Assembly (NCBI GenBank): GCA_002011125.2 | Contig: MTMF02000009.1 | Coordinates: 1,384,989-1,448,988, forward strand | From: Candidatus Hydrothermarchaeum profundi | GTDB taxonomy: Archaea > Hydrothermarchaeota > Hydrothermarchaeia > Hydrothermarchaeales > Hydrothermarchaeaceae | DNA: 64,000 nt | Direction: 5' to 3' | In this document: piece by piece, positions 1-64,000 of the stretch | Position numbering within the stretch: position 1 is the first letter of the stretch | Layout of the letters: every line of letters begins with the position of its first letter | Position numbers and translations under genes: made by a program | The notes under the pieces: generated by a model | Told to the model about the DNA's origin: nothing | Seen by the model: the letters and a program-made list of their open reading frames with translations, nothing else | Databases searched by the model: none

Positions 1-616
1 TTACTTTGCTTATCGTTAGATAAAACTTCCCATCTGTGAGGTGTAGTCTATGAAAAAGAAGGAGCTCATTATCTTCTTTTACTAAAAACGCATTTTTGTC
101 ACTTATTACATATTCCTTTAATTTCTCAGGCATTCTAAAAACTAAAATCTTTTTCCACTTGCCGGATTTATAAGCAGCCGTTACTGGAAGCGTCCTTTCG
201 TGTTTAATAATAGGATTGAAATAATTTACTGTTCTACCACAGTAGGTCATTAGGAGTTCCCCCTCTAGTTCATAAACGCGTGGATCTTCCACTCCCCAAT
301 AGTCGTACTTACAGTCAGGGTACACCTTTATTTCTGCCTCGTAGAATTTATTCGAGTTAGAATAAATATCGCTTAAAGGGAGAGTAATTTGAGCTACTGC
401 ACTTGAATAAGTGTAATATCCTAGAATAATCCGAGCGTATAATCTAACTTGATCACCATTAATAGCTAAAGAGGGATTAAAGATAGTAGCAGGTTTCGCT
501 ACTGGATGACCTACTAATCTTATTCTATCTGCTGTAATTACTTTAAGTCTCCTAACAATATCTATTGTTTTAAACTCTCTTTTCTCCTTTGGTTCTTTAT
601 GTATTACCTCAAACAT
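1..616 (-). CDS. GH130-like (DUF377) glycosidase/mannoside phosphorylase, 3' end outside the window
   Basis: Manual translation from ATG 616: MFEVIHKEPK...IFNPS...LYAR...DYWGVEDPRVY...LMTYCGR, motifs typical of GH130; missing from the ORF track because it is truncated. Confidence 0.75.
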   Translation of the reverse strand, partial: MFEVIHKEPKEKREFKTIDIVRRLKVITADRIRLVGHPVAKPATIFNPSLAINGDQVRLYARIILGYYTYSSAVAQITLPLSDIYSNSNKFYEAEIKVYPDCKYDYWGVEDPRVYELEGELLMTYCGRTVNYFNPIIKHERTLPVTAAYKSGKWKKILVFRMPEKLKEYVISDKNAFLVKEDNELLLFHRLHLTDGKFYLTISKV

Positions 617-766
617 GACGTGGTAGTTTAAATGAAACCTTTTTTTAATTTTTTGCTTAATCAAATACTAGATTTATGGTTTTGGTGGTTCCTAAAATTT
701 TTTTAAATAGTTATTGTTTTTTTCTTCTAACAGGGATTTTTGTTTTAATAGTTGGGGGTGGTAGCA

Positions 767-1912
767 GTGAAAATAGGCATGATGACCAGATGGAACTCAG
801 CTTGTGGAGTTTCTGTGCACGCAGAACTAATTGGGAGAGAATGGGTGTCGAGAGGACATGAGTTGAAAATTTTCGCCCCCATAGAGTATAGCGAGACCGT
901 TAATATTGAACTTCAGGATGAGGATTATGTCACGAGATGTTATAGATTAGATGGATACTATAGAAAGAAGAAAGCGTATATGTATCGTGCACAGGAGCCG
1001 CCTTATTTTGATCCAGAGCCTTTTCTACAAGATGATTACGATGTATTTGTAATACAAAATCTAGAGATAATGCCAATGAAAGAACTCTTAAAAATTTATC
1101 CAGAAATAAGAAAAGGGACATCGACTGTATTTGTAGTTCATGAAGGAAGACTGCCAGATGACCCTCTGTTCTATAAGTTTGATTTTGATGCGGTAGTATG
1201 CTTTGATGAGCGATATAAGAACTTCCTTAAAAAGATTTACCCTGAGGAAAAAATCCATATTATACCCTATCCCTGTTATCCTCCTATTGAGGGTGACAAA
1301 GCTATTGCGAGAGAAAAGCTCAAGTTACCTGAGGACTTGGCTGTCATATTTAACTATGGTATAGGTATTTTTAGACATCTTCATTTACTACCCTCCATTA
1401 AGAGAGTGGCTAAGAAGTACCCATTACGATTCTTGGTTTTAACGGATCACCCTGATTGGTATGAACTCTTTGATACTGTAAAGCAAAAATATGACTTTGT
1501 AGATCTACGAAGAGGCGCACCGGAGATTCAGGAGCTATATGAGTATTTATCTGCCTCAGATGCGCTCCTTTTCCACAAGGACCATAGCCCAAATGTAGTA
1601 GTTTCAAGTAGCGCTTATTTATGTATGGGTTCTCTTTGTCCGATTATTGCATACGATTCAAACTATTTTGAAACACTGGATAAAGAGGTGATAAAATATC
1701 GGTCGCTTATTGAGTTAGAAGAAAAACTTGAGTCTATTATCAAAGGCGATGAAATAGTTGAAGAGACAAAACAGGCAGCAAAGCGATATGTAGAGTTGAA
1801 TTCAAGTGAAAAGATAGCAGAGAAGTTCTTGCAGCTATTTGAGAATTTAATATTGAGTAAACAAGTGATACTTAGTACTCCAACACTGCAAGAAAAACAT
1901 GGGGTGGCGTAA
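767..1912 (+). CDS. GT-B fold glycosyltransferase (GT4-like)
   Basis: MKIGMMTRWN..CGVSVHAE N-terminus, HEG motif, YLSASDALL; GTG start after GGGGTGG SD. Confidence 0.7.
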   Translation: MKIGMMTRWNSACGVSVHAELIGREWVSRGHELKIFAPIEYSETVNIELQDEDYVTRCYRLDGYYRKKKAYMYRAQEPPYFDPEPFLQDDYDVFVIQNLEIMPMKELLKIYPEIRKGTSTVFVVHEGRLPDDPLFYKFDFDAVVCFDERYKNFLKKIYPEEKIHIIPYPCYPPIEGDKAIAREKLKLPEDLAVIFNYGIGIFRHLHLLPSIKRVAKKYPLRFLVLTDHPDWYELFDTVKQKYDFVDLRRGAPEIQELYEYLSASDALLFHKDHSPNVVVSSSAYLCMGSLCPIIAYDSNYFETLDKEVIKYRSLIELEEKLESIIKGDEIVEETKQAAKRYVELNSSEKIAEKFLQLFENLILSKQVILSTPTLQEKHGVA

Positions 1913-1932
1913 AGCCCAAGTATCTAGTGTTA

Positions 1933-2943
1933 TTACCTTTCGTAGAAGTCTTTAACTCGCACAGTATCCTGTGGATGGGGGGTAGAGTACTCAAATATCC
2001 TAAGGTTCTTTTTTGCAATGATGCTGTGAACTTTTCCAGGCTCTATATGGATTATGCTACCTGCCGTAGCACTGAGTTTTTTATCCTCATTGGGAAACTC
2101 TATGTATCCCTCTCCTTCCAATACATGCATGCTTTCATCCTTATACCGGTGATAATGTAGACTGGTACGGAAACCTTTCTTTAAATATAGCTCCTTAACT
2201 AGATATTTCTCGTTATTAACGATGATTTTTTCATAGCCCCAAGGCTTATCCATTCTATTCTCATATTCTCTCCTTACAGCCTCTAAGTCCTTCATACCAT
2301 CTACACTACGCCAGAAAACTCCATCCTCAAAGTAGCTTCCGACTTTACGTTCCTCAACTAACTCTGGAAATACGGTCTTCTCTATCTCTTTATGATCATA
2401 TTCCTTTGAGAAGTATGGGAATGCTTCTGTTTTTATATAATATATCCCAGCGTTAATGAAAAGGTCCAGCGGAGGCTTTTCCCTGAAAGAGGTGATAATT
2501 CTATCGTTAAATTCTATTATTCCGTAGGGGCTCTGCATTCGTGTAATAGCGATAGTCATTATTCTATCATTCTTTCTAGCTACATCTACCAAGTTCTTGA
2601 TGTTTATATCAGTAACAACATCCCCGTTCCTCACTACAACATCATTATCAATATCCTGTAAGGCGTTATTAAGAGCCCAAAGAGTACCCATAGGCTTTTC
2701 TTCTGTAAGGTATTTTATTTTAACTCCAAAACGCTCTTTTCCTACCCTCTCTCTTATCTTCTCTTCAAGATAGCTTACGAGCAAGAATACCTCTCCTATC
2801 CCAGCGTACTTGAAATCAAGGATCTGTTTGTCTAGAATAGTATAGCCTTCTTTAATTTCTAGCAACGGTTTAGGGGTTTCGTTAGTCAAAGGCAAAAGGC
2901 GCTTACCATACCCCCCTGCGAAGATGATTCCAGTAACCTCCAT
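1933..2943 (-). CDS. NDP-sugar pyrophosphorylase with C-terminal cupin (mannose-1-P guanylyltransferase/PMI-like)
   Basis: AGGYGKRLLPLT..PKPLL nucleotidyltransferase motif; C-terminal KPWG..TSLHYH..KDE cupin. Confidence 0.85.
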   Translation of the reverse strand: MEVTGIIFAGGYGKRLLPLTNETPKPLLEIKEGYTILDKQILDFKYAGIGEVFLLVSYLEEKIRERVGKERFGVKIKYLTEEKPMGTLWALNNALQDIDNDVVVRNGDVVTDINIKNLVDVARKNDRIMTIAITRMQSPYGIIEFNDRIITSFREKPPLDLFINAGIYYIKTEAFPYFSKEYDHKEIEKTVFPELVEERKVGSYFEDGVFWRSVDGMKDLEAVRREYENRMDKPWGYEKIIVNNEKYLVKELYLKKGFRTSLHYHRYKDESMHVLEGEGYIEFPNEDKKLSATAGSIIHIEPGKVHSIIAKKNLRIFEYSTPHPQDTVRVKDFYER

Positions 2944-3081
2944 CTTCCCACCCCGTCTACCTAAGGCTTAATGAACAAGTGCTAGGTGATGTAAAGCTCC
3001 CCCCTCTGCTAGGGGATGCATTTTATTTCTCAATCTTCTTAAATAAAAAAATCTTTAATGACATGCTAAAAAATTTCTAAC

Positions 3082-5043
3082 TTAATTTACTACTAATAAG
3101 TGATACTTCCCCAACCTCCCAGTCAGCCTGCTATTTTCAAGTTTAACTTTGGAATCATATACCTTTTCACCATTTTCATCAAATTCTATAACCTTATCTC
3201 CCCCAAGCAAGTTAATGTCTATCTCTACCTCATATGGTGCAAAGAAGGCGGATCGTGTTTCTCCATTTGTAAAGTAGCCATATGAAGGTTTATTATAAAC
3301 AGCAGGTGATCCCCTGGTTTCGGCCATAATATTCGCTAGAAAGGTGGAAGCATCCAAATGTAAATACCCGCCATTCACAAAATAGACATTCCCATGCCTT
3401 AATATTAAAGCAGTTTTATCATCAAATTTTTTATCTCCATCTTTTGCGGTAAAACCTGATAAAAGAACATCTACGCTTTCGTCAAGCTCCTCTGGATTGA
3501 TGTAGTTAAGGTAGTGACCTACATTAAACGTTCCAGCATCATCTTTGTTCCAGAACTCAAAGCTATAGCCTCTATATTTAATTTTGTATTCTCCCAAGGG
3601 GAAAACTGCGAGCACAGATCTTGGGATAGGATCAAAAGAAGCAGCGCTGGAAATTGGAGTATATTTTCTTGAAATACCTAAGGCTAAGGTAACAATATTC
3701 CAATGTGGCATATCCGGGATTCCTCCAGCAACCTGATAAAAAACTGGCACATTGCTTTTTGAGAGAGCAGCTAACTGTAAGGGTAAATCCTGCATTTCAT
3801 CGAATATTTCGCCTGCCGAGAACACATAATATAATGAGGCATTTATTACGGGTTGTGCTGTAACTACAATATCATAACCAGATGCCAAAAGCGAATTTGT
3901 TACTGCACTCATAGAGGATAAAAAAGCTTGATTATAAAAATCTATAATATCCTCTCCTTTTTTAGGCTCGTCTATAATTAGATTAGCAACCGGTTTTAGT
4001 GGATCTGATTTTTTCCTACCAAACTCTTCGAGGAGGGGCAGTAAACGTTCTTTAAAGTTATAGTTTTCTACATATTCGACCTCTTCTCCATAAATAGGTC
4101 CTTCACCGCCTTCAGCCACTACAAAATAATATGTTCTTGGACCATATTGTACACTCCGGAAGAGGGCTATATTCTGATGAGTTCTCGGTCCTAGACCCCA
4201 GCCGCCTGCTGTTAGGGTTTGTGCCTCTATACCACATCCTTTTGCCGTAGCATACATTACGTTTAGGTTTCCAAGTTCGCCGTAATATGTTCCAAGTTTC
4301 CAGAGTTTTTGGAGATATGCTCGGTCCTTAGGGTCTTTTTCTGCATTTCTCGGGTAATAGGCGTAGTCTTCAGAAATAAAGACATCTGCTCTACATTTAA
4401 GATCCTCAAAAAAGTGCATATATCCTACACCATAAGTTTTAGAAGCCCTCGCAATAGAGTCAATATATTCTTCTTCAAAAGCTTCTTCGCTAATATAAAT
4501 GTCCACGTCTTCTTTTTTTGCAAGATTTGCGATATCTCTTATTAGATTTTCCACAAGTTTTGGTATAAGTTTCTCTTTCTTTATTTCCTCAGAATAAGGC
4601 ATCATGTCCCCTATTATATGTGCTATGCCCTCAATCATAAGCACGACGGTCATGTTATGCATTTTAGCCTCGCTTAGAATATCTGAGAGAAGATTTGGAT
4701 ACTCCGGGTCAAGTTTAAAGCCAGCTTCTCTGAGTGCGGGAGAGTCAAATATCATGTAACCCTCGAGGTCAAAGGGCGAAAAAGAAATTATATTTATTCC
4801 TTTTGCCGTTTGTTCATCAAACCATCCTTCTGCATCTCCGATGATGTATGGGTCGAGGTCTTCTAAGCCGAAGTTATATTCTGCGCCAAGTGAAATTAAG
4901 GGTCTTTCCGCGGGATAATTTGCATTAGTTTCATCTATTTCCTCGGCAGGGGGTTGGCTAATTGGACTTTCTCCAACACATCCGAGCATTAAAATTAAAA
5001 AAATACATGATAATACCAATAAGGAATGTCTCTTATATTTCAT
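3082..5043 (-). CDS. Large hypothetical lipoprotein, possibly glycoside-hydrolase-like
   Basis: 653 aa ORF; basic N-terminus, hydrophobic helix and LMLG-C lipobox; function not recognised. Confidence 0.6.
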   Translation of the reverse strand: MKYKRHSLLVLSCIFLILMLGCVGESPISQPPAEEIDETNANYPAERPLISLGAEYNFGLEDLDPYIIGDAEGWFDEQTAKGINIISFSPFDLEGYMIFDSPALREAGFKLDPEYPNLLSDILSEAKMHNMTVVLMIEGIAHIIGDMMPYSEEIKKEKLIPKLVENLIRDIANLAKKEDVDIYISEEAFEEEYIDSIARASKTYGVGYMHFFEDLKCRADVFISEDYAYYPRNAEKDPKDRAYLQKLWKLGTYYGELGNLNVMYATAKGCGIEAQTLTAGGWGLGPRTHQNIALFRSVQYGPRTYYFVVAEGGEGPIYGEEVEYVENYNFKERLLPLLEEFGRKKSDPLKPVANLIIDEPKKGEDIIDFYNQAFLSSMSAVTNSLLASGYDIVVTAQPVINASLYYVFSAGEIFDEMQDLPLQLAALSKSNVPVFYQVAGGIPDMPHWNIVTLALGISRKYTPISSAASFDPIPRSVLAVFPLGEYKIKYRGYSFEFWNKDDAGTFNVGHYLNYINPEELDESVDVLLSGFTAKDGDKKFDDKTALILRHGNVYFVNGGYLHLDASTFLANIMAETRGSPAVYNKPSYGYFTNGETRSAFFAPYEVEIDINLLGGDKVIEFDENGEKVYDSKVKLENSRLTGRLGKYHLLVVN

Positions 5044-5164
5044 CTCTTTCGTAATAATTGCTCATACTTTTTTTAACTTATTCCCTAAGCTACTAATAGA
5101 ACTTTGCATTCACAGTTCTAAAAATGATTAGAAAACGACATTAAAAATAAGAAAATGAAAGTAG

Positions 5165-5238
5165 TGGACCCGCCGGGATTTGAACCCGGGGCCTCTCGCA
5201 TGCCAAGCGAGCGATCTTCCAGGCTGAGCTACGGGCCC
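5165..5238 (-). tRNA. tRNA-Ala(GGC)
   Basis: Reverse complement GGGCCCGTAGCTCAGCCTGGAAGATCGCTCGCTTGGCATGCGAGAGGCCCCGGGTTCAAATCCCGGCGGGTCCA; cloverleaf, anticodon GGC. Confidence 0.95.
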
Positions 5239-5250
5239 ATTTTTGAATTT

Positions 5251-6723
5251 TCACCGATTATTATTACTCAGTTCTCGGTCTACAAAGGATGGCAGTAGGA
5301 CCTGTTCGAATTTTTGGATTTCTACAGGATACTTTGCGGTTAAGCATCCCATGCATAAATCATTTTCTCGTAGTCCTATAGCTTCAGTTAACCCTTCTAT
5401 ACTTAAATATTTTAAGGAATCCGCACCAATTATCTTTCTAATAGCCTCAACATCTCTCCCAGAAGCGATTAGTTCCCTATCAGTGGGCATATCTATTCCT
5501 AGTTTACATAAAGATTTTATCGGCGGGCATCCCACTCTCATATGTACCTCCTTTGCACCAGCTTCCCTCAATAAGCTGATTATCCTTTTGGAAGTGGTTC
5601 CCCGTACTATGCTGTCATCAAAAATAATAATATTCTTCCCTTCGATTTCTGAGGCCATGGGATTCAGTTTTAGCCTAACCGCCAACTCTCTCGCTTGCTG
5701 ATGTGGCAGTATGAATGTCCTACCTACATATCTGTTCCTTATCAAACTTTCTCGATAAGGTATGCCTGAGGCATTTGAATAGCCGAGGGCAAAAGGAATT
5801 GCAGAGTCAGGTATTGGCGAAACGAAATCAGCATCTATATCGTCTTCCTCTGCGAGTATTCTACCGATCTTCTCCCTTACATCATATATGGGAATGCCAT
5901 TCAAAATAGAGTCTGGACGAGAGAAGTATACGTACTCAAACATGCAGTAAGCCTTTCTACTACGCTTAAACGCACGGATGCTTTTAATTTCCTCTCCATC
6001 TATTAAAGCTATCTCACCCGGTTTTATATCTCTCAAAATTCTTGCACCCAATACATCAAAGGAAACACTTTCTGAGGATATCATTATTAGGTCATCGTTT
6101 TTTCCGAGAGATAGAGGTCTTATTCCCAGAGGATCTCTAACTGCTATTAAATTATCGTCTGTTAGGATAACGAGGGAGTAGGATCCTACAAGCTTTTTCA
6201 TTACTTCTGTTATCGAATATACGATATCCTCAGACTTTACATATTCTCTAATTATCAGATGGGCGATTACTTCAGTATCTGAGGTTGATATAAATGCTTG
6301 CCCAGCTTTTTCGAGTTTTCTACGTAACTCCATAGAATTCACTATATTTCCGTTGTGGCATATCGCTAATGTTCCCATAGAGTGCCTAACGACAAAAGGC
6401 TGTGCATTCTCGATTCTAGACTCCCCCGTGGTAGAATACCTCACGTGCCCTATACCCACATAACCTTTAAGGCTTTCAAGAGTTTTAAGATCAAAAAATT
6501 CTGTGACAAGGCCCATGCCTTTTTCAGTGTGAAAAGACCCATCATAAGTTGTTATACCACATGATTCCTGACCCCGATGTTGTAAAGACAGCAGAGAATA
6601 AAAGAGATAAGGGGAAACATCCTGCTCAGAACGCGAATATACCCCCGCAACACCGCACTTATCTCTAGGTTTGATAAGGCGGTATGAAGACCTATCCTCA
6701 ATGATTTCTTTTGTTCCAGGCAT
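5251..6723 (-). CDS. purF: Amidophosphoribosyltransferase
   Basis: KCGV catalytic Cys, [26 protein letters not shown]; start uncertain (nearest ATG is 6723, inside rpl37e). Confidence 0.95.
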
Positions 6724-6865
6724 ATTTACGCAACTTTTTGGTTCTTCCAAATCCGCAGGATGCACAATACCCATGTTTGGCGTGAAAAGAATTTTTCCCG
6801 CATCTTCTGCACCTTATATGTAGGCGCTTATTCCTTTTTCCTTTTGAAGGTGTTCCTTTTGACAT
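6698..6865 (-). CDS. rpl37e: 50S ribosomal protein L37e
   Basis: [27 protein letters not shown] zinc finger. Confidence 0.95.
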
Positions 6866-6982
6866 TATATCACCGCCAGATTTTGACGAAGGCAAGAATT
6901 TTCATTGTGGGTATTTAAGGTTTGTGGAACCGATTAGCATATTATGAAAAAATATAAATTAAATTTGTGTAAAAATAATAAT

Positions 6983-7515
<533 letters not shown>

Positions 7516-7568
7516 TTAGAGTAGGAATTCTTCTAAGTCGGAAATGTATTTAAATCTGTCGGTAGGAT

Positions 7569-8066
7569 GTGAGTCGTAGGATGAAGATAAAAAAACGGTA
7601 TTTTGCTCGAAAAGATATGATTAATAAAATCCAATCAAATTTAGAGGGAATTTCTACTGAATTCTCAAAATTAATCCAAAGAGGCATCGAGGTAGTTGAA
7701 ACAGATGTAGGGGTTACTCTAATTTTATACGCAGGAGAGCCCGTAATTTTTAAAATTGAAGGGCGATTTTTTCCAACTGTTAAAGGAGCTTTAAAAATTA
7801 ATATAGAGCATATGTATGTGACAGTTGATAAAGGCGCGGTACCCTATATAATAAATGGAGCAGATATAATGCGCCCCGGCGTAGTTGACTTTGATAAAAA
7901 TATAAGGAAAGGGGACCTTGTTGTGATCAATGAAGAAAATTATAGAAAGCCTCTGGCAATAGGTAAATCTCTCTGGGACGCTGAAGAATTTAGCTTAAAA
8001 GATAAGGGGAAATGTGTAGAGAATCTTCATTACATAGGTGATTCTATTTGGAATCTAGAATTGTGA
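7569..8066 (+). CDS. PUA-domain RNA-binding protein (MCT-1/Tma20-like)
   Basis: VTVDKGAVPYIINGADIMRPGV..LHYIGDSIW; start may be ATG 7581. Confidence 0.85.
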   Translation: MSRRMKIKKRYFARKDMINKIQSNLEGISTEFSKLIQRGIEVVETDVGVTLILYAGEPVIFKIEGRFFPTVKGALKINIEHMYVTVDKGAVPYIINGADIMRPGVVDFDKNIRKGDLVVINEENYRKPLAIGKSLWDAEEFSLKDKGKCVENLHYIGDSIWNLEL

Positions 8067-8163
8067 GCGCCTTTTATTTCCCCTCAGTCCTCTGTTGCTA
8101 TTTGTAGAAAAGTATAAAAATGCATAAACTAGAAATGTAGTAAGAAAATAAGGAGGATTGCTC

Positions 8164-8595
8164 ATGGGAATCAAAGATTGGTTTGGAAAATTATCAGGTA
8201 GCAGCACTCCGAAGGAGCCAGAAGAAGTGGGAGATGATTATGCAGAGCTGGAAATACCAGAAGGAGCGGCTCAATTTGAGATTCCTGCTAGATATGTTAA
8301 AGTTTTCAAACTCAAGGGTTTTGCAGATATAGATGTTGCTGCGAGAGAGTTAAGCGAGGGTAATATAGTGATAATGGACATAAAGCCGTTAGCAGAACGC
8401 AGTATGAATGAACTCAGACACGCGGTAGATGAAATGAAGGATATTTGTATTTCTATGGGCGGGGATATAGCCGGGCTTAGTGAGTATCATTTGATCCTTA
8501 CACCACCAAATGTTAAAATTGAACGAGCTTCAGAATCAAAATCTGAGGATTTCGAAGAGACGATGGAGAGAGTAAGAAGGAAAACAGCAACTTAA
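8164..8595 (+). CDS. sepF: Cell division protein SepF
   Basis: GNIVIMDI..GGDIAGL..LILTPPNVKI archaeal SepF core. Confidence 0.85.
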   Translation: MGIKDWFGKLSGSSTPKEPEEVGDDYAELEIPEGAAQFEIPARYVKVFKLKGFADIDVAARELSEGNIVIMDIKPLAERSMNELRHAVDEMKDICISMGGDIAGLSEYHLILTPPNVKIERASESKSEDFEETMERVRRKTAT

Positions 8596-8659
8596 ATCTA
8601 ATTTTTGAGAACTATCCTAGAAATTCTCTAACTAGTAGTCATTTTTGGAGAAGTAATAG

Positions 8660-9154
8660 ATGAAATTTCGTCCTTTAAACAATTTAGAAAGAGAAGTAAT
8701 TAGAAAGGCAGGCAAAGACTACGGACTAAATGTGGATACTGCTCTGAAAGGAAAGAAGCTTATTATTTCTTCCGGTAGAAAAGAAGTATTTGCCACTAAC
8801 AAGTTGACTGTTAAGATTATTGAAAAAATGAATAAAGAGCCATATTGTGCTGGACTTTTCATAGGGGAAATAAGGAAGAATAGATTTGAGCTTAGTTTGG
8901 AAGGAGCTTATCTATTCGCTCCTTTTGCAAATAAGAAGATAATTATAGATGATAAAGCCGAACAGTTAGTTTTATATGGTAGAGATGTTTTTTCTAACTC
9001 AATCGTTTCGTCTCCTAAGCTAAAGGAAGGTGAAAGGTGTATAATTCTCAATAAGTTTGGAGACGCATTGGCGATTGGCGAGGTAAAGGGAGGAACTCAA
9101 GTCTCTATTAGAAATATCAAAGACCGTGGATGGTATCTGCGAAGGGGAAGATAA
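8660..9154 (+). CDS. Nip7-like PUA protein (ribosome biogenesis)
   Basis: AGLFIGEI..FELSLEG..AEQLVLYGRDVF..DRGWYLRRG. Confidence 0.8.
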   Translation: MKFRPLNNLEREVIRKAGKDYGLNVDTALKGKKLIISSGRKEVFATNKLTVKIIEKMNKEPYCAGLFIGEIRKNRFELSLEGAYLFAPFANKKIIIDDKAEQLVLYGRDVFSNSIVSSPKLKEGERCIILNKFGDALAIGEVKGGTQVSIRNIKDRGWYLRRGR

Positions 9155-9155
9155 A

Positions 9156-9896
9156 ATGGTATTGGAAAAAGGTGACTTCGTTAGAATAAATTACACAGGT
9201 AAAATTAAAGAAAGTGGGAAAGTATTCGATACTACGCTAGAAGAGGTAGCAAAAGAGCATGGGATATATGAGGAAAAAATAAGCTTCAAGGCGGTTCCCA
9301 TAGTCATAGGAGCAGGCCATGTTATAAAGGGCTTAGACGAGGCCCTGGTTGGAGCGGAGGTTGGGGAAAGAAAGGTTGTAGTGATTCCACCAGAAAAAGG
9401 TTACGGCCTCAGGGATCCTAAGCTTATTAAGGTTATTCCATTAAAAGACTTTAAAAAGCAAGGCTTAAAGCCCTATCCGGGGATGAGGGTGGAAACTGAA
9501 GGGAAAGTCGGCAAAGTTCAAAGCGTTAGTGGAGGTAGGGTGAGAGTAGATTTTAATTATGAGTTGGCAGGAAAAGTATTAGAATACGAGGTTACGGTAG
9601 AGGAAAAGGTAAACAAAACAGAAGAGAAAGTGAGACTTTTATTGGAATACCATTTCCCTTACGCTGATCCTAATGAGCATGAAATAAATCTTGATGGTAA
9701 AAAAGCCACGATTACATTGGCTGAAAACGTAAAATACCGTAATGAAGCATTAATTGGAAAACATTCTCTTGTGAGAGATATATTTAGATATATAGATGGG
9801 ATTGAAGAAGTTGATTTCTTAGAGGTATTTAAAAAACAGAAAGAAGAGAAACCCGGAAAAGAGGACTCTGATACTAAAGAAGCCTCTTCAGACTGA
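9156..9896 (+). CDS. slyD: Long-type FKBP peptidyl-prolyl isomerase (SlyD-like)
   Basis: GDFVRINYTG..VFDTT..VIKGLDEAL..VDFNYELAGK. Confidence 0.9.
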   Translation: MVLEKGDFVRINYTGKIKESGKVFDTTLEEVAKEHGIYEEKISFKAVPIVIGAGHVIKGLDEALVGAEVGERKVVVIPPEKGYGLRDPKLIKVIPLKDFKKQGLKPYPGMRVETEGKVGKVQSVSGGRVRVDFNYELAGKVLEYEVTVEEKVNKTEEKVRLLLEYHFPYADPNEHEINLDGKKATITLAENVKYRNEALIGKHSLVRDIFRYIDGIEEVDFLEVFKKQKEEKPGKEDSDTKEASSD

Positions 9897-10302
9897 CTAA
9901 TGTGATTTTATTTCCCTTCTTACATTCCAGAGTATCTCTAACATCGGTTATTCTACATTTATCGCCGTCTTTTAGTCCTTCAGGGGCGCAATAAGTATAG
10001 TTCTCACAAAATATTTCTTCACAATCAGTGGGATGGAAATCAAGTTTAGCTCCAGTAAAGGCTTGTTTTTCATTTATAGCACAGAGGACATCACCCTCCA
10101 CTACCTGTGCCACTTTAACTTTTCCATATAGAGGGCATTTATGTTCTATCTCTTTTACTTCTTCAACTCTATATTTCCTACCTTTTTCAAGATTTTCAGT
10201 GCAAGCTTTCAATAGCCTACATTTACTGCATTCGTCAGCTACTCCAAGGTAGATAAATTCGTATCCTTTCTTTGCGGACTTAGAGTCAATCAAGGTAATC
10301 AT
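9874..10302 (-). CDS. UPF0179 family protein
   Basis: MITLI..AKKGYEFIYLG..CxxC..C..NLEKGRKY pattern. Confidence 0.85.
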   Translation of the reverse strand: MITLIDSKSAKKGYEFIYLGVADECSKCRLLKACTENLEKGRKYRVEEVKEIEHKCPLYGKVKVAQVVEGDVLCAINEKQAFTGAKLDFHPTDCEEIFCENYTYCAPEGLKDGDKCRITDVRDTLECKKGNKITLVSLKRLL

Positions 10303-11345
10303 ATTACCTCCGTATTTTTTGCCAAAGTAATGGCAGACTCTCTATCTAACGGTTTATGTTCAAGTATAGTGTAACGATGAGGCCTTATCTCTCTTGCCTT
10401 TAATAAAGCTTCTACGATATACTTTTCTCTTATTCCTAGTTCTTTGGAGTTTACTGGGGCACCTAGAGTGCTCAGGGTTTTTCTTATCTTCTCCCAATTT
10501 CCTTCATGAAGATACATCATCATTATTGCGCCAACTCCGCATTGTTCCCCATGAAGAGCGGGTGATGGCGCTATCATATCTAGGGCATGGCTAAATTTAT
10601 GTTCTGAGCCACTCCCCGGCCTAGATGATCCTGCTATACTCATTGCAACTCCTGAAGAAATGAGGGCCGTTACGACTTTTTTGATACTATCATCACTTCT
10701 ATTCTTAATTTTACGGCTGTTTTTCATTATTATTTTGGCCGTCATATTAGATAGGGAAATAGCGTATTCGCTAATTTCCTCTCCTGTGATTTTATGGGCA
10801 AGTTCCCAATCTTTTATTGCGGTGTATTTTGATATAAGGTCACCACAGCCGCTTGCTAAGAGCCTATAAGGGGATTTTCTTATTATCGCTATGTCAGCTA
10901 TGACTGCTATTGGAGCATGAGCCTCAAGAGAAACAGACCCACTCTCACTTTTAATCGATGCTCTAGAGGAGGCTATCCCATCGTGAGAGGCTGCTGTAGG
11001 AACGCTGATAAATTCTCTGTGGCACTGTTTTGAAGCAAGCTTTGCAACATCAATGACTTTACCCCCACCTACTCCGATTATGAAATCTATGTTCTCCTTT
11101 ATAATAATTTGTTCGACTATTTTGACCTCTCTCACAGTTGCATTGTCAATTATATGACTCCTTAATTCGTGGCTTGCTTGTAGAAGTGATACTACTTCTT
11201 TACCTGCTATTTCATAAGTGATAGGATCTGAGATCACTAAGGCTCTCTCATTTAGTTTTAGTTCTGTACAAACAGATCCGATTTTGTCAATAGCACCCTT
11301 TTCAACCAGCACTATTCTAGGTAGTTGCATCATTTTAGAATTCAT
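10299..11345 (-). CDS. egsA: sn-glycerol-1-phosphate dehydrogenase
   Basis: GVGGGKVID, PTAASHDG, SGSEHKFSH, LHGEQ. Confidence 0.95.
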   Translation of the reverse strand: MNSKMMQLPRIVLVEKGAIDKIGSVCTELKLNERALVISDPITYEIAGKEVVSLLQASHELRSHIIDNATVREVKIVEQIIIKENIDFIIGVGGGKVIDVAKLASKQCHREFISVPTAASHDGIASSRASIKSESGSVSLEAHAPIAVIADIAIIRKSPYRLLASGCGDLISKYTAIKDWELAHKITGEEISEYAISLSNMTAKIIMKNSRKIKNRSDDSIKKVVTALISSGVAMSIAGSSRPGSGSEHKFSHALDMIAPSPALHGEQCGVGAIMMMYLHEGNWEKIRKTLSTLGAPVNSKELGIREKYIVEALLKAREIRPHRYTILEHKPLDRESAITLAKNTEVI

Positions 11346-11397
11346 CGATGAAAGTTTCTCCACAAAGTTTATTAAGTTTCCTTTTAATTCCGCTCTT

Positions 11398-12189
11398 ATG
11401 GCGGAATACACGGTTCAAGACTATGTAATATACTTGGGAATTCTTTTGCTTATCTTATGGGGATTTTCACGGTTCATATTCAAAAGGATAGAATTCGATA
11501 ATAGATTTTTATGGGCTGCCGCCCCTTACATAGTCTTTGGCGTTACATTAAGGATGCTTGCAGATGTAGGGATGTATGAAAGAAACCAGCTGTGGAATAT
11601 CACTCCCGGAGTTTATATCACTTCAATAACTCTTGGGCTAATTGCCATTGCTATTGGACTCGTGATCGAAACACGCTTTAAGATAGAGTATTGGTATACC
11701 CCCTTACTAATTGGGATTTTTGCTGCATTGTTCACCTCTTATAATCTCTCAAAGTTTATTGTAAGAGGAGAAAGAATATTATATCCATTCATTTTGGCAT
11801 TTGGTATAACGCTTGCTATTTACCTTTTGTCTTCCTTTACTAATCAAACAAGAGTTTTTAGAAAGTTAGATAATGTTGCTATCATCTACGCTCATCTCCT
11901 TGATGGGTCTGCAACTTTTTTAGGCATTGATTTTTATCATTTTTCGGAGGAACATCTTTTACCAGATATTTTCATAAAGACTACAGGAACAGCGTTTATA
12001 ATGATCCCTTTAAAAATACTAGTGGCTCTACTTGCAATCTATTTTTTAGAAAAGTGGTATCGGGATGAAAAATTAAAAGGAAACGTGAGGGGGGCTTCTC
12101 AGCAATATAAAATTTTTAAATTCTTATTTTTTATACTGGGGATAGGTCCAGGACTTAGAGACGCTATTCTACCAGCGACAATAGTTTAA
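11398..12189 (+). CDS. DUF63 family membrane protein
   Basis: Multiple TM helices; TPGVY, AHLLDGSAT, E.H.L, GIGPGLRD. Confidence 0.8.
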   Translation: MAEYTVQDYVIYLGILLLILWGFSRFIFKRIEFDNRFLWAAAPYIVFGVTLRMLADVGMYERNQLWNITPGVYITSITLGLIAIAIGLVIETRFKIEYWYTPLLIGIFAALFTSYNLSKFIVRGERILYPFILAFGITLAIYLLSSFTNQTRVFRKLDNVAIIYAHLLDGSATFLGIDFYHFSEEHLLPDIFIKTTGTAFIMIPLKILVALLAIYFLEKWYRDEKLKGNVRGASQQYKIFKFLFFILGIGPGLRDAILPATIV

Positions 12190-12202
12190 AAAAAGAAAGA
12201 GT

Positions 12203-12706
12203 TTATTTTATTTTTACCTTCTTGGCTTTGTACTCTGGTTTGGGCTCAAGTTTCGGTAGAGTTATTGTAAGTATCCCCTCCTTAAGTTCGGCTTCTACAT
12301 CGTCTGTCTTTAGTTCTTCGGGTAGCTCGATGCTTCGGTAATATCTCCTACTAGACAGCTCTCTCCGAATCCAGTTTTTACCTTCTTCATCTTTACTTTC
12401 ACTATGCTCAGCAGAGATCTCTAGGCTATAAGGCGTCACTTTGATGTCTATGTCCTCTTTAGGAATCCCTGGCAACTCTACTTTTACTTCATACTTGTCT
12501 CCCACGTCAGCGATATCCATAGCCGGTACTCTAGTAGAGTCGGCTGATTCTATACCCACGTTAAAAGGTCTAAGCAACTCGTCAACGCTTCTCCTAAACT
12601 CTTTGAATAATCGGTCAAACTCGTTCCACAAGCTTAATGACTCTCGCATCATTATGTTGCCTCCTATTTCTCGGGGTATAATGTTGGTATCTTTTTTTCT
12701 AAACAT
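12203..12706 (-). CDS. Small heat shock protein Hsp20
   Basis: Alpha-crystallin domain: VELPGIPKEDI..YYRSIELP..AELKEGILTITLPK. Confidence 0.95.
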   Translation of the reverse strand: MFRKKDTNIIPREIGGNIMMRESLSLWNEFDRLFKEFRRSVDELLRPFNVGIESADSTRVPAMDIADVGDKYEVKVELPGIPKEDIDIKVTPYSLEISAEHSESKDEEGKNWIRRELSSRRYYRSIELPEELKTDDVEAELKEGILTITLPKLEPKPEYKAKKVKIK

Positions 12707-12920
12707 AAGACACCACCTCCTTTTTCTTACTTTCTGTTATTTTAATAATCAGTTAACACCTTCAAATATTTTAGTAACATTTTGTAATAAAAATATTTAT
12801 GGTAGTAAAAGCTAATTAAGACAACTAATCGCTAAACCTATAATTAAACTAAAAATTTGAGAATTTTACCATTTAGTTAACAACAACTTTTTATACTTAC
12901 TACCGTTAACAGGGGTTTCC

Positions 12921-14333
12921 ATGAGAGAGAAAATGAATAGGAACTTCAGCGAGTGGTACAACGATATAATTGAAAAAGCAGAGATATTAGATATCCGGTA
13001 TCCTGTTAAAGGGCTTTATGTCTGGTTCCCTTATGGTTTCAAAGTTAGGAAATACGTGTTAGACGTGATTAGGGAGCTATTAGACAAGACAGGTCATCAA
13101 GAAGCATTGTTTCCACTACTAATACCCGAACATGAGTTTGCAAAAGAAGCCCAGCATATAAAAGGATTTGAGGATGAAGTCTTTTGGGTTACTCATGGGG
13201 GTAGGGAGCCTCTAAATGTCAAGCTGGCTTTGAGACCCACATCTGAGACAGCTATTTATCCTATGTTTTTAGTTTGGGTTCGGTCACACGCAGACCTTCC
13301 TATAAAAATCTACCAGATTGTAAATGTTTTTAGATATGAAACAAAACATACCCGTCCTCTAATTAGGCTGAGGGAAATAACAACTTTCAAAGAGGCTCAT
13401 ACTGTACATGAAAGTATGGAGAGTGCAGAGGCACAGATTGAGGAAGCTATTCAAATTTACAAGAATTTTTTTGATGAACTTGGTGTACCTTATTCAGTCA
13501 TTAGAAGGCCGGATTGGGATAAATTTCCCGGCGCTGTGTATACGATGGCATTTGATACTATTTTTCCGGATGGGAGAACCCTGCAAATCGGAACGGTGCA
13601 TAATTTAGGTCAAAACTTTGCAAAGACTTTTAACATAAAATTCGAGGACTCTGAGGGTAACCAGCAGTATGCTTATCAAACCTGTTATGGAATCTCAGAT
13701 AGAGTAATAGCCGCGTTATTAGTAACGCATGGTGATGATCATGGTCTCTGTATTCCACCAAAAGTAGCGCCTATCCAGTGTGTTATAATACCTATATGGT
13801 ATAAAAACAAGAAAGATGAAGTGGATAGAGAAGTCGTTAAATTAAAGGAAGAGCTGAAAGACCTACGAGTTCATGTAGATGACAGAGATATAAGGCCTGG
13901 AAGCAAGTATTTTGACTGGGAGATTAAAGGAGTACCTCTTAGAATAGAGCTGGGTCCAAAAGACATTGAAGAAGGAAAAGTAACCGTAGTAAGGAGAGAT
14001 ACCATGGAGAGAACCACGATTTCCCGGGAGAATGTTAAAGAAAGTGTAAAGAGGATACTAGCTAGTATAACCGATAACTTAAAAGCAAGGGCGTGGGACG
14101 AATTTAAGAAAAAAATATATGAAGCTACTTCTTTAGAAAACGCGAGGAAGATCATAAAAGAGGGTAGGGGAGTTGTGCGGTTGGGTTGGTGCGGCGATGA
14201 AGCGTGTGGAAAGATTATCGAAGATGAGATAGATGCAGATTTTCTCGGGATAGTGGACGAAAAAAAAGATGGGGTTTGTCTAGGATGTGGCAGAACTTCT
14301 AGAAATATGATTCAGGTGGGAAGAAGTTATTAA
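12921..14333 (+). CDS. proS: Prolyl-tRNA synthetase (archaeal/eukaryotic type)
   Basis: [30 protein letters not shown]-terminal Zn-binding Cys and GRSY. Confidence 0.97.
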
Positions 14334-14390
14334 ATTTGAATCAACAGATATCTTTTTATAGTAATTTCTTGTTAAAGATGGAGGAGTTGA

Positions 14391-14975
14391 ATGGCTAGAG
14401 CTAGAAGAAGAGTAGATACTTGGAAAACAAAAAGATGGTATGAAATATTAGCCCCTAAGGGCTTTGGAGAAGTAAAGATAGGAGAAACTCTGGCGAGTGA
14501 TCCTTCGTCTCTAATAGGAAGAACAGTTGAAACAACTATGAGAGAGTTGGCGGGAGATTTTACAAAGCAGCACATTAAGCTTAAATTTGTTATAACCGAT
14601 GTCAAGGGAAACCAAGCATACACGGCTTTTAAGGGTCATGCATTATCTAGGGAGTATATGAGAAGCCAGATAAGAAGGAAAAGCACTAGAGTAGAAGGAG
14701 TTGTCGATGTAACTACGAAAGATGGATGGAAACTTAGGGTAAAAACTATAGCAATTGCTATAGGTAGGGTTCAAACAGCTCAAGAAAAGGCTATTAGAAG
14801 AGTAATGTCTGATTTAGTCAAGAAGGAAGCAGAGGAAAAAGACTTAGATTTATTAATTCAAGAGATCATCCAAAACAGGCTATCCGTAAACATGTATAGA
14901 GCTGCCAGCAAGATATATCCTTTAAAGAGAGTTGAAGTTAGAAAAGTTAAAGTTTTAGAATCAGCTTCAGCCTAA
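14391..14975 (+). CDS. rps3ae: 30S ribosomal protein S3Ae
   Basis: DTWKTKRWYEILAP..IYPLKRVEVRK. Confidence 0.95.
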   Translation: MARARRRVDTWKTKRWYEILAPKGFGEVKIGETLASDPSSLIGRTVETTMRELAGDFTKQHIKLKFVITDVKGNQAYTAFKGHALSREYMRSQIRRKSTRVEGVVDVTTKDGWKLRVKTIAIAIGRVQTAQEKAIRRVMSDLVKKEAEEKDLDLLIQEIIQNRLSVNMYRAASKIYPLKRVEVRKVKVLESASA

Positions 14976-14990
14976 TTCATAGGTAGAATT

Positions 14991-15701
14991 ATGTTATGGC
15001 TGGCGATTTGCCTCGTGCTAGGGGTAGTGGTATATAAAAAAGGCATACTTGACTTAAAAGGTACTCTAGCTGCTACATATATCGGGCTAGTCATAGTTTA
15101 TTTTGCTGGTTTCGACTGGCTTATTCTTTTACTAGTTTTTCTGTTTACCGCGTATATTGCAACGAGATTTAGGTACAGTTTCAAAAGCGCCATAAGAGTC
15201 TCTGAATCAAATAGCGGTAAAAGAAGCATTACACACGTACTTGCTAACGGTCTTGTGCCTACCGCTTTTGCTGTTATATGGTATATTAAGGACTCTGACC
15301 TCTTAGCATCTACGATTGCAGCAAGTTATATTGCTGCTGTAGCCACAGTTACAGGTGATACTCTTTCTTCTGAGATAGGAGTATTAAGTAAAAAAAAGCC
15401 ATTGTTAATTACTACATTAGAAAAAGTACCACCGGGCACCAATGGGGGAGTTACTATATTAGGAACTTTTGCGGGTATCCTAGGTGCGTTTATTATAGGG
15501 CTGACCGCTTGGATACTAAAGTTAGCTAGTTTTGAGACCGCAATTTTAGTCGCAGTAATTGGTGGAACATTCGGATTCACTGTCGATAGCGTTTTAGGCG
15601 CTGTTTTCGAGAGAAGAGGTCTTATAGGAAACGGTTCCGTTAATTTTCTATCGACTCTCGCAGGCAGCATCGCTGGATTATATGTATATCTTTTGATCTA
15701 A
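14991..15701 (+). CDS. DUF92/TMEM19 family membrane protein
   Basis: VLANG, DTLSSEIG, VPPGTNGGVT, DSVLGA, VNFLST. Confidence 0.9.
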   Translation: MLWLAICLVLGVVVYKKGILDLKGTLAATYIGLVIVYFAGFDWLILLLVFLFTAYIATRFRYSFKSAIRVSESNSGKRSITHVLANGLVPTAFAVIWYIKDSDLLASTIAASYIAAVATVTGDTLSSEIGVLSKKKPLLITTLEKVPPGTNGGVTILGTFAGILGAFIIGLTAWILKLASFETAILVAVIGGTFGFTVDSVLGAVFERRGLIGNGSVNFLSTLAGSIAGLYVYLLI

Positions 15702-15776
15702 ATTAAGAGGGTATAGGTGATCAATTTATATGTTTCTAGAAAAGCTTTAAGTTACACTTTTCCAATCTTTTTCTGT

Positions 15777-16937
15777 ATGAAGGCTCTAGTAGTGATCTGT
15801 GATGGTATGGGGGATAGGCCAATAGAAGAACTTGGTAAAAAAACGCCGCTAGAGGTAGCGAGGACTCCTAATATGGATGAACTTGCTGCGCGGGGGATAA
15901 ATGGGACTATGCATCCAATCGGTCCTGGGATAAGGGCAGGCTCTGATACATCTCATTTAGCTATTTTGGGTTACGATCCCTTTAAAGTGTATACAGGTAG
16001 AGGCCCCTTTGAAGCAGCCGGTTTAGGCATTGAACTAAAACCCGGAGACATAGCATTCCGATGTAATTTTGCCACAATAGATGAAAACATGGTAGTAACC
16101 GATAGGAGGGCAGGAAGAATAAAAGATACGACGGAGCTTGCTAAGATAATAAATACTCTTACGCTACCTGGCGTTGAAATTATTTTTAAATCTCTAAGTT
16201 ACAGGGGAGCACTAGTGTTACGTGGTAGAGGCTTAAGTTATAAGGTTTCTGACTCTGATCCGCATTACCCCAATAAAAAAGTTGAGAAAGTGAAGCCTCT
16301 CGATAATTCAAAAGAGGCTAAAAGAACAGCGCAACTAGTTAATGAATTCACCGAAAAGGTACAAGAAGCTCTTAGCGGAAAGAAGGCTAATATGCTTCTA
16401 CTCAGAGGATGTGGGGCTGCTGTAAAATTGCAGTCCATAACGGAGAAATACGGGATTTCCGGCTCATGCATGGCTACTACTGCTATAATAAAGGGAATAG
16501 CAAAGTCGGTGGGAATGAATATAATCAATGCGGATTTAAATTATCTTAAGCGAAGTTCAAGGGCACTAAAAGAACTTGAAAAGGTAGACTTCCTCTTAAT
16601 GAATATTAAAGAAGCTGATGAGGCGGGGCACGACCATAACCCTCGAAAAAAAGTAGAGATAATAGAAAAAATAGATGAGGCGATAGGAGTTTTTTTGGAT
16701 TTCTCGCAGGAAAATTATGTTGCTGTACTAGCGGACCATACGACACCATGTAGCTTTGGAGATCATACAGGTGATCCCGTGCCTATTACAATTTGTGGCC
16801 CTGAAGTAAGGACTGACGAAGTAGATAAGTTTAGCGAAAGAGCAAATTCTAAGGGAGGCTTAGGATGGATAGTAGGAACAAATTTTATGCCTATCCTATT
16901 GAATTTTATGAATAAATCTGAAAAGTTTGGTGCATGA
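15777..16937 (+). CDS. apgM: 2,3-bisphosphoglycerate-independent phosphoglycerate mutase
   Basis: DGMGDRP, GSDTSHL, DEAGHD, ADHTTP..HTGDPVP. Confidence 0.95.
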   Translation: MKALVVICDGMGDRPIEELGKKTPLEVARTPNMDELAARGINGTMHPIGPGIRAGSDTSHLAILGYDPFKVYTGRGPFEAAGLGIELKPGDIAFRCNFATIDENMVVTDRRAGRIKDTTELAKIINTLTLPGVEIIFKSLSYRGALVLRGRGLSYKVSDSDPHYPNKKVEKVKPLDNSKEAKRTAQLVNEFTEKVQEALSGKKANMLLLRGCGAAVKLQSITEKYGISGSCMATTAIIKGIAKSVGMNIINADLNYLKRSSRALKELEKVDFLLMNIKEADEAGHDHNPRKKVEIIEKIDEAIGVFLDFSQENYVAVLADHTTPCSFGDHTGDPVPITICGPEVRTDEVDKFSERANSKGGLGWIVGTNFMPILLNFMNKSEKFGA

Positions 16938-16938
16938 T

Positions 16939-18300
16939 ATGGAGTATATATTCAGAGCCTATGATGTGAGGGGCATCTTTAATAAGGAAATAACGCCTGA
17001 AATAGCAGCGAAGATTGGAATTGCGTTTGGAACGTATCTAAAGGGAGAGGGTAAGGTATTAGTGGGCCGTGACCCTAGGACAAGCAGCCTTATAATGGAA
17101 AATGCTTTTATATCAGGTCTATCTGCGACAGGTTGCGATGTCTACTCGACAGGGTTGGTACCGATACCGACAGCAAACTTTAAGATTTGGCAAGGGGGCT
17201 ATGATGCCGGAGCATATATAACTGCTTCTCATAATCCTCCTGAGTATAATGGCGTTAGATTTAGGCATCCTGATGGCACGGGCTATACATTTCAAAACGA
17301 AGAAATTAAGAATATCTTTCTAAAAGAGGAGTTCAAGCTATCAGATTGGAAGAATGTAGGTAGAATAATATACATAAATCCTGAAAAAACGCTAAGAGAA
17401 TACTCAGACTATATTTTAAGCAAATTTAACCCAGTATATGAGAAATTCAAGGTGGTCATTGACCCGGGTAATGGAGCAGCATCTCTGATTGCGCCATATA
17501 TCTTCAGAGAATTTGGAGCAAAAGTTTCAACAATAAATTGTTATCCGGATGGAACCTTTCCTGGAAGACCCTCTGAGCCGAATGAAAAAAATCTCGGAGA
17601 CTTGATGAAAGCAGTAGTCGCTACAGGAGCAGATTTTGGGGCAGGTTATGATGGCGACGCAGATAGGGTTGTATTCGTAGATGATAAGGGTAGGGTTGTG
17701 CAAAACGAGAAGATAGGAATAATAATCTCAAAAAGGATACTTGAGAAAAAGAAGGGTATTATTATAGCAAACATGGAATGCTCTATGATAGTTGAAAGCG
17801 AGATTAAAAAGGCAGGTGGTACTGTAAAAAGAGTCAGAGTAGGAGATGTATTCGTGGCGGAAGCAATTAAAAAATATAATGCGCTTTTTGCAATGGAAAC
17901 AAGTGCACACTACTTTTTTCCAGAATTTTATACCTTCGATGACCCTATTGTTGTAAGCTTAAAACTGGGCGAGATACTTTCTGAATGGGGATTAAAACTC
18001 TCTGAGATGGTCGATGAGATCCCTAGTTATCCTAAAGTAATGGAAAATATACCATGCCCGGATGAAAAAAAATTCAAAGTGATAGATGAACTTATAAATA
18101 CTTATAAAAACTCAGGCTTGCCTGTAGATCTTACTGATGGTGTTAAGGTAAGCTATAGCGATGGATGGTTTTTATTGAGGCCGTCAAATACAACTCCTTT
18201 AATTAGGGCAACTGTAGAGGCGAAGTCCAACGATAGGCTTCAAGAGCTTTTAAAAATGGTTAAAAAGGAAATTAAAACTGCTTTGAAGAAAATTAGTTAG
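16939..18300 (+). CDS. Phosphohexomutase (PMM/PGM/GlmM family)
   Basis: TASHNPPEYNG, DGDADR, RPSNTTP. Confidence 0.92.
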   Translation: MEYIFRAYDVRGIFNKEITPEIAAKIGIAFGTYLKGEGKVLVGRDPRTSSLIMENAFISGLSATGCDVYSTGLVPIPTANFKIWQGGYDAGAYITASHNPPEYNGVRFRHPDGTGYTFQNEEIKNIFLKEEFKLSDWKNVGRIIYINPEKTLREYSDYILSKFNPVYEKFKVVIDPGNGAASLIAPYIFREFGAKVSTINCYPDGTFPGRPSEPNEKNLGDLMKAVVATGADFGAGYDGDADRVVFVDDKGRVVQNEKIGIIISKRILEKKKGIIIANMECSMIVESEIKKAGGTVKRVRVGDVFVAEAIKKYNALFAMETSAHYFFPEFYTFDDPIVVSLKLGEILSEWGLKLSEMVDEIPSYPKVMENIPCPDEKKFKVIDELINTYKNSGLPVDLTDGVKVSYSDGWFLLRPSNTTPLIRATVEAKSNDRLQELLKMVKKEIKTALKKIS

Positions 18301-18309
18301 GTATGCAAA

Positions 18310-19551
18310 GTGAAAGCCGTAATACTCGCAGCAGGTAAAGGCACGAGACTTGAGCCTATAACAGATAATACTCCTAAAGCGATGCTTCCTATAGCAGGAA
18401 AGCCTATCCTAGAGTATATTCTAGAATCGATGAGGGAGGCAGGGATAGGAGAAATCACAATAGTAGTAGGGTATAAAGCGGATAGTATCCGAGACTACTT
18501 TAAAGATGGAGCTAGATTAGGTCTCTCTATCGATTATGTTTTGCAAGAAACTCAGCTAGGAACTGCAGATGCGATACGAAGATGTAAATTTGATGAGGAT
18601 TTTCTAGTTTTAGCAGGGGATGCCATAGTATCAGTGGATGTAATTAAAACTGTTCTTGAAAATCACGATTCAGCGGTTACGCTCGGTGTCAAAAAAGTAG
18701 AGAACCCTGAAGGATATGGGGTCGTAATATTAGAAAATGGAAAAGTTAAAAAAATTGTAGAAAAACCTAAAGAATATATCTCCAATTTAGCGTGTATTGG
18801 TGTAAACTGTTTTTCGCCTGAGATCTTTAATGCGATTGAAAAAACCCCAAAGTCTGAGAGAGGCGAATATGAGATTACAGATTCTATTAAAATTTTAATG
18901 GAAGAAGGTAAAAAAGTTAAAGCCGTTGAAGTTCGTGGAGAATGGCTTGATATTGGTAACCCGTGGAGCTATCTAGATGCAAATAAAAAGATTTTGGGGA
19001 AAAAAGATTTAAAGATCCTAGGTATTGTTGAAGAAAATGTGGTTTTAAAAGGAACCGTGGTTCTCGGGAAGGGCTCTATAATTAAGTCAGGGTCTTATTT
19101 GGAGGGCCCTGTATATATTGGGGAAAACTCTATTATAGGGCCTAATGCTTACCTCAGGAACTATTCTTCTATTGGTTCCAACTGCTATGTAGGGAATAGT
19201 GTTGAAATAAAAAATTCTATAATTATGGACGGCACAAAGGTCCCTCATTTATCATATGTCGGTGATTCAATTATAGGAAAAAACTGCAATTTAGGCGCAG
19301 GGACTTTGGTTGGGAACCTACGTTTAGATAGTAAAAATGTGATGATGCGAATAAAAGGAAAGCTAGTCGATACTGGGAGAAGAAAGTTTGGATGCGTTAT
19401 AGGTGATAATACAAAATTGGGATTAAATGTAATGATCAATTCCGGTAAAAAGATAGGTAACAATTGTATGATTGGGCCAGGTATTATAATATATAGCGAT
19501 ATTCCTAATGGTTCTTTTATTTTAAGTAAACAAGTGATAGAAAAAAGATAA
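18310..19551 (+). CDS. glmU: Bifunctional sugar-1-P nucleotidylyltransferase/acetyltransferase (archaeal GlmU-like)
   Basis: LAAGKGTRL, SERGEYEITD, hexapeptide repeats, HLSYVGDS, TGRRKFG. Confidence 0.88.
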   Translation: MKAVILAAGKGTRLEPITDNTPKAMLPIAGKPILEYILESMREAGIGEITIVVGYKADSIRDYFKDGARLGLSIDYVLQETQLGTADAIRRCKFDEDFLVLAGDAIVSVDVIKTVLENHDSAVTLGVKKVENPEGYGVVILENGKVKKIVEKPKEYISNLACIGVNCFSPEIFNAIEKTPKSERGEYEITDSIKILMEEGKKVKAVEVRGEWLDIGNPWSYLDANKKILGKKDLKILGIVEENVVLKGTVVLGKGSIIKSGSYLEGPVYIGENSIIGPNAYLRNYSSIGSNCYVGNSVEIKNSIIMDGTKVPHLSYVGDSIIGKNCNLGAGTLVGNLRLDSKNVMMRIKGKLVDTGRRKFGCVIGDNTKLGLNVMINSGKKIGNNCMIGPGIIIYSDIPNGSFILSKQVIEKR

Positions 19552-19591
19552 ACTCAACGAAGTTTACTCTCGTTACTTTGGATTATGGGTA

Positions 19592-19890
19592 TAGGGCGAG
19601 CTGGAGGGCATCTTTCGCCTGCTAGTCAGGTGAGGAAACTCCGCCCATCATTGCGGAACCCGACCTCTCGTAAGAGAGGAGGCCGAGAGGCCTAGCTCTG
19701 GAGCAGAAACGATACATCCCTGCGGTGATGATGATTGCAGAGCATGAAGGTCCGCAGGGCATGGTGAAACGGCCAACTTCGGGGATGCAAGCTCAAACAA
19801 TCGCCAATGAGCATCCGCACGAGGCGAGTGGTAGAGCGCTTAGACGAATGATGCCTTTAACAGAAGGCGGGTTACTCCCAGCACGCCCTA
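19592..19890 (+). ncRNA. rnpB: RNase P RNA, archaeal type A
   Basis: P1 TAGGGCG/CGCCCTA; GAGGAAACTCCGCCC and ACAGAAGGCGGGTTA (P4); P8 and P9 tetraloop hairpins; P6 TGCGG/CCGCA; P15-P16. Confidence 0.93.
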
Positions 19891-19893
19891 GGC

Positions 19894-19929
19894 GAGAGGC
19901 ACTTTTCATGTGCCTCTCTCACTTTTTTT
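19894..19929 (+). terminator. Hairpin plus T-tract after rnpB
   Basis: GAGAGGCAC-TTTTCAT-GTGCCTCTC followed by TTTTTTT. Confidence 0.6.
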
Positions 19930-19946
19930 GTCTTGCGGAAAAACCT

Positions 19947-20678
19947 TCATTGCGTTTCAGGTTCTAAATAACTCGTATACTCCTGTAGAAGCTCAGGGTT
20001 TTTCAGCAAATCATCAATAGTTATGTTTTTAAGTTCTGGAGGTAGAGATTCCTCCAATTGTGCTAACTCTTCCTCTGTAATATTTTTTCCAAACTCTTCT
20101 TTAACCCTAGAAATAACTTTTTCATTTTTTATAGCTTCTTGCAAAGTCATCTCAGGATTTTCCTCTATTGAAGCGATAAGTAGTGGTATATTCGGCATAT
20201 TTGGCCCAATTTCAGCTGTTAGTATACCTGAGAAATCTTTAGTCGTTGGAATTGGGATCTTAGGTATCGGTATTGAAACAAGAGGAGTATGCAACTTTCC
20301 ATCTATTTCAATTTTATTGCCGGTAGTTGTCATTTGAAGCAATTCTGAAAGAGTTTTCGTAATTGATATCCTAGCTTCGATAGTTTTTTCTTCCCCTTTA
20401 GCTATGCTAATTTCCTTCATTATCCCAGAGCCTATATATTCTCCGTTAAGGTATATGTTGATGTCTGCAGAGGGTAGAGTAGTGGCTTCTCCGGGGTTAT
20501 ATACTGAAATTAATACATTTAACACTAAAGGGGAGAGAGTAATTGGTTCGATACCTTCTGGATATATTTCCAGCCCCATAACGGGTTTAATAATTGTTAG
20601 GTAAGTGTATCCAATGAACGCAGAGATACCTAATATCACTATTAAAAAGACCACAAGTATTTTTTTACCTAAAGACAT
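19947..20678 (-). CDS. Membrane-anchored LEA_2-like protein
   Basis: N-terminal TM helix, V.VYNP..INIYLNGEYIGSG LEA_2/WHy pattern, acidic helical C-terminus. Confidence 0.6.
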   Translation of the reverse strand: MSLGKKILVVFLIVILGISAFIGYTYLTIIKPVMGLEIYPEGIEPITLSPLVLNVLISVYNPGEATTLPSADINIYLNGEYIGSGIMKEISIAKGEEKTIEARISITKTLSELLQMTTTGNKIEIDGKLHTPLVSIPIPKIPIPTTKDFSGILTAEIGPNMPNIPLLIASIEENPEMTLQEAIKNEKVISRVKEEFGKNITEEELAQLEESLPPELKNITIDDLLKNPELLQEYTSYLEPETQ

Positions 20679-20747
20679 TTTATCACCTAACTACAATTAA
20701 GAACTTTTTCATATATTTGTATTAAGGTAAAATATATTCATTTTGTC

Positions 20748-20948
20748 ATGGAAGTATCAGTAAAGATAAGAAGAGAAGAAAAGTCTGTCATATTAGATGA
20801 AGGCTCTACGATAAATGACCTTCTAAAAAAATTAGGCATAAATAGAGAAACGGTGCTAATAAGAAGAAATGGAAAACTCTGTATTGAAGAGGAGGTCCTC
20901 AACGATAGAGATAGCGTGGAGATAATCCCAGCTATCTCCGGGGGGTAA
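20748..20948 (+). CDS. Ubiquitin-like sulfur carrier (SAMP/ThiS/MoaD)
   Basis: 66 aa beta-grasp ending ISGG; adjacent to ncsA. Confidence 0.92.
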   Translation: MEVSVKIRREEKSVILDEGSTINDLLKKLGINRETVLIRRNGKLCIEEEVLNDRDSVEIIPAISGG

Positions 20949-20950
20949 AT

Positions 20951-21838
20951 ATGAGATGTAATAAATGTGGAGGTCGACCTGTCTACTTTCAGAGGTATAG
21001 TGGGCAAAAATTCTGTGAAACCCATTTTAAAGACTATTTCGAATACAAATTCAGGAGAACTATAAAAAAATACCGCATGTTAGAGAGAGATGAAAAAATT
21101 GCCGTAGCTCTTTCTGGCGGTAAAGATAGCATAACGGCTCTATATCTCCTAAATAAGATAGGTGAAAGAATGGGAATTTCCTTATATGCGATAGCAGTAG
21201 ACGAAGGTATAAAGGGATATCGTGAAAAAACCTTAAAAAACGCAGAGAAATTTTGTAAAAAATATAATATTCCTCTACATATTTTATCCTTCAGAGAATA
21301 CTTCGGCAAAACGTTGGACGAAATGCAAAGAGAGAGTATGGGATGTTATAATTGTGGGGTTCTAAGAAGGAGATTGTTAAATGATAAGAGCCGTGAATTA
21401 GGAGCCTCTAAACTAGCTACAGGACACAATTTGGACGATGAAGTTCAAACAATTATGATGAACTATATCCGGGGTGATTTAGAAAGGCTTATTAGACTAC
21501 ATAAATCTGTTGATCATGAGAAATTTGTTAAAAGAATAAAGCCACTATCTGAGCTTCCGGAAAAAGAGGTTGCAGTATATGCAACCTTACAGGGATTTAA
21601 TGCACCTTTGGAGGAATGCCCTTATTCTGCAAATTCTTTCCGAGAAGACATAAAGAAAATTATATATTTCCTTGAAAATGAGAATCCTGGGATAAAATAT
21701 TCGATATTAAGAGGCTATCAAAAGCTTCAACCGTATCTAGAAAACTACTCGCTAAGAGAGATAATGAATTGCAAGATATGTGGAAATCCTTCATCTAGTG
21801 AAATGTGCAAAGCATGCCAGCTAGAGATGTATATGTAA
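20951..21838 (+). CDS. ncsA: tRNA 2-thiolation protein NcsA/TtuA
   Basis: N- and C-terminal CxxC fingers, SGGKDS PP-loop, CYNCGVLRR, TGHNLDD, ECPY. Confidence 0.9.
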   Translation: MRCNKCGGRPVYFQRYSGQKFCETHFKDYFEYKFRRTIKKYRMLERDEKIAVALSGGKDSITALYLLNKIGERMGISLYAIAVDEGIKGYREKTLKNAEKFCKKYNIPLHILSFREYFGKTLDEMQRESMGCYNCGVLRRRLLNDKSRELGASKLATGHNLDDEVQTIMMNYIRGDLERLIRLHKSVDHEKFVKRIKPLSELPEKEVAVYATLQGFNAPLEECPYSANSFREDIKKIIYFLENENPGIKYSILRGYQKLQPYLENYSLREIMNCKICGNPSSSEMCKACQLEMYM

Positions 21839-21842
21839 CTTT

Positions 21843-21857
21843 CGAAATCCTTATATA
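21843..21857 (+). promoter_or_regulatory. Putative BRE/TATA promoter of the rpl3 operon
   Basis: CGAAATCC-TTATATA about 95 nt upstream of rpl3. Confidence 0.5.
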
Positions 21858-21950
21858 GGAGTAAACAACTGTTGGATGTAAAAGTCCACCTTGGGCGTTC
21901 ATTTTTCTTAGACATCGTCTAAGACATTTAAGAATCAAGGAGTAAGAAAT

Positions 21951-22946
21951 ATGGGAAAACGTGCACATCACCCAAAAAGAGGGTCACTAGGGTATAGCCC
22001 TAGAAAAAGGGCAGTATCACCTATACCCAGGATCAGATCATGGGTAGATGAAGATAGAGTTAGATTGCAAGGTTTTACAGGTTATAAAGCTGGAACAACG
22101 CATGTAATTATGATAGACGACTTCCCTCATAGCCCAACTTATGGGGAAGAAATTAAGGCAGCTGCCACCGTTGTTGAAACTCCTCCTCTCAGGGTGTGCG
22201 GGATAAGAGCTTATAGCTTGGATACAACTGGACTAAAGGTTATATCAGAGGTTTGGGAACCCAAACCTCTTAAACATTTGACAAAAGTTATTAGACTTCC
22301 TAATAAATTTGAGCATAATGCTAGTGATATTGAGAGCGTTTTAGACTCGGTAGATGAGATAAGACTGATTGTCCACACTCAGCCTTGGAATAGCGGAGCC
22401 TCTAGGAAGAAGCCTGAGATAATGGAGTATAAGGTCAGCGGAAATGTCACAGAGGGATATGCATATGCAAAGGAGCACTTAGGCAAAGATATCACAGTTT
22501 CTGAAGTCTTTGAGGAAGGAGAGTATCTTGATGTCATCAGCATTACAAAAGGAAAGGGATTCCAGAGCCCTGTAAAGAGGTGGGGGGTAAAACATCTACC
22601 GCGGAAGACAAGAAAAGGACATAGGACAGCAGGAACTCTGGGACCGTGGCATCCCTCAGCCATGATGTGGACAGTCCCGCAAAGCGGTAGAATGGGTTAT
22701 CACCAGAGGACTGAGTATAATAAAAGAATATTGAAAGTAGGTACCGGGAAGGATGAAATTACGCCTCTTGGAGGATTCTTAGGTTATGGGGTAGTTTCTA
22801 GTAATTATCTTTTGTTACATGGATCCATACCTGGTCCCAGAAACAGGCTCGTAAGATTGAGACCGGCTATTAGGCCTCCTTCAAGAATGCCTGAAGGACC
22901 ACCACAGATATTATATATAAGTAGGGAATCTAAGCAGGGCGTATAA
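21951..22946 (+). CDS. rpl3: 50S ribosomal protein L3
   Basis: HHPKRGSLGYSPRKRA, GYKAG, TKGKGFQ..VKRWG. Confidence 0.97.
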   Translation: MGKRAHHPKRGSLGYSPRKRAVSPIPRIRSWVDEDRVRLQGFTGYKAGTTHVIMIDDFPHSPTYGEEIKAAATVVETPPLRVCGIRAYSLDTTGLKVISEVWEPKPLKHLTKVIRLPNKFEHNASDIESVLDSVDEIRLIVHTQPWNSGASRKKPEIMEYKVSGNVTEGYAYAKEHLGKDITVSEVFEEGEYLDVISITKGKGFQSPVKRWGVKHLPRKTRKGHRTAGTLGPWHPSAMMWTVPQSGRMGYHQRTEYNKRILKVGTGKDEITPLGGFLGYGVVSSNYLLLHGSIPGPRNRLVRLRPAIRPPSRMPEGPPQILYISRESKQGV

Positions 22947-22948
22947 AA

Positions 22949-23725
22949 ATGAAGGTTAATGTCTATTCTATCGATTCTAAAAAGAAGCGCGAGATTGAAT
23001 TGCCCAGCGTTTTTCTAGAGGATATCAGGACAGATATAATTAAAAGAGCGGTTTTAGCGGTGCAGTCTGAAAGATATCAACCTCAAGGAGTTGATCCATT
23101 AGCCGGAAAAAGGACATCTGCAACCTCGTGGGGTCCGGGGCATGGTGTATCAAGAGTACCGAGAGTTAAAGGAAGTAGACATCATGCTGCCGGGCGGGCA
23201 GCTTTTGTGCCTCAAGCAGTTGGAGGCAGAGTAGCGCATCCTCCCGTTGTAGAGAAGAAAATCGTTAAAAAGATTAACTTAAAGGAGAAGAGGAAGGCCT
23301 TGAGGTCTGCTATAGCAGCGACTAAAGAAAGGGAACTAGTTGAAGCGAGAGGACATAAAATTGAAAAATTGCCTGAAATACCTCTAATCGTTGAGGATAA
23401 AATTCAAAGTCTTAAGACTGCTAAAGAGACGAGAGAAGTATTTATAACACTCGGTGTATGGGAGGACATCCTTAGAGCTAAAGAAAGGAAGATAAGAGCT
23501 GGTAAAGGAAAAATGAGGGGGCGGAAGTATAAGACTAAAAAAAGTGCTCTATTAGTGATATCTGAAGATAAAGGAATAAAGAATGGAGCGAGAAATCATC
23601 CCGGAGTTGATGTGGTTACAGTAAATGAACTTAGTGTAGAGCACCTAGCACCAGGTGCTACTCCCGGGAGGCTTACTATATATACAGAGTCTGCACTGAA
23701 GAAAATCGAGGAGAGGTTCAAATGA
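22949..23725 (+). CDS. rpl4: 50S ribosomal protein L4
   Basis: [30 protein letters not shown]. Confidence 0.97.
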
Positions 23726-23982
23726 AACCCTATGATATATTGATCCACCCGGATGTGACAGAAAAGTCAATGAGCCTTATAGAAAGAGAGAACAAGTTAG
23801 TTTTCGTTGTAGCTAGAAATTCTACAAAAAACCAAATAAAAAGAGCTGTAGAAAGTTTGTATGAGGTTAAAGTGGAAAAAGTAAATACACTAGTAACTCC
23901 AAAAGGTATTAAAAGAGCCTACGTAAAACTAAGACCCGAGTACAAGGCTGAAGAAGTAGCTACAAGGATAGGCGTATTCTAA
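23722..23982 (+). CDS. rpl23: 50S ribosomal protein L23
   Basis: [25 protein letters not shown]. Confidence 0.96.
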
Positions 23983-23993
23983 GGTGAATAAGA

Positions 23994-24713
23994 ATGGGGA
24001 AAAAAATCATATCGCAAAGACGAGGAAGAGGAACGAGCACGTTTAGAGCACCCTCTCACAGATATAAAGTAAAAGCTTTACACAAGAAATACGATGAAAA
24101 AGAGAAAGAAGGAGTAATTAAAGGAAAAATAGTTGATATTCTTAAGGACCCTGCAAGGACGGCTCCAGTTGCAGAAGTTTTATTAGAGAATAATGAAAAA
24201 ATCAATATATTAGCCGTAGAAGGAATTAAAGTTGGAGACGAGATTTCGTTTGGAGGTGCAGCTGAAATAGTTCAGGGAAATACTCTCCCTCTTGGAAAGA
24301 TTCCTGAAGGAACCCCTGTAAATAATGTGGAAGCTATACCGGGAGACGGAGGAAAATATATTAGATCTTCTGGTGTCTATGGACTCGTTATTGCTCATGA
24401 TGATGGAAGGACAGTAGTTCAAATGCCTTCTGGAGAGTTAAAAACTCTGGATTCCGATTGTAGAGCAACTATAGGGATTGTAGCGGGGGGAGGTAGAAGG
24501 GAAAAACCTATATTAAAAGCAGGAAAGCGGTGGCATATGATAAGATCCAAAGCTAAATATTGGCCTATAGTTAGAAAAGTGGCCATGAACCCTGTAGATC
24601 ACCCTCATGGAGGAGGTTCGAGAAGACCCGGGAAGCCCACTACAGTATCTAGAAATCTACCTCCCGGAGCTAAAGTAGGTCTTATAGCAGCGAAGAGGGC
24701 GGGGAGGAAGTGA
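23994..24713 (+). CDS. rpl2: 50S ribosomal protein L2
   Basis: [25 protein letters not shown]. Confidence 0.97.
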
Positions 24714-24714
24714 A

Positions 24715-25107
24715 ATGCCTAAAAAATTCTTATACCGAGGATATGAAATAGAAGAACTTCAAAGAATGTCACTGGCCGAGTTATCTAGGATTTTTCCTGC
24801 TAGGCAGAGAAGGTCTTTAAATCGTGGTTTCACTCCAAGACAAAAAAAGTTACTGGAAAAAATAAGAAAGTTCAAAGAAGGTAAAAAGGTAAGACTAAAA
24901 ACTCATTGTAGAGATATGGTGATTTTACCTGAAATGGTTGGATTGACAATTGAGGTTCATAATGGTAAAGAGTTTCAAAGGGTTGAAATAAAGCCCGAGA
25001 TGATAGGTCATTATTTAGGAGAATTTGCATTGACTAGAAAGAAAGTAGTTCATGGGGCCCCAGGTATGGGCGCCACTAAATCTAGCTTGTATGTTCCCCT
25101 CAAGTAA
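24715..25107 (+). CDS. rps19: 30S ribosomal protein S19
   Basis: [24 protein letters not shown]. Confidence 0.97.
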
Positions 25108-25116
25108 GGTGTATGT

Positions 25117-25578
25117 ATGGGCAGACTTGAATATTCTTATAAGCAAGAGGATGAAAGCAGGATTGCTAAGGCAATGGGAGTAGAGCTTAGGATGTCACCG
25201 AAGTGGTCGGTGGAAACATGCTGGGCTATCCGAGGTAAAAAATTAGAGGATGCTATTGAATTTCTCGAAGACGTTATCCAAATGAGAAGGCCTGTACCTA
25301 TAAAAAAATATAAAAAAGGTTTAGCTCATCGTAGGGGACTCTCTAAAGCGTATGCGGGAAGATACCCAGTTAAAGTAGCTGAAAATATACTTAAAGTCCT
25401 AGAAAGCGCTAGATCTAATGCCGAATATAAAGGATTAGACACAGAGAGGCTTTACATAAAGCATATCTCCGCTTTAAGAGGAAGAGTTATAAGAGGTATT
25501 CTTCCAAGAGCTTTTGGTAGAGCGTCGCCTCATAATACGTTGACAACAAATATTGAAGTGGTACTTGAAGAAAGGTGA
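25117..25578 (+). CDS. rpl22: 50S ribosomal protein L22
   Basis: GRYPVK, PRAFGRA. Confidence 0.96.
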   Translation: MGRLEYSYKQEDESRIAKAMGVELRMSPKWSVETCWAIRGKKLEDAIEFLEDVIQMRRPVPIKKYKKGLAHRRGLSKAYAGRYPVKVAENILKVLESARSNAEYKGLDTERLYIKHISALRGRVIRGILPRAFGRASPHNTLTTNIEVVLEER

Positions 25579-25582
25579 TTCA

Positions 25583-26488
25583 GTGGCGATAGAACGGAGT
25601 TTTATTCAAGAGAATATTAGAAAATTCGAAGTAAAGGAATTTCTTAAAGAAGAACTTGAAAAAGCGGGATGCGGCGAAATTGACATCCAAAGGACACCTT
25701 TAGGGACGAGAGTAATTATCTATGCTCAGCGTCCAGGACTTGTTATCGGTAGGAAGGGTGCTTCTATTAGGAAGCTAACTAACATATTGAAAAGGAAATA
25801 TAAAATAGATAACCCTCAGATTGAAGTTAATGAACTGGAGATCCCTGAGCTGAATCCTACGGTTATGGCTAAAAATTTGGCATCTGCCATTGAAAGAGGT
25901 ATACATTTTAGAAGAGCGGCATATACGACTTTGCGTAGGATAATGGATGCTGGAGCAAGGGGCGCTGAAATCGAGATTTCTGGGAAGCTAACCGGCGAGA
26001 GAGCGAAATCTTTAAAATTTGTCGATGGATATATAAAGCACTGCGGTGAACCTGCATTTCTTTATACCCGAGAAGGACAAGCTCAGGCAGCTCCTAAGCC
26101 AGGCATCATTGGAGTTAAAGTAAAGATTATGCCTCCGGGGGTAAAACTTCCCGATGAGATAGAGTTTCTTGGAAAAGAAGAGGAGGAAGTTAAGGTAAAA
26201 TCCGCTAAAGAGGAAATCGAGGAGTTAGTTGAGGAAATAGAGAGCGAGCTTGGAGAGGAGGAAGCTCCTAAAAAGAAAATTAAACTAGAGAAATTTAAGA
26301 GAAAGAAAGTGAAAAAGAAGGAAGTAGAAGAAAAAGAAGTTGAAGAAGGGGAAGATTATAGCAGTATGAGTTGGGAAAAACTAAAAGAAGTGGCAAAAAG
26401 AAGAGGCATACCTGTGGCAGGGAAAGGAGTTACTCGACGGAAAATTGAGGAAGAACTTAAAAAGCTTGAGGAAGAGGAGGCTGATTAA
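25583..26488 (+). CDS. rps3: 30S ribosomal protein S3 with long charged C-terminal extension
   Basis: KH domain RPGLVIGRKG, GARGAEIEISGKL; GTG start after AGGTGA. Confidence 0.96.
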   Translation: MAIERSFIQENIRKFEVKEFLKEELEKAGCGEIDIQRTPLGTRVIIYAQRPGLVIGRKGASIRKLTNILKRKYKIDNPQIEVNELEIPELNPTVMAKNLASAIERGIHFRRAAYTTLRRIMDAGARGAEIEISGKLTGERAKSLKFVDGYIKHCGEPAFLYTREGQAQAAPKPGIIGVKVKIMPPGVKLPDEIEFLGKEEEEVKVKSAKEEIEELVEEIESELGEEEAPKKKIKLEKFKRKKVKKKEVEEKEVEEGEDYSSMSWEKLKEVAKRRGIPVAGKGVTRRKIEEELKKLEEEEAD

Positions 26489-26491
26489 GAA

Positions 26492-26692
26492 TTGGTAATC
26501 TTAAGGACTGACGAGATTATGGATCTCTCACTTTCGGAGATGGAAGAAAAGATTTCGGAATTAAAAAATGAGTTGCTAAAAGAGAGATCGAAAATAGCAT
26601 CAGGCGGGGTACCTGAAAATCCCGGAAAGATAAAAGAAATAAGGAGGACTATAGCAAGGATTCAGACGTTAAAAAGGCATAAGGAGAAATAA
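26492..26692 (+). CDS. rpl29: 50S ribosomal protein L29
   Basis: ENPGKIKEIRRTIARI; TTG start. Confidence 0.95.
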   Translation: MVILRTDEIMDLSLSEMEEKISELKNELLKERSKIASGGVPENPGKIKEIRRTIARIQTLKRHKEK

Positions 26693-26998
26693 ATGGCAGT
26701 TTGTGAGGTTTGTGGGTTACCAAAAGAGCTATGCGTTTGCGAGGCCATTGCCAGAGAAGCCCAAAAAATAAATGTTTATACTACAAGACGGAAATTTGGA
26801 AAATTGATGACAGTGGTTGAAGGAATCAATGAAAAAGACTTTGATTTAAAAGATCTCGTAAAGCAACTTAAGATCGAATGTGCTTGCGGAGGTACCTTCA
26901 AAGACAAAAGAATTGAGTTGCAAGGCGACCACAGAAAGAAAGTGAAAGAAGTCCTAATGAAAATGGGATTTTCTGAGGATCTCATAGAAGTCAGATAA
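26693..26998 (+). CDS. Translation initiation factor aIF1 (SUI1)
   Basis: [23 protein letters not shown]. Confidence 0.95.
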
Positions 26999-27291
26999 TG
27001 ACTTATATCACAAAAGAAAATTTGATAAGACACGAACTAATAGGTCTACGTTGCAGGATAGTTAATGCAACAAATCCCTCGCTGATAGGCATTAAGGGGA
27101 TTGTTATAGACGAGACAAAAAATATGCTTATAATCAAAAATAAAAAAGAGTGGATGATACCTAAGAGCGAGGTGGTCCTCGAGTTTAGGTTAAAGGACGG
27201 AAAAGTTAAAATAAATGGAAGAACCTTAGTAGGAAGACCTGAAGATAGGGTGAAAATGCATGGAAATAGGAATCGATGTAAAACAACCTGA
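26998..27291 (+). CDS. rnp1: RNase P protein Rpp29
   Basis: [24 protein letters not shown]. Confidence 0.93.
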
Positions 27292-27574
27292 TGGAACATG
27301 TGATGATAAAAACTGTCCATTTCATGGTTCCCTAAAAGTAAGAGGACAGATTATAGAAGGCAAGGTTGTTAGTGACAAAATGCATAAGACAGTAGTGGTT
27401 CAGAGAGACTACTATCATTACCTCCCTAAATTTGAGAGATATGAGAAAAGGAGAGCTCGCTATTTAGCCCATAATCCAAGTTGCATTGGGGCTAAAATAG
27501 GTGATTCAGTTAAGATAATGGAATGCCGCCCTATAAGTAAAGCGAAGAGTTTTGTAATAATAGAAAAAAGTTAG
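27260..27574 (+). CDS. rps17: 30S ribosomal protein S17
   Basis: [21 protein letters not shown]. Confidence 0.96.
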
Positions 27575-27582
27575 GTGTCTAA

Positions 27583-27981
27583 ATGAAGGCTTTAAAAGCG
27601 AATGTTGTAAGGGCCCTCCCTGCAGGAGCGCGATTAGAGGTTGTAGATAATTCTGGAGCTAAAGAGATAGAAATCATATCGGTCAGAGGATACAAAGGAG
27701 TGCGAAGGAGACTGCCGAAGGCAGGAGTGGGAGATCTAGTAGTAGTATCTGTAAAAAAAGGGACTCCAGACATGCGAAAACAAAAAGTTCATGCTATTAT
27801 TATAAGGCAGAAAAAGGAATACCAGAGACCTGATGGCATGAGAATCAAGTTTGAGGATAACGCTGCAGTTGTGACAAATGAAAAAGGGGAACCAAAAGGT
27901 TCGGATGTAAAAGGCCCAGTAGCTAAAGAAGCCGCAGAAAGATGGTCAAAGCTTGCCAGCATAGCGAGCATTATAATTTGA
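27583..27981 (+). CDS. rpl14: 50S ribosomal protein L14
   Basis: [24 protein letters not shown]. Confidence 0.97.
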
Positions 27982-27990
27982 GGTGTAGAA

Positions 27991-28341
27991 ATGGTATCGA
28001 GTAAGCCTAGTAAACAAAGAAAAGCGCTTTATAAAGCTCCTTTACACAAGAAATATAAATATCTCTCTGCACTTCTATCCGAGGATCTGAGAGAGGAATA
28101 TGGGAAACGCTCTATAAGAGTAAGGAAGGGGGACACTGTGGTGGTAATGAGGGGGGACTTTGCAGGGCATGAAGGAAAAGTTGAAAAAGTTTTATTAAAA
28201 AAAGGAAGAGTCTATGTTGAAGGAGCGACTGTGAAAAGGACCGACGGAACCGACCGTTTTTATCCTTTGCATCCCTCAAATCTTATGATAAAGAAATTGG
28301 ATTTAAAAGATGAAGAGAGAAGAAAGATACTAGAGAGGTAG
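27991..28341 (+). CDS. rpl24: 50S ribosomal protein L24
   Basis: PSKQRK..APLH, RKGDTV.VMRG KOW motif, HPSNL. Confidence 0.96.
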
Positions 28342-28345
28342 TGTG

Positions 28346-29080
28346 ATGGGAAAACATCTTAAAAGGCTAGCTAGTCCCAGAAGTTGGAAGATAAAGCGAA
28401 AAGCAGGAAAGTGGGTTGTAAAGCCTGGGCCAGGCCCTCATAGGAAGGACGAGTCTATCCCTCTTCTATTATTAGTTAGAGATTATTTACATCTTGGAAA
28501 TACCAGTAATGAGGCTAAGAAAATCATAAATCAAGGTAAAATTCTAGTTGATAAGGTTGTGAGGAAAGACTACAAATTCCCAGTCGGCCTCATGGATGTT
28601 ATTGAAATTCCTGAGATAAAGCAAAGGAGGATAGTGTTGCTAGATGAGAAGGGGAGGTTAACACTTAAAAAACTGCTTAAGAAAAATTCTAAGTATAAAC
28701 TATGCAAGATTGTTAATAAGACGGTAGTCAAAGGGGGACATATTCAGCTGAACCTTCATGATGGTAGGAATATTCTCATAAAAGTTAGTGATCCAACAAA
28801 CCCCGTAGAAGATATTTATCGAACAAATGATACGGTGGTTATAAACTTAGATAAAAATACTATCTCGAATCATTTGCACTATAGAGAAGGAAGCATCGCA
28901 TTGATTACTGGTGGAAGTCATAGATCTAAAGTAGCAAAAATAGAGGAAATAAAGAAAACTCGTAGTCCTGAGCCGAATATAGTTAAGCTAAAGGTAGATG
29001 ATACATCGTTCGAAACGATAGAAGATTATGTATTCGTAATAGGTGAAGAGGAACCCTTCATAGCAGAGGTAGCAAAATGA
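28346..29080 (+). CDS. rps4e: 30S ribosomal protein S4e
   Basis: [29 protein letters not shown]. Confidence 0.96.
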
Positions 29081-29586
29081 ATCCAATGAGAAAAGTGTTA
29101 ATCGATAAAGTTACAGTGAACATGGGCGTAGGGTCCGGAGGAGAAAGACTCGCTAATGCAGAAACTTTGCTTGAAAAGCTAACCGGGCAGAAGCCTAAGA
29201 AAAATTTTGCAAAAAGCACGAACCCAAATTTTGGAATAAGAAAGGGACTACCTATTGCATGTAAGGTAACTCTCAGAAAGGAGAGAGCAGAAGTTTTTTT
29301 AGAAAAAGCTTTTAAAGCAATTGGACATAAGATTAAGGCTTCCAGTTTTGATGAATACGGGAATGTTTCTTTTGGAATTAGAGAGCATATTGATCTACCC
29401 GGGGTAAAATACGATCCGGCGATAGGCATCTATGGTATGGACGTTTGTCTTACTTTAGAGAGGCCAGGATTCAGGATTAAAAGAAGAAAAATAAGATCAG
29501 GTAAAATTTCTAAGTCCCATAGAGTAACAAGGGAGGAAGCGATAGAATTCTTAAAGAATAATTATAACGTAACCGTGGAGGAATGA
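29077..29586 (+). CDS. rpl5: 50S ribosomal protein L5
   Basis: [29 protein letters not shown]. Confidence 0.96.
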
Positions 29587-29590
29587 ATCG

Positions 29591-29731
29591 ATGGCAAAAA
29601 TGGGAAAGGGTACTAGAAGTTGTAGAAGATGCGGTTCACACGGCCCTGTCATAAGGAGTTATGGCTTATACATATGTAGGCACTGTTTTAGAGAAGTAGC
29701 AGCTAGTCTAGGTTTTAAAAAGTATGAATAA
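29591..29731 (+). CDS. rps14: 30S ribosomal protein S14 (zinc-binding)
   Basis: Manual translation [46 protein letters not shown]; below the ORF-track cutoff. Confidence 0.96.
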
Positions 29732-29742
29732 AGGTGTAAAAA

Positions 29743-30132
29743 ATGTTGATTGATCCTCTCGCTGATGCATTATCGAATATAAAAAACAATGAGCGTACCG
29801 GGAATTTAGAATGCATAATAAAGCCCTCCTCTAAGCTTATAGGAAAGGTTCTTAACGTAATGCAAGAGCATGGTTATATAACCGAATTTGAGTATATTGA
29901 TGATGGCAGAGCCGGCAAGTTTAAAGTTAAACTTGCAGGTAAAATAAATGATTGCGGCGTTATAAGGCCTAGATATCCGGTTGGAAAAAATGATTTCGAA
30001 AAATTTGAAAAACGTTATCTACCGGCTAGAGGATTTGGGATTTTAATATTAACTACTCCTGAAGGCGTTATGGATCATGAGGAGGCAAAAAATAGGGGCA
30101 TTGGGGGGAGATTACTAGCCTACGTATATTGA
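29743..30132 (+). CDS. rps8: 30S ribosomal protein S8
   Basis: [26 protein letters not shown]. Confidence 0.97.
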
Positions 30133-30142
30133 GGTCAGAACA

Positions 30143-30676
30143 ATGCTCGAGAAATCTATTAAAATTCCTGATGGAGTTGGAGTAACACTTGAAGGTAATA
30201 CGGTTAGAGTCCAAGGACCTAAGGGAGTTATTTCTAGAGAGCTTACCTATCCTGGAATAGAAATTTCCCTTGAAAATAATACTATAAAATTAAGGGCGGA
30301 TAAGGAAAGAAGAACACAAAAGGCTCTAGTGGGGACTTTCTCTTCTCATATAAACAACATGATAAAAGGAGTCACACAGGGATTCGAGTATAAGATGAGG
30401 GCAGTATATTCTCATTTCCCGATGAGCATAAAAGTATCGGGGGATGAGATTATAGTTGAAAATTTTCTCGGAGAAAAAACTCCGAGGAAGACAAAGATAG
30501 TTGGTGATACTTCGGTAAAAGTAAAAGGCAAGGAGATAATTATAACTGGGTGTAATATTGAAGATGTTGGACAAACAGCTGCGAACATAGAGCAGCTTAC
30601 AAAAGTTAAAAATAGAGATAGGAGAGTATTCCAGGACGGTATTTATATAGTGGAAAAGAATGGTGTTCCTATATGA
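30143..30676 (+). CDS. rpl6: 50S ribosomal protein L6
   Basis: GPKG, YSHFP, NFLGEK, DRRVFQDGIY. Confidence 0.96.
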   Translation: MLEKSIKIPDGVGVTLEGNTVRVQGPKGVISRELTYPGIEISLENNTIKLRADKERRTQKALVGTFSSHINNMIKGVTQGFEYKMRAVYSHFPMSIKVSGDEIIVENFLGEKTPRKTKIVGDTSVKVKGKEIIITGCNIEDVGQTAANIEQLTKVKNRDRRVFQDGIYIVEKNGVPI

Positions 30677-31029
30677 AATTTTTGAGGACAGAATACTTCA
30701 GATATAAGAAACTCGGCGAAAAGTGGAGAAAACCGAGAGGAATGCATAATAAAGTTAGAAGATACTTTGGGGGTAAGTTACTCTCTCCGTCGATAGGATA
30801 CCGTAGTAATAAGAAGGATAGAGGGCTTCATCCTTCAGGATATGAGGAGGTCTTGGTTGCAACTGAAGCGGAATTAGAAAAATTGGACAAAAATAAACAC
30901 GCGGTCCGATTTTCTGGGAAATTAGGTAGGAGAAAGAAAGAGGCTCTATATAAGAAGGCGGAAGAGTTAGGGTTAAAAGTTCTTAATGCGCCCCGATTTA
31001 TAGAACCTGAGGAGGAGGAAGAAGAGTGA
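30673..31029 (+). CDS. rpl32e: 50S ribosomal protein L32e
   Basis: WRKPRG.HNK.R, GLHPSGYEEVLV. Confidence 0.94.
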   Translation: MKFLRTEYFRYKKLGEKWRKPRGMHNKVRRYFGGKLLSPSIGYRSNKKDRGLHPSGYEEVLVATEAELEKLDKNKHAVRFSGKLGRRKKEALYKKAEELGLKVLNAPRFIEPEEEEEE

Positions 31030-31478
31030 ACCTCTCGACTCAGAGAAGGATGGCAGCATCAATTTTGCAAGTAGGCGAAGACCGTGTGTGGTTTGATCCA
31101 GAAGAACTTGACACGATCTCTTCGTCTGTTACAAATGAGGATATAAGAAAATTGATTAAGGAGGGTATAATTCAGGTCAATCCAATTAAAGGCACAAGTA
31201 GTTATAGAGCACGGATAAGACGTATCCAGAGATCAAAAGGCAGGAGAAGGGGAGCAGGAAAGCGGAAAGGCACTAAATACTCTAGGCTCCCTAAGAAAGA
31301 AAGATGGATGTCGTCCATAAGGGCTCTTAGAAAGAAACTTGTGGAGTTAAGAGATTCTAAAAAAATAGATCCCTCGACATATAGAAAATTATATGCCATG
31401 GCAAAAGGTGGAGTTTTTAGGGACAAGGCGCATCTGGAGAGTTATATCAAAGAAAAAGGTCTATTTAAAGGTGAATAA
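31026..31478 (+). CDS. rpl19e: 50S ribosomal protein L19e
   Basis: QRRMAA..RVWFDP, KGRRRG.GKRKG, YRKLY. Confidence 0.96.
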
Positions 31479-31480
31479 TA

Positions 31481-32050
31481 ATGGCCACAGGTCCAAGATA
31501 CAGGGTAGGATATAGAAGAAAGCGAGAAGGAAAAACCAACTATAGAAAGCGAGTTAAATTATTGCAATCAGGGAAACATAGGCTAGTAGTCAGGAAAAGT
31601 TTGAACCATATTATATTACAGTTTATAAAATTCTCTGAAAAAGGGGATATAACGATATCTTCTTGTCATTCAAAGGAGCTGGAGAAATATGGGTGGTTGG
31701 GGGGAACCTCAAATCTTCCTGCTGCGTATTTAACAGGATTACTCTGCGGAAAAAAAGCTAAGGGAAGGGTAAAAGAGGCAGTATTGGACATAGGGTTTGT
31801 ACCCCCTATTAAAGGCTCAAAGATTTTTGCTGCATTAAAAGGGGTGATTGATGCAGGGATAAATATACCCCATAGCGACATCGTATTTCCAGATGAAAAA
31901 AGAATCAGAGGGACTCATATTTCTGAATACGCCAAAGTCCTAGGCGAAAAGCGGAAAGAGAGATTCTCTGAATATTTTGAAAGAGGTCTAGATCCCGTTG
32001 ATTTACCTTCGCATTTCGAGGAAATAGTTGCTAAGATAAAAGGTGAATAA
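31481..32050 (+). CDS. rpl18: 50S ribosomal protein L18
   Basis: [25 protein letters not shown]. Confidence 0.96.
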
Positions 32051-32052
32051 TA

Positions 32053-32706
32053 ATGGCTGAAGAAACAGAAGAATGGGAACCTAGAACAAGGTTAGGAAGA
32101 CTAGTAAAGAGCGGTGAAATCACGGACATCAGAGGAGTCTTTGATTCCGGTCTTCCTCTAATGGAGGCAGAGATCGTAGATACTTTGATGCCGGACATTA
32201 CAGAAGAGGTTATAGATATAGAGCTCGTCCAAAGGATGCATAAATCTGGACGTAGAGTTAGATTTAGAGCCACAGTTGCAGTTGGTAATAAGGACGGATA
32301 TATCGGCCTTGGAAAAGGAGTTGCAAAAGAAGTCGGTCCAGCTATACGCAAGGGGATAAAAGATGCAAAGCTAAACCTAGTAGAGATATCAAGAGGATGC
32401 GGTAGCTGGGAGTGCGGATGCGGCACTCCCCACTCGGTTCCTTTTGAGGTTATTGGTGTAGCTGGAAGCGTAAGAGTAAAGTTGATGCCAGCTCCGAAAG
32501 GGATAGGATTAGCGGCAGGAGATATTTCTAAGAAGATCCTATATCTAGCTGGAATAAGAGATGTGTGGTCTCAGTCTTTTGGTAAAACAAAGACTACTAT
32601 AAATACTGCAAGGGCAACATTTAATGCATTAAAACAGACTTCAATTGTTAAAATCACAGATAAACAAAAGGAGACTTTGGGGCTAGTGGAGGGAAGGATA
32701 GGATGA
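32053..32706 (+). CDS. rps5: 30S ribosomal protein S5
   Basis: [22 protein letters not shown]. Confidence 0.97.
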
Positions 32707-33167
32707 AAAGGATAGCGGTTGTCAGAGTGAGAGGAACAGTCGGGGTTTCACATGAAGTTAAAGAAACTTTGAAATACTTGAGACTCAGCAGGGTCAATTA
32801 CTGTTCGATAGTTGATGACAGGCCCCAATATCTGGGAATGCTTCAAAAAGTCAAGGATTATGTAACGTGGGGGCCACTGGAAAAGGATGTTTTAGTTGAG
32901 ATATTAACTAAGAGGGCGGAACTTACCGGGGGCGAAAGGCTAACTGATGAGTATATAAAGAAAAATACAAAATTTAAATCAATTTCAGATTTTGCTTCTG
33001 CTTTTATGGATTTTAAAGCAGAACTAAAGGATATACCTAACCTTAGACCTTTTTTTAGACTTCATCCACCTAGAAAGGGATATAGAGGGATAAAGAGGAC
33101 ATATACCGAGGGAGGGGCTCTTGGGCCCAGAAATGAAATCAAGAGTTTACTCTACAGAATGAGATGA
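32703..33167 (+). CDS. rpl30: 50S ribosomal protein L30
   Basis: [25 protein letters not shown]. Confidence 0.96.
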
Positions 33168-33613
33168 TAAAGATGGCGACAAAAAATAGGAAGATTAGGA
33201 AAAAACGAGGCTCTCGAACATGTGGAGGAGGTTCCCATAAGAAAAGCAGAGGGTCTGGAAATCGGGGTGGCTCAGGTAAAGCTGGAGGATGTAAAGGTAA
33301 ATGGACTAAAATTATAAAGGATTACCCTAGATATTTTGGGAGAAGGGGATTCAAGCTACCTAAGGAAATAAAACACGTATATAACTCTATTAATGTAGGT
33401 GAAATAGACGAGATAGTTGATGAACTTTTATTAAAGGGAATCGCGATAAAGGATGATGGTAAGATAATAGTAGAACTATCTGAATTAAATATAGAAAAGG
33501 TTCTTGGAGGAGGTAGAGTAACAAGACCCCTTATTATAAAAGCACAACGGTTCACAGAAGGAGCGGTAGAAAAAATCGAGAAAGCAGGGGGCAAAGCTGT
33601 TATAGAGGAGTGA
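33164..33613 (+). CDS. rpl15: 50S ribosomal protein L15
   Basis: RGSRTCGGG..RGSGNRGG.GKAG, KVLGGG. Confidence 0.96.
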   Translation: MIKMATKNRKIRKKRGSRTCGGGSHKKSRGSGNRGGSGKAGGCKGKWTKIIKDYPRYFGRRGFKLPKEIKHVYNSINVGEIDEIVDELLLKGIAIKDDGKIIVELSELNIEKVLGGGRVTRPLIIKAQRFTEGAVEKIEKAGGKAVIEE

Positions 33614-33619
33614 GAAGGG

Positions 33620-36081
<2,462 letters not shown>

Positions 36082-36093
36082 GGAGTGATACTA

Positions 36094-36330
36094 ATGAAAG
36101 AAGTAGTTAAGAAAACACCTGGAGGAAGACTGGTAATTCATCGTCGAAAAGGGAAAGTAGGATTTGCTAGGTGTGCCAATTGTAAAAAACCTCTTTTAGG
36201 AGTACCTGCTTTGAGGCCCAGTAAGCTTTCCAAGTTATCTAAAACAAAAAAAAGACCTAACAGACCCTATGGGGGGTACCTATGCTCGAATTGTATGAGG
36301 ATAGAAATCAAAAGAAAGGTTAGAGGATGA
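36094..36330 (+). CDS. rpl34e: 50S ribosomal protein L34e
   Basis: KTPGGR, CANC, RPNRPYGGYLCSNC. Confidence 0.95.
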   Translation: MKEVVKKTPGGRLVIHRRKGKVGFARCANCKKPLLGVPALRPSKLSKLSKTKKRPNRPYGGYLCSNCMRIEIKRKVRG

Positions 36331-36848
36331 TAATAACTATAGGAGGCCCCATAGGCAGTGGAAAAACCACTGTAGCTAGAGCTTTGGCTTCAAAGTTTGG
36401 CCTGAGGCATATTTCTGCTGGTCAAGTATTTAGGCAAATGGCGAGAGAGAGGGGAATGAGTCTAGAAGAGTTCTCTAAATATGCAGAAAAAAACTTGGAG
36501 TTGGACAGAGCCATTGATAAAAAGCAGATGGAATTAGCTAAATCAGGTAATGCTGTTGTAGATGGGAGGTTAAGTGGCCTATTGATAGATGCAGATCTCA
36601 AGATATGGTTAAAAGCATCATTGGAGGTAAGAGCAAAGCGCGTTGCAGAGAGAGAATCAAAAGATTTTAATGTTGCTCTGAAGGAGACAAAGATCCGCGA
36701 AAGAAGTGAGAACAAACGTTACAAGAAAATATATAATTTTGATTTATCCGATCTTTCAGTCTATGATGTGGTACTGAATACGGAATTATGGAGCGCAGAG
36801 GATGTTATTAATATAATATATGTGATGGTGTCCTCTTTAAAGAGGTGA
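36327..36848 (+). CDS. cmk: Cytidylate kinase
   Basis: GPIGSGKTT, SAGQVFR, DGRLSG; conserved operon position. Confidence 0.93.
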   Translation: MIITIGGPIGSGKTTVARALASKFGLRHISAGQVFRQMARERGMSLEEFSKYAEKNLELDRAIDKKQMELAKSGNAVVDGRLSGLLIDADLKIWLKASLEVRAKRVAERESKDFNVALKETKIRERSENKRYKKIYNFDLSDLSVYDVVLNTELWSAEDVINIIYVMVSSLKR

Positions 36849-36853
36849 TGTAA

Positions 36854-37081
36854 TTGGAGGTAGGTAGAGTCTGTGTAAAACTAGCTGGTAGGGAAGCCGG
36901 TAAAAAATGTGTCATAGTTGAGAAAATAGATGAAAACTTTGTAATAATCGACTCTCCCTTTGTCAGGAGGAGGAGATGCAATATTAGGCATTTGGAGCCT
37001 TTGGATATATTAGTTGATATCAAAGAAGGAGCCGACTCTAAAGAAGTGGAGAAGGCTCTTAGAAAAGCCAAGCTAATTTAA
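36854..37081 (+). CDS. rpl14e: 50S ribosomal protein L14e
   Basis: EVGRVCVKLAGREAGK, RRRCNIRHLEP; TTG start. Confidence 0.95.
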   Translation: MEVGRVCVKLAGREAGKKCVIVEKIDENFVIIDSPFVRRRRCNIRHLEPLDILVDIKEGADSKEVEKALRKAKLI

Positions 37082-37091
37082 AGGTACCGAA

Positions 37092-38120
37092 ATGGGCAAA
37101 CTCCCTTTTGAAATGGATAGGAAAATAGTTGTTAAGTGTAGAGCATCAACTAATCCAGAGTATGGTAAAATGCCGGAAGAAAGGGGGATTAGAGAATATA
37201 TAAATTATGGAGTTATAAATCTTGATAAACCCCCGGGGCCAACCTCTCATGAAGTTGTTTCGTGGGTAAAGAAGATACTAGAGATAAAAAAAGCGGGACA
37301 CGGCGGAACACTAGATCCTAAAGTATCTGGTGTTTTACCAATCGGTCTTGAAGAGTCAACAAAAATTATACAAACGCTTCTGCCAGCCGGTAAAGAATAT
37401 GTTTGTCTAATGAGACTCCATAGTAATATAGAAGAAAATGAGGTCTCAAGAGTTTTCAAAGAGTTTGAAGGGGAAATTTATCAGAGGCCACCGGTAAAGT
37501 CGGCTGTAAAAAGAAAGCTGAGAAAAAGAACAATCTACTATATCGAGATACTTGAAGTTGATGGGAGGGACATATTATTTAAAGTTGGATGTGAGGCAGG
37601 AACTTATATAAGAAAACTTTGCCATGATATAGGGGAAGTAATAGGGGTTGGGGCACATATGGTAGAATTAAGGAGAACCAAGAGTGGGTCCTTTAAAGAT
37701 GAAGATTCAGTAAAATTACATGATGTCATGGACGCGTATTCTTTTTGGAAAGAAGATGAAAACGAAAAATTTCTCAGAAAAGTCATTTGGCCTGTAGAGA
37801 AAGCGGTAGAACATCTTCAGAAAATAATAGTCAGAGACGGCGCAGTAGATGCTATATGTCATGGAGCAAATCTCGCTGTACCCGGGATATGCGAACTTGA
37901 TGCCGATATAAAACCAGGGGATTTGGTCGCTCTTTTTACTTTAAAAAACGAGCTAATCGCGATAGGTCAAGCAAAAATGGAGACCAGAGATATCCTATTA
38001 GAAAACTCAGGAATCGCTGTTAAAACCAAGAGGGTCGTAATGAAGACAGGGACCTATCCAAGGCTATGGAAATCTAAGCAAGCCGGGGTAGCCGAGACCG
38101 GACCAAGGCGCCGGCCTTGA
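37092..38120 (+). CDS. cbf5: H/ACA and tRNA pseudouridine synthase Cbf5
   Basis: DKPPGPTSHEV, GHGGTLDP, GTYIRKLC, PUA domain, YPRLWK; the frame ends inside tRNA-Ser. Confidence 0.96.
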   Translation: MGKLPFEMDRKIVVKCRASTNPEYGKMPEERGIREYINYGVINLDKPPGPTSHEVVSWVKKILEIKKAGHGGTLDPKVSGVLPIGLEESTKIIQTLLPAGKEYVCLMRLHSNIEENEVSRVFKEFEGEIYQRPPVKSAVKRKLRKRTIYYIEILEVDGRDILFKVGCEAGTYIRKLCHDIGEVIGVGAHMVELRRTKSGSFKDEDSVKLHDVMDAYSFWKEDENEKFLRKVIWPVEKAVEHLQKIIVRDGAVDAICHGANLAVPGICELDADIKPGDLVALFTLKNELIAIGQAKMETRDILLENSGIAVKTKRVVMKTGTYPRLWKSKQAGVAETGPRRRP

Positions 38121-38169
38121 GAGCCGGTTGAGCATATGCTCAGCATGGGTTCAAATCCCATCCCCGGCG
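38082..38169 (+). tRNA. tRNA-Ser(TGA)
   Basis: GCCGGGG acceptor, CCGGC-CT-TGA-GA-GCCGG anticodon arm, long variable arm, GGTTCAAATCC, discriminator G. Confidence 0.95.
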
Positions 38170-38229
38170 TAAATTTTATTTATTTTCAGAAAGACGACTC
38201 AAATTAGATATTTATTATGAAACTACTGG
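38156..38229 (+). repeat. Direct repeat copy 1 (tRNA-Ser 3' end plus about 60 nt), att-like
   Basis: 69/74 identical to 38818-38891 by manual alignment. Confidence 0.9.
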
Positions 38230-38366
38230 CAAAAATTAACTGATAGGGTCTCAGGAGGATGCAACGATTTCGTATTCAAAGGATGGCTACTGTGAGAAAA
38301 GAAAGTACATCGAGAGCGAAGCATGAGAATAAAAGCTTAAATACGTTAAGATTCGAAGGGGTGGAT

Positions 38367-38582
38367 ATGGATAAGCGTAAGTTTAACGTGGTAATCGAGA
38401 AGGACGAGGACGGTTATTATATCGCCACTGTTCCTTCTTTGCCCGGCTGTCATACACAAGCTAAGAATTTGGATGAGCTAATGAAGCGCGTGAAGGAGGC
38501 TATCGAGCTCTATCTTGAGGTCGAAGAAGAAGCAGGCGATGTTGAAACCGAATTCGTAGGGGTGCAGGTAGTTGAGGCTTAG
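38367..38582 (+). CDS. hicB: HicB family antitoxin (short form, no DNA-binding domain)
   Basis: FNVVIEKDEDGYYIATVPSLPGCHTQAKNLDELM..VKEAIELYL. Confidence 0.9.
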   Translation: MDKRKFNVVIEKDEDGYYIATVPSLPGCHTQAKNLDELMKRVKEAIELYLEVEEEAGDVETEFVGVQVVEA

Positions 38583-38792
38583 ACCTCTTCCGCCTGAAAA
38601 GGTCATACGCGCCCTGGAGAAAGCTGGTTTTGTGCGGGTGAGGCAGAAAGGCAGTCATGTTTTTATGAGACATCCTAATGGGAGAACAACAATAGTTCCA
38701 TATCACAAGAAAGAAAATATAGAAGAGGGCTTTTGAGAAAGATAATCAACGACGCCCAGATGACAGTTGAAGAGTTCATGAAGCTGACTTAG
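38572..38792 (+). pseudogene. hicA: HicA toxin with a 1-nt frameshift near 38720
   Basis: TTG start MRLRPLPPEKVIRALEKAGFVRVRQKGSHVFMRHPNGRTTIVPYH..; premature TGA; -1 frame continues RGLLRKIINDAQMTVEEFMKLT*. Confidence 0.85.
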
Positions 38793-38817
38793 ATTTACCA
38801 GTAAAAATGCGCTGATG

Positions 38818-38891
38818 TCCCATCCTCGGCGCTAATTTTACTTATTTTCAGAAAGACGACTCAAATTAGATAGTTATTATGAAACTACTGG
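38818..38891 (+). repeat. Direct repeat copy 2
   Basis: TCCCATCCTCGGCGCTAATTTTAC...GAAACTACTGG. Confidence 0.9.
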
Positions 38892-39146
38892 TAAATTAAT
38901 GGATATAACTTACGGGATAGGCAATTTTTAGATTCTATTTTCAAAAAGTTCACAATATACACCATTATATGGATAATGTTGATAACTTTTATTAAAGTTC
39001 ATTTTATACAAATTAATTTTTAATCTTCAAATTATTTGCTTTTTTACTTTAAAATTATCACGAATGAGATCTAAGTTTAAATCGTTAGCTTTTTATTCAA
39101 TTAATAAAAAATCTTTTATGAAACTTATCTGTTCGGGGGGTCCTTC

Positions 39147-39653
39147 ATGGAAATGCGTAGAAGTGAAAGAAAAATGGACAAAAAAGGAATAGATGAGGTC
39201 CTTGTTGAGACCCTTATCGGCAATTTGGCAACTACGCGTGATGGTGTTCCGTACACTATACCAATACAATTCTTATATGAACCTAAGGATAAGGCAATAT
39301 ACTTTCATGGGGCTAGTGAGGGTAGGAAGATTGATAATATTAAAGAAAATCCTAAGGTCTGTTTTAGCGCATTTCAGCTCATAGGTTTAATATGTGCAGA
39401 TAAAGCCTGCGAGTATGATCAGAGTTTCAGGAGTGTTGTCATCTTTGGCACAGCTACCTTCGTAAAAGATGCTGATAAAAAATTTGAAGTTCTAAAGGGC
39501 TTTATGGAAAAATATGCCAAAGATCATCCGGCTCCTATACCTGTGACGAGATCTATGGCTGCAAGGACTACAATTATTAAACTCAGTATTGATGAGATTA
39601 GTGGAAAACAAAATATAGAGGGCACAATACACTTTCCAGAAAAGGAAAGGTGA
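39147..39653 (+). CDS. Pyridoxamine 5'-phosphate oxidase-like flavin-binding protein (NimA-like)
   Basis: MRRSER, PYTIP..IYFHGA.EGRK..NPKVCFS, FRSVVIFG, ISGK. Confidence 0.85.
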   Translation: MEMRRSERKMDKKGIDEVLVETLIGNLATTRDGVPYTIPIQFLYEPKDKAIYFHGASEGRKIDNIKENPKVCFSAFQLIGLICADKACEYDQSFRSVVIFGTATFVKDADKKFEVLKGFMEKYAKDHPAPIPVTRSMAARTTIIKLSIDEISGKQNIEGTIHFPEKER

Positions 39654-39686
39654 AAATTATACTGTAAATAATTTATGCTGTTGCCT

Positions 39687-40571
39687 TTAGGTTCTCATTA
39701 AACTTATTGCAGTAAGCATATCTTCAATACTTGCTTTAGCTCCACTAGCTACCTTATGACCTCCGCCCCCAAAGATCTTTGCAAGCTGAAGCACGTTAAA
39801 TCTTGTGTGGGTTCTAAGTTCGATTCTACCACTTATTCTTGAATATACTAAAATTATATCGAAAGGTGCATCTCTGTGCTCTATTAGTTTATTGGTTGCG
39901 ATGTACACAGGTATTCCCTCTGTTTGTAGAACAGCTACTTTTAGCCCACTAATATTTCTCACTTTAACCTTTCGCATTACTAGCTCTTCAAAGAAACTTA
40001 TTTTTTTCTCATACTCAGCTATTTCTCGCTTGTAATCATCTATAGCGGTAATGCCTTTTTCAGCAAGTGCCTTTGATAGCTGGAATAATTTAAAACTTAG
40101 AGACTGTTTTTTTCCTTTGTAATATGCGACTATTTTCCTCAGTTTGTCTGCTTCAGGACTCACCACATTATTAGTGTCTATTTCGTCTGCTATATTCTCA
40201 AAACCTGTAATACCAAAATACTTTGATACTAGACGACAGGCACTTTTGGTAGAACCGAGATAAAACTCTATATTATCTGGTCTTCTTACGGCTCCCCATA
40301 TGTGGTGGTCTATCCATACAACCCTTTCGCTTTTAGATGCTTCGGCTACAGATCTATTTGTACCAGAAATATCGAAGATATATAGGTTTTTAGCTTTAAT
40401 CTTCGTGAGTGTATAGGCTAAAATAGAGGGGGAGGAAAAGTATGCCCTACAGTTTCCTCTAGCTCTCATAAAAGTAGCGAGGCACAGTACACCATCGCTA
40501 TCAGCATGGGTCACAACATAGGCCATTTTAGGCGCACTGTGTATAGAAATCCTATTACTGGACTCTTCCAT
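39687..40571 (-). CDS. DHH/DHHA1 phosphoesterase
   Basis: THADSDG, WIDHH, FGGGGHKVASGA. Confidence 0.85.
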   Translation of the reverse strand: MEESSNRISIHSAPKMAYVVTHADSDGVLCLATFMRARGNCRAYFSSPSILAYTLTKIKAKNLYIFDISGTNRSVAEASKSERVVWIDHHIWGAVRRPDNIEFYLGSTKSACRLVSKYFGITGFENIADEIDTNNVVSPEADKLRKIVAYYKGKKQSLSFKLFQLSKALAEKGITAIDDYKREIAEYEKKISFFEELVMRKVKVRNISGLKVAVLQTEGIPVYIATNKLIEHRDAPFDIILVYSRISGRIELRTHTRFNVLQLAKIFGGGGHKVASGAKASIEDMLTAISLMRT

Positions 40572-40902
40572 AATTAACTCTTTTTAATAGTTTTTCAAAA
40601 ATTAAGTTTTATTCTTTAGTAAGTTCTAGCAAGAAAAAATGGTAATTTCCTAAAAATAAATTTTGCCCAGTAAACACTTTTTTTACTTGGTGAGATAATT
40701 ATCACGGTGTCGTAGCATCAGCAGTCTATATTAAGCTAAAAAAGGACAAAAAGGTTCTAGGTTCCTTTCTTTCCTATATTTTTACAAAAACATTCTGTGG
40801 GCTTTCGCAATATTTATAAATCTCGTTAAAATATTCCATTGTGCGGTTTGTAAAAACATAGATTTTATAATCGATATAAAATGATAATTTTATAAAGTGA
40901 TT

Positions 40903-40916
40903 GAAAAGATTTATAA
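40903..40916 (+). promoter_or_regulatory. Putative BRE/TATA promoter of the rps13 operon
   Basis: GAAAAGA-TTTATAA about 45 nt upstream of the rps13 start. Confidence 0.5.
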
Positions 40917-40958
40917 GTTAAAAAATATAAGGATTAGGGCTAACTCGGAGGAAAGATC

Positions 40959-41435
40959 TTGGAAAAGAAAGAAGAGGAATTTAAATATCTAGTAAGGATC
41001 GCTGGTACGGATATAAATGGGAATAAAAAGATTTCATATGGGCTTACTCGTATAAAAGGAATTGGTAATAGGATGGGAAAGGTGATATGTGAAGCGGCGG
41101 GGATTGATCCAAATAAAAAGGTAGGGTACCTTACTGAAGATGAGGTAGAGAAGTTGGATAACATAATAGAGAATGTAGGCGGTATAGGCCTTCCAGGATG
41201 GCTATTGAATAGGAGGGTTGATTATACTACTGGTAAGAATATTCATGTTATCGGGTCTGACCTCATTATGAGCCTCAGAGAGGATATAAATAGGATGAAG
41301 AAAATGAAAAGCTACAAGGGAATTAGACATGCTTTAGGATTACCCGTAAGAGGTCAGCGAACCCGTACGAGTTTTAGGAAGGGTGTCATAGTAGGGGTTA
41401 TGAGGCGAAAGATGGGGAAAGAAGCCAAAAAATAA
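40959..41435 (+). CDS. rps13: 30S ribosomal protein S13
   Basis: LTRIKGIG, YKGIRHALGLPVRGQRT; TTG start. Confidence 0.97.
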   Translation: MEKKEEEFKYLVRIAGTDINGNKKISYGLTRIKGIGNRMGKVICEAAGIDPNKKVGYLTEDEVEKLDNIIENVGGIGLPGWLLNRRVDYTTGKNIHVIGSDLIMSLREDINRMKKMKSYKGIRHALGLPVRGQRTRTSFRKGVIVGVMRRKMGKEAKK

Positions 41436-41450
41436 TAGGAAGGACTGTTT

Positions 41451-41981
41451 ATGGGAGACCCTAAAAAACGTAAGAAAAAGTATGATACACCACGGAATCC
41501 TTGGCAAATAGAAAGGCTAGAAGAAGAAAGGAAATTAATGAAGAAATATGGCCTAAGAAACAAGAGAGAGTTATGGAGGATGGAGACTCTTCTCAGGGGA
41601 TTTCGTAGGCAAGCTAGGAAATTGCTTGCCCTCGAGACTCCTCAAGCTAAAAAAGAAGAAATCCAACTTCTTGAAAAATTAAGAAGATTAAAAATGCTTA
41701 AGCGGAATTCTACCCTAGATGATGTCTTAGCATTAAAAATAGAAGATATCCTTGATAGGAGACTTCAGACCTTGGTATTTAAAAAAGGGTTGGCGAATAC
41801 ACCAAAACAAGCACGCCAGTTTATCGTTCATGGACATATCTCCATTAAGGGAAGAAAAGTTACAGCACCAAGTTATCTGGTGGGAAGAGAAGAAGAAAAC
41901 TCTATTGGGTATATTGAATCTTCACCACTAAAAAATCTCGAAGCTCAGACGAGTAGTGAGAAAGTGAAAGAGGAGGCGTAA
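41451..41981 (+). CDS. rps4: 30S ribosomal protein S4
   Basis: [31 protein letters not shown]. Confidence 0.97.
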
Positions 41982-41983
41982 AA

Positions 41984-42379
41984 TTGGTTAAGGAAGCTAA
42001 GGCTTGGGGCGTTGCTCATATCTATTCTTCTTTCAATAATACAATTATACACATAACAGATATAACTGGATCAGAAACCATATCAAGGTGGTCTGGGGGA
42101 AGGATAGTTAGGGCCCATAGAGAAGAGAGTTCTCCATATGCAGCTATGCAGGCAGCTATGAGGGCAGCTGAAGAGGCTATGGAAAAGGGTATAGTAGGGG
42201 TCCACATTAAGGTAAGAGCACCGGGGGGAAGTGGACCGAAAACTCCGGGTCCAGGAGCCCAGCCTGCGATTAGAGCTCTTGCAAGAGCTGGTCTTAAGAT
42301 AGGTAGGATTGAAGATGCAACTCCTATCCCTCACGATGGAACTAAGAAAAAAGGAGGAAAGAGAGGTAGGAGAGTATGA
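41984..42379 (+). CDS. rps11: 30S ribosomal protein S11
   Basis: [27 protein letters not shown]; TTG start. Confidence 0.97.
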
Positions 42380-43158
42380 AAGTAGAAATACTTGAAGAAA
42401 CTGATAACTCAATGAGGTTTATATTATCAGAAGCCCACCCAAGCTTGGCTAATGCTTTAAGGAGGATAATGGTATCTGAGGTTCCAACTTTGGCGATTGA
42501 GGATGTAACGATTATTGAGAATACATCATCGCTGTATGATGAAATTATTGCTCATAGATTGGGTTTGATTCCGATTAGAACTGATCTTGATATTATGAAC
42601 TTGAGAGAGGAGTGTGTTTGCAAGGGAGAAGGATGTCCAAATTGTACATTAAAGCTTACTTTAAACTCTACGGGAAAAGATAGGATTATTACAGTGTATT
42701 CACATGATTTAAAGTCAGAAGATGAAAGATTAAAACCGATAGAGGGTATCCCAATTATAAAATTAGGAAAAGAGCAAAAACTAGTATTAGAGGCAGAAGC
42801 TATCCTTGGTAAGGGAAAAGATCATGCTAAATGGCAGCCAGCGGTAGTGGGATATAAATACTACCCAGCAATAGAGGTAAATGGGGAATGTGAAGACTGT
42901 AAAAAATGTGCAGATGTTTGCCCTGTTAACATATTAGAATCAGAAGATGGCAAAATCAAAGTAATCGATGAAATGAAATGCACTTTGTGTAAGTCTTGTG
43001 TAGAAGCATGTGAAAAAAAGATTATTAAGGTTAGAGGGGATGATAAAAAATTTATATTCACGTTAGAGAGTACTGGAGCATTAAAACCTCGAGAAATACT
43101 GAACAAAGCATGTGAAATATTAGAAGAAAAAGCCAGGGAACTGGCTACGCTATTATAG
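42376..43158 (+). CDS. rpoD: RNA polymerase subunit D (Rpo3) with ferredoxin-like domain
   Basis: [24 protein letters not shown], two CxxCxxCxxxC motifs. Confidence 0.96.
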
Positions 43159-43243
43159 CGGGGGTGGCCGAGTCTGGTCAAAGGCGCAAGGTTGAGGGCC
43201 TTGTTCCTAAGTGGATGCGAGGGTTCGAATCCCTTCCCCCGCA
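43158..43243 (+). tRNA. tRNA-Leu(GAG)
   Basis: GCGGGGG/CCCCCGC acceptor, CAAGG-TT-GAG-GG-CCTTG, variable arm, GGTTCGAATCC. Confidence 0.95.
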
Positions 43244-43256
43244 CTATGGTGATGGT

Positions 43257-43619
43257 ATGAAGAAGCCAAAATCAACAAATCCGCTAATGGTAGAACTTAT
43301 CCAAGACTTAATAGCTAGGTCGCGTGAGGAAAAATCCCTAATTTGGAGAGATATAGCTAAGAGATTATCCAGATCTGCATCCTTGCGTGCAGAAGTTAAT
43401 ATTAGTAGAATCGCCCGCTACTCTAAGAAGGGTGAGACCCTCGTGGTCCCTGGGAAGGTATTGGGATCCGGATCTATTAACCATCCCGTTAATGTAGCAG
43501 CATTAAATTTTTCTGCGAAAGCTAAGGAGAAAATAATAAAAGCAGGTGGTAAGTGCTTATCTCTAAGGAATCTAATGGAACAAAACCCCAAAGGAACAGG
43601 GGTTAAAATTATTGAGTGA
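43257..43619 (+). CDS. rpl18e: 50S ribosomal protein L18e
   Basis: STNP..IWRDIA, VVPGKVLGSG; true ATG lies after tRNA-Leu. Confidence 0.95.
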   Translation: MKKPKSTNPLMVELIQDLIARSREEKSLIWRDIAKRLSRSASLRAEVNISRIARYSKKGETLVVPGKVLGSGSINHPVNVAALNFSAKAKEKIIKAGGKCLSLRNLMEQNPKGTGVKIIE

Positions 43620-43625
43620 TGTGCT

Positions 43626-44057
43626 ATGAAGGTTATAGACGGGAAGGATCGTATATTAGGGAGACTTGCCTCTTATGTAGCTAAGGAACTCTTGAGAGGT
43701 GAAGAGATTACAATAGTTAATGCTGAAGAGTGTATTATATCAGGTTCAGAAAAAAATATACTTGAAAAATATAAAGCAAGAAGAGCGAGGAAGAGTCTTG
43801 TGAATCCTGCGAGACATGGCCCCTTCTTTCCGAGGCGCCCTGAGGGTATTGTTAGGAGAGCTGTAAGAGGAATGATCCCGTATAGGAAAGCTAAAGGACG
43901 AGAATCATTCCGCAGATTACGTGTCTATGTAGGAGTACCAAAGGACTTTGAGGGGATAGAGTTCGAGAAGATAGATGTACCTAAGGTTGATAAACTTAAG
44001 CTCCCAAAATACATAAAGGTTAAAGAGCTAAGTAAGCAGCTAGGTGCCAAATTCTGA
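43626..44057 (+). CDS. rpl13: 50S ribosomal protein L13
   Basis: ILGRLASYVAK, GPFFPRRP..VRGMIP. Confidence 0.96.
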   Translation: MKVIDGKDRILGRLASYVAKELLRGEEITIVNAEECIISGSEKNILEKYKARRARKSLVNPARHGPFFPRRPEGIVRRAVRGMIPYRKAKGRESFRRLRVYVGVPKDFEGIEFEKIDVPKVDKLKLPKYIKVKELSKQLGAKF

Positions 44058-44067
44058 GGTGATATGA

Positions 44068-44466
44068 ACGAAAGTAATTCAAACATCTGGTAAGCGGAAG
44101 GCCGCTATAGCAAGGGCGACTTTGCGGGAAGGAAAAGGTAGAGTAAGGATAAATAGAACACCATTAGAGATCTTGGAGCCAGAGATGGCGAGAATGAAGA
44201 TAATGGAGCCTTTGCTCATTGCTGGAGACCTAGTAAATAAAGTCGACATTGATGTAAATGTAAGGGGTGGAGGGTTTATGGGTCAAGCAGAAGCTGCTAG
44301 AATTGCCATAAGTAGAGGACTTGTTGAGTTTAGTGGCGATGTTAAACTGAAGGAAGTTTTTTACGAGTATGATAGAACTATGATAAAAGGCGACCACAGG
44401 AGAAAAGAACCTAAGAAATACGGCGGTCCTGGAGCAAGAGCTAAAAAACAAAAATCTTACAGGTGA
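44068..44466 (+). CDS. rps9: 30S ribosomal protein S9 (apparent ACG start)
   Basis: [37 protein letters not shown]; the conserved N-terminus needs a start at ACG 44068. Confidence 0.95.
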
Positions 44467-44471
44467 GTTTA

Positions 44472-44672
44472 ATGATAATTCCTATTAGATGTTTTAGTTG
44501 TGGCGCGGTAATTGCTGATAAATATGAAAAATTTAAGAAAAGGATAAGGGACGAAGAACCGAAGAAGGTCTTAGACGATTTAGGAATAAAGAGGTATTGT
44601 TGCAGGAGGATGATACTTAGTCAAGCAGATTTCCTAGAGGAAGTAATAGAATTTGAAGTAAAGGGGCCGTAG
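44472..44672 (+). CDS. rpoN: RNA polymerase subunit N (Rpo10)
   Basis: [18 protein letters not shown]; stop lies within tRNA-Pro. Confidence 0.96.
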
Positions 44673-44737
44673 GGTAGCTTGGACCATCCTCCCAGCTTGG
44701 GGTGCTGGTGACCCGAGTTCAAATCTCGGCGGCCCCA
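44663..44737 (+). tRNA. tRNA-Pro(GGG)
   Basis: GGGGCCG/CGGCCCC acceptor, CCAGC-TT-GGG-GT-GCTGG, GTTCAAATC. Confidence 0.95.
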
Positions 44738-44749
44738 CTTGGGGGTAAT

Positions 44750-44953
44750 ATGTTGAAACTTACTAAGTTCGAAAAAGCGCGGATAATAGGTGCGAGGGCT
44801 CTCCAGCTATCGATGGGGGCTCCTCCGCTAATAAAAGTCACAGGAGATGAGGTGACTCCCATACATATCGCCATAAAGGAGTTAGAGATGGGCGTTATTC
44901 CAATTACTGTTAAAAGGAAGATGCCTGAAAAAATGGAACTCGGAGGAGAATAA
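44750..44953 (+). CDS. rpoK: RNA polymerase subunit K (Rpo6)
   Basis: [22 protein letters not shown]. Confidence 0.96.
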
Positions 44954-46200
44954 TGAATCCGACTATAATAGAGGATGTTATAGCTCGAAAGATACTGGAC
45001 AGCAGAGGAAATTGGACAATTGAAGTGGATATATTAACTAGATGTGGATTTGGGAGATGTGCAGCACCGAGTGGGGCTAGTAAAGGAGTACATGAAGTTT
45101 CCTCATATCCTGAGGGAGGTGTGGAGAAAGCTATTGTGGAGGTGGAGGAAACTATAGCCCCAGAGATGATAGGTATGGATTCTGAAGAACAGGATATAAT
45201 AGATGGGATACTGAGGGAAATAGACGGTACAGACAACTTCTCTAATATAGGGGGGAATACGGCAGTTGCTATATCATTAGCTAACGCTAAGGCTGCAGCG
45301 TCTTCATATGGGATCTCTCTTTTTCAACATTTGGGGGGATGTTTTTCCAATCAGCTTCCGTATCCTCTAGGCAATGTTATCGGTGGAGGAGCTCACTCTC
45401 AAAATTCAACGGATATCCAGGAGTTTTTAGTTTTGCCTACAGGGGCTAAGAATATAGAGGAAGCATTAAAAGTTAATTCAGAAGTACACAAAAAGACAAG
45501 GGAGATACTATCTGGTAAACATGATGGAGTAATTGGTAAAGGCGATGAAGGTGCGTGGGCTGCGAACATAACAGATATAGAGGCTCTTGATGTGTTAACT
45601 CAGGCTACGAGAAGGGTCTCTGAAGAAACTGGGGTAGAGATAAGGCTTGGCATGGATGTTGCAGCTTCTGAACTATGGGATGAAAAAAGTGGAGAATACA
45701 TTTACCAGAAAGAAAGAAAGAGTCGCACTCGCGAAGAACAGATAGATTATATGATAGACCTCATAAAGCAATACGACCTATATTATGTTGAAGATCCAAT
45801 TCAGGAAAATGATTATGAAGGGTTTGCTCAAATTAGCAGAGAAGTGAACTGCTTGATATGTGGGGATGACCTTTATGTTACAAATTATGAGAGATTAAAA
45901 AAAGGTATCAAAATGAAATCCTCTAATGCCATTATCATTAAACCTAATCAATGCGGAACATTAACTGATACATACCGAACAATAATATTGGCAAAAAGCC
46001 ATAATCTTATTCCGGTATTATCCCATCGTTCAGGGGAAACGGTTGATGATACAGTTGCACATTTGGCGGTAGCATTTAGTAGCCCTATTATAAAAACAGG
46101 GGTTGTAAGTGGAGAAAGAATAGCGAAGCTAAATGAACTTATAAGAATTAGCGAAGAGTTAGGAACAAGAGCAGAAATGGCACATTTACGGGAGGTATGA
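44953..46200 (+). CDS. eno: Enolase
   Basis: ILDSRGN, PSGAS, GDEG, KPNQ, SHRSGET, ERIAKLNEL. Confidence 0.96.
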   Translation: MNPTIIEDVIARKILDSRGNWTIEVDILTRCGFGRCAAPSGASKGVHEVSSYPEGGVEKAIVEVEETIAPEMIGMDSEEQDIIDGILREIDGTDNFSNIGGNTAVAISLANAKAAASSYGISLFQHLGGCFSNQLPYPLGNVIGGGAHSQNSTDIQEFLVLPTGAKNIEEALKVNSEVHKKTREILSGKHDGVIGKGDEGAWAANITDIEALDVLTQATRRVSEETGVEIRLGMDVAASELWDEKSGEYIYQKERKSRTREEQIDYMIDLIKQYDLYYVEDPIQENDYEGFAQISREVNCLICGDDLYVTNYERLKKGIKMKSSNAIIIKPNQCGTLTDTYRTIILAKSHNLIPVLSHRSGETVDDTVAHLAVAFSSPIIKTGVVSGERIAKLNELIRISEELGTRAEMAHLREV

Positions 46201-46203
46201 AGC

Positions 46204-46788
46204 GTGGAAGAACTTTTAACTACCCTGGATAATTATCTTGCCGCAGGTACTCATATTGGTACTCAGCAGAAGAATGCGGATATGAAGCCATATATTTATA
46301 GAGTTCGGGCTGATGGACTCTATGTTCTTGACGTTAAAAAATCTGATGAACGAATTAGAATTGCAGCAAAGTTTCTCTCAAAGTATCCTGCAGATAAAAT
46401 ACTTGTAGTTTCACGGAGGCAGTATGGTCAAAAACCGGTAGAAGAGTTTGCGAGGCTTACAGGTGCGGTAGCTGTTACAGGCAGGTTTATCCCCGGTACT
46501 TTAACGAATCCCGCTCTGGATAGTTTTATTGAACCCGAAGTACTTATAGTAACAGATCCCAGAGGAGATGAGCAAGCATTAAAAGAAGCGAGTGATATCG
46601 GAATACCTGTTGTCGCTTTGTGCGATACTGATAATTCAGTTTCGTTTGTGGATATTGTAATACCTACTAATAATAAAGGTAAAAAAGCTTTAGCAATAAT
46701 ATATTGGCTACTGGCTAGAGAGATTCTTAAAAATAGAGGAGAATTGCCCGAGGATTTTCCTTCATTAGAAGAGTTTGGGGAAGGATAA
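46204..46788 (+). CDS. rps2: 30S ribosomal protein S2
   Basis: [24 protein letters not shown]. Confidence 0.97.
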
Positions 46789-47616
46789 ATGAGGACCCCC
46801 TACGTGGCTGGACAGTTTTATCCGGCAGGAAAAGTTGAACTAAAAAGAGAGATAGAGAAATGTTTTTTAAGTCCACTTGGGCCGGGAAAATTGCCAGAAA
46901 AAGAAGGTAGAAATAAGGATATAAAAGGATGCGTAGTACCTCACGCAGGATATATGTACTCAGGACCTGTAGCTGCCCATGTTTATTATGCGTTATCAAC
47001 TCAAATAAAACCTGAGACTATAGTAATTATTTGCCCTAATCATACAGGGAGAGGTAGCGCGGCTGCACTTTCAAAGGAGGATTGGGAAACTCCGCTTGGA
47101 ATAGTTGATACAGATAAGACTATTGTAGACTTACTATGGAAAAAATGCGATATAATGGATTTAAATGAAGATGCGCATGTCTTTGAACATTCTCTCGAGG
47201 TGCAACTTCCATTTTTACAATACATATATGGGGACTTTACCTTTGTTCCGATATGTTTAGGGTTGCAAGATCTTGATACTGCTCACGAAGTGGCTAGTTG
47301 CTTATTAAACATAAAAAAAGAAATGATAGTTATTGCTAGTAGTGACTTCACGCATTATGAGACACACAGGGAGGCTGAGAGGAAAGATAAACATGCAATC
47401 TCATACATCTTAGATCTAAATGAGAAAGGGTTTATAAAGAACGTATATGAAAATGATCTTTCTATTTGTGGGTACGGACCAATAGCTACATGTATATCCT
47501 TTGTAAAGAAAAGAGGGGCAAATAGAGGAGAACTCCTAAAATACGCTACGAGTGGAAATGTCACTGGAGACTTTGGGCAAGTAGTTGGGTATGCTGGCAT
47601 AATTTTTAGAGGTTAA
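46789..47616 (+). CDS. MEMO1 family protein (AmmeMemoRadiSam B)
   Basis: VAGQFYP, PHAGYMYSG, EHSLEVQLPF, SSDFTHY, CGYGP. Confidence 0.93.
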   Translation: MRTPYVAGQFYPAGKVELKREIEKCFLSPLGPGKLPEKEGRNKDIKGCVVPHAGYMYSGPVAAHVYYALSTQIKPETIVIICPNHTGRGSAAALSKEDWETPLGIVDTDKTIVDLLWKKCDIMDLNEDAHVFEHSLEVQLPFLQYIYGDFTFVPICLGLQDLDTAHEVASCLLNIKKEMIVIASSDFTHYETHREAERKDKHAISYILDLNEKGFIKNVYENDLSICGYGPIATCISFVKKRGANRGELLKYATSGNVTGDFGQVVGYAGIIFRG

Positions 47617-47621
47617 CAAAT

Positions 47622-48545
47622 ATGATAACAGCCTCTGCCCCAGGTAAAGTAATTTTATTTGGAGAGCATGCTGTAGTTTATGGCGAACCTGCTCTGGCTG
47701 GCGCTATTGATAGAAGAGTATACATAACAGCGAGGGAGTACAATAAAGGAATAAAAATAACTTCAAGCGGGAAAACCATAAGCTATGTTGATAGTTATAA
47801 GGGATCAGAATTCCCATACATTAGAAAAGCCATTGAGCTAACTTTTGATTATCTCCATGAAAGAAAAAATTTAGAAATAAAAATCAATTCTAACATACCT
47901 CCTGCAGCTGGATTGGGTTCATCTGCCTCTGTATCAGTAGCAACTATTCTCGCGGTTTCTAAATTAGTAGGGGCTAATCTAAGTAAAGATGAGATAGCAA
48001 AGATTGGACATAACGTGGAGCTTGAAGTTCAGGGAGCGGCTTCTCCGACTGATACGGCAACAACGACTTTTGGAGGGATACTCTATATTCAACCTACTGA
48101 AAGAAATTTTGAAAGATTAGAAATCCCTTTGCCACTAGTTGTGGGATACACAGGGATTCGGAGATCTACCAGGTACCTTGTTGAGAAGGTCCGGATGTTA
48201 AAAGAAATGTATCCAGATATAATAACCAGCATCATTAGGGGCATTGGTGAAATCGTGAAATGCGCTAAGCATAAAATAGAAAGAGGGGAAGACATAGGAG
48301 GGCTTATGGATATAAACCATGGTATGCTAGAAGCCCTAGGGGTAGGCCATCAGAAGCTTTCGGAACTTGTCTATATATCTCGTCTGTCAGGCGCTAAAGG
48401 AGCAAAGTTAACAGGAGCAGGGGGTGGAGGGTGTATGATTGCATATACGCCTGAAAAAAGCGAGGAGGTTATAGCCTCTATAACCTCAAAGGGATATCAA
48501 GCCTTTAACGCTCCCATTACTTTGGATGGAGTTCGGTTAGAGTGA
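47622..48545 (+). CDS. mvk: Mevalonate kinase
   Basis: APGKVILFGEHAVVYG, GLGSSA, KLTGAGGGG. Confidence 0.94.
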   Translation: MITASAPGKVILFGEHAVVYGEPALAGAIDRRVYITAREYNKGIKITSSGKTISYVDSYKGSEFPYIRKAIELTFDYLHERKNLEIKINSNIPPAAGLGSSASVSVATILAVSKLVGANLSKDEIAKIGHNVELEVQGAASPTDTATTTFGGILYIQPTERNFERLEIPLPLVVGYTGIRRSTRYLVEKVRMLKEMYPDIITSIIRGIGEIVKCAKHKIERGEDIGGLMDINHGMLEALGVGHQKLSELVYISRLSGAKGAKLTGAGGGGCMIAYTPEKSEEVIASITSKGYQAFNAPITLDGVRLE

Positions 48546-49315
48546 TAATAGTTAAACTTGGAGGTAGCTTGATAACTGATAAAAGTAAAGCATTTGTTAT
48601 AAGAGGAGGGGTTCTGCGAAGGTTATCCGGCGAAATAAAAAGAGGAGCGGGAAAAGATTTAATAATAATTCATGGTGGTGGCTCTTTTGGTCACCCTATT
48701 GCGAATAAGTATATGCTCCAGAGAGGATTTCAGAGTAAGGAGCAACTTCGGGGGGTCTATCTTACGAGGTTATATATGGATATATTAAATAGAAAAGTTC
48801 TGGAAGCTTTAACCAATAAGAGCGTTCCTGCTATAAGCATTCAATCCTCAGCAAATATAATATGCGATAATGGCCGAATCAATGAGTTTAATATTGAAAT
48901 AGTGGATGGCTTTATTAAACTAGGTTTAGTTCCCGTCATGTATGGAGACGTAGTGCTGGATAAAAGCAGGGGATTTTGTATCCTTTCAGGAGATCAGATA
49001 GTATCTCATTTGGCGATGGAATTTGATGTAGATAGAGTAATCTTAGCCACAGATGTGGATGGAGTCTATACTAAGGACCCAAAGAAATTTGAAGAAGCAA
49101 AATTTATTAAAGAAATTTCTAAGGATAATACCCAGATTCTTGATAAACTCGAGATATCTGAAAATGATGTGACTGGCGGGTTAAAGGGGAAGATAATCGA
49201 ACTATTGAAACTCGCCGAGAAAGGAACGGAATCCATAATAATAAATGGCTTAGTGAAAGGCAGATTAGAAAAAGCTATTTTAGGAGAAAGAGTTTTAGGC
49301 ACTAAAGTTTTTTGA
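48542..49315 (+). CDS. ipk: Isopentenyl phosphate kinase
   Basis: KLGGSLITDK, HGGGSFGH, SGD, DVTGG; follows mvk. Confidence 0.92.
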   Translation: MIIVKLGGSLITDKSKAFVIRGGVLRRLSGEIKRGAGKDLIIIHGGGSFGHPIANKYMLQRGFQSKEQLRGVYLTRLYMDILNRKVLEALTNKSVPAISIQSSANIICDNGRINEFNIEIVDGFIKLGLVPVMYGDVVLDKSRGFCILSGDQIVSHLAMEFDVDRVILATDVDGVYTKDPKKFEEAKFIKEISKDNTQILDKLEISENDVTGGLKGKIIELLKLAEKGTESIIINGLVKGRLEKAILGERVLGTKVF

Positions 49316-49336
49316 GAGATACTGTTTATTACCCTT

Positions 49337-50506
49337 TCAATCGCATAGGATCGTGTCTAATACATCTACTGCTTTGTCAATTTGCTCCTTCTCTATATTT
49401 AAAGGCGGTAAGAATCTCAGGACATTATCATGAGTGCAGTTTATCAAAACACCTTTTTCTCTTGCTTTATCCACGATAACGTTGCATGGTCTATCGAGTT
49501 CTACTCCGATCATAAGGCCTACGCCTCTTACTTCCTTGATGCATTTGTGCTTATTCTTTAACTCTTTTAGCCTTCTTAAAAGGTATATTCCAGATTGTTT
49601 AGCTTTTTCTAGAAGATTTTCATCGAGAATGATTTCAATATTAGCCTTCGCCACAGTGCAAGCGAGATGATTGCCTCCGAAAGTTGACGCATGATCTCCG
49701 ATCCTAAATGCTTTAATTATTTCAGGCTTTGCAAGCATAGCACCTATGGGGAAGCCTGCTCCAAGCGCTTTGGCGATTGTAAATAAATCCGGCTCTACTT
49801 TAAAATGCTGGAAGGCGAACATTTCGCCTGTTCTACCAAAGCCTGTTTGAACCTCATCGAGCACGAATAGAATACTATGATCTGTGCATATTTCACTCAC
49901 TTCTTTCAGATAGTTCTCAGGGGGGACAATTACTCCCCCTTCACCTTGGATTGGTTCTAATAAAACTGCGGCAGTTTTCGGGGATATAGCCCTCTTAAAG
50001 TCTTCAATATCTCCAAATTTTACATGTTTGAAACCAGGTAATAGTGGCGCAAAAGGTTTTTTATATCTCTCTTGTCCTGTTGCACTTAAACTACCAAAAG
50101 TCCTACCATGAAAAGAGTTTTCAGCGGCAATTATTACTTTTTTACCTGTATACTTCCTTACTAATTTAATAGTAGCTTCATTGGCTTCTGTCCCTGAGTT
50201 GCAGAAGAAAGATTTGTATCCTCCAGATACTTTATACAGTAGTTCAGCGAGTTCTACTTGAGGGGGGATATAATAAATATTGGTGGTATGAATTATTTTT
50301 TCGACTTGTTTTTTAATAGTCTCTATAATTTTTGGGTGTGAATGACCAATATTAAGGACGGCTAGACCTGAAAAACAGTCTATATATTCATTGCCTTCTA
50401 GGTCTTTAACTATTGCTCCATTTCCCTCGACTATAGCGAGAGGCTGTCTGGAGTAGGTTTGAGCAACATATAGTTTGTCCTTCCGCACTATTTCCTTGAA
50501 TTCCAT
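49337..50506 (-). CDS. argD: Acetylornithine aminotransferase (class III)
   Basis: NSGTEANE, SFHGRT, EPIQGEGG, DEVQTGFGRTG, AKALG. Confidence 0.88.
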   Translation of the reverse strand: MEFKEIVRKDKLYVAQTYSRQPLAIVEGNGAIVKDLEGNEYIDCFSGLAVLNIGHSHPKIIETIKKQVEKIIHTTNIYYIPPQVELAELLYKVSGGYKSFFCNSGTEANEATIKLVRKYTGKKVIIAAENSFHGRTFGSLSATGQERYKKPFAPLLPGFKHVKFGDIEDFKRAISPKTAAVLLEPIQGEGGVIVPPENYLKEVSEICTDHSILFVLDEVQTGFGRTGEMFAFQHFKVEPDLFTIAKALGAGFPIGAMLAKPEIIKAFRIGDHASTFGGNHLACTVAKANIEIILDENLLEKAKQSGIYLLRRLKELKNKHKCIKEVRGVGLMIGVELDRPCNVIVDKAREKGVLINCTHDNVLRFLPPLNIEKEQIDKAVDVLDTILCD

Positions 50507-50557
50507 GGGTATAGCTATTTGATTTTGTATATAATTGTTACTTTTTCTCTGTAATTA

Positions 50558-50826
50558 ATGCCCTATGCTCGAAGACCTGTTTGATTTGGATGAGTTCCAG
50601 ACGTGAAAACAGGGGCAAGGCTAGGGCAACACGGTGTCACATGGGTCCCTTCCCGAGATACTGCCTCGTGTGCTGAATCAATGAGGGCTAGGTCAACCGT
50701 GACGCCGAACAGAGCTCGCCGGTAAATCCTTTCTCTTGAATAAGAGGGTCCTCAGGCAAGCAAGGGCTTAATGCCCGCAGTGAGCCTGAGTGTTAGAGAG
50801 TAGGATACAGGCGGGCTAAAACAATA
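50558..50826 (+). ncRNA. Three-hairpin box H/ACA guide RNA (HgcG/Afu-4/Pab40-like architecture)
   Basis: GC-rich island; basal stems GCCCTA/TAGGGC, CGGTGTCAC/GTGACGCCG and AGCTCGCC/GGCGGGCT, each followed by ACA (50629, 50709, 50821); K-turn-like GA/TGA motifs. Confidence 0.75.
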
Positions 50827-50841
50827 ATATCCTCAGTAAAC

Positions 50842-51144
50842 ATGGATAAGGCAATCAGAACTGCAGGGAATTCGACATTAATTGATGTCGAAGTAGTGAC
50901 TAACTCAGCTACAAAAGGAATATCAGGGTATAACGAATGGAGAAATCGTATAGTTTTAAAAATAAATGAAAAGCCTTTACAGAATAGAGCTAATCGTGCA
51001 ATTATTAAATTTATTTCAACAAAACTTGGGATAACCCAAAAAGATGTCAAAATTGTTGCTGGTAGAAAAAGTAATCTTAAGACGATAAAAATCGATCTAG
51101 ATGTTAGTATTGTAAAGCAGTTCTTGGAAAATGAGAGGATTTGA
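50842..51144 (+). CDS. DUF167/UPF0235 protein
   Basis: GYNEWR..P..NRAN..V.IVAG.KS.LK. Confidence 0.8.
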   Translation: MDKAIRTAGNSTLIDVEVVTNSATKGISGYNEWRNRIVLKINEKPLQNRANRAIIKFISTKLGITQKDVKIVAGRKSNLKTIKIDLDVSIVKQFLENERI

Positions 51145-51520
51145 TTATCATTTATATGAGGAGATTGTAGACGTACTAGAGGAATTAAAAGAAATATCTG
51201 AGCATTCTCCTATAATCGTTGAGGGACGCAACGACGAGATTGCCCTTAGAAAACTTGGGATCAATGGCCAGTTTTATCGAGTGTCAGATGGTATACCCTT
51301 CTATGAATTCTGCGAAGAAATAGCTAAAACCCATTCAAGCGTTATTTTATTTACTGATACTGATACTGCTGGTAAAAAAATAACTAAACGGCTTAAGAGT
51401 TTTTTCTCGCAAAATGGAGTTAAAGTAGAAGATAAATTTAGGATAACTTTATTGACTAAACTGGATACCCATCAAGTAGAGAATTTGTATAAGAGATTTA
51501 GAAGATTTAAGATTTTCTGA
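51131..51520 (+). CDS. Small TOPRIM domain protein
   Basis: IIVEGRNDEIALRKLG, LFTDTDTAG. Confidence 0.85.
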   Translation: MRGFDYHLYEEIVDVLEELKEISEHSPIIVEGRNDEIALRKLGINGQFYRVSDGIPFYEFCEEIAKTHSSVILFTDTDTAGKKITKRLKSFFSQNGVKVEDKFRITLLTKLDTHQVENLYKRFRRFKIF

Positions 51521-51568
51521 TAAGATTTAAATAAATTACTTGCTTTTTTAATTCTATCAAGTAATTAA

Positions 51569-52597
<1,029 letters not shown>

Positions 52598-52602
52598 GAG
52601 AT

Positions 52603-53379
52603 ATGCAAGTCACTAAGATCACAGAGATAATCAAAGAAGCAGAGAAAGTAAAAACTTTTAAATTTGATTTAGAAGCGAAGGGAAAGCCCGGGCAGTTCGT
52701 GATGGTTTGGGTCCCTGGAGTCGATGAGAAACCAATGAGCCTCTCTTATCCTACGGGAAAGATGGGTATTACAGTATTACTTGAAGGGCCTTTCAGCAAA
52801 CAGTTAGGAAGACTGAATGTTGGGGACAGAGTTGGTATCAGAGGTCCGTACGGGAGGGGGTTTAGAGTTGCAGGTAGTAATTTGCTGTTAGTTGGAGGGG
52901 GTGTTGGAACAGCTCCATTAGCACCGCTCGCAGAAAAGGCTATTTCTAAAGGGAAAAAAGTTACAGCCGTTATAGGCGCGAAGACTAGAAATGAACTTGT
53001 TTTTGTTGAAAGAATTAGAAACGCAGGAGCCAGAGTCTTTGTTACAACAGACGATGGTAGTGAGGGAAGTAGGGGATTTACCACAGATAAAACAAGAGAG
53101 TTACTGGAAGAAGGATCATTTGATCAATGCTATGTATGCGGTCCAGAAATCATGATGTTCAAATTATTAGAACAAACAAAAGCAAGAGGTATACCCACCC
53201 AACTATCACTAGTGAGATATTTTAAGTGCGGAATTGGGGTATGTGGGCATTGTGCTTTGGATTATTCAGGAATTAGAGTTTGCAGAGAGGGCCCTGTTCT
53301 TAGTGATAACGAATTAGAGGAAGTTTCAGAGTTTGGGAGATATTGGAGAAGTCCTTCAGGAGTAAAAATTTACTTCTAA
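52603..53379 (+). CDS. pyrK: Dihydroorotate dehydrogenase electron transfer subunit-like FAD/[2Fe-2S] protein
   Basis: PGQFVMVW, RGPYG, GGGVG.APL, CGPEIMM, CGIGVCGHC..VCREGPV. Confidence 0.85.
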   Translation: MQVTKITEIIKEAEKVKTFKFDLEAKGKPGQFVMVWVPGVDEKPMSLSYPTGKMGITVLLEGPFSKQLGRLNVGDRVGIRGPYGRGFRVAGSNLLLVGGGVGTAPLAPLAEKAISKGKKVTAVIGAKTRNELVFVERIRNAGARVFVTTDDGSEGSRGFTTDKTRELLEEGSFDQCYVCGPEIMMFKLLEQTKARGIPTQLSLVRYFKCGIGVCGHCALDYSGIRVCREGPVLSDNELEEVSEFGRYWRSPSGVKIYF

Positions 53380-53395
53380 AAAAGGAGGTAGTAGA

Positions 53396-54511
53396 ATGGC
53401 AAAAATAACTGTAAGTTTAATAAAAGCGGACGTTGGTGGATACCCAGGTCATGCCAGCGTCCATCCAGACTTAATAAAAGAAGGAGAAAAAGTTCTAAAA
53501 GAGGCGAAGAAAGAAGGCCTATTAATTGATTTTAGGGTTATGGGCGCTGGAGACGATCTCCAACTACTCATGACGCATAATAAGGGAGTTGACAGCTCAG
53601 ATATTCATGGGTTGGCATGGCAAGCGTTTGAAAAAGCAACGAAAGTAGCGAAGAATTTGAAGTTATATGGAGCTGGCCAAGATTTACTCAGTGATGCTTT
53701 TTCAGGTAATGTCAGAGGTATGGGGCCCGGAGTAGCAGAGATGGAGTTTACAGAGAGAAAAGCGGAGCCTCTCGTAGCGTTTATGATGGATAAGACGGAG
53801 CCGGGGGCTTTTAATTTACCGATTTTCAAAATTTTTGGAGACCCTTTTAACACAGCAGGTCTTGTTGTGGACCCAAGTATGCATGCAGGTTTTATTTTTG
53901 AAGTGTGGGATATTCTCGAGCATAAAAAAGTACTCATGAGCTTGCCGGAGGAATTATATGACCTACTAGCATTAATTGGAGCTAAAAGCAGGTATGTAAT
54001 AAAGAGAGTATTTCCAAAAAAGGGGGGTAAATTACCGGTAGATGAGCCCGTGGCGGTAGTGAGCACTGAGAAGCTTTATGAGATAGCTGGCGAGTATGTT
54101 GGTAAGGATGACCCTGTTGGTCTCGTTAGAGCTCAATCAGGTCTTCCAGCGCTAGGAGAAGTCTTAGAAGCATTTTCTTTTCCCCATTTGGTCAGCGGTT
54201 GGATGCGGGGATCACATAATGGGCCTCTCATGCCTGTATCGTTTAAGGATGCTAGATGCACTAGGTTTGATGGTCCACCAAGGGTCGTTGGCGCTGGATT
54301 TCAATTAAGTAACGGATTATTAGTTGGGCCAGTTGACTTATTTGATGATCCAGCATATGATATTACACGACAAAAGGCGCAAGAAATAACGGATTATATA
54401 CGGAGGCACGGACCTTTTGAGCCGCATAGATTACCATTAGAGGAAATGGAATACACTACCTTGCCAAAAGTTCTACAGAAATTAAAGGATAGATTTGAGG
54501 AAGTAGAATGA
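53396..54511 (+). CDS. fbp: Bifunctional fructose-1,6-bisphosphate aldolase/phosphatase
   Basis: IKADVGG..GH, YGAGQDLL, YVGKDDP, GWMRGSH, GPFEPHRL..MEYTT. Confidence 0.97.
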   Translation: MAKITVSLIKADVGGYPGHASVHPDLIKEGEKVLKEAKKEGLLIDFRVMGAGDDLQLLMTHNKGVDSSDIHGLAWQAFEKATKVAKNLKLYGAGQDLLSDAFSGNVRGMGPGVAEMEFTERKAEPLVAFMMDKTEPGAFNLPIFKIFGDPFNTAGLVVDPSMHAGFIFEVWDILEHKKVLMSLPEELYDLLALIGAKSRYVIKRVFPKKGGKLPVDEPVAVVSTEKLYEIAGEYVGKDDPVGLVRAQSGLPALGEVLEAFSFPHLVSGWMRGSHNGPLMPVSFKDARCTRFDGPPRVVGAGFQLSNGLLVGPVDLFDDPAYDITRQKAQEITDYIRRHGPFEPHRLPLEEMEYTTLPKVLQKLKDRFEEVE

Positions 54512-55185
54512 AGTTAAAGACTCCTTTAATAATTCTTAATGTTAAGGCATATAAAGAATCGATGGGTAAAAGAGATTTGAAGCTAGCCAAAATATGCGAG
54601 GAAGTTGCCAAAGAGACTGGTGTAAACATAGCTTATTGTCCACAGCAGGTTGATCTTGCATGGGTAGCTAATGAAGTTGAAATCCCTTGTCTAGCACAAC
54701 ATGTTGACGCATTAGACCCGGGTAGTAAGACTGGATGGACTGTTCTTGAATCCATCAAAGAAGCGGGAGCTATAGGAACTTTGGTCAATCACTCAGAGCA
54801 TAGGATGAAAATTGCTGATATAGATGTTATCGTAGAGAAATCCAAAGAATTGGGCTTATGTACTGTAATCTGTACTAATAATGTTGTTGTCAGCCGGGCT
54901 GCAGCTGTTATGAAACCATATTCAATCGCAATCGAGCCTCCAGCCCTTATCGGGTCGGGTATACCGGTATCGAAAGCAGAACCAGAAATTGTCTCGGATT
55001 CAGTGAACGCAATAAAAGAATTAAATAGGGATACAGTAGTCCTTTGCGGAGCTGGAATTTCTACTGGAGAAGATGTGAGAGAGTCGTTAAAACTAGGTGC
55101 TGAGGGAGTTCTACTAGCCAGCGGGGTAGTTAAAGCAAAAGACCCTAAGAGGACATTATTGGACTTAGCATCTGGAATTTTCTGA
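54508..55185 (+). CDS. tpiA: Triosephosphate isomerase (archaeal type)
   Basis: N.KAY, NHSEHR, IEPP.LIG.G, GVLLASG. Confidence 0.95.
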   Translation: MKLKTPLIILNVKAYKESMGKRDLKLAKICEEVAKETGVNIAYCPQQVDLAWVANEVEIPCLAQHVDALDPGSKTGWTVLESIKEAGAIGTLVNHSEHRMKIADIDVIVEKSKELGLCTVICTNNVVVSRAAAVMKPYSIAIEPPALIGSGIPVSKAEPEIVSDSVNAIKELNRDTVVLCGAGISTGEDVRESLKLGAEGVLLASGVVKAKDPKRTLLDLASGIF

Positions 55186-55301
55186 CGTTACAAAAATTAT
55201 AGTATGGAGACTTACCGGGTGATTTACTTGGCATTTATTTTTAGTTTTATTGAGGAAAGAAAATGGATTTAAATCATTTAGAAGATCAGGAGGTCATTTC
55301 A

Positions 55302-56492
55302 ATGGGTAAAATTGATTTAGGTACGACTAAATATGTTATACATGCAAATATAGAAACTAATGGAATTGTTGAAAAACCTGACGTAGTTGGAGCTATATTT
55401 GGCCAAACAGAGGGGTTATTGGGTGATGATCTGGACTTAAGAGAGCTACAGAAAACTGGACGAATCGGCAGAATTGAGGTTAATATTGAGTCTAAAGGTG
55501 GCAGATCTAAAGGTACTATCAGCGTGCCTTCAAGTTTAGATAAAGTAGAAACAGCTATTTTAGCCGCAGCTTTAGAGACCATAGACCGCGTTGGACCGTG
55601 TGAAGCTAACATTACAATATCTTCTATTGAAGATGTGCGAGTTACTAAAAGAAAACGTGTGATATCAAGAGCGAAAGATATTTTAAAGACTATGGTTGAG
55701 GAAATAACGCCTGATAGCATTGAGATTACTGAAGAAGTTAAAGAGGCCTTCCGACTACAAGAGATCACAAAATATGGTAAAGAAAATCTTCCCGCAGGTC
55801 CTAATATTAAGGATTCTGATGCTATAATTATTGTAGAAGGCAGGGCAGATGTAATAAATCTTCTCAAGTATGGGATAAAGAATGCAATAGCCGTTGAAGG
55901 CACTAGTATTCCTCAGACTATTATTGACTTAAGCAAGGAGAAAACTACAACAGTTTTCACAGATGGTGATAGAGGCGGTGAACTCATTTTGAGGGAACTT
56001 TTACAAGTAGCAGATGTAGATTTTGTTGCAAGAGCTCCAGATGGTAAAGAAGTTGAAGAATTAACTAAAAAGGAGATATTTAAGGCGTTACGTAACAAGA
56101 TCCCTGCCGAGCAAGTAAAGGGGAGTCTGGCAATAACATCTGAGAACCATGCTAAACCTGCTAAAACTTCAACTCCACCACCAAAGAATGAAAAGGCAGA
56201 GAAATTTAGGAGCCTATTTTCAGATTTAACCGGTACACTGAAGGCATACCTGGTAGATGAGGATGTCAATGTTATAAAGGAGGTAGCAGTAAGAGACTTA
56301 GCCGTCGCTCTTAAAAATTCTAAAGAGAAAGTATCAGCAGTTATATTTGATGGAGTAATAACTCAGCGGCTAGTAGAGATCTCTAGTGAGAAAGGAGTCG
56401 AGTATTTAGTAGGTGCCAAGATAGGAAATATAACAAAAAAGCCTATAGGACTGAAGCTCCTTACCGCTAAGGATCTTGGTTTGCAAGCCTGA
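55302..56492 (+). CDS. dnaG: Archaeal DnaG (exosome-associated primase-like protein)
   Basis: DVVGAIFGQTEGLLG, VEGRADV, DGDRGG. Confidence 0.95.
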   Translation: MGKIDLGTTKYVIHANIETNGIVEKPDVVGAIFGQTEGLLGDDLDLRELQKTGRIGRIEVNIESKGGRSKGTISVPSSLDKVETAILAAALETIDRVGPCEANITISSIEDVRVTKRKRVISRAKDILKTMVEEITPDSIEITEEVKEAFRLQEITKYGKENLPAGPNIKDSDAIIIVEGRADVINLLKYGIKNAIAVEGTSIPQTIIDLSKEKTTTVFTDGDRGGELILRELLQVADVDFVARAPDGKEVEELTKKEIFKALRNKIPAEQVKGSLAITSENHAKPAKTSTPPPKNEKAEKFRSLFSDLTGTLKAYLVDEDVNVIKEVAVRDLAVALKNSKEKVSAVIFDGVITQRLVEISSEKGVEYLVGAKIGNITKKPIGLKLLTAKDLGLQA

Positions 56493-56548
56493 TGAGCTTT
56501 CCTTCTTGCTCAAAATATTTTTAAAACAGAAGGTAATATTAGTAAGTA

Positions 56549-56827
56549 ATGTATAAAGACGAACTAATTCACATACACCAGCTCCTAATATACTTGATGA
56601 AATTCCTAGTTGACAACGGGGTTTCAAAATCCTATTTCAAGGATTACCTTGACCTGAGCATCTCCCCACACCATATCCATAGAACTAAAGCAGAACATAA
56701 ATATGCCATATTTGTTTTAGCATTAGGTATCTCAAAAGTCCTGGCAGAGAATAATGAAATAATTCCTCGAAGTATTTCTAAAAAGTTAGAAGAACTAGCA
56801 GAGAGAGCTAGGACAGAGGTAAGCTAA
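56549..56827 (+). CDS. UPF0058 family protein
   Basis: MYKDELIHIHQLL..ISPHHIHRTKAEHKYAIF. Confidence 0.88.
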   Translation: MYKDELIHIHQLLIYLMKFLVDNGVSKSYFKDYLDLSISPHHIHRTKAEHKYAIFVLALGISKVLAENNEIIPRSISKKLEELAERARTEVS

Positions 56828-57261
56828 TAAAGATATTTTTTTAATATTATTGCGTCCTCACCGTCTGAGTAATAGGATGGCGCATAGCCACTTCTTTTAA
56901 AGCCTAGCTTTTTATAGAATTCGATCGCGCTTATGTTAGATACCCGTACCTCTAACCATACCTCCAGTACACCATAGCTTTTAAGCTTCTCTATTACAGT
57001 TTCCATAAGTAGTCTCCCAATCCCAAGCATTCTATATTGAGGGTCTACAGCTATGGCGAGGATATGTCCTCGAGTATCTACTCTACGGCTGATTACGTAT
57101 CCTACAACTATGCCATTCATCTCCGCAACAAGAAAGGTATCTGGATATAGTTCATATAAATTTAAGAGAAATAAGATATGGTAAGGGTCCTTGAAAGACT
57201 TGCATTCAATATCATACACCCTGCCTAGATCCGTGGGCGAAAATCTTCTGATCCTTATCAT
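56824..57261 (-). CDS. rimI: N-terminal acetyltransferase (RimI/Ard1)
   Basis: HILAIAVDP.YR..GIG, LEVRVSN..A..FY..LGF, YYSDGEDA. Confidence 0.9.
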   Translation of the reverse strand: MIRIRRFSPTDLGRVYDIECKSFKDPYHILFLLNLYELYPDTFLVAEMNGIVVGYVISRRVDTRGHILAIAVDPQYRMLGIGRLLMETVIEKLKSYGVLEVWLEVRVSNISAIEFYKKLGFKRSGYAPSYYSDGEDAIILKKYLY

Positions 57262-57773
57262 AGTCTCCTCTTACAATTTTCGCAGAAATTTTTGGTTTTA
57301 TAATCCACGTCTTTAATGCTATTTGAAAACACCATAACACATTTCTTATCTCCACAGTGGCGTAACCCTAAGCAATGGCCAAGTTCATGGACTGCTTCTT
57401 TTATTGCTCTTTCCAAGAATAAAGCATTATTAGAGGCACCGTATAGGGAGGGGTTTAATCTATATAGGGATATTAGACAGATTTTTCCATTAACATGAGC
57501 TTGACCGAAAATAAAGTTTAAGGCGCCTGTGAACAAGTCCCGTTTAGTAATTCCTAAAATTATATCTGACTTTGAGTTTAGGGAGTACTCATGAAGAGCT
57601 TGAAGGAAATATTTGGAGTCATATTGATTTCGCGAATTATTAAAGGCTTCAATAGGGACTTCTAAAATAGTCTTTGATACATTACAGGGGATATCCAAGA
57701 TTTCTTCAATACCCTTAGAAATCTCGTGCAAAAATGTCGCCTTGATATAGTCAAATGCCACTATCTCTATCAT
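57258..57773 (-). CDS. amzA: Archaemetzincin zinc metalloprotease
   Basis: HELGHCLGLRHC..CVM.FS..D.K..FC..C. Confidence 0.92.
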   Translation of the reverse strand: MIEIVAFDYIKATFLHEISKGIEEILDIPCNVSKTILEVPIEAFNNSRNQYDSKYFLQALHEYSLNSKSDIILGITKRDLFTGALNFIFGQAHVNGKICLISLYRLNPSLYGASNNALFLERAIKEAVHELGHCLGLRHCGDKKCVMVFSNSIKDVDYKTKNFCENCKRRL

Positions 57774-57812
57774 AGGAAAAAAGTATAATCCTATGTTTAT
57801 AATATTTGTCTG

Positions 57813-58142
57813 TTATTTTTTAAAAGCAAACGAAGGCAGCCATAATTTTGGCTTCTTTTTTGGATGCTCGATTTTTAGGTCTCTCAAATCTACATGGTTA
57901 TTTAAGAAATCAAAACCCAAAGGGGTGATAGTATATTTTTTAATATTTTTTCTTGAAGATTTAATAAATTTAGCTTTTTCTAATATTTTGAAGGCATTAT
58001 AAGCTTCTTTCGGATTCGCGACATATTTTCTTTTAAGAAACTCATATGGCCCGGTTTCTCCTCTTTGCGCAATTAGTATGAGAGCGCGCATTGCATTTTT
58101 TGTTAGTCTTATTTCTTCAAAGTCTTTTAATAGGTCTTTCAT
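57813..58142 (-). CDS. Hypothetical basic protein, winged-helix-like
   Basis: [21 protein letters not shown]; ATGA overlap with the aroC stop. Confidence 0.55.
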
Positions 58143-59230
58143 TCTTCTAAGCATCCTAAATATCCTGACCTAATAGCATGATCAGTTAAGACTATGGCAA
58201 GCATAGCTTCACATACAGGCAGGACCCTAGGGACTATACAAGGATCATGACGTCCTTTGATTTCTATGGTTGTATTTTCCATTTTCTCTAAATCCACAGT
58301 CTCCTGTCTTTTTGCTATTGAGGAAGTTGGTTTTACGGCTACTCTGCATATTATAGGCATACCATTCGATATTCCTGCTTGTATCCCACCTGAATTATTT
58401 GTCTTTGTTCTAACCTTTCCATTTTTGATATAGAAGGGGTCATTGTTTTCAGAGCCTTTTTTAAAAGCTACTTTAAAGCCGGCTCCAATTTCAACGCCTT
58501 TTACTGCTCCCACGGACATAAGTGCTTTAGCTATATCTGCATCGAGTTTATCAAATACCGGCTCTCCAAGCCCCGGTGGAACATTCAAGGCTATTAGTTC
58601 TATAATACCCCCAACAGAATCTCCTTCTTGTTTCGCCTTAATTATTTCCGCTTCCATTTTCTTGGCAATTTCTAAATTTGCGCAACGGAGTGGGTTTTTT
58701 GTAGCATTTTCTATGATATCACTCACAGAAACTTCTCCTACTTCGACTCCGTGAATGTTTACTGTGTGACTTAAGATTTCTATCCCTATACTCGCAAGCA
58801 ATTTCTTCGCTATAGCTCCGGCAGCTACTCTTCCAACGGTCTCTCTGCCAGAGTATCTTCCTCCTCCTCTCCAATCTCTATGTATATACTTTACTGCGTA
58901 GGTATAATCACCATGACTTGGTCTTGGTTTGTTTTTAATTTCTAAGTAGGGAGTAGAATCAACATCTTTATTTTCTACTATCATGGCAATGGGCATTCCA
59001 GTAGTTCTCCCTTCAATAATTCCGGAAAGGATTCTAACTTTATCCTCCTCAGATCTAGTAGTAGTAAGTTGGCCTTGCCCAGGGCGTCTTCTATCTAATT
59101 CCTTCTGTATATCTGTTTCAGATAATTCTAATCCTGGAGGGCACCCATCTACTACCACCCCCACGGCTAAACCATGCGACTCGCCGAACGTAGTTATTCT
59201 GAAAATCTCTCCAAAAGTATTTCCGGGCAT
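58139..59230 (-). CDS. aroC: Chorismate synthase
   Basis: [35 protein letters not shown]. Confidence 0.97.
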
Positions 59231-59277
59231 ATGAAAAAAATAGCTTAATATTAGTATAAAACTATTGTTGTGATTGA

Positions 59278-59934
59278 ATGGAGTTATTTAATCTGAAGAT
59301 TATAGTCGGTTTGATAGTACTAGTCTATTCATCATATCTGGATTTGAAATACAGAAAGATTGATGATAAAGCTTGGATTTCTTTGATATTACTTGGTGTC
59401 TCCTTTTTCATTTTTGAGTATATGCAACAAGTGATGGCTATAAAAGATTTTGTGATATCTATTACTATTACTGCAATTTTATCGCTAGCACTATATTATC
59501 TCGGAATACTTGGTGGGGGGGACGTTAAAATATTAATAGGTATTTCGGCTTTAATACCAAGACAATTTCAGTTCTCAATTTTTCCCTATTTTTCGTTAAC
59601 GGTTTTCGCTAATGCGGTTGTTATTTCTTCACTTCTCCCTCTCCTATTTTTTGCGTATAACATTAGAGAAATTAAAAGGGTGAGAAATGTTAAAGATTTT
59701 CTTGTACTTTTTTTAGGTTATAAAAAAGACGGAAGTAAAGTTGGAAAGCATGAAACGATAATCGCAAAAAATGGGAAATATAATTTCCTACTTCGAGGGA
59801 AAAATATTAAGTTAGGTGAAAAGGCTGAAGGGGAAGTATGGGTTTCTCCAGCTATACCTTTTATAATTCCTATCACAATAGGGTTCGTGATCGCATCTGT
59901 AGGAGGAGATATATTAAGCCATTTAATGAGTTAA
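59278..59934 (+). CDS. Prepilin/preflagellin peptidase (A24, FlaK/PibD-like)
   Basis: SYLDLKYR and GGGDVK catalytic Asp motifs; [10 protein letters not shown]. Confidence 0.88.
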
Positions 59935-59945
59935 GGAGGTAGAGT

Positions 59946-60704
59946 ATGAAACAAGAGGCGTATATTTTACTCATTCTAGTAGCTATTACTTTCGTTGAGT
60001 ATGTATTTGTATATGTAAATCCAGGACATGGCATAGTTTTAGCGTTGCTTCTAACGATAGTAATCTACATCTCAGTTTCTATACCAAAGGAGGAAACCCC
60101 TCTAACTAGAGCGGCCGAGTCACTTGCATTAATACCCTTGTATGTGTTATTTACTGCTTCACTGCCATGGTTTTTCATAAAACAGAGTTATTTATTGCCT
60201 GCCGTGTATAGCATTATCATGGCATTATGCCTCTGGCATATATATGAGAAAAAGATTGACGCAGCACGTTTGGGTTTAATAAAAAAAAGATTCTGGACAT
60301 TTGTATTAGGAGGTGCTATCGTTGGCTGTATTACGGGGTCAATTGAATACATCATCCTCAAACCTGAAGCGCCCTTACCCCAATTTGAGTTTATTTACCT
60401 CTTGCGTGATTGGATCTACATGACTTTTTTTGTAGGTTTGGGTGAGGAGGTACTGTTTAGGGGAATAATCCAAACAGACCTTCAAGACTTACTTGGCAAT
60501 CAGAAAGGGTTACTTTTAGCGGCAGTCCTTTTTGGGATCATGCATTTAACTTGGAGATCAGTACCCGAATTGTTGTTTGCTGCTTTTTCTGGTTACCTCT
60601 TAGGTTACATATTTTATAGAACAAAGAGTTTAATCATGCCGATCTCGCTTCACGGAGTAAATAATACCATACTTGTAAGTATCTTACCTTATCTCGTGAG
60701 GTAA
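59946..60704 (+). CDS. CPBP (CAAX/Abi) family intramembrane metalloprotease
   Basis: EEVLFRG, LFGIMH, HGVNN motifs; multi-TM. Confidence 0.9.
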   Translation: MKQEAYILLILVAITFVEYVFVYVNPGHGIVLALLLTIVIYISVSIPKEETPLTRAAESLALIPLYVLFTASLPWFFIKQSYLLPAVYSIIMALCLWHIYEKKIDAARLGLIKKRFWTFVLGGAIVGCITGSIEYIILKPEAPLPQFEFIYLLRDWIYMTFFVGLGEEVLFRGIIQTDLQDLLGNQKGLLLAAVLFGIMHLTWRSVPELLFAAFSGYLLGYIFYRTKSLIMPISLHGVNNTILVSILPYLVR

Positions 60705-60707
60705 AAG

Positions 60708-61496
60708 ATGGCTGTAGGATTAAGAATAGACGTTGACAGTATAGCGGATGCTAGGAGTCTACCGTTAGTTACACAAATCCTAGAAGAAATAGGCCTTAAG
60801 GCAACTTTTTTCATCTCTGTGGGTCCTGATAAATCTGGAAGAAACCTGCCTAAATATATGTGGAAACCATTAAAAGAAAAATCGTTAGCAGTCAAGAGAT
60901 ATGGTATTAGAAATCTTTTACTAGGGCTTACTCCTCTTCCTCCAAGGATAGAGGATATAAATATGAAATTTATAATAAAAAAAGGCCATGAAGTTGGGCT
61001 CCATGGTTATGATCATTACGAGTGGATCAAAAGACTGCAATATATGGATTGGAAAGAGATTAAATTAAGGATTAATAAAGGGATAGATATTTTTAGAAAA
61101 ATGTTTGGATTCTCTCCACGGAGCTTTGCATCTCCCGGCTTCTATATTACCGAGGAGTATTTTAAGGCTCTTGAGGTTTTTAGATTTAACTATGCAAGCG
61201 ATGTGATCGGTGCTAACCCTCATTATCCTATGCTTAGCGATAGGAAATTTAGAACCTTACAATTGCCGGTAACCATTAAATCTATTTTCGAGTTAAGACA
61301 GTGCGGAAAATCTGATAAAGAAATACTCAGAATGTTTAAAGAAAAAAAAGATAATTATGCTACATTTTATTTTCATCCTTCTTATGAGGCTTTATTTGAA
61401 AGAGATATCTTAAATAAAATCTTAGAATTAGACTTAGACTTTATAACCTTGGGGGAGATTGCGAGGGATTGGATTGAAGATTCTCCAAATATATGA
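60708..61496 (+). CDS. ArnD-like polysaccharide deacetylase/deformylase (CE4/NodB fold)
   Basis: VGLRIDVD..ATFFISVGPD.SGR matches the ArnD N-terminus; HEVGLHGYDH; FASPG. Confidence 0.8.
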   Translation: MAVGLRIDVDSIADARSLPLVTQILEEIGLKATFFISVGPDKSGRNLPKYMWKPLKEKSLAVKRYGIRNLLLGLTPLPPRIEDINMKFIIKKGHEVGLHGYDHYEWIKRLQYMDWKEIKLRINKGIDIFRKMFGFSPRSFASPGFYITEEYFKALEVFRFNYASDVIGANPHYPMLSDRKFRTLQLPVTIKSIFELRQCGKSDKEILRMFKEKKDNYATFYFHPSYEALFERDILNKILELDLDFITLGEIARDWIEDSPNI

Positions 61497-62622
61497 ATTA
61501 GCTCCAACAGGAATAAAAGCCTTCAATGGCATAGATGTATCTATTCTTGAGATCTCTAGAGAACTAGCCAAGCTTGGCCATGATGTAACAATTTTAACAG
61601 GCAGGAGCGGCAATAATGATATAGACTCTTGTGGAGACGTAAATATTGTTCAAGTGGAATTCTTCAACCTCATGAAAAAGACATGGGATCCAGTCAATTT
61701 AAGGCTTTCACGGCAATTAATTTTCCCTCTAGCCGTATTAGGCAAGAAATTTAGAGATTTTGACATATACCATGGACATATATATGCTTCTGGATTAATT
61801 GCTTTATATTTCGGGAAAATAAATAATGGAAAAGTAGTAAATACTATCCATGGCTCGTATTATCCAATCTGGCACTTGCTAGCTTCCCCGTGGGAGTCAT
61901 TTTTTTATAAAAAGTGTGAGCGGATTTTAGCTCCATTTCTAGCGAAACATGTTGACCTGCAAATTCATACAGGCGAATATTTCGCTAAAAAAGTGATAGA
62001 GTGGGGTGCGCCTCCTAGTAAAGTTAAAATAATTAGGAATGGTGTAAATATTAATGAATTCAACAAAAAAGATTCTAAGAAGGATAAATCGATTATTTTT
62101 ACGGCAAGACGACTTGTTAAAAAAAATGGTGTAGAATACCTTTTAAAAGCTATGAAAAAGATATCAGAGAAAGTAGACTGTGAATTGTGGATTGCTGGGG
62201 ATGGGCCTGAGAGGTCATCCTTAGAGAAACTTACAGAAAGACTTGAATTAAAAAATAAAGTAGTATTTTTAGGTCTTGTGCCACATGATAAAATTCCAGA
62301 ACTTTTAGCGCAAGCTGAAATCGCAGTATTACCGAGTCTAATCGAAGCATCTAGTTTGTTTTTATTAGAAGCCATGGGGATGGGAAAGCCTATAGTAGCT
62401 ACAAATGTTGGTGATAATCAAAAGATTCTTGACGGAAGCGCAATTCTAGTGAATCCCTGCGATATCGATAGTATGGCAGAAGGTATACTAGGTATTCTAG
62501 CCGATGATAAGAGGAAGAATGAAATGAGAAAAAAAGTTTTAGAAAAAGTTAGAGGGTATACATGGGAAAAAGTCGCAAGAATGATAGAGGAGGAATATCT
62601 ACGAATAAGCAGATTAAATTAG
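61474..62622 (+). CDS. GT4 glycosyltransferase
   Basis: HGH, TIHG, IRNGV, RRLVKKNGV, GDGPE, PSLIEASSLFLLEAM; TTG start. Confidence 0.9.
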   Translation: MKILQIYELAPTGIKAFNGIDVSILEISRELAKLGHDVTILTGRSGNNDIDSCGDVNIVQVEFFNLMKKTWDPVNLRLSRQLIFPLAVLGKKFRDFDIYHGHIYASGLIALYFGKINNGKVVNTIHGSYYPIWHLLASPWESFFYKKCERILAPFLAKHVDLQIHTGEYFAKKVIEWGAPPSKVKIIRNGVNINEFNKKDSKKDKSIIFTARRLVKKNGVEYLLKAMKKISEKVDCELWIAGDGPERSSLEKLTERLELKNKVVFLGLVPHDKIPELLAQAEIAVLPSLIEASSLFLLEAMGMGKPIVATNVGDNQKILDGSAILVNPCDIDSMAEGILGILADDKRKNEMRKKVLEKVRGYTWEKVARMIEEEYLRISRLN

Positions 62623-63452
62623 TAATGTGGGTAGGGTCGTCTGCGGTTATTTCATTGTTCTTTGTAGATGTATTTTTGAGCGCTCCTACGATATTTTCTG
62701 TAAGTTATCTACAATCAAATGGCGTATACTCTTGGCTAATATTTCTCCTATGTATATTTTGGATTTTTCTTAAAAAAGATGAGATAATAAAAAAAATAAA
62801 GTGGGATCGACTTATTCCTTCAATCCCCTTCTTTGTTTTAGGAGTTATAATTCTTGCAGTATCCTTAGGTGTAAGCGAATTTATAAGCACCTTTTCTTTT
62901 AAGGTACTCGCATTAATACTATCATATACAGCAATATTTGCGATATTCTTTGGCTCAGCGGCAATAGTACCATTAGCATTGATAGTGATCTATGGTTTTT
63001 CTATGTCTTTCCCATTTCTTATATCCTTTTTCTTAGAAAAATATTATACCTCTTTATCGATCTGGTTAACGGCTAGCATATTCAAAATTTTCGGAATATT
63101 GCCTTTGGTAAGCGGCCAGAACTTCGAGTATTTTTCAGTTTCAGGAGATAAAATCTCTGTGCTAATAGATTCTAGATGCTCTGGGACAGCTTCGCTAAGT
63201 GTTTTTATGGCTTTATTTTTTTTAATGGTATTAGATATACGCCTTCCAACTAGAAAAGCCGTACGTCTATTTCTATTTGGGATTACCGGCACCTTTATGC
63301 AGAATATTTTAAGATTGCTTGTCGTCCTGTTTGCGGGATATTTATATGGATATAAAGCTCTATTGTCGGCCCATACATATGCAGGCTATATTATTTTTGC
63401 TGTTTGGTTCTCTACTTTTACTGTGATATACTTAAGAGAGGCGAAAACGTGA
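62562..63452 (+). CDS. Archaeosortase/exosortase family transpeptidase
   Basis: Multi-TM; Cys (DSRCSG), Arg (NILRL) and His (AHTYAG) triad; start uncertain (ATG 62562, ACG 62601 or ATG 62625). Confidence 0.85.
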   Translation: MGKSRKNDRGGISTNKQIKLVMWVGSSAVISLFFVDVFLSAPTIFSVSYLQSNGVYSWLIFLLCIFWIFLKKDEIIKKIKWDRLIPSIPFFVLGVIILAVSLGVSEFISTFSFKVLALILSYTAIFAIFFGSAAIVPLALIVIYGFSMSFPFLISFFLEKYYTSLSIWLTASIFKIFGILPLVSGQNFEYFSVSGDKISVLIDSRCSGTASLSVFMALFFLMVLDIRLPTRKAVRLFLFGITGTFMQNILRLLVVLFAGYLYGYKALLSAHTYAGYIIFAVWFSTFTVIYLREAKT

Positions 63453-63817
63453 ATAGAGATATAATAAGGATATATGCCATGGTAGGACTTCTTTTACTCT
63501 CGTACTATGTACTTCAGGACCCAATATTTAGGGAGTTTGATGTATCTGAGTATGAGGGAGAAGAGAAGGCCTTCTATTTCACGAAGATAATTGATTCTGG
63601 GAGTTCCTATACTGCTGAGATTGGATTTTCAAAGAATAACATCTCTGTAATTTCTGATGCAAAATTAAGTATTGGAGAAGTGGTAAGCTTTTATGGTGTT
63701 ATAAATAATGGCAGGTTATATGTTGAAAAATACAAGGTGCACGAGCATCCCTATATGGTGTACTATCTCTCAATAGTGGGATTATTTTTGTTCATAATAC
63801 TTATTTCTAGGAGGTAA
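63449..63817 (+). CDS. Small membrane protein with OB-fold-like core and C-terminal TM-RR tail
   Basis: N-terminal hydrophobic helix, GEVVSFYG beta core, HPYMVYYLSIVGLFLFIILISRR; GTGA overlap with the sortase stop. Confidence 0.6.
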   Translation: MNRDIIRIYAMVGLLLLSYYVLQDPIFREFDVSEYEGEEKAFYFTKIIDSGSSYTAEIGFSKNNISVISDAKLSIGEVVSFYGVINNGRLYVEKYKVHEHPYMVYYLSIVGLFLFIILISRR

Positions 63818-63820
63818 TAG

Positions 63821-64000
63821 ATGCCAGACTGGGTTTCGCATTTGCTATTAGGATATTTTGTAGCAACTCTATTAGGAATAAAAAATAAAAAGCCTGTATA
63901 TATTGGGGTGCTTTTGCCCGACGCTTTCAAGATATTTATACCGTTGATGACTCTTTTAGAGATTAATAATACGATATTAATGAACTTTTTTGCCCCTTAC
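63821..64000 (+). CDS. Membrane-bound metal-dependent hydrolase (YdjM-like), partial
   Basis: Manual translation MPDWVSHLLLGY..IGVLLPD; runs off the window. Confidence 0.7.
   Translation, partial: MPDWVSHLLLGYFVATLLGIKNKKPVYIGVLLPDAFKIFIPLMTLLEINNTILMNFFAPY

Follow-up and report, generated by a model that had tools for sequence, protein, structure and literature searches.

In mitochondria, tRNA genes punctuate the transcript, and incomplete stop codons are completed by polyadenylation. Early papers on Haloarcula marismortui reportedly placed tRNA genes at the same positions of the archaeal clusters considered here. For one archaeal genome, the order S13-S4-S11-rpoD-tRNA(Leu)-L18e-L13-S9-rpoN has been given for an alpha-type cluster (PMC10833476). 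The secG-leuU co-transcript of Escherichia coli, which joins an mRNA to a tRNA, is processed by RNase P (PMC2241853), and in Thermococcus kodakarensis tRNA-Lys lies in the 5' UTR of TK0306 (PMC4247193). In Alphaproteobacteria, the tRNA-Sec gene is nested in selB (PMC8124441; also PMC4131195, Table 4). Finally, Hudson, Lau and Williams (2014) proposed that bacterial overlaps between coding sequences and t(m)RNA genes, including smpB-ssrA of Carsonella, give rise to non-stop mRNAs (PMC4131195).

Here we describe three tRNA genes of Candidatus Hydrothermarchaeum profundi that overlap the stop codon of the protein gene upstream, found in a window of 64,000 nt (the whole stretch of DNA analysed). 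We favour the reading, which we hold to be reasonably likely, that these junctions belong to spacer-less co-transcripts in which the spacer was lost and a stop inside the tRNA was captured, as a tolerated by-product that is not tuned to particular genes.

Three tRNA genes overlapping upstream stop codons

The relevant features, in window positions, are as follows.

5164..5238, minus strand: tRNA-Ala(GGC), 12 nt after purF (ARAGORN)
5251-6813, minus strand: purF (Pfam)
19596..19886 (contig 1404584-1404874), plus strand: RNase P RNA gene (RF00373, 241.9 bits)
37092..38120, plus strand: cbf5, pseudouridine synthase (ORF; Pfam TruB_N, TruB_C_2, PUA, DKCLD)
38082-38169, plus strand: tRNA-Ser(UGA) (ARAGORN; RF00005, 57.4 bits)
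38170..38190, plus strand: T-rich stretch directly 3' of tRNA-Ser (sequence reading)
38259-38582, plus strand: HicB-like gene (ORF, Pfam)
39147-39653, plus strand: PNPOx-like gene (ORF, Pfam)
39687-40571, minus strand: DHH-family gene (ORF, Pfam)
40959..42379, plus strand: ribosomal protein genes S13, S4 and S11, before rpoD (ORF, Pfam)
42376..43158, plus strand: rpoD, RNA polymerase subunit D with 4Fe-4S domain (Pfam RNA_pol_L, RNA_pol_A_bac, 4Fe-4S)
43158-43243/4, plus strand: tRNA-Leu(GAG) (ARAGORN; RF00005, 54.2 bits)
43257..43619, plus strand: L18e (ORF, Pfam)
43626..44466, plus strand: ribosomal protein genes L13 and S9 (ORF, Pfam)
44463..44672, plus strand: rpoN, RNA polymerase subunit N (ORF; Pfam RNA_pol_N)
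44663-44737/8, plus strand: tRNA-Pro(GGG) (ARAGORN; RF00005, 51.4 bits)
44750..46788, plus strand: rpoK, enolase and S2 (ORF, Pfam)

tRNA boundaries were taken from ARAGORN and from Rfam RF00005 with a cut-off of 29 bits, and the two programs are concordant for tRNA-Ser, tRNA-Leu and tRNA-Pro. Together with the ORF ends and with Pfam matches that back the cbf5, rpoD and rpoN frames as far as the C-terminal domains, they confirm the overlaps claimed in the earlier note: 39 nt for cbf5/tRNA-Ser, 1 nt for rpoD/tRNA-Leu and 10 nt for rpoN/tRNA-Pro. The 5' half of tRNA-Ser encodes the last 13 cbf5 codons and the stop TGA (38118-38120), which is also the anticodon triplet. At rpoD, the final base of the stop TAG is base G1 of tRNA-Leu (TA/G); this tRNA reads U8-G9-G10, so that an early in-frame stop is absent. 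The rpoN stop TAG corresponds to U8-A9-G10 of tRNA-Pro, whose positions 1-10 carry the last rpoN codons AAG GGG CCG and the stop. Each of these tRNA genes is the only one in the genome for its anticodon, and the gene directly before each is, by Pfam, non-ribosomal. The tRNA-Ala gene is separated from purF by its 12-nt gap, in agreement with the earlier description of that pair as non-overlapping.

Downstream, the probable L18e start (ATG 43257) lies 12-13 nt past tRNA-Leu with a Shine-Dalgarno-like GGTGAT ahead of it, and the probable rpoK start (ATG 44750) lies 12 nt past tRNA-Pro, preceded by GGGGGT. The earlier note took all three tRNAs to be embedded in an operon, which fails for tRNA-Ser. 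Transcription in archaea terminates at T runs, and on this basis the T-rich stretch at 38170..38190 is likely an oligo-T terminator; the HicB-like, PNPOx-like and opposite-strand DHH genes then intervene before the S13 operon. tRNA-Ser thus marks the end of a transcription unit and stands outside the operon.

Errors of assembly or frame, or wrong tRNA boundaries, could create such overlaps; the assembly is metagenome-derived (19 contigs), and some ARAGORN boundaries include one extra 5' base. However, contigs from an independent sample show 0 differences over 37423-38209 and 43008-44488, a match that spans the junctions of cbf5 with tRNA-Ser and of rpoD with tRNA-Leu. For rpoN, the only other sample that bridges the junction may be the source sample itself, but the stop TAG at tRNA-Pro positions 8-10 follows rpoN in 11 other genomes as well. 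Considering also the concordant tRNA calls and the Pfam-supported frames, the three overlaps are confirmed as real, and an artefact, a concern that the earlier note had raised, is already largely refuted and barely credible.

Crowding across the genome and recurrence among relatives

Across the whole genome there are about 48 tRNAs, and 5 of them share bases with the end of a Pfam-supported coding sequence upstream. Besides cbf5 (39 nt), rpoD (1 nt) and rpoN (10 nt), the genes concerned are a LOR/SDH-ArgZ-like gene before tRNA-Gly(UCC) (10 nt) and a DUF434/DUF5616 gene before tRNA-Arg(UCU) (15 nt); four of the five genes end in TAG, and cbf5 ends in TGA. About 10 further tRNAs lie 0-12 nt behind a coding sequence, for example after RpiA (tRNA-Ser(CGA), 0 nt), a CBS gene (tRNA-Val, 2 nt) and an FKBP gene (tRNA-Leu(CAA), 3 nt). 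Overlaps are absent from the 41 tRNAs of an unrelated archaeal genome, and none of the 53 tRNAs at other archaeal loci has a real overlap. In bacteria, they were counted for 250 of 115,660 t(m)RNAs (PMC4131195, Table 4). Compared with the bacterial figure and the unrelated archaeon, the rate in this genome is more than chance, the archaeal baselines being two genomes and one neighbourhood. A good genome from the same order has one Pfam-supported overlap among 44 tRNAs and none of these at 0-12 nt behind a coding sequence, and crowding is therefore not uniform in the phylum.

Among relatives, which are not independent and are mostly fragmentary metagenome-assembled genomes, the frequency of overlap differs strongly between the three loci that the earlier note had proposed to survey. 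tRNA-Pro is overlapped in 15 of 16 genomes of the class (by 10 nt in 12, by 1 nt in two and by 15 nt in one; the remaining genome has a 9-nt spacer) and tRNA-Ser in 9 of 10 (by 39, 10, 1 or 56 nt), while rpoD overlaps tRNA-Leu at just 2 of 32 loci. The gene that runs into tRNA-Ser is cbf5 or, in three genomes, an MTS-family methyltransferase. For tRNA-Gly, the overlap is seen at 5 of the 19 loci where a tRNA was called, plus one identified by eye, and for tRNA-Arg at 5 of 8. Every geometry corresponds to the first in-frame stop within the tRNA, indicating that tRNA-internal stop triplets set the extent of the overlap.

The genomes with the rpoN overlap share only 50-64% RpoD identity; retention over this distance could mean selection rather than inertia, and as such speaks against a by-product. 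In other phyla, too, tRNAs directly follow rpoD and rpoN with very short spacers, which fits a positional role and also weighs against a by-product. In Methanomicrobiales, the spacing between rpoN and tRNA-Pro is 0-22 nt at 13 loci, with overlap at none of the 13.

Transcription, processing and alternative readings

A BRE/TATA motif (consensus AAAAATTTATAT) starting at -46 to -30 precedes 15 of 25 stand-alone tRNAs and 1 of 18 tightly spaced ones; the matrix was trained on the former, so their scores are inflated. At the stand-alone distance, none of the three tRNAs has a recognisable motif. tRNA-Ser (score -5.6, p=0.95) and tRNA-Pro (score 0.6, p=0.49) do not exceed the median for random ORF ends, and before tRNA-Leu there is only a weak match resembling TATA, GAAATATTAGAAGA at -44 (score 4.9, p=0.13). 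In the relatives, none of 32 tRNA-Leu, 16 tRNA-Pro and 10 tRNA-Ser loci reaches the 95th percentile of the null. This lack of motifs before tight tRNAs suggests co-transcription. No RNA sequencing run was found to match this DNA. A message that reaches at least its own stop necessarily includes the 5' portion of the tRNA, and since no T-run terminator is present inside the tRNA, most likely all of it. As the genome, moreover, has no second gene for any of the three anticodons, the tRNAs most likely have to be excised from the mRNA.

Under the favoured by-product reading, about one third of the tRNA genes, promoterless and either 0-12 nt behind or overlapping a same-strand gene, would be made as spacer-less co-transcripts with an mRNA. 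Where a gene has lost its own stop together with the spacer, translation would enter the tRNA and terminate at the first in-frame stop: UA plus G1, U8-A9-G10 (UAG), U13-A14-G15 or a UGA anticodon. Terminating ribosomes may hold the 5' half of the tRNA unfolded, and RNase P and tRNase Z would free the tRNA, so that each maturation event would separate the upstream cistron from its stop and leave a non-stop message. Translation and excision would then compete, as the earlier note proposed. Removal of the cbf5, rpoD and rpoN stops by RNase P at +1, as the earlier note envisaged, fits the geometry, and the RNase P RNA gene is present in the window. The message would be cleared by Pelota-type rescue, the gene for which is found in the genome, and by 3'-5' decay; two adjacent RNase PH genes are taken as the exosome core.

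Alternatively, the tRNAs could be expressed independently, mainly from their own promoters within the 3'-terminal parts of the genes upstream or by leaderless initiation, with negligible non-stop mRNA, and terminating ribosomes or the coding context could block tRNA folding so that read-through mRNAs are rarely cut. The match before tRNA-Leu and the 10 of 25 stand-alone tRNAs that also score low in the scanned range are consistent with this, as the scan would miss promoters of another type or further upstream; in T. kodakarensis, moreover, in-gene promoters are described in these clusters, one of them for rpoN (PMC4247193). We nevertheless consider it decidedly unlikely: tRNA-Ser, tRNA-Pro and all the relatives score no better than stated above, an overlap of 10 or 39 nt places the 5' half of the tRNA in the mRNA regardless of any promoter, with the rest most likely following, and RNase P and tRNase Z of Haloferax are reported to process tRNA-like elements within longer transcripts. 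The absence of promoter motifs would also suit a regulatory role, in which the tRNA-embedded stop is selected and cleavage turns the last cistron (cbf5, rpoD or rpoN) into a non-stop, fast-decaying message, lowering low-demand proteins relative to ribosomal proteins of the same transcript and coupling output to tRNA maturation. The non-ribosomal genes before the three tRNAs, the retained rpoN overlap and the short spacers that several phyla have between rpoD or rpoN and the following tRNA point the same way, as does the tRNA-Leu between rpoD and L18e in the cluster of PMC10833476. The survey, however, does not support the device proposed by the earlier note for down-tuning the non-ribosomal genes of the superoperon: the rpoD overlap is rare, the cbf5 overlap shifts its geometry or gives way to a methyltransferase, metabolic and unknown-function genes at unrelated loci (those before tRNA-Gly and tRNA-Arg) overlap too, the 13 Methanomicrobiales loci lack the rpoN overlap, and tRNA-Ser lies outside the operon. 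Archaea are not known to tag non-stop products, so a rescued protein that lacks no more than 2-13 non-conserved residues at its C-terminus may still function. A regulatory role is therefore unlikely, if worth keeping in mind.

Leakiness of the stops themselves, a point absent from the earlier note, also has to be weighed, since the genome encodes a full pyl cassette (pylT-pylSn-pylSc-pylB-pylC-pylD, every gene above curated cut-offs) and an MttB-family gene whose frame contains one TAG; UAG might then be at least partly pyrrolysine, making the rpoD and rpoN stops leaky. Computed read-through would extend RpoD by 34 residues across the whole of tRNA-Leu to a TGA (43258-43260) overlapping the L18e start (ATGA), and RpoN would gain 13 residues before a TGA within tRNA-Pro. 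The predominance of TAG among the overlapped genes agrees with this, as does a preprint that places Pyl machinery in one family of Hydrothermarchaeota and describes high TAG use in recently equipped genomes (10.1101/2024.09.30.615893). Yet TAG mostly works as a stop here, ending 212 of 1176 (18%) open frames of at least 250 aa, and the next stop lies no closer after TAG than after TGA. The same TAG overlaps occur in other families, Pyl-less according to the preprint, and so were not created by pyrrolysine; U8-A9-G10 and UA plus G1 simply spell TAG, and cbf5 ends in TGA. We regard pyrrolysine read-through as very unlikely.

Comparison with described systems

As in secG-leuU and TK0306, a protein gene and a tRNA appear to share one transcript from which the tRNA would be freed by processing; in those cases, as described, the tRNA carries neither coding sequence nor stop of the protein gene, whereas here it contains the stop. 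The selB/tRNA-Sec pair likewise has a functional tRNA gene within a same-strand coding sequence, but selB spans the tRNA and a feedback role has been proposed, while here just the 3' end of the coding sequence enters. The cluster of PMC10833476 has an identical gene order with tRNA-Leu in the same place, and its description there gives the gene order without mention of a stop-codon overlap.

The likeness to mitochondria lies in tRNAs flush with coding regions on one transcript, where removal of the tRNAs by RNase P and RNase Z would set the mRNA ends. By analogy, an rpoD message cut in this way would keep only the UA of its stop, and an A-rich tail could turn this into UAA; tailing in archaea is the work of the exosome, for which core genes are present, tailing and processing here being putative. 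Unlike in mitochondria, only part of the junctions are flush, tRNAs reach up to 39 nt into the coding sequence instead of abutting it, the rpoN and cbf5 cuts would leave no partial stop for a tail to complete, and the next genes retain a 12-nt leader that carries a Shine-Dalgarno-like motif.

The bacterial overlaps of PMC4131195 meet the same definition: a Pfam-supported upstream gene of the same orientation has its stop inside a valid tRNA, and maturation is likewise proposed to yield a non-stop message. As reported there, these are very rare, with few events in close relatives; here, they involve about 10% of one genome's tRNAs and five junctions across the phylum, and they affect the core genes rpoD, rpoN and cbf5 in a domain without tmRNA.

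Stop codons inside the flanking tRNA genes

The stop codons of cbf5, rpoD and rpoN lie within the tRNA genes that follow them. Each of the three tRNAs was called both by ARAGORN and by Rfam (RF00005, cut-off 29 bits), and each is the sole genomic copy for its anticodon:

38082-38169, + strand: tRNA-Ser(UGA), RF00005 at 57.4 bits
43158-43243/4, + strand: tRNA-Leu(GAG), RF00005 at 54.2 bits
44663-44737/8, + strand: tRNA-Pro(GGG), RF00005 at 51.4 bits

The upstream open reading frames, identified by Pfam, end at 38120 (Cbf5), 43158 (RpoD) and 44672 (RpoN). Taken with the ARAGORN and Rfam boundaries, these ends return the same overlaps of 39, 1 and 10 nt that the earlier note had read from the sequence. 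The TGA that terminates cbf5 coincides with the anticodon triplet of tRNA-Ser, rpoD terminates on TA plus base G1 of tRNA-Leu, and the rpoN stop TAG is U8-A9-G10 of tRNA-Pro. As also noted before, tRNA-Ala behind purF does not overlap, with the purF stop 12 nt ahead of it. Spacers on the 5' side of the tRNAs range from -39 to +12 nt (negative values denote a stop inside the tRNA), and on the 3' side 12 nt follow tRNA-Leu and tRNA-Pro. At all three junctions, a tRNA supported by two methods contains the stop of an upstream, same-orientation coding sequence with a family match, which is how a bacterial survey delimits its overlap class (PMC4131195). Across the cbf5 and rpoD junctions, the window agrees base for base with contigs of a second sample, and the rpoN junction is present in other genomes, making assembly error a very unlikely cause of the overlaps. 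A further sample (X3), which matches little of the stretch (90-99% likeness), was excluded from all claims.

The gene order S13-S4-S11-rpoD / L18e-L13-S9-rpoN-rpoK-eno-S2 is that of the archaeal cluster, with order and identities confirmed by Pfam over 20 ORFs. Of the earlier proposal that all three tRNAs are embedded in operons, the part concerning tRNA-Leu and tRNA-Pro stands: L18e starts 12-13 nt past tRNA-Leu and rpoK likewise past tRNA-Pro, with a Shine-Dalgarno-like motif ahead of each. By contrast, tRNA-Ser is terminal, closing a unit that ends L34e-cmk-L14e-cbf5. It is followed by a T-rich stretch and then by three genes that separate it from S13 (38259-40571; HicB-like antitoxin-family, PNPOx-like and, on the opposite strand, DHH-family). 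In most related genomes cbf5 likewise precedes tRNA-Ser, but three have an MTS-family methyltransferase in its place, and the tRNA-Ser/S13 joint is therefore a hot spot of gene turnover. One frame stays open through nearly all of tRNA-Leu, in frame with L18e (43164-43619), so that ORF finders call L18e from GTG 43164 inside the tRNA and not from ATG 43257.

Recurrence in the genome and among relatives

Genome-wide, five Pfam-supported genes have their stop inside a downstream tRNA, corresponding to approximately one tenth of the tRNAs (49 ARAGORN calls, 47 by Rfam), and about 10 further tRNAs follow a gene at a distance of 0-12 nt. The two additional pairs are a LOR/SDH-ArgZ-like enzyme with tRNA-Gly(UCC) and a DUF434/DUF5616 protein with tRNA-Arg(UCU). 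Candidates lacking a Pfam match were left uncounted, namely three in the genome under study (G000; frames of 67-80 aa) and two in G026, a good-quality genome from the same order (202 and 174 aa). An ARAGORN tRNA-His(atg) with a 227-nt intron, overlapping an opposite-strand tRNA-Ala on the contig that holds the window (G000:C9:1655432-1655748), is absent from the Rfam list and most likely false.

The operon region was extracted from 40 related genomes and complemented with 80 public loci; one duplicate contig was left out and overlaps were determined with an ORF-based scan. Even the closest relatives share only 50-64% identity in RpoD.

Overlap between upstream genes and tRNAs among relatives (-n, stop n nt inside the tRNA; +n, spacer)
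Upstream gene/tRNA-Pro: 15/16 genomes; -10 in 12, -1 in 2, -15 in 1; +9 in 1
Upstream gene/tRNA-Ser(UGA): 9/10 evaluable genomes; -39, -10, -1, -56
rpoD/tRNA-Leu: 2/32 loci; -1; spacer of 0-4 nt in nine more
LOR/SDH / tRNA-Gly: 5/19 loci with a called tRNA, plus one by eye; -10, -15
DUF434/tRNA-Arg: 5/8; -10, -15

Across relatives, overlap is thus common at two of the flagged junctions (tRNA-Pro and tRNA-Ser) and rare at rpoD/tRNA-Leu. With two further gene pairs involved, these data confirm that the phenomenon is broader than the earlier note had it. The geometry can differ at one and the same junction: in one relative (L114), the cbf5/tRNA-Ser overlap is -10. Several relatives have predicted introns in their tRNA-Ser(UGA)-like and tRNA-Pro genes (L122, L129, L033 and L114), and two tRNA-Ser-like genes are labelled tRNA-Leu with an intron by ARAGORN, so the anticodon assignments of these genes are provisional. 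tRNA-like pieces were seen in two genomes. In G001 (locus L111, G001:C8 ~1590-2690), a tRNA-Leu-like 5' piece directly follows the rpoD stop, with an intact tRNA-Leu approximately 1 kb further on; in G014 (L243, G014:C154), the DUF434 stop is followed by what resembles the start of a tRNA-Arg, with the called tRNA another 119 nt away. Such pieces could be duplicated tRNA ends from an integrated element.

Baselines are far lower. In Methanomicrobiales, the gap between rpoN and tRNA-Pro is 0-22 nt and none of 13 loci overlaps; the loci of other archaea hold no real overlap among 53 tRNAs, and an unrelated complete archaeal genome (G039) has none among 41. In G026, the rpoN overlap stands alone among 44 tRNAs, none of which lies at a spacing of 0-12 nt. 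For bacteria, the published survey counted 250 overlaps of this kind in 115,660 t(m)RNAs (PMC4131195). A full-text search of the openly accessible literature found no report of archaeal CDS-tRNA stop overlap.

The observed values follow from the tRNA sequences themselves. When the first stop is listed for each of the three frames entering a tRNA, the list (positions 10, 39 and 50 in tRNA-Ser, 10 and 15 in tRNA-Pro) reproduces all observed overlaps. Owing to U8-G9-G10, tRNA-Leu offers no early stop, and one frame would continue into L18e; the rpoD overlap is therefore limited to the single base G1, and rare. This is the pattern that would be expected if spacers were lost repeatedly and the losses persisted wherever a stop comes early enough in the tRNA.

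Probable co-transcription and the pyrrolysine complication

A motif search on the 25 tRNAs that have no upstream frame nearby yielded a BRE/TATA-like matrix (consensus AAAAATTTATAT), with the motif beginning mostly 33-44 nt ahead of the tRNA. Scanning positions -46 to -30, against a null built from the 3'-terminal 70 nt of 1502 long ORFs, gave p<=0.05 for 15/25 stand-alone tRNAs versus 1/18 tight ones, and this single tight tRNA sits behind an 80-aa frame without Pfam match. The stand-alone scores are inflated since the matrix was trained on that set, but the contrast is large all the same. In the matrix scan, the flagged tRNAs stay below the promoter threshold (tRNA-Ser(UGA), p=0.95; tRNA-Pro(GGG), p=0.49; tRNA-Leu(GAG), p=0.13), as do all 32 tRNA-Leu, 16 tRNA-Pro and 10 tRNA-Ser loci in relatives. 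For the long rpoD/tRNA-Leu spacers of relatives, where GTATATATAC is visible by eye in two genomes, a TATA box was considered and dropped, with 0/9 long-spacer loci above the matrix threshold. Given the missing BRE/TATA and the fact that each message has to extend to its own stop, we infer that the flagged tRNAs are co-transcribed with the upstream gene.

Two of the embedded stops are UAG, and the genome encodes pyrrolysine (Pyl) machinery. A complete cassette (L240, G000:C9:1316900-1321900), approximately 63 kb ahead of the window, comprises tRNA-Pyl(CUA), called by ARAGORN and with a good BRE/TATA upstream, followed by pylSn, pylSc, pylB, pylC and pylD; the scores of all five proteins exceed the NCBIfam curated cut-offs. 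An MttB-family methyltransferase (G000:C9:1898904-1900310) has one in-frame TAG within its Pfam match, and such a TAG is the classic pyrrolysine site in this family. Of 1176 long open frames, 212 terminate in TAG. Genetic Code 34, in which a preprint has all TAG read as pyrrolysine (10.1101/2024.09.30.615893), was therefore rejected for this genome: pylT, pylS and pylBCD are present, but TAG is not rare as a stop. A Pyl-equipped genome in which TAG, ending 18% of long frames, still serves chiefly as a stop is the better description. Partial read-through may nevertheless occur at the UAG stops of rpoD and rpoN. Computed read-through adds 34 residues to RpoD, through tRNA-Leu to a TGA overlapping the L18e start (ATGA), and 13 residues to RpoN; in the former case, L18e translation could become coupled through tRNA-Leu. 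The same preprint reports Pyl machinery from one family only within Hydrothermarchaeota (10.1101/2024.09.30.615893); relatives of other families have the overlaps too, which rules out Pyl as their origin.

Probable message cleavage: tolerated crowding or possible regulation

The earlier note held that tRNA maturation costs the genes their stop. This follows from the overlap geometry, provided that the cleavage takes place, and a cut at the first tRNA base (+1, the RNase P site) giving a stop-less message is likely. Transcription would proceed through gene and tRNA, and on still uncut RNA translation would reach the embedded stop; once the tRNA folds, a cut at +1 would leave an upstream fragment without stop, and ribosomes remaining on it would translate to its 3' end and require rescue. 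Genes for an RNase P RNA (19596-19886, + strand; RF00373, 241.9 bits) and for Pelota are present, as are two neighbouring genes with RNase PH domains, which we take to be the exosome core.

Whether such a fate is merely tolerated or has been tuned is a separate matter. Selective down-tuning of non-ribosomal genes, as proposed earlier, fits the comparison poorly: the overlapping gene, the geometry and the very presence of an overlap vary among relatives, and unrelated genes overlap likewise. For these reasons, crowding that is tolerated seems to us likelier than a tuned device. The regulatory reading is kept alive by the long-lasting rpoN overlap and by the fact that tRNAs keep their position immediately behind rpoD and rpoN. 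In its fullest form, the embedded stop would be, in Hydrothermarchaeota, a selected switch between two states. In the translatable one, terminating ribosomes would hold the 5' half of the tRNA unfolded; in the precursor one, the RNase P cut would make the upstream cistron non-stop, in a domain with only Pelota-type rescue. The output of polymerase subunits, Cbf5 and other genes would then be tied to tRNA maturation, and in this Pyl-equipped genome UAG would add Pyl read-through, which for RpoD could couple L18e translation. We consider a switch of this kind improbable, and tolerated crowding remains our preferred explanation.

Stop/tRNA overlap has so far passed for a rare oddity of bacteria. 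In this archaeal phylum it recurs at five junctions, touches core transcription and ribosome-biogenesis genes and, in one genome, involves about a tenth of the tRNAs. Should the messages really be cut, non-stop mRNAs of essential genes would be made routinely. Archaea are not known to have tmRNA, and these junctions would then offer a natural test bed for non-stop translation in this domain, for competition between RNase P and the ribosome on one RNA, and for stop completion by A-rich tails outside organelles. If the crowding is merely tolerated, it still shows how much overlap archaeal translation can bear. For annotation, gene callers that bar CDS-tRNA overlap will mis-end such genes.

In mitochondrial-type punctuation, tRNAs border coding regions with little or no spacer in one transcript, and a non-templated A tail completes a stop left as U or UA. 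The junctions here may resemble this in part. A single transcript is suggested by the missing BRE/TATA, with tRNA-Ser being terminal; of the cut messages, that of rpoD alone would finish in UA and so be open to completion by an A-rich tail, and those of rpoN and cbf5 would finish in sense codons. The closest precedent is bacterial CDS-t(m)RNA overlap (PMC4131195), of which the junctions described here are a frequent, phylum-wide archaeal variant involving core genes.

Follow-up and report, generated by a model that had tools for sequence, protein, structure and literature searches.

An archaeosortase co-inherited with a CPBP protease, an ArnD-like deacylase and a GT4 glycosyltransferase in Hydrothermarchaeota and distant archaea

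What might a glycosyltransferase and an ArnD-like deacylase make when their genes lie beside that of an archaeosortase? The question is raised by the 3' end of a 64,000-nucleotide stretch of Candidatus Hydrothermarchaeum profundi DNA (hereafter the window). The original prediction had read this end as a GPI-analogous operon in which the two enzymes build a glycolipid and the sortase transfers surface proteins onto it. Our analysis suggests that the pair probably makes a sugar lipid with an amine group, and this lipid may be the acceptor long sought for archaeosortase-type enzymes.

Genes of the co-oriented run

The seven predicted ORFs were recovered at the coordinates given below, all on the + strand, with spacings between neighbouring genes from +11 to -61 nt (gaps and overlaps, respectively). 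Their names proved correct overall; the exception was the YdjM-like name of the last gene.

The sortase (62562..63452, 296 aa, ~6-8 TM helices) matched PF09721 (56.3 bits; cut-off 25.7) and TIGR04178 (44.5 bits; cut-off 23), and the alignment columns bore out the claim of intact catalytic residues (Cys206, Arg251 and His271). It is the one exosortase-family gene in the window's genome. When its subfamily was placed by HMM, the nearest model was ArtC at 42.6 bits (cut-off 100), with all subfamily members at 34-56 bits; the placement is thus neither ArtA nor curated ArtC. Judged by sequence, the enzyme is part of a small subfamily that is uncurated and lies nearest to archaeosortase C, under the ArtC cut-off. 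The family comprised 54 representatives at E<=1e-30 among 1.84 billion.

The CPBP (Rce1-like) glutamic intramembrane protease (59946..60704, 252 aa) scored 74.4 bits on PF02517 (cut-off 22.4) and contains the motif strings EEVLFR, FGIMH and HGVNN. The next gene encodes an ArnD-like, DUF2334-type CE4 deacylase (60708..61496, 262 aa). Its best NCBIfam match was ArnD (NF011923; 116.8 bits, E 1e-33, with an equivalog cut-off of 382). The ArnD structure PDB 8t0j was the only clear solved homologue (residues 3-251 aligned to 4-265, E 1.5e-22; next solved match E 8.7e-4), and the two share the blocks VGLRIDVD, HE.GLH..DH and Q.PVT. DUF2334, the same family as COG3233, gave 50.4 bits (cut-off 26), and the XrtA-system deacetylase model 24.8 bits.

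The GT4 (61459..62622, 387 aa) is a cytoplasmic glycosyltransferase of the retaining GT-B type, with 121 bits on Glycos_transf_1 and 77 bits on Glyco_transf_4. Its nearest solved relatives are MshA-like 7qsg, BshA 5d00 and PimA/PimB', and it scored 87 and 72 bits on XrtA-system glycosyltransferase models. It has one borderline internal hydrophobic segment and none at the N-terminus; in the deacylase no hydrophobic segment was found, and neither protein carries a signal peptide or TM anchor, which counts in favour of the mechanism proposed below. The family scores of both enzymes lie far below the equivalog cut-offs, which counts against assigning a donor, an acceptor or an acyl group.

The remaining genes of the run had been predicted as parts of the module and are not core, in the case of the A24 peptidase probably so. 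This prepilin/preflagellin-type aspartic peptidase (59278..59934, 218 aa), the first gene of the run, scored 51.8 bits on Peptidase_A24 (cut-off 26.5), 46 bits on Arc_PepC_II and 112.7 bits on FlaK (cut-off 330). The window's genome has one further A24 gene. No A24 gene was found in the 19 sortase loci surveyed, and genome G006 is the sole other genome in which one was seen near the module (48% identical, 5.5 kb away from the CPBP, deacylase and GT4 genes, hereafter the gene triad).

The small 2-TM protein (63404..63817, 137 aa; 122 aa from the likelier start, a GTG at 63449 behind GAGAGG) has a short beta-rich domain between two TM helices, one at the N-terminus and one at the C-terminus, the latter ending in RR. 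It had no match in Pfam or NCBIfam; an Atlas search gave OB_2TM_halo as a lead (16% of top-cluster members, score 0.91). The YdjM-like membrane protein (63821..64000 for its 5' part; 153 aa in full) extends 282 nt past the window end, to 64282 in window numbering (full ORF: L002, 5810-6271). Since its YdjM score was under the cut-off (23.4 vs 29 bits), the name is weakly supported; Zn_dep_PLPC matched at E 0.003. Homologues of the small protein lie directly 3' of the sortase in G011 and G015, followed by copies of the YdjM-like gene that are 47-48% identical. These two Hydrothermarchaeales relatives are the only ones in which the pair accompanies the sortase. We conclude that both are lineage-specific companions, the small protein being either a partner or a second substrate of the sortase.

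Linkage, co-occurrence and fusions

Conserved linkage in other genomes had been named beforehand as a test of the original prediction, and it was found: the sortase, the GT4 and the deacylase, along with the CPBP protease, are linked in distant archaea. Lineages with the gene triad alongside the sortase subfamily are Hydrothermarchaeota, Methanoperedens, ANME-1 and Methanosarcinaceae. Of 19 sortase loci in named genomes, 7 had deacylase and GT4 within the stretch retrieved, six of these with CPBP too, and two further loci end, with their contigs, inside the triad. The triad is intact on another contig than the sortase in G006 and G011, and in G006 a cargo cassette follows directly 3' of it. 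Copies adjoining the deacylase in other lineages were 52-61% (CPBP) and 42-53% (GT4) identical to those of the window.

Co-occurrence was counted in a sample of 151 Methanosarcinales-order genomes (deacylase at E<=1e-20, sortase subfamily at E<=1e-50). The sortase subfamily occurred in 14 genomes (next best match 6e-15) and the deacylase in 13, and all 13 deacylase genomes carried the sortase, at a distance of 0.5-6.1 kb in 11 of the 13 pairs. Canonical ArtC exceeded its cut-off in 52 of the 151 genomes. Only four of these had the deacylase, all of which carry the new sortase subfamily as well; the other 48, which do not, had no deacylase match. Among 41 relatives, eight genomes had a strong sortase match and eight the deacylase, with seven common to both, and in the single strong-sortase relative that lacked a deacylase match, orthologues of CPBP and GT4 lie at the ends of contigs. 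All these counts overstate independent events because related genomes are not independent.

Several proteins join the activities in one chain. A GT4::sortase fusion (P0048, 697 aa) represents a cluster of three members from two sources, and sortase::CPBP fusions were found in P0073 and in P0132 (four cluster members). The window CPBP is 44% identical to the C-terminal half of P0073 over 247 aa. On the metagenome contig L064, six co-oriented genes encode, in order, a partner protein, a PEF cargo, a second partner, the deacylase, a GT4::sortase fusion and CPBP.

In the window's genome, the co-oriented run passes straight into a cluster, likewise not core, of two SDR epimerases, an AglB/STT3-like transferase, Wzx, methyltransferases and GT4s. 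The best NCBIfam match of this STT3 is the 'archaeosortase A system-associated' oligosaccharyl transferase (84.8 bits; cut-off 450). Both observations would suit GT4 and deacylase as the first genes of an adjacent N-glycosylation or surface-glycan cluster, their place beside the sortase being fortuitous or due only to its glycoprotein substrates. STT3 and Wzx homologues, however, were found in none of the 19 and none of the 8 sortase loci examined, whereas the triad recurs; triad and sortase co-occur even on separate contigs, and the fusions speak against chance adjacency. The locus survey, the 151-genome co-occurrence and contig L064 contradict this explanation, to which we attach very little probability.

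We conclude that the window end is the enzyme half of a dedicated archaeosortase system, in which the sortase is co-inherited with the CPBP protease, the ArnD-like deacylase and the GT4.

Cargo and candidate product

A shared C-terminal signal of motif, TM helix and basic tail, for which the original prediction had proposed a search, does exist, in the form PEF-x-x-G/A, TM helix and basic residues. The NCBIfam scan gave no match of PEF-CTERM models to the cargo proteins at E<=0.01, and motif and architecture alone serve here to define the PEF signal. The window's genome encodes one such protein, in a single cassette about 105 kb away from the module. Cargo comes as one or a few dedicated genes, encoded with two conserved bitopic partner proteins. 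The cargo of the sortase would be a secreted protein with this C-terminus, and the module genes very probably form one system that processes it.

The most economical reading of these sequences, which we favour tentatively as a whole, is that an amino-glycolipid is the covalent acceptor of the cargo. The GT4 would add an N-acyl-hexosamine to a membrane-lipid head group at the cytoplasmic face, and the deacylase would free the amine of the sugar. The amino-glycolipid would then reach the outer leaflet, with no flippase in the conserved set. There the sortase would cut the cargo at the PEF motif via a Cys206 thioester, which the lipid-borne amine would resolve, leaving the cargo amide-linked to the glycolipid; the CPBP protease would remove or trim the membrane remnant. 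Homology to ArnD supports this mechanism, as ArnD acts on a lipid-linked amino sugar. The conserved set contains no polymerase, no flippase of a known family and no GT-C, which leaves sortase and CPBP as the sole candidate users of the product. No PS decarboxylase was found in the window's genome, so an ArtA-type amine donor is not evident there; inositol-phosphate synthase and CDP-alcohol transferases are present. Counting against the mechanism, besides the lack of a flippase in the set, G013, G030 and G034, three members of a single Hydrothermarchaeales genus, have scattered module genes and a sortase with Ser instead of Cys, and this query gave no CPBP match in them at E<=1e-10.

The same system could instead use GT4 and deacylase to build or edit a glycan, either a sugar on the cargo or a surface polymer that holds it, with the sortase only cleaving or anchoring via another lipid. 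We consider this rather unlikely, though several observations speak for it. Bacterial exosortase loci with GT4 and deacetylase genes are usually read as exopolysaccharide loci in the account of PMC1569441, and the XrtA-system scores of the window's GT4 and deacylase are in keeping with that. Glycan genes also recur near the sortase (GT2 and DUF2304 in G006 and G015; epimerases and GT4s at one Methanoperedens locus), and in the window's genome the AglB/Wzx cluster lies downstream. Yet the conserved core has a single glycosyltransferase and lacks a polymerase, an exporter and an oligosaccharyltransferase. The deacylase is cytoplasmic and far nearer to ArnD than to polysaccharide deacetylases (E 1.5e-22 vs 8.7e-4; 116.8 vs 24.8 bits), and a GT4::sortase fusion is hard to fit to a polymer pathway.

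Alternatively, the two enzymes may make a free cationic amino-glycolipid, like the products of gpgSDF and hexSDF, that is not joined to the cargo and serves as membrane co-factor or local environment for the sortase, CPBP or the partner proteins. Free GlcN-PG is the product of the gpgSDF operon, whose two enzymes are of the same types (PMC12713373), the deacylase matches DUF2334, and strict co-occurrence speaks for dependence, not for covalent use. Such a lipid would be expected in genomes without the sortase too, yet every deacylase genome of the 151 has it, and both the GT4::sortase fusion and the six-gene cargo contig point to tighter coupling. This makes a free lipid an improbable product, and the amino-glycolipid acceptor remains our preferred reading.

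Comparison with known systems

ArtC/PEF-CTERM (TIGR03762; Haft et al. 2012, as cited in PMC5244752 and PMC9723798) is the best-scoring curated subfamily for the window sortase and its relatives, and the cargo tails resemble its signal in having PEF, a TM helix and basic residues. Of the 14 genomes with the new subfamily, 4 nevertheless encode canonical ArtC as well, in a separate gene. In the bacterial PEP-CTERM/EpsH (XrtA) system, genes for GT group 1 enzymes and polysaccharide deacetylases are over-represented at the loci, and EpsH::CAAX-protease fusions are described (PMC1569441), which recalls the present gene content. The system described here differs in being archaeal, with a compact, fixed core that has no chain-length or export genes, an ArnD-like deacylase rather than the XrtA-system type, and dedicated cargo genes, one or a few in number, that each come with two conserved partners.

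In the T9SS, the Cys transpeptidase PorU forms an amide bond from the cargo's new C-terminus to a glycolipid, and in the published proposal the amine of the Wbp/Vim linking sugar is freed by a CE4 enzyme, VimE; a compound of this kind might, the authors speculate, also be made by exosortase loci (PMC7468200). The sortase fold is unrelated to that of PorU, and the T9SS acceptor is LPS. VimA adds an amino acid to the freed amine (PMC7468200), whereas the module showed no VimA/FemAB-like gene. For ArtA/PGF-CTERM of Haloferax volcanii, artA is syntenic with pssA/pssD, the archaeosortase being linked in Methanosarcina to amine-lipid enzymes, and the model has the amine of archaetidylethanolamine resolve the thioester (PMC7157517). 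Here sortase subfamily and signal are different, an ArnD-like deacylase and a GT4 take the place of the linked enzymes, and the amine is proposed to be carried by a sugar.

In the gpgSDF and hexSDF operons, a GT4 and a deacetylase, both cytoplasmic and encoded next to a membrane protein, make a HexN-lipid, GlcN-PG in the case of gpgSDF, and GpgD is assigned to COG3233 (PMC12713373, Table 2), in line with the DUF2334 match of our deacylase. The GpgS and GpgD models fell far under their cut-offs on the window genes (40.2 vs 480 and 17.5 vs 280), the third gene here is a CPBP protease and not a UPF0104 flippase, and the lipids are archaeal. ArnD, of the L-Ara4N lipid A modification pathway, aligns end to end with the deacylase, but the partner glycosyltransferase here is a GT4, not an ArnC-type GT2, and an ArnT-like transferase is absent from the conserved set.

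Eukaryotic GPI anchoring employs a GT4 (PIG-A), a de-N-acetylase (PIG-L) and then a Cys enzyme that exchanges the C-terminal signal for the glycolipid. The order of this logic is the part of the GPI analogy that holds. The analogy is loose in other respects: no PIG-L family gene was found in the window's genome, the Pfam scan gave no PIGA domain on the GT4, the transamidase fold is unrelated to the sortase, and GPI joins the protein to ethanolamine phosphate, not to the glucosamine amine. By analogy, the closer precedents are GpgS/GpgD, the T9SS linking sugar with VimE, and the ArtA/archaetidylethanolamine model.

Genes of the locus and placement of the sortase

The original prediction described seven co-oriented genes, and this arrangement was confirmed: all seven ORFs lie on the (+) strand from 59278 to the window end, with a spacing of +11 to −61 nt. 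Profile libraries gave them the same names, that of YdjM being weak. A 363-aa ORF on the opposite strand (58139-59230) lies upstream of the run. The A24 peptidase (59278..59934) scored 51.8 bits against PF01478 (cut-off 26.5) and 112.7 bits against FlaK (NF040695; equivalog cut-off 330). Its assignment to the core of the system was rejected, since it was present at none of 19 sortase loci and near the triad of CPBP protease, deacylase and GT4 solely in the Hydrothermarchaeales genome G006. The CPBP protease (59946..60704) matched PF02517, the CPBP/Rce1-like intramembrane proteases, with 74.4 bits (cut-off 22.4), and attained no curated Mrt subfamily in NCBIfam (top score 60.2 bits; cut-off 435). 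The YdjM-like ORF starts at 63821 and extends 282 nt beyond the window; at its full length of 153 aa it stayed below the PF04307 cut-off (23.4 vs 29 bits; E 4.5e-5).

A small protein of 137 aa with two hydrophobic helices (63404..63817, + strand) belongs to no family. Its tail consists of H-x-x-P, a TM helix and RR and is kept in three genomes, without PEF; its relatives continue ~15 residues beyond the C-terminal helix. The protein may be a cargo of the sortase.

The sortase (296 aa; 62562..63452) has about six hydrophobic segments, and its catalytic residues were intact as claimed (Cys206, Arg251, His271). It belongs to the exosortase/archaeosortase superfamily (PF09721, 56.3 vs 25.7 bits; TIGR04178, 44.5 vs 23 bits) and is the sole exosortase-family gene in the window's genome. 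In an alignment of 62 family members, the triad was C-R-H in 53 and S-R-H in two. Serine replaces the catalytic cysteine in a Hydrothermarchaeales subclade (A1; loci L015, L016, L017, L019, L020 and L030; protein P0003), where PSSG or PSAG stands in place of CSG and Arg and His are kept.

Placement by HMM in an Art/Xrt subfamily, proposed in the original prediction, reached no curated subfamily. ArtC (TIGR03762) came closest with 42.6 bits, its curated cut-off being 100. Twelve relatives of the window sortase scored 34-56 bits on this model, and true ArtC genes in a sample of 151 Methanosarcinales-order genomes scored 136-446 bits. Canonical ArtC exceeded the cut-off in 52 of these genomes and the new subfamily occurred in 14 (E≤1e-50; next match 6e-15). 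Four genomes carry both sortases at separate places; the new subfamily is therefore paralogous, and uncurated. Judged by sequence, the window's system is an archaeosortase system, yet not curated ArtC. A homologue search by words with the sortase gave two proteins, and a profile search and genome scans were needed. A profile built from eight members and searched against 1.84 billion proteins returned 855 cluster representatives at E≤1e-3 and 54 at E≤1e-30, the latter number indicating that the family is small.

Linkage and co-occurrence of the sortase with its partner genes

Conserved linkage of GT4, ArnD-like and sortase genes was borne out in a sample of 19 sortase loci from named genomes. 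At seven of them, orthologues of the deacylase (60708..61496) and GT4 (61459..62622) lay within the fetched DNA, and six of the seven additionally hold CPBP. Identity to the window copies was 36-40% for the deacylase, 42-49% for GT4 and 54-57% for CPBP. The seven loci belong to ANME-1/Methanophagales, Methanoperedens, Methanomethylovorans, Methanolobus and a further Methanosarcinaceae genome. Two further loci end at a contig edge within the triad. The remaining 10 show no part of it; seven of these are truncated a few hundred bases from the sortase or have a total length below 3.5 kb.

Among 41 relatives of the window genome, the sortase was strong in eight and the deacylase present in eight, with seven common to both, frequently on separate contigs. 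G011 keeps the CPBP-deacylase-GT4 triad whole, on a contig other than that of the sortase. Of the strong-sortase genomes, G015 alone gave no deacylase match; its CPBP and GT4 orthologues are located where contigs end, which is the arrangement to be expected had the deacylase been lost to an assembly gap. One genus (G013, G030 and G034) has deacylase and GT4 at scattered positions, and a search with the window CPBP as query found no CPBP there.

The deacylase occurred in 13 of the 151 Methanosarcinales-order genomes, each of which also has the sortase subfamily (14 genomes in all); in 11 of the 13 the two genes are 0.5-6.1 kb apart on one contig. The fourteenth sortase genome is small and has its sortase at a contig start. 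No deacylase match was obtained in the 48 genomes of this sample that have canonical ArtC alone. The counts overstate the number of independent events because kin are not independent; despite this kinship, the pattern covers two phylum-level groups. We consider it highly improbable that GT4 and deacylase adjoin the sortase by chance.

Just past the window, which spans 1384989-1448988 of contig C9 in its genome G000, lies a large same-strand glycan cluster (L002 6297-16438, corresponding to 1449296-1459437 of C9). It encodes two SDR epimerases/dehydratases, GT4s, a Wzx-type flippase, two methyltransferases, a DUF1616-like 132-aa protein and a 678-aa STT3/AglB-like transferase with an MG2-like stretch at its C-terminus. 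We considered whether GT4, deacylase and sortase are part of an AglB glycosylation cluster and rejected this, as homologues of STT3 and Wzx were found at none of the 19 sortase loci and none of the eight loci of a second set. By the same count over the 19 loci, the glycan cluster is not conserved with the sortase elsewhere.

Other genes recur nearby. In G006 and G011 (L050 1584-7675 and L049 3149-7552) a set divergent from the triad encodes a CWB2-domain protein, a secreted beta-propeller/DUF11 protein and a MinD/ParA-type ATPase; in G006 an A24 peptidase joins the set, as do a histidine kinase and a response regulator. A GT2 and a DUF2304 membrane protein recur by the sortase or triad (L017 1106-2130 in G015, L015 5638-6986 in G006, L049 12547-13373 in G011), in G015 with the sortase on one side and the small 2-TM protein on the other. 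At three Methanoperedens loci (L025 10872-13763, L026 10939-13830, L027 942-3832) a full-length DUF1616 protein (328 bits) directly follows the sortase, and the same stretch encodes another CPBP protease, more distantly related, as well as an FtsX/LolCE-like ABC permease, which might serve to extract lipids or proteins.

Putative cargo cassettes and gene fusions

At methanogen-related loci, one to three three-gene cassettes adjoin the sortase. Each comprises a membrane protein of ~230-240 aa with a helix at each end, a secreted protein of 154-1169 aa as the middle gene, and a protein of ~130-160 aa with an N-terminal helix. At the Methanomethylovorans locus (L032 5082-12849) the cassette occurs three times around the sortase, with cargos of 549, 247 and 154 aa. 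In G006 the cassette directly follows the triad.

The original prediction called for a shared C-terminal signal of motif, TM helix and basic residues, and every middle protein has one: [P/I]EF-x-x-G/A, ~17-20 hydrophobic residues, then Arg/Lys. The tails carry PEF in 12 of 13 cargos and IEF in one. Because an NCBIfam scan listed no PEF-CTERM model match on the cargo proteins at E≤0.01, the signal is defined by motif and architecture alone.

A scan of the window genome for PEF-like tails gave six regex matches, one of them convincing. This cargo (C9:1554373-1555317; 314 aa; tail VPEFSLGMG...LLRR) adjoins a 133-aa partner; a second partner, of 238 aa, is 5 kb further on, and the cassette is ~105 kb from the sortase. 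None of the three proteins has a Pfam family, and Atlas leads were weak. Genes for MinD-like and KaiC-like ATPases surround the cassette, as do those for a histidine kinase and response regulators. A less stringent tail screen yielded many ordinary membrane proteins. Elsewhere in this genome, two 101-aa ORFs 1.5 kb apart (G000:C9:939598-939903 and 941089-941394) have identical first 30 and last 45 residues, which suggests local duplication or a repeat. At G000:C18:2946-5454, several neighbouring ORFs on the minus strand terminate in a TM helix followed by a basic tail, and one of them contains a long run of prolines; their contig is 37 kb long and could be a mobile or viral element.

Fusions join members of the set directly. 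P0048 (697 aa) combines a GT4 with a sortase domain, and P0073 and P0132 are sortases joined to a CPBP domain, that of P0073 having 44% identity to the window CPBP over 247 residues. The three fusion clusters have 3, 1 and 4 members, respectively, from JGI, ENA and Logan. On a 6.6-kb metagenome contig (L064) that carries a gene of the P0048 type, a single strand encodes partner, PEF-tailed protein, partner, deacylase, GT4::sortase and CPBP. We are confident that a single process employs the sortase, CPBP, deacylase and GT4 together with the PEF cassette.

Proposed acceptor chemistry and comparison with known systems

The deacylase has no hydrophobic segment. Its single clear solved homologue is ArnD, the 4-deoxy-4-formamido-L-arabinose-phosphoundecaprenol deformylase (8t0j_A; E 1.5e-22), with homology from end to end (residues 3-251 on 4-265 of 299); the next match was a peptidoglycan deacetylase (E 8.7e-4). 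On the ArnD equivalog (NF011923) it scored 116.8 bits over profile positions 2-264 of 294 (E 1e-33), below the cut-off of 382. DUF2334, which we take to be one family with COG3233, was matched with 50.4 bits (cut-off 26). The GlcNAc-PG deacetylase GpgD is placed in COG3233 in Table 2 of PMC12713373. The nearest solved relatives of GT4 are the MshA-like and BshA GlcNAc transferases and the phosphatidylinositol mannosyltransferases PimA/PimB', every curated score being far under its cut-off. The GpgS/GpgD equivalogs (NF053787, 40.2 vs 480 bits; NF053788, 17.5 vs 280) and the XrtA/PEP-CTERM accessory models (TIGR03006, 24.8 vs 276.2; TIGR03088, 87.3 vs 409; TIGR04063, 72.1 vs 442) were likewise not reached.

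The parallel drawn with PIG-A and PIG-L of GPI synthesis is a loose one: GT4 has no PIGA domain (Pfam, E≤0.01), and PF02585 was unmatched in the window genome, which is 97.65% complete. PS decarboxylase was also not found in this genome. An inositol lipid is possible, as there are two inositol-1-phosphate synthase genes (C9:1477759-1479528 and C9:880456-882205), one adjoining a 197-aa CDP-alcohol transferase ~29 kb from the sortase and the other a 450-aa CDP-alcohol transferase ORF. As to which lipid is used, archaetidylinositol is one of several candidates.

By analogy with GpgS/GpgD, GT4 and deacylase would generate, at the inner face, a lipid bearing an amino sugar. Once outside, its amine would resolve the sortase-cargo thioester, as in the ArtA model with another amine. 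This whole mechanism, with an amino-glycolipid as covalent acceptor, is the most economical reading of the chemistry, and we hold it tentatively, at somewhat less than an even chance. It seems possible, at rather less than an even chance, that in this subfamily the acyl-enzyme is resolved by a hexosamine lipid whose amine has been freed by de-N-acylation, the lipid being a local product of the subfamily's own GT4 and ArnD-like deacylase. A glycan-building role of GT4 and deacylase appears unlikely, though by no means negligible: the same enzyme families occur at bacterial exosortase loci that, according to PMC1569441, are usually taken as polysaccharide loci, yet the conserved set has no other enzyme able to use a lipid-linked amino sugar, and a GT4 fused to a sortase makes little sense in a polymer pathway. 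Both points favour the amino-glycolipid acceptor. The conserved gene set includes no flippase, which counts against the mechanism; that the amino-glycolipid has a non-covalent lipid role we consider quite improbable.

Association of bacterial exosortases with CAAX-like proteases, group 1 GTs and deacetylases has been in print since 2006 (PMC1569441), and a 2020 paper suggested that bacterial PEP-CTERM (exosortase) loci make an amine-bearing sugar acceptor (PMC7468200). According to a 2023 preprint by the family's discoverer, the attachment target of exo- and archaeosortases, and their status as one-step transpeptidases, are still open (10.1101/2023.06.07.544157). The novelty lies in the archaeal subfamily, the fixed core of ArnD-like enzyme, GT4 and CPBP that goes with it, the strict co-occurrence, the fusions, and a compact operon that includes the cargo; no prior description of the archaeal module was found in the literature searched.

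On the evidence of gene neighbourhood, phyletic pattern and fusion, a small sortase subfamily is tied to exactly two cytoplasmic enzymes, whose known relatives make amine-bearing sugar lipids, and the cargo genes are dedicated, one or few. Six genes with dedicated cargo make the acceptor question experimentally tractable. Methane-cycling archaea are among the carriers (Methanoperedens, ANME-1, Methanosarcinaceae), and the surface proteins of these archaea are ecologically important. If the proposal is true, the module would be a self-contained archaeal glycolipid protein-anchoring machine and the first exo/archaeosortase with its acceptor encoded alongside, in a six-gene operon including cargo. 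It would add a third acceptor type to ethanolamine lipids and lipid II and back the similar suggestion for bacterial PEP-CTERM loci (PMC7468200).

Three known systems resemble the proposed one in their working without sharing family membership. In the published model of ArtA with PssA/PssD, a lipid amine resolves the thioester (PMC7157517). In T9SS (type IX secretion), with PorU and the Wbp/Vim sugar, the amine of the linking sugar is proposed to be freed by a CE4 enzyme (PMC7468200). Sortase A with lipid II is likewise alike in working and unrelated by family.
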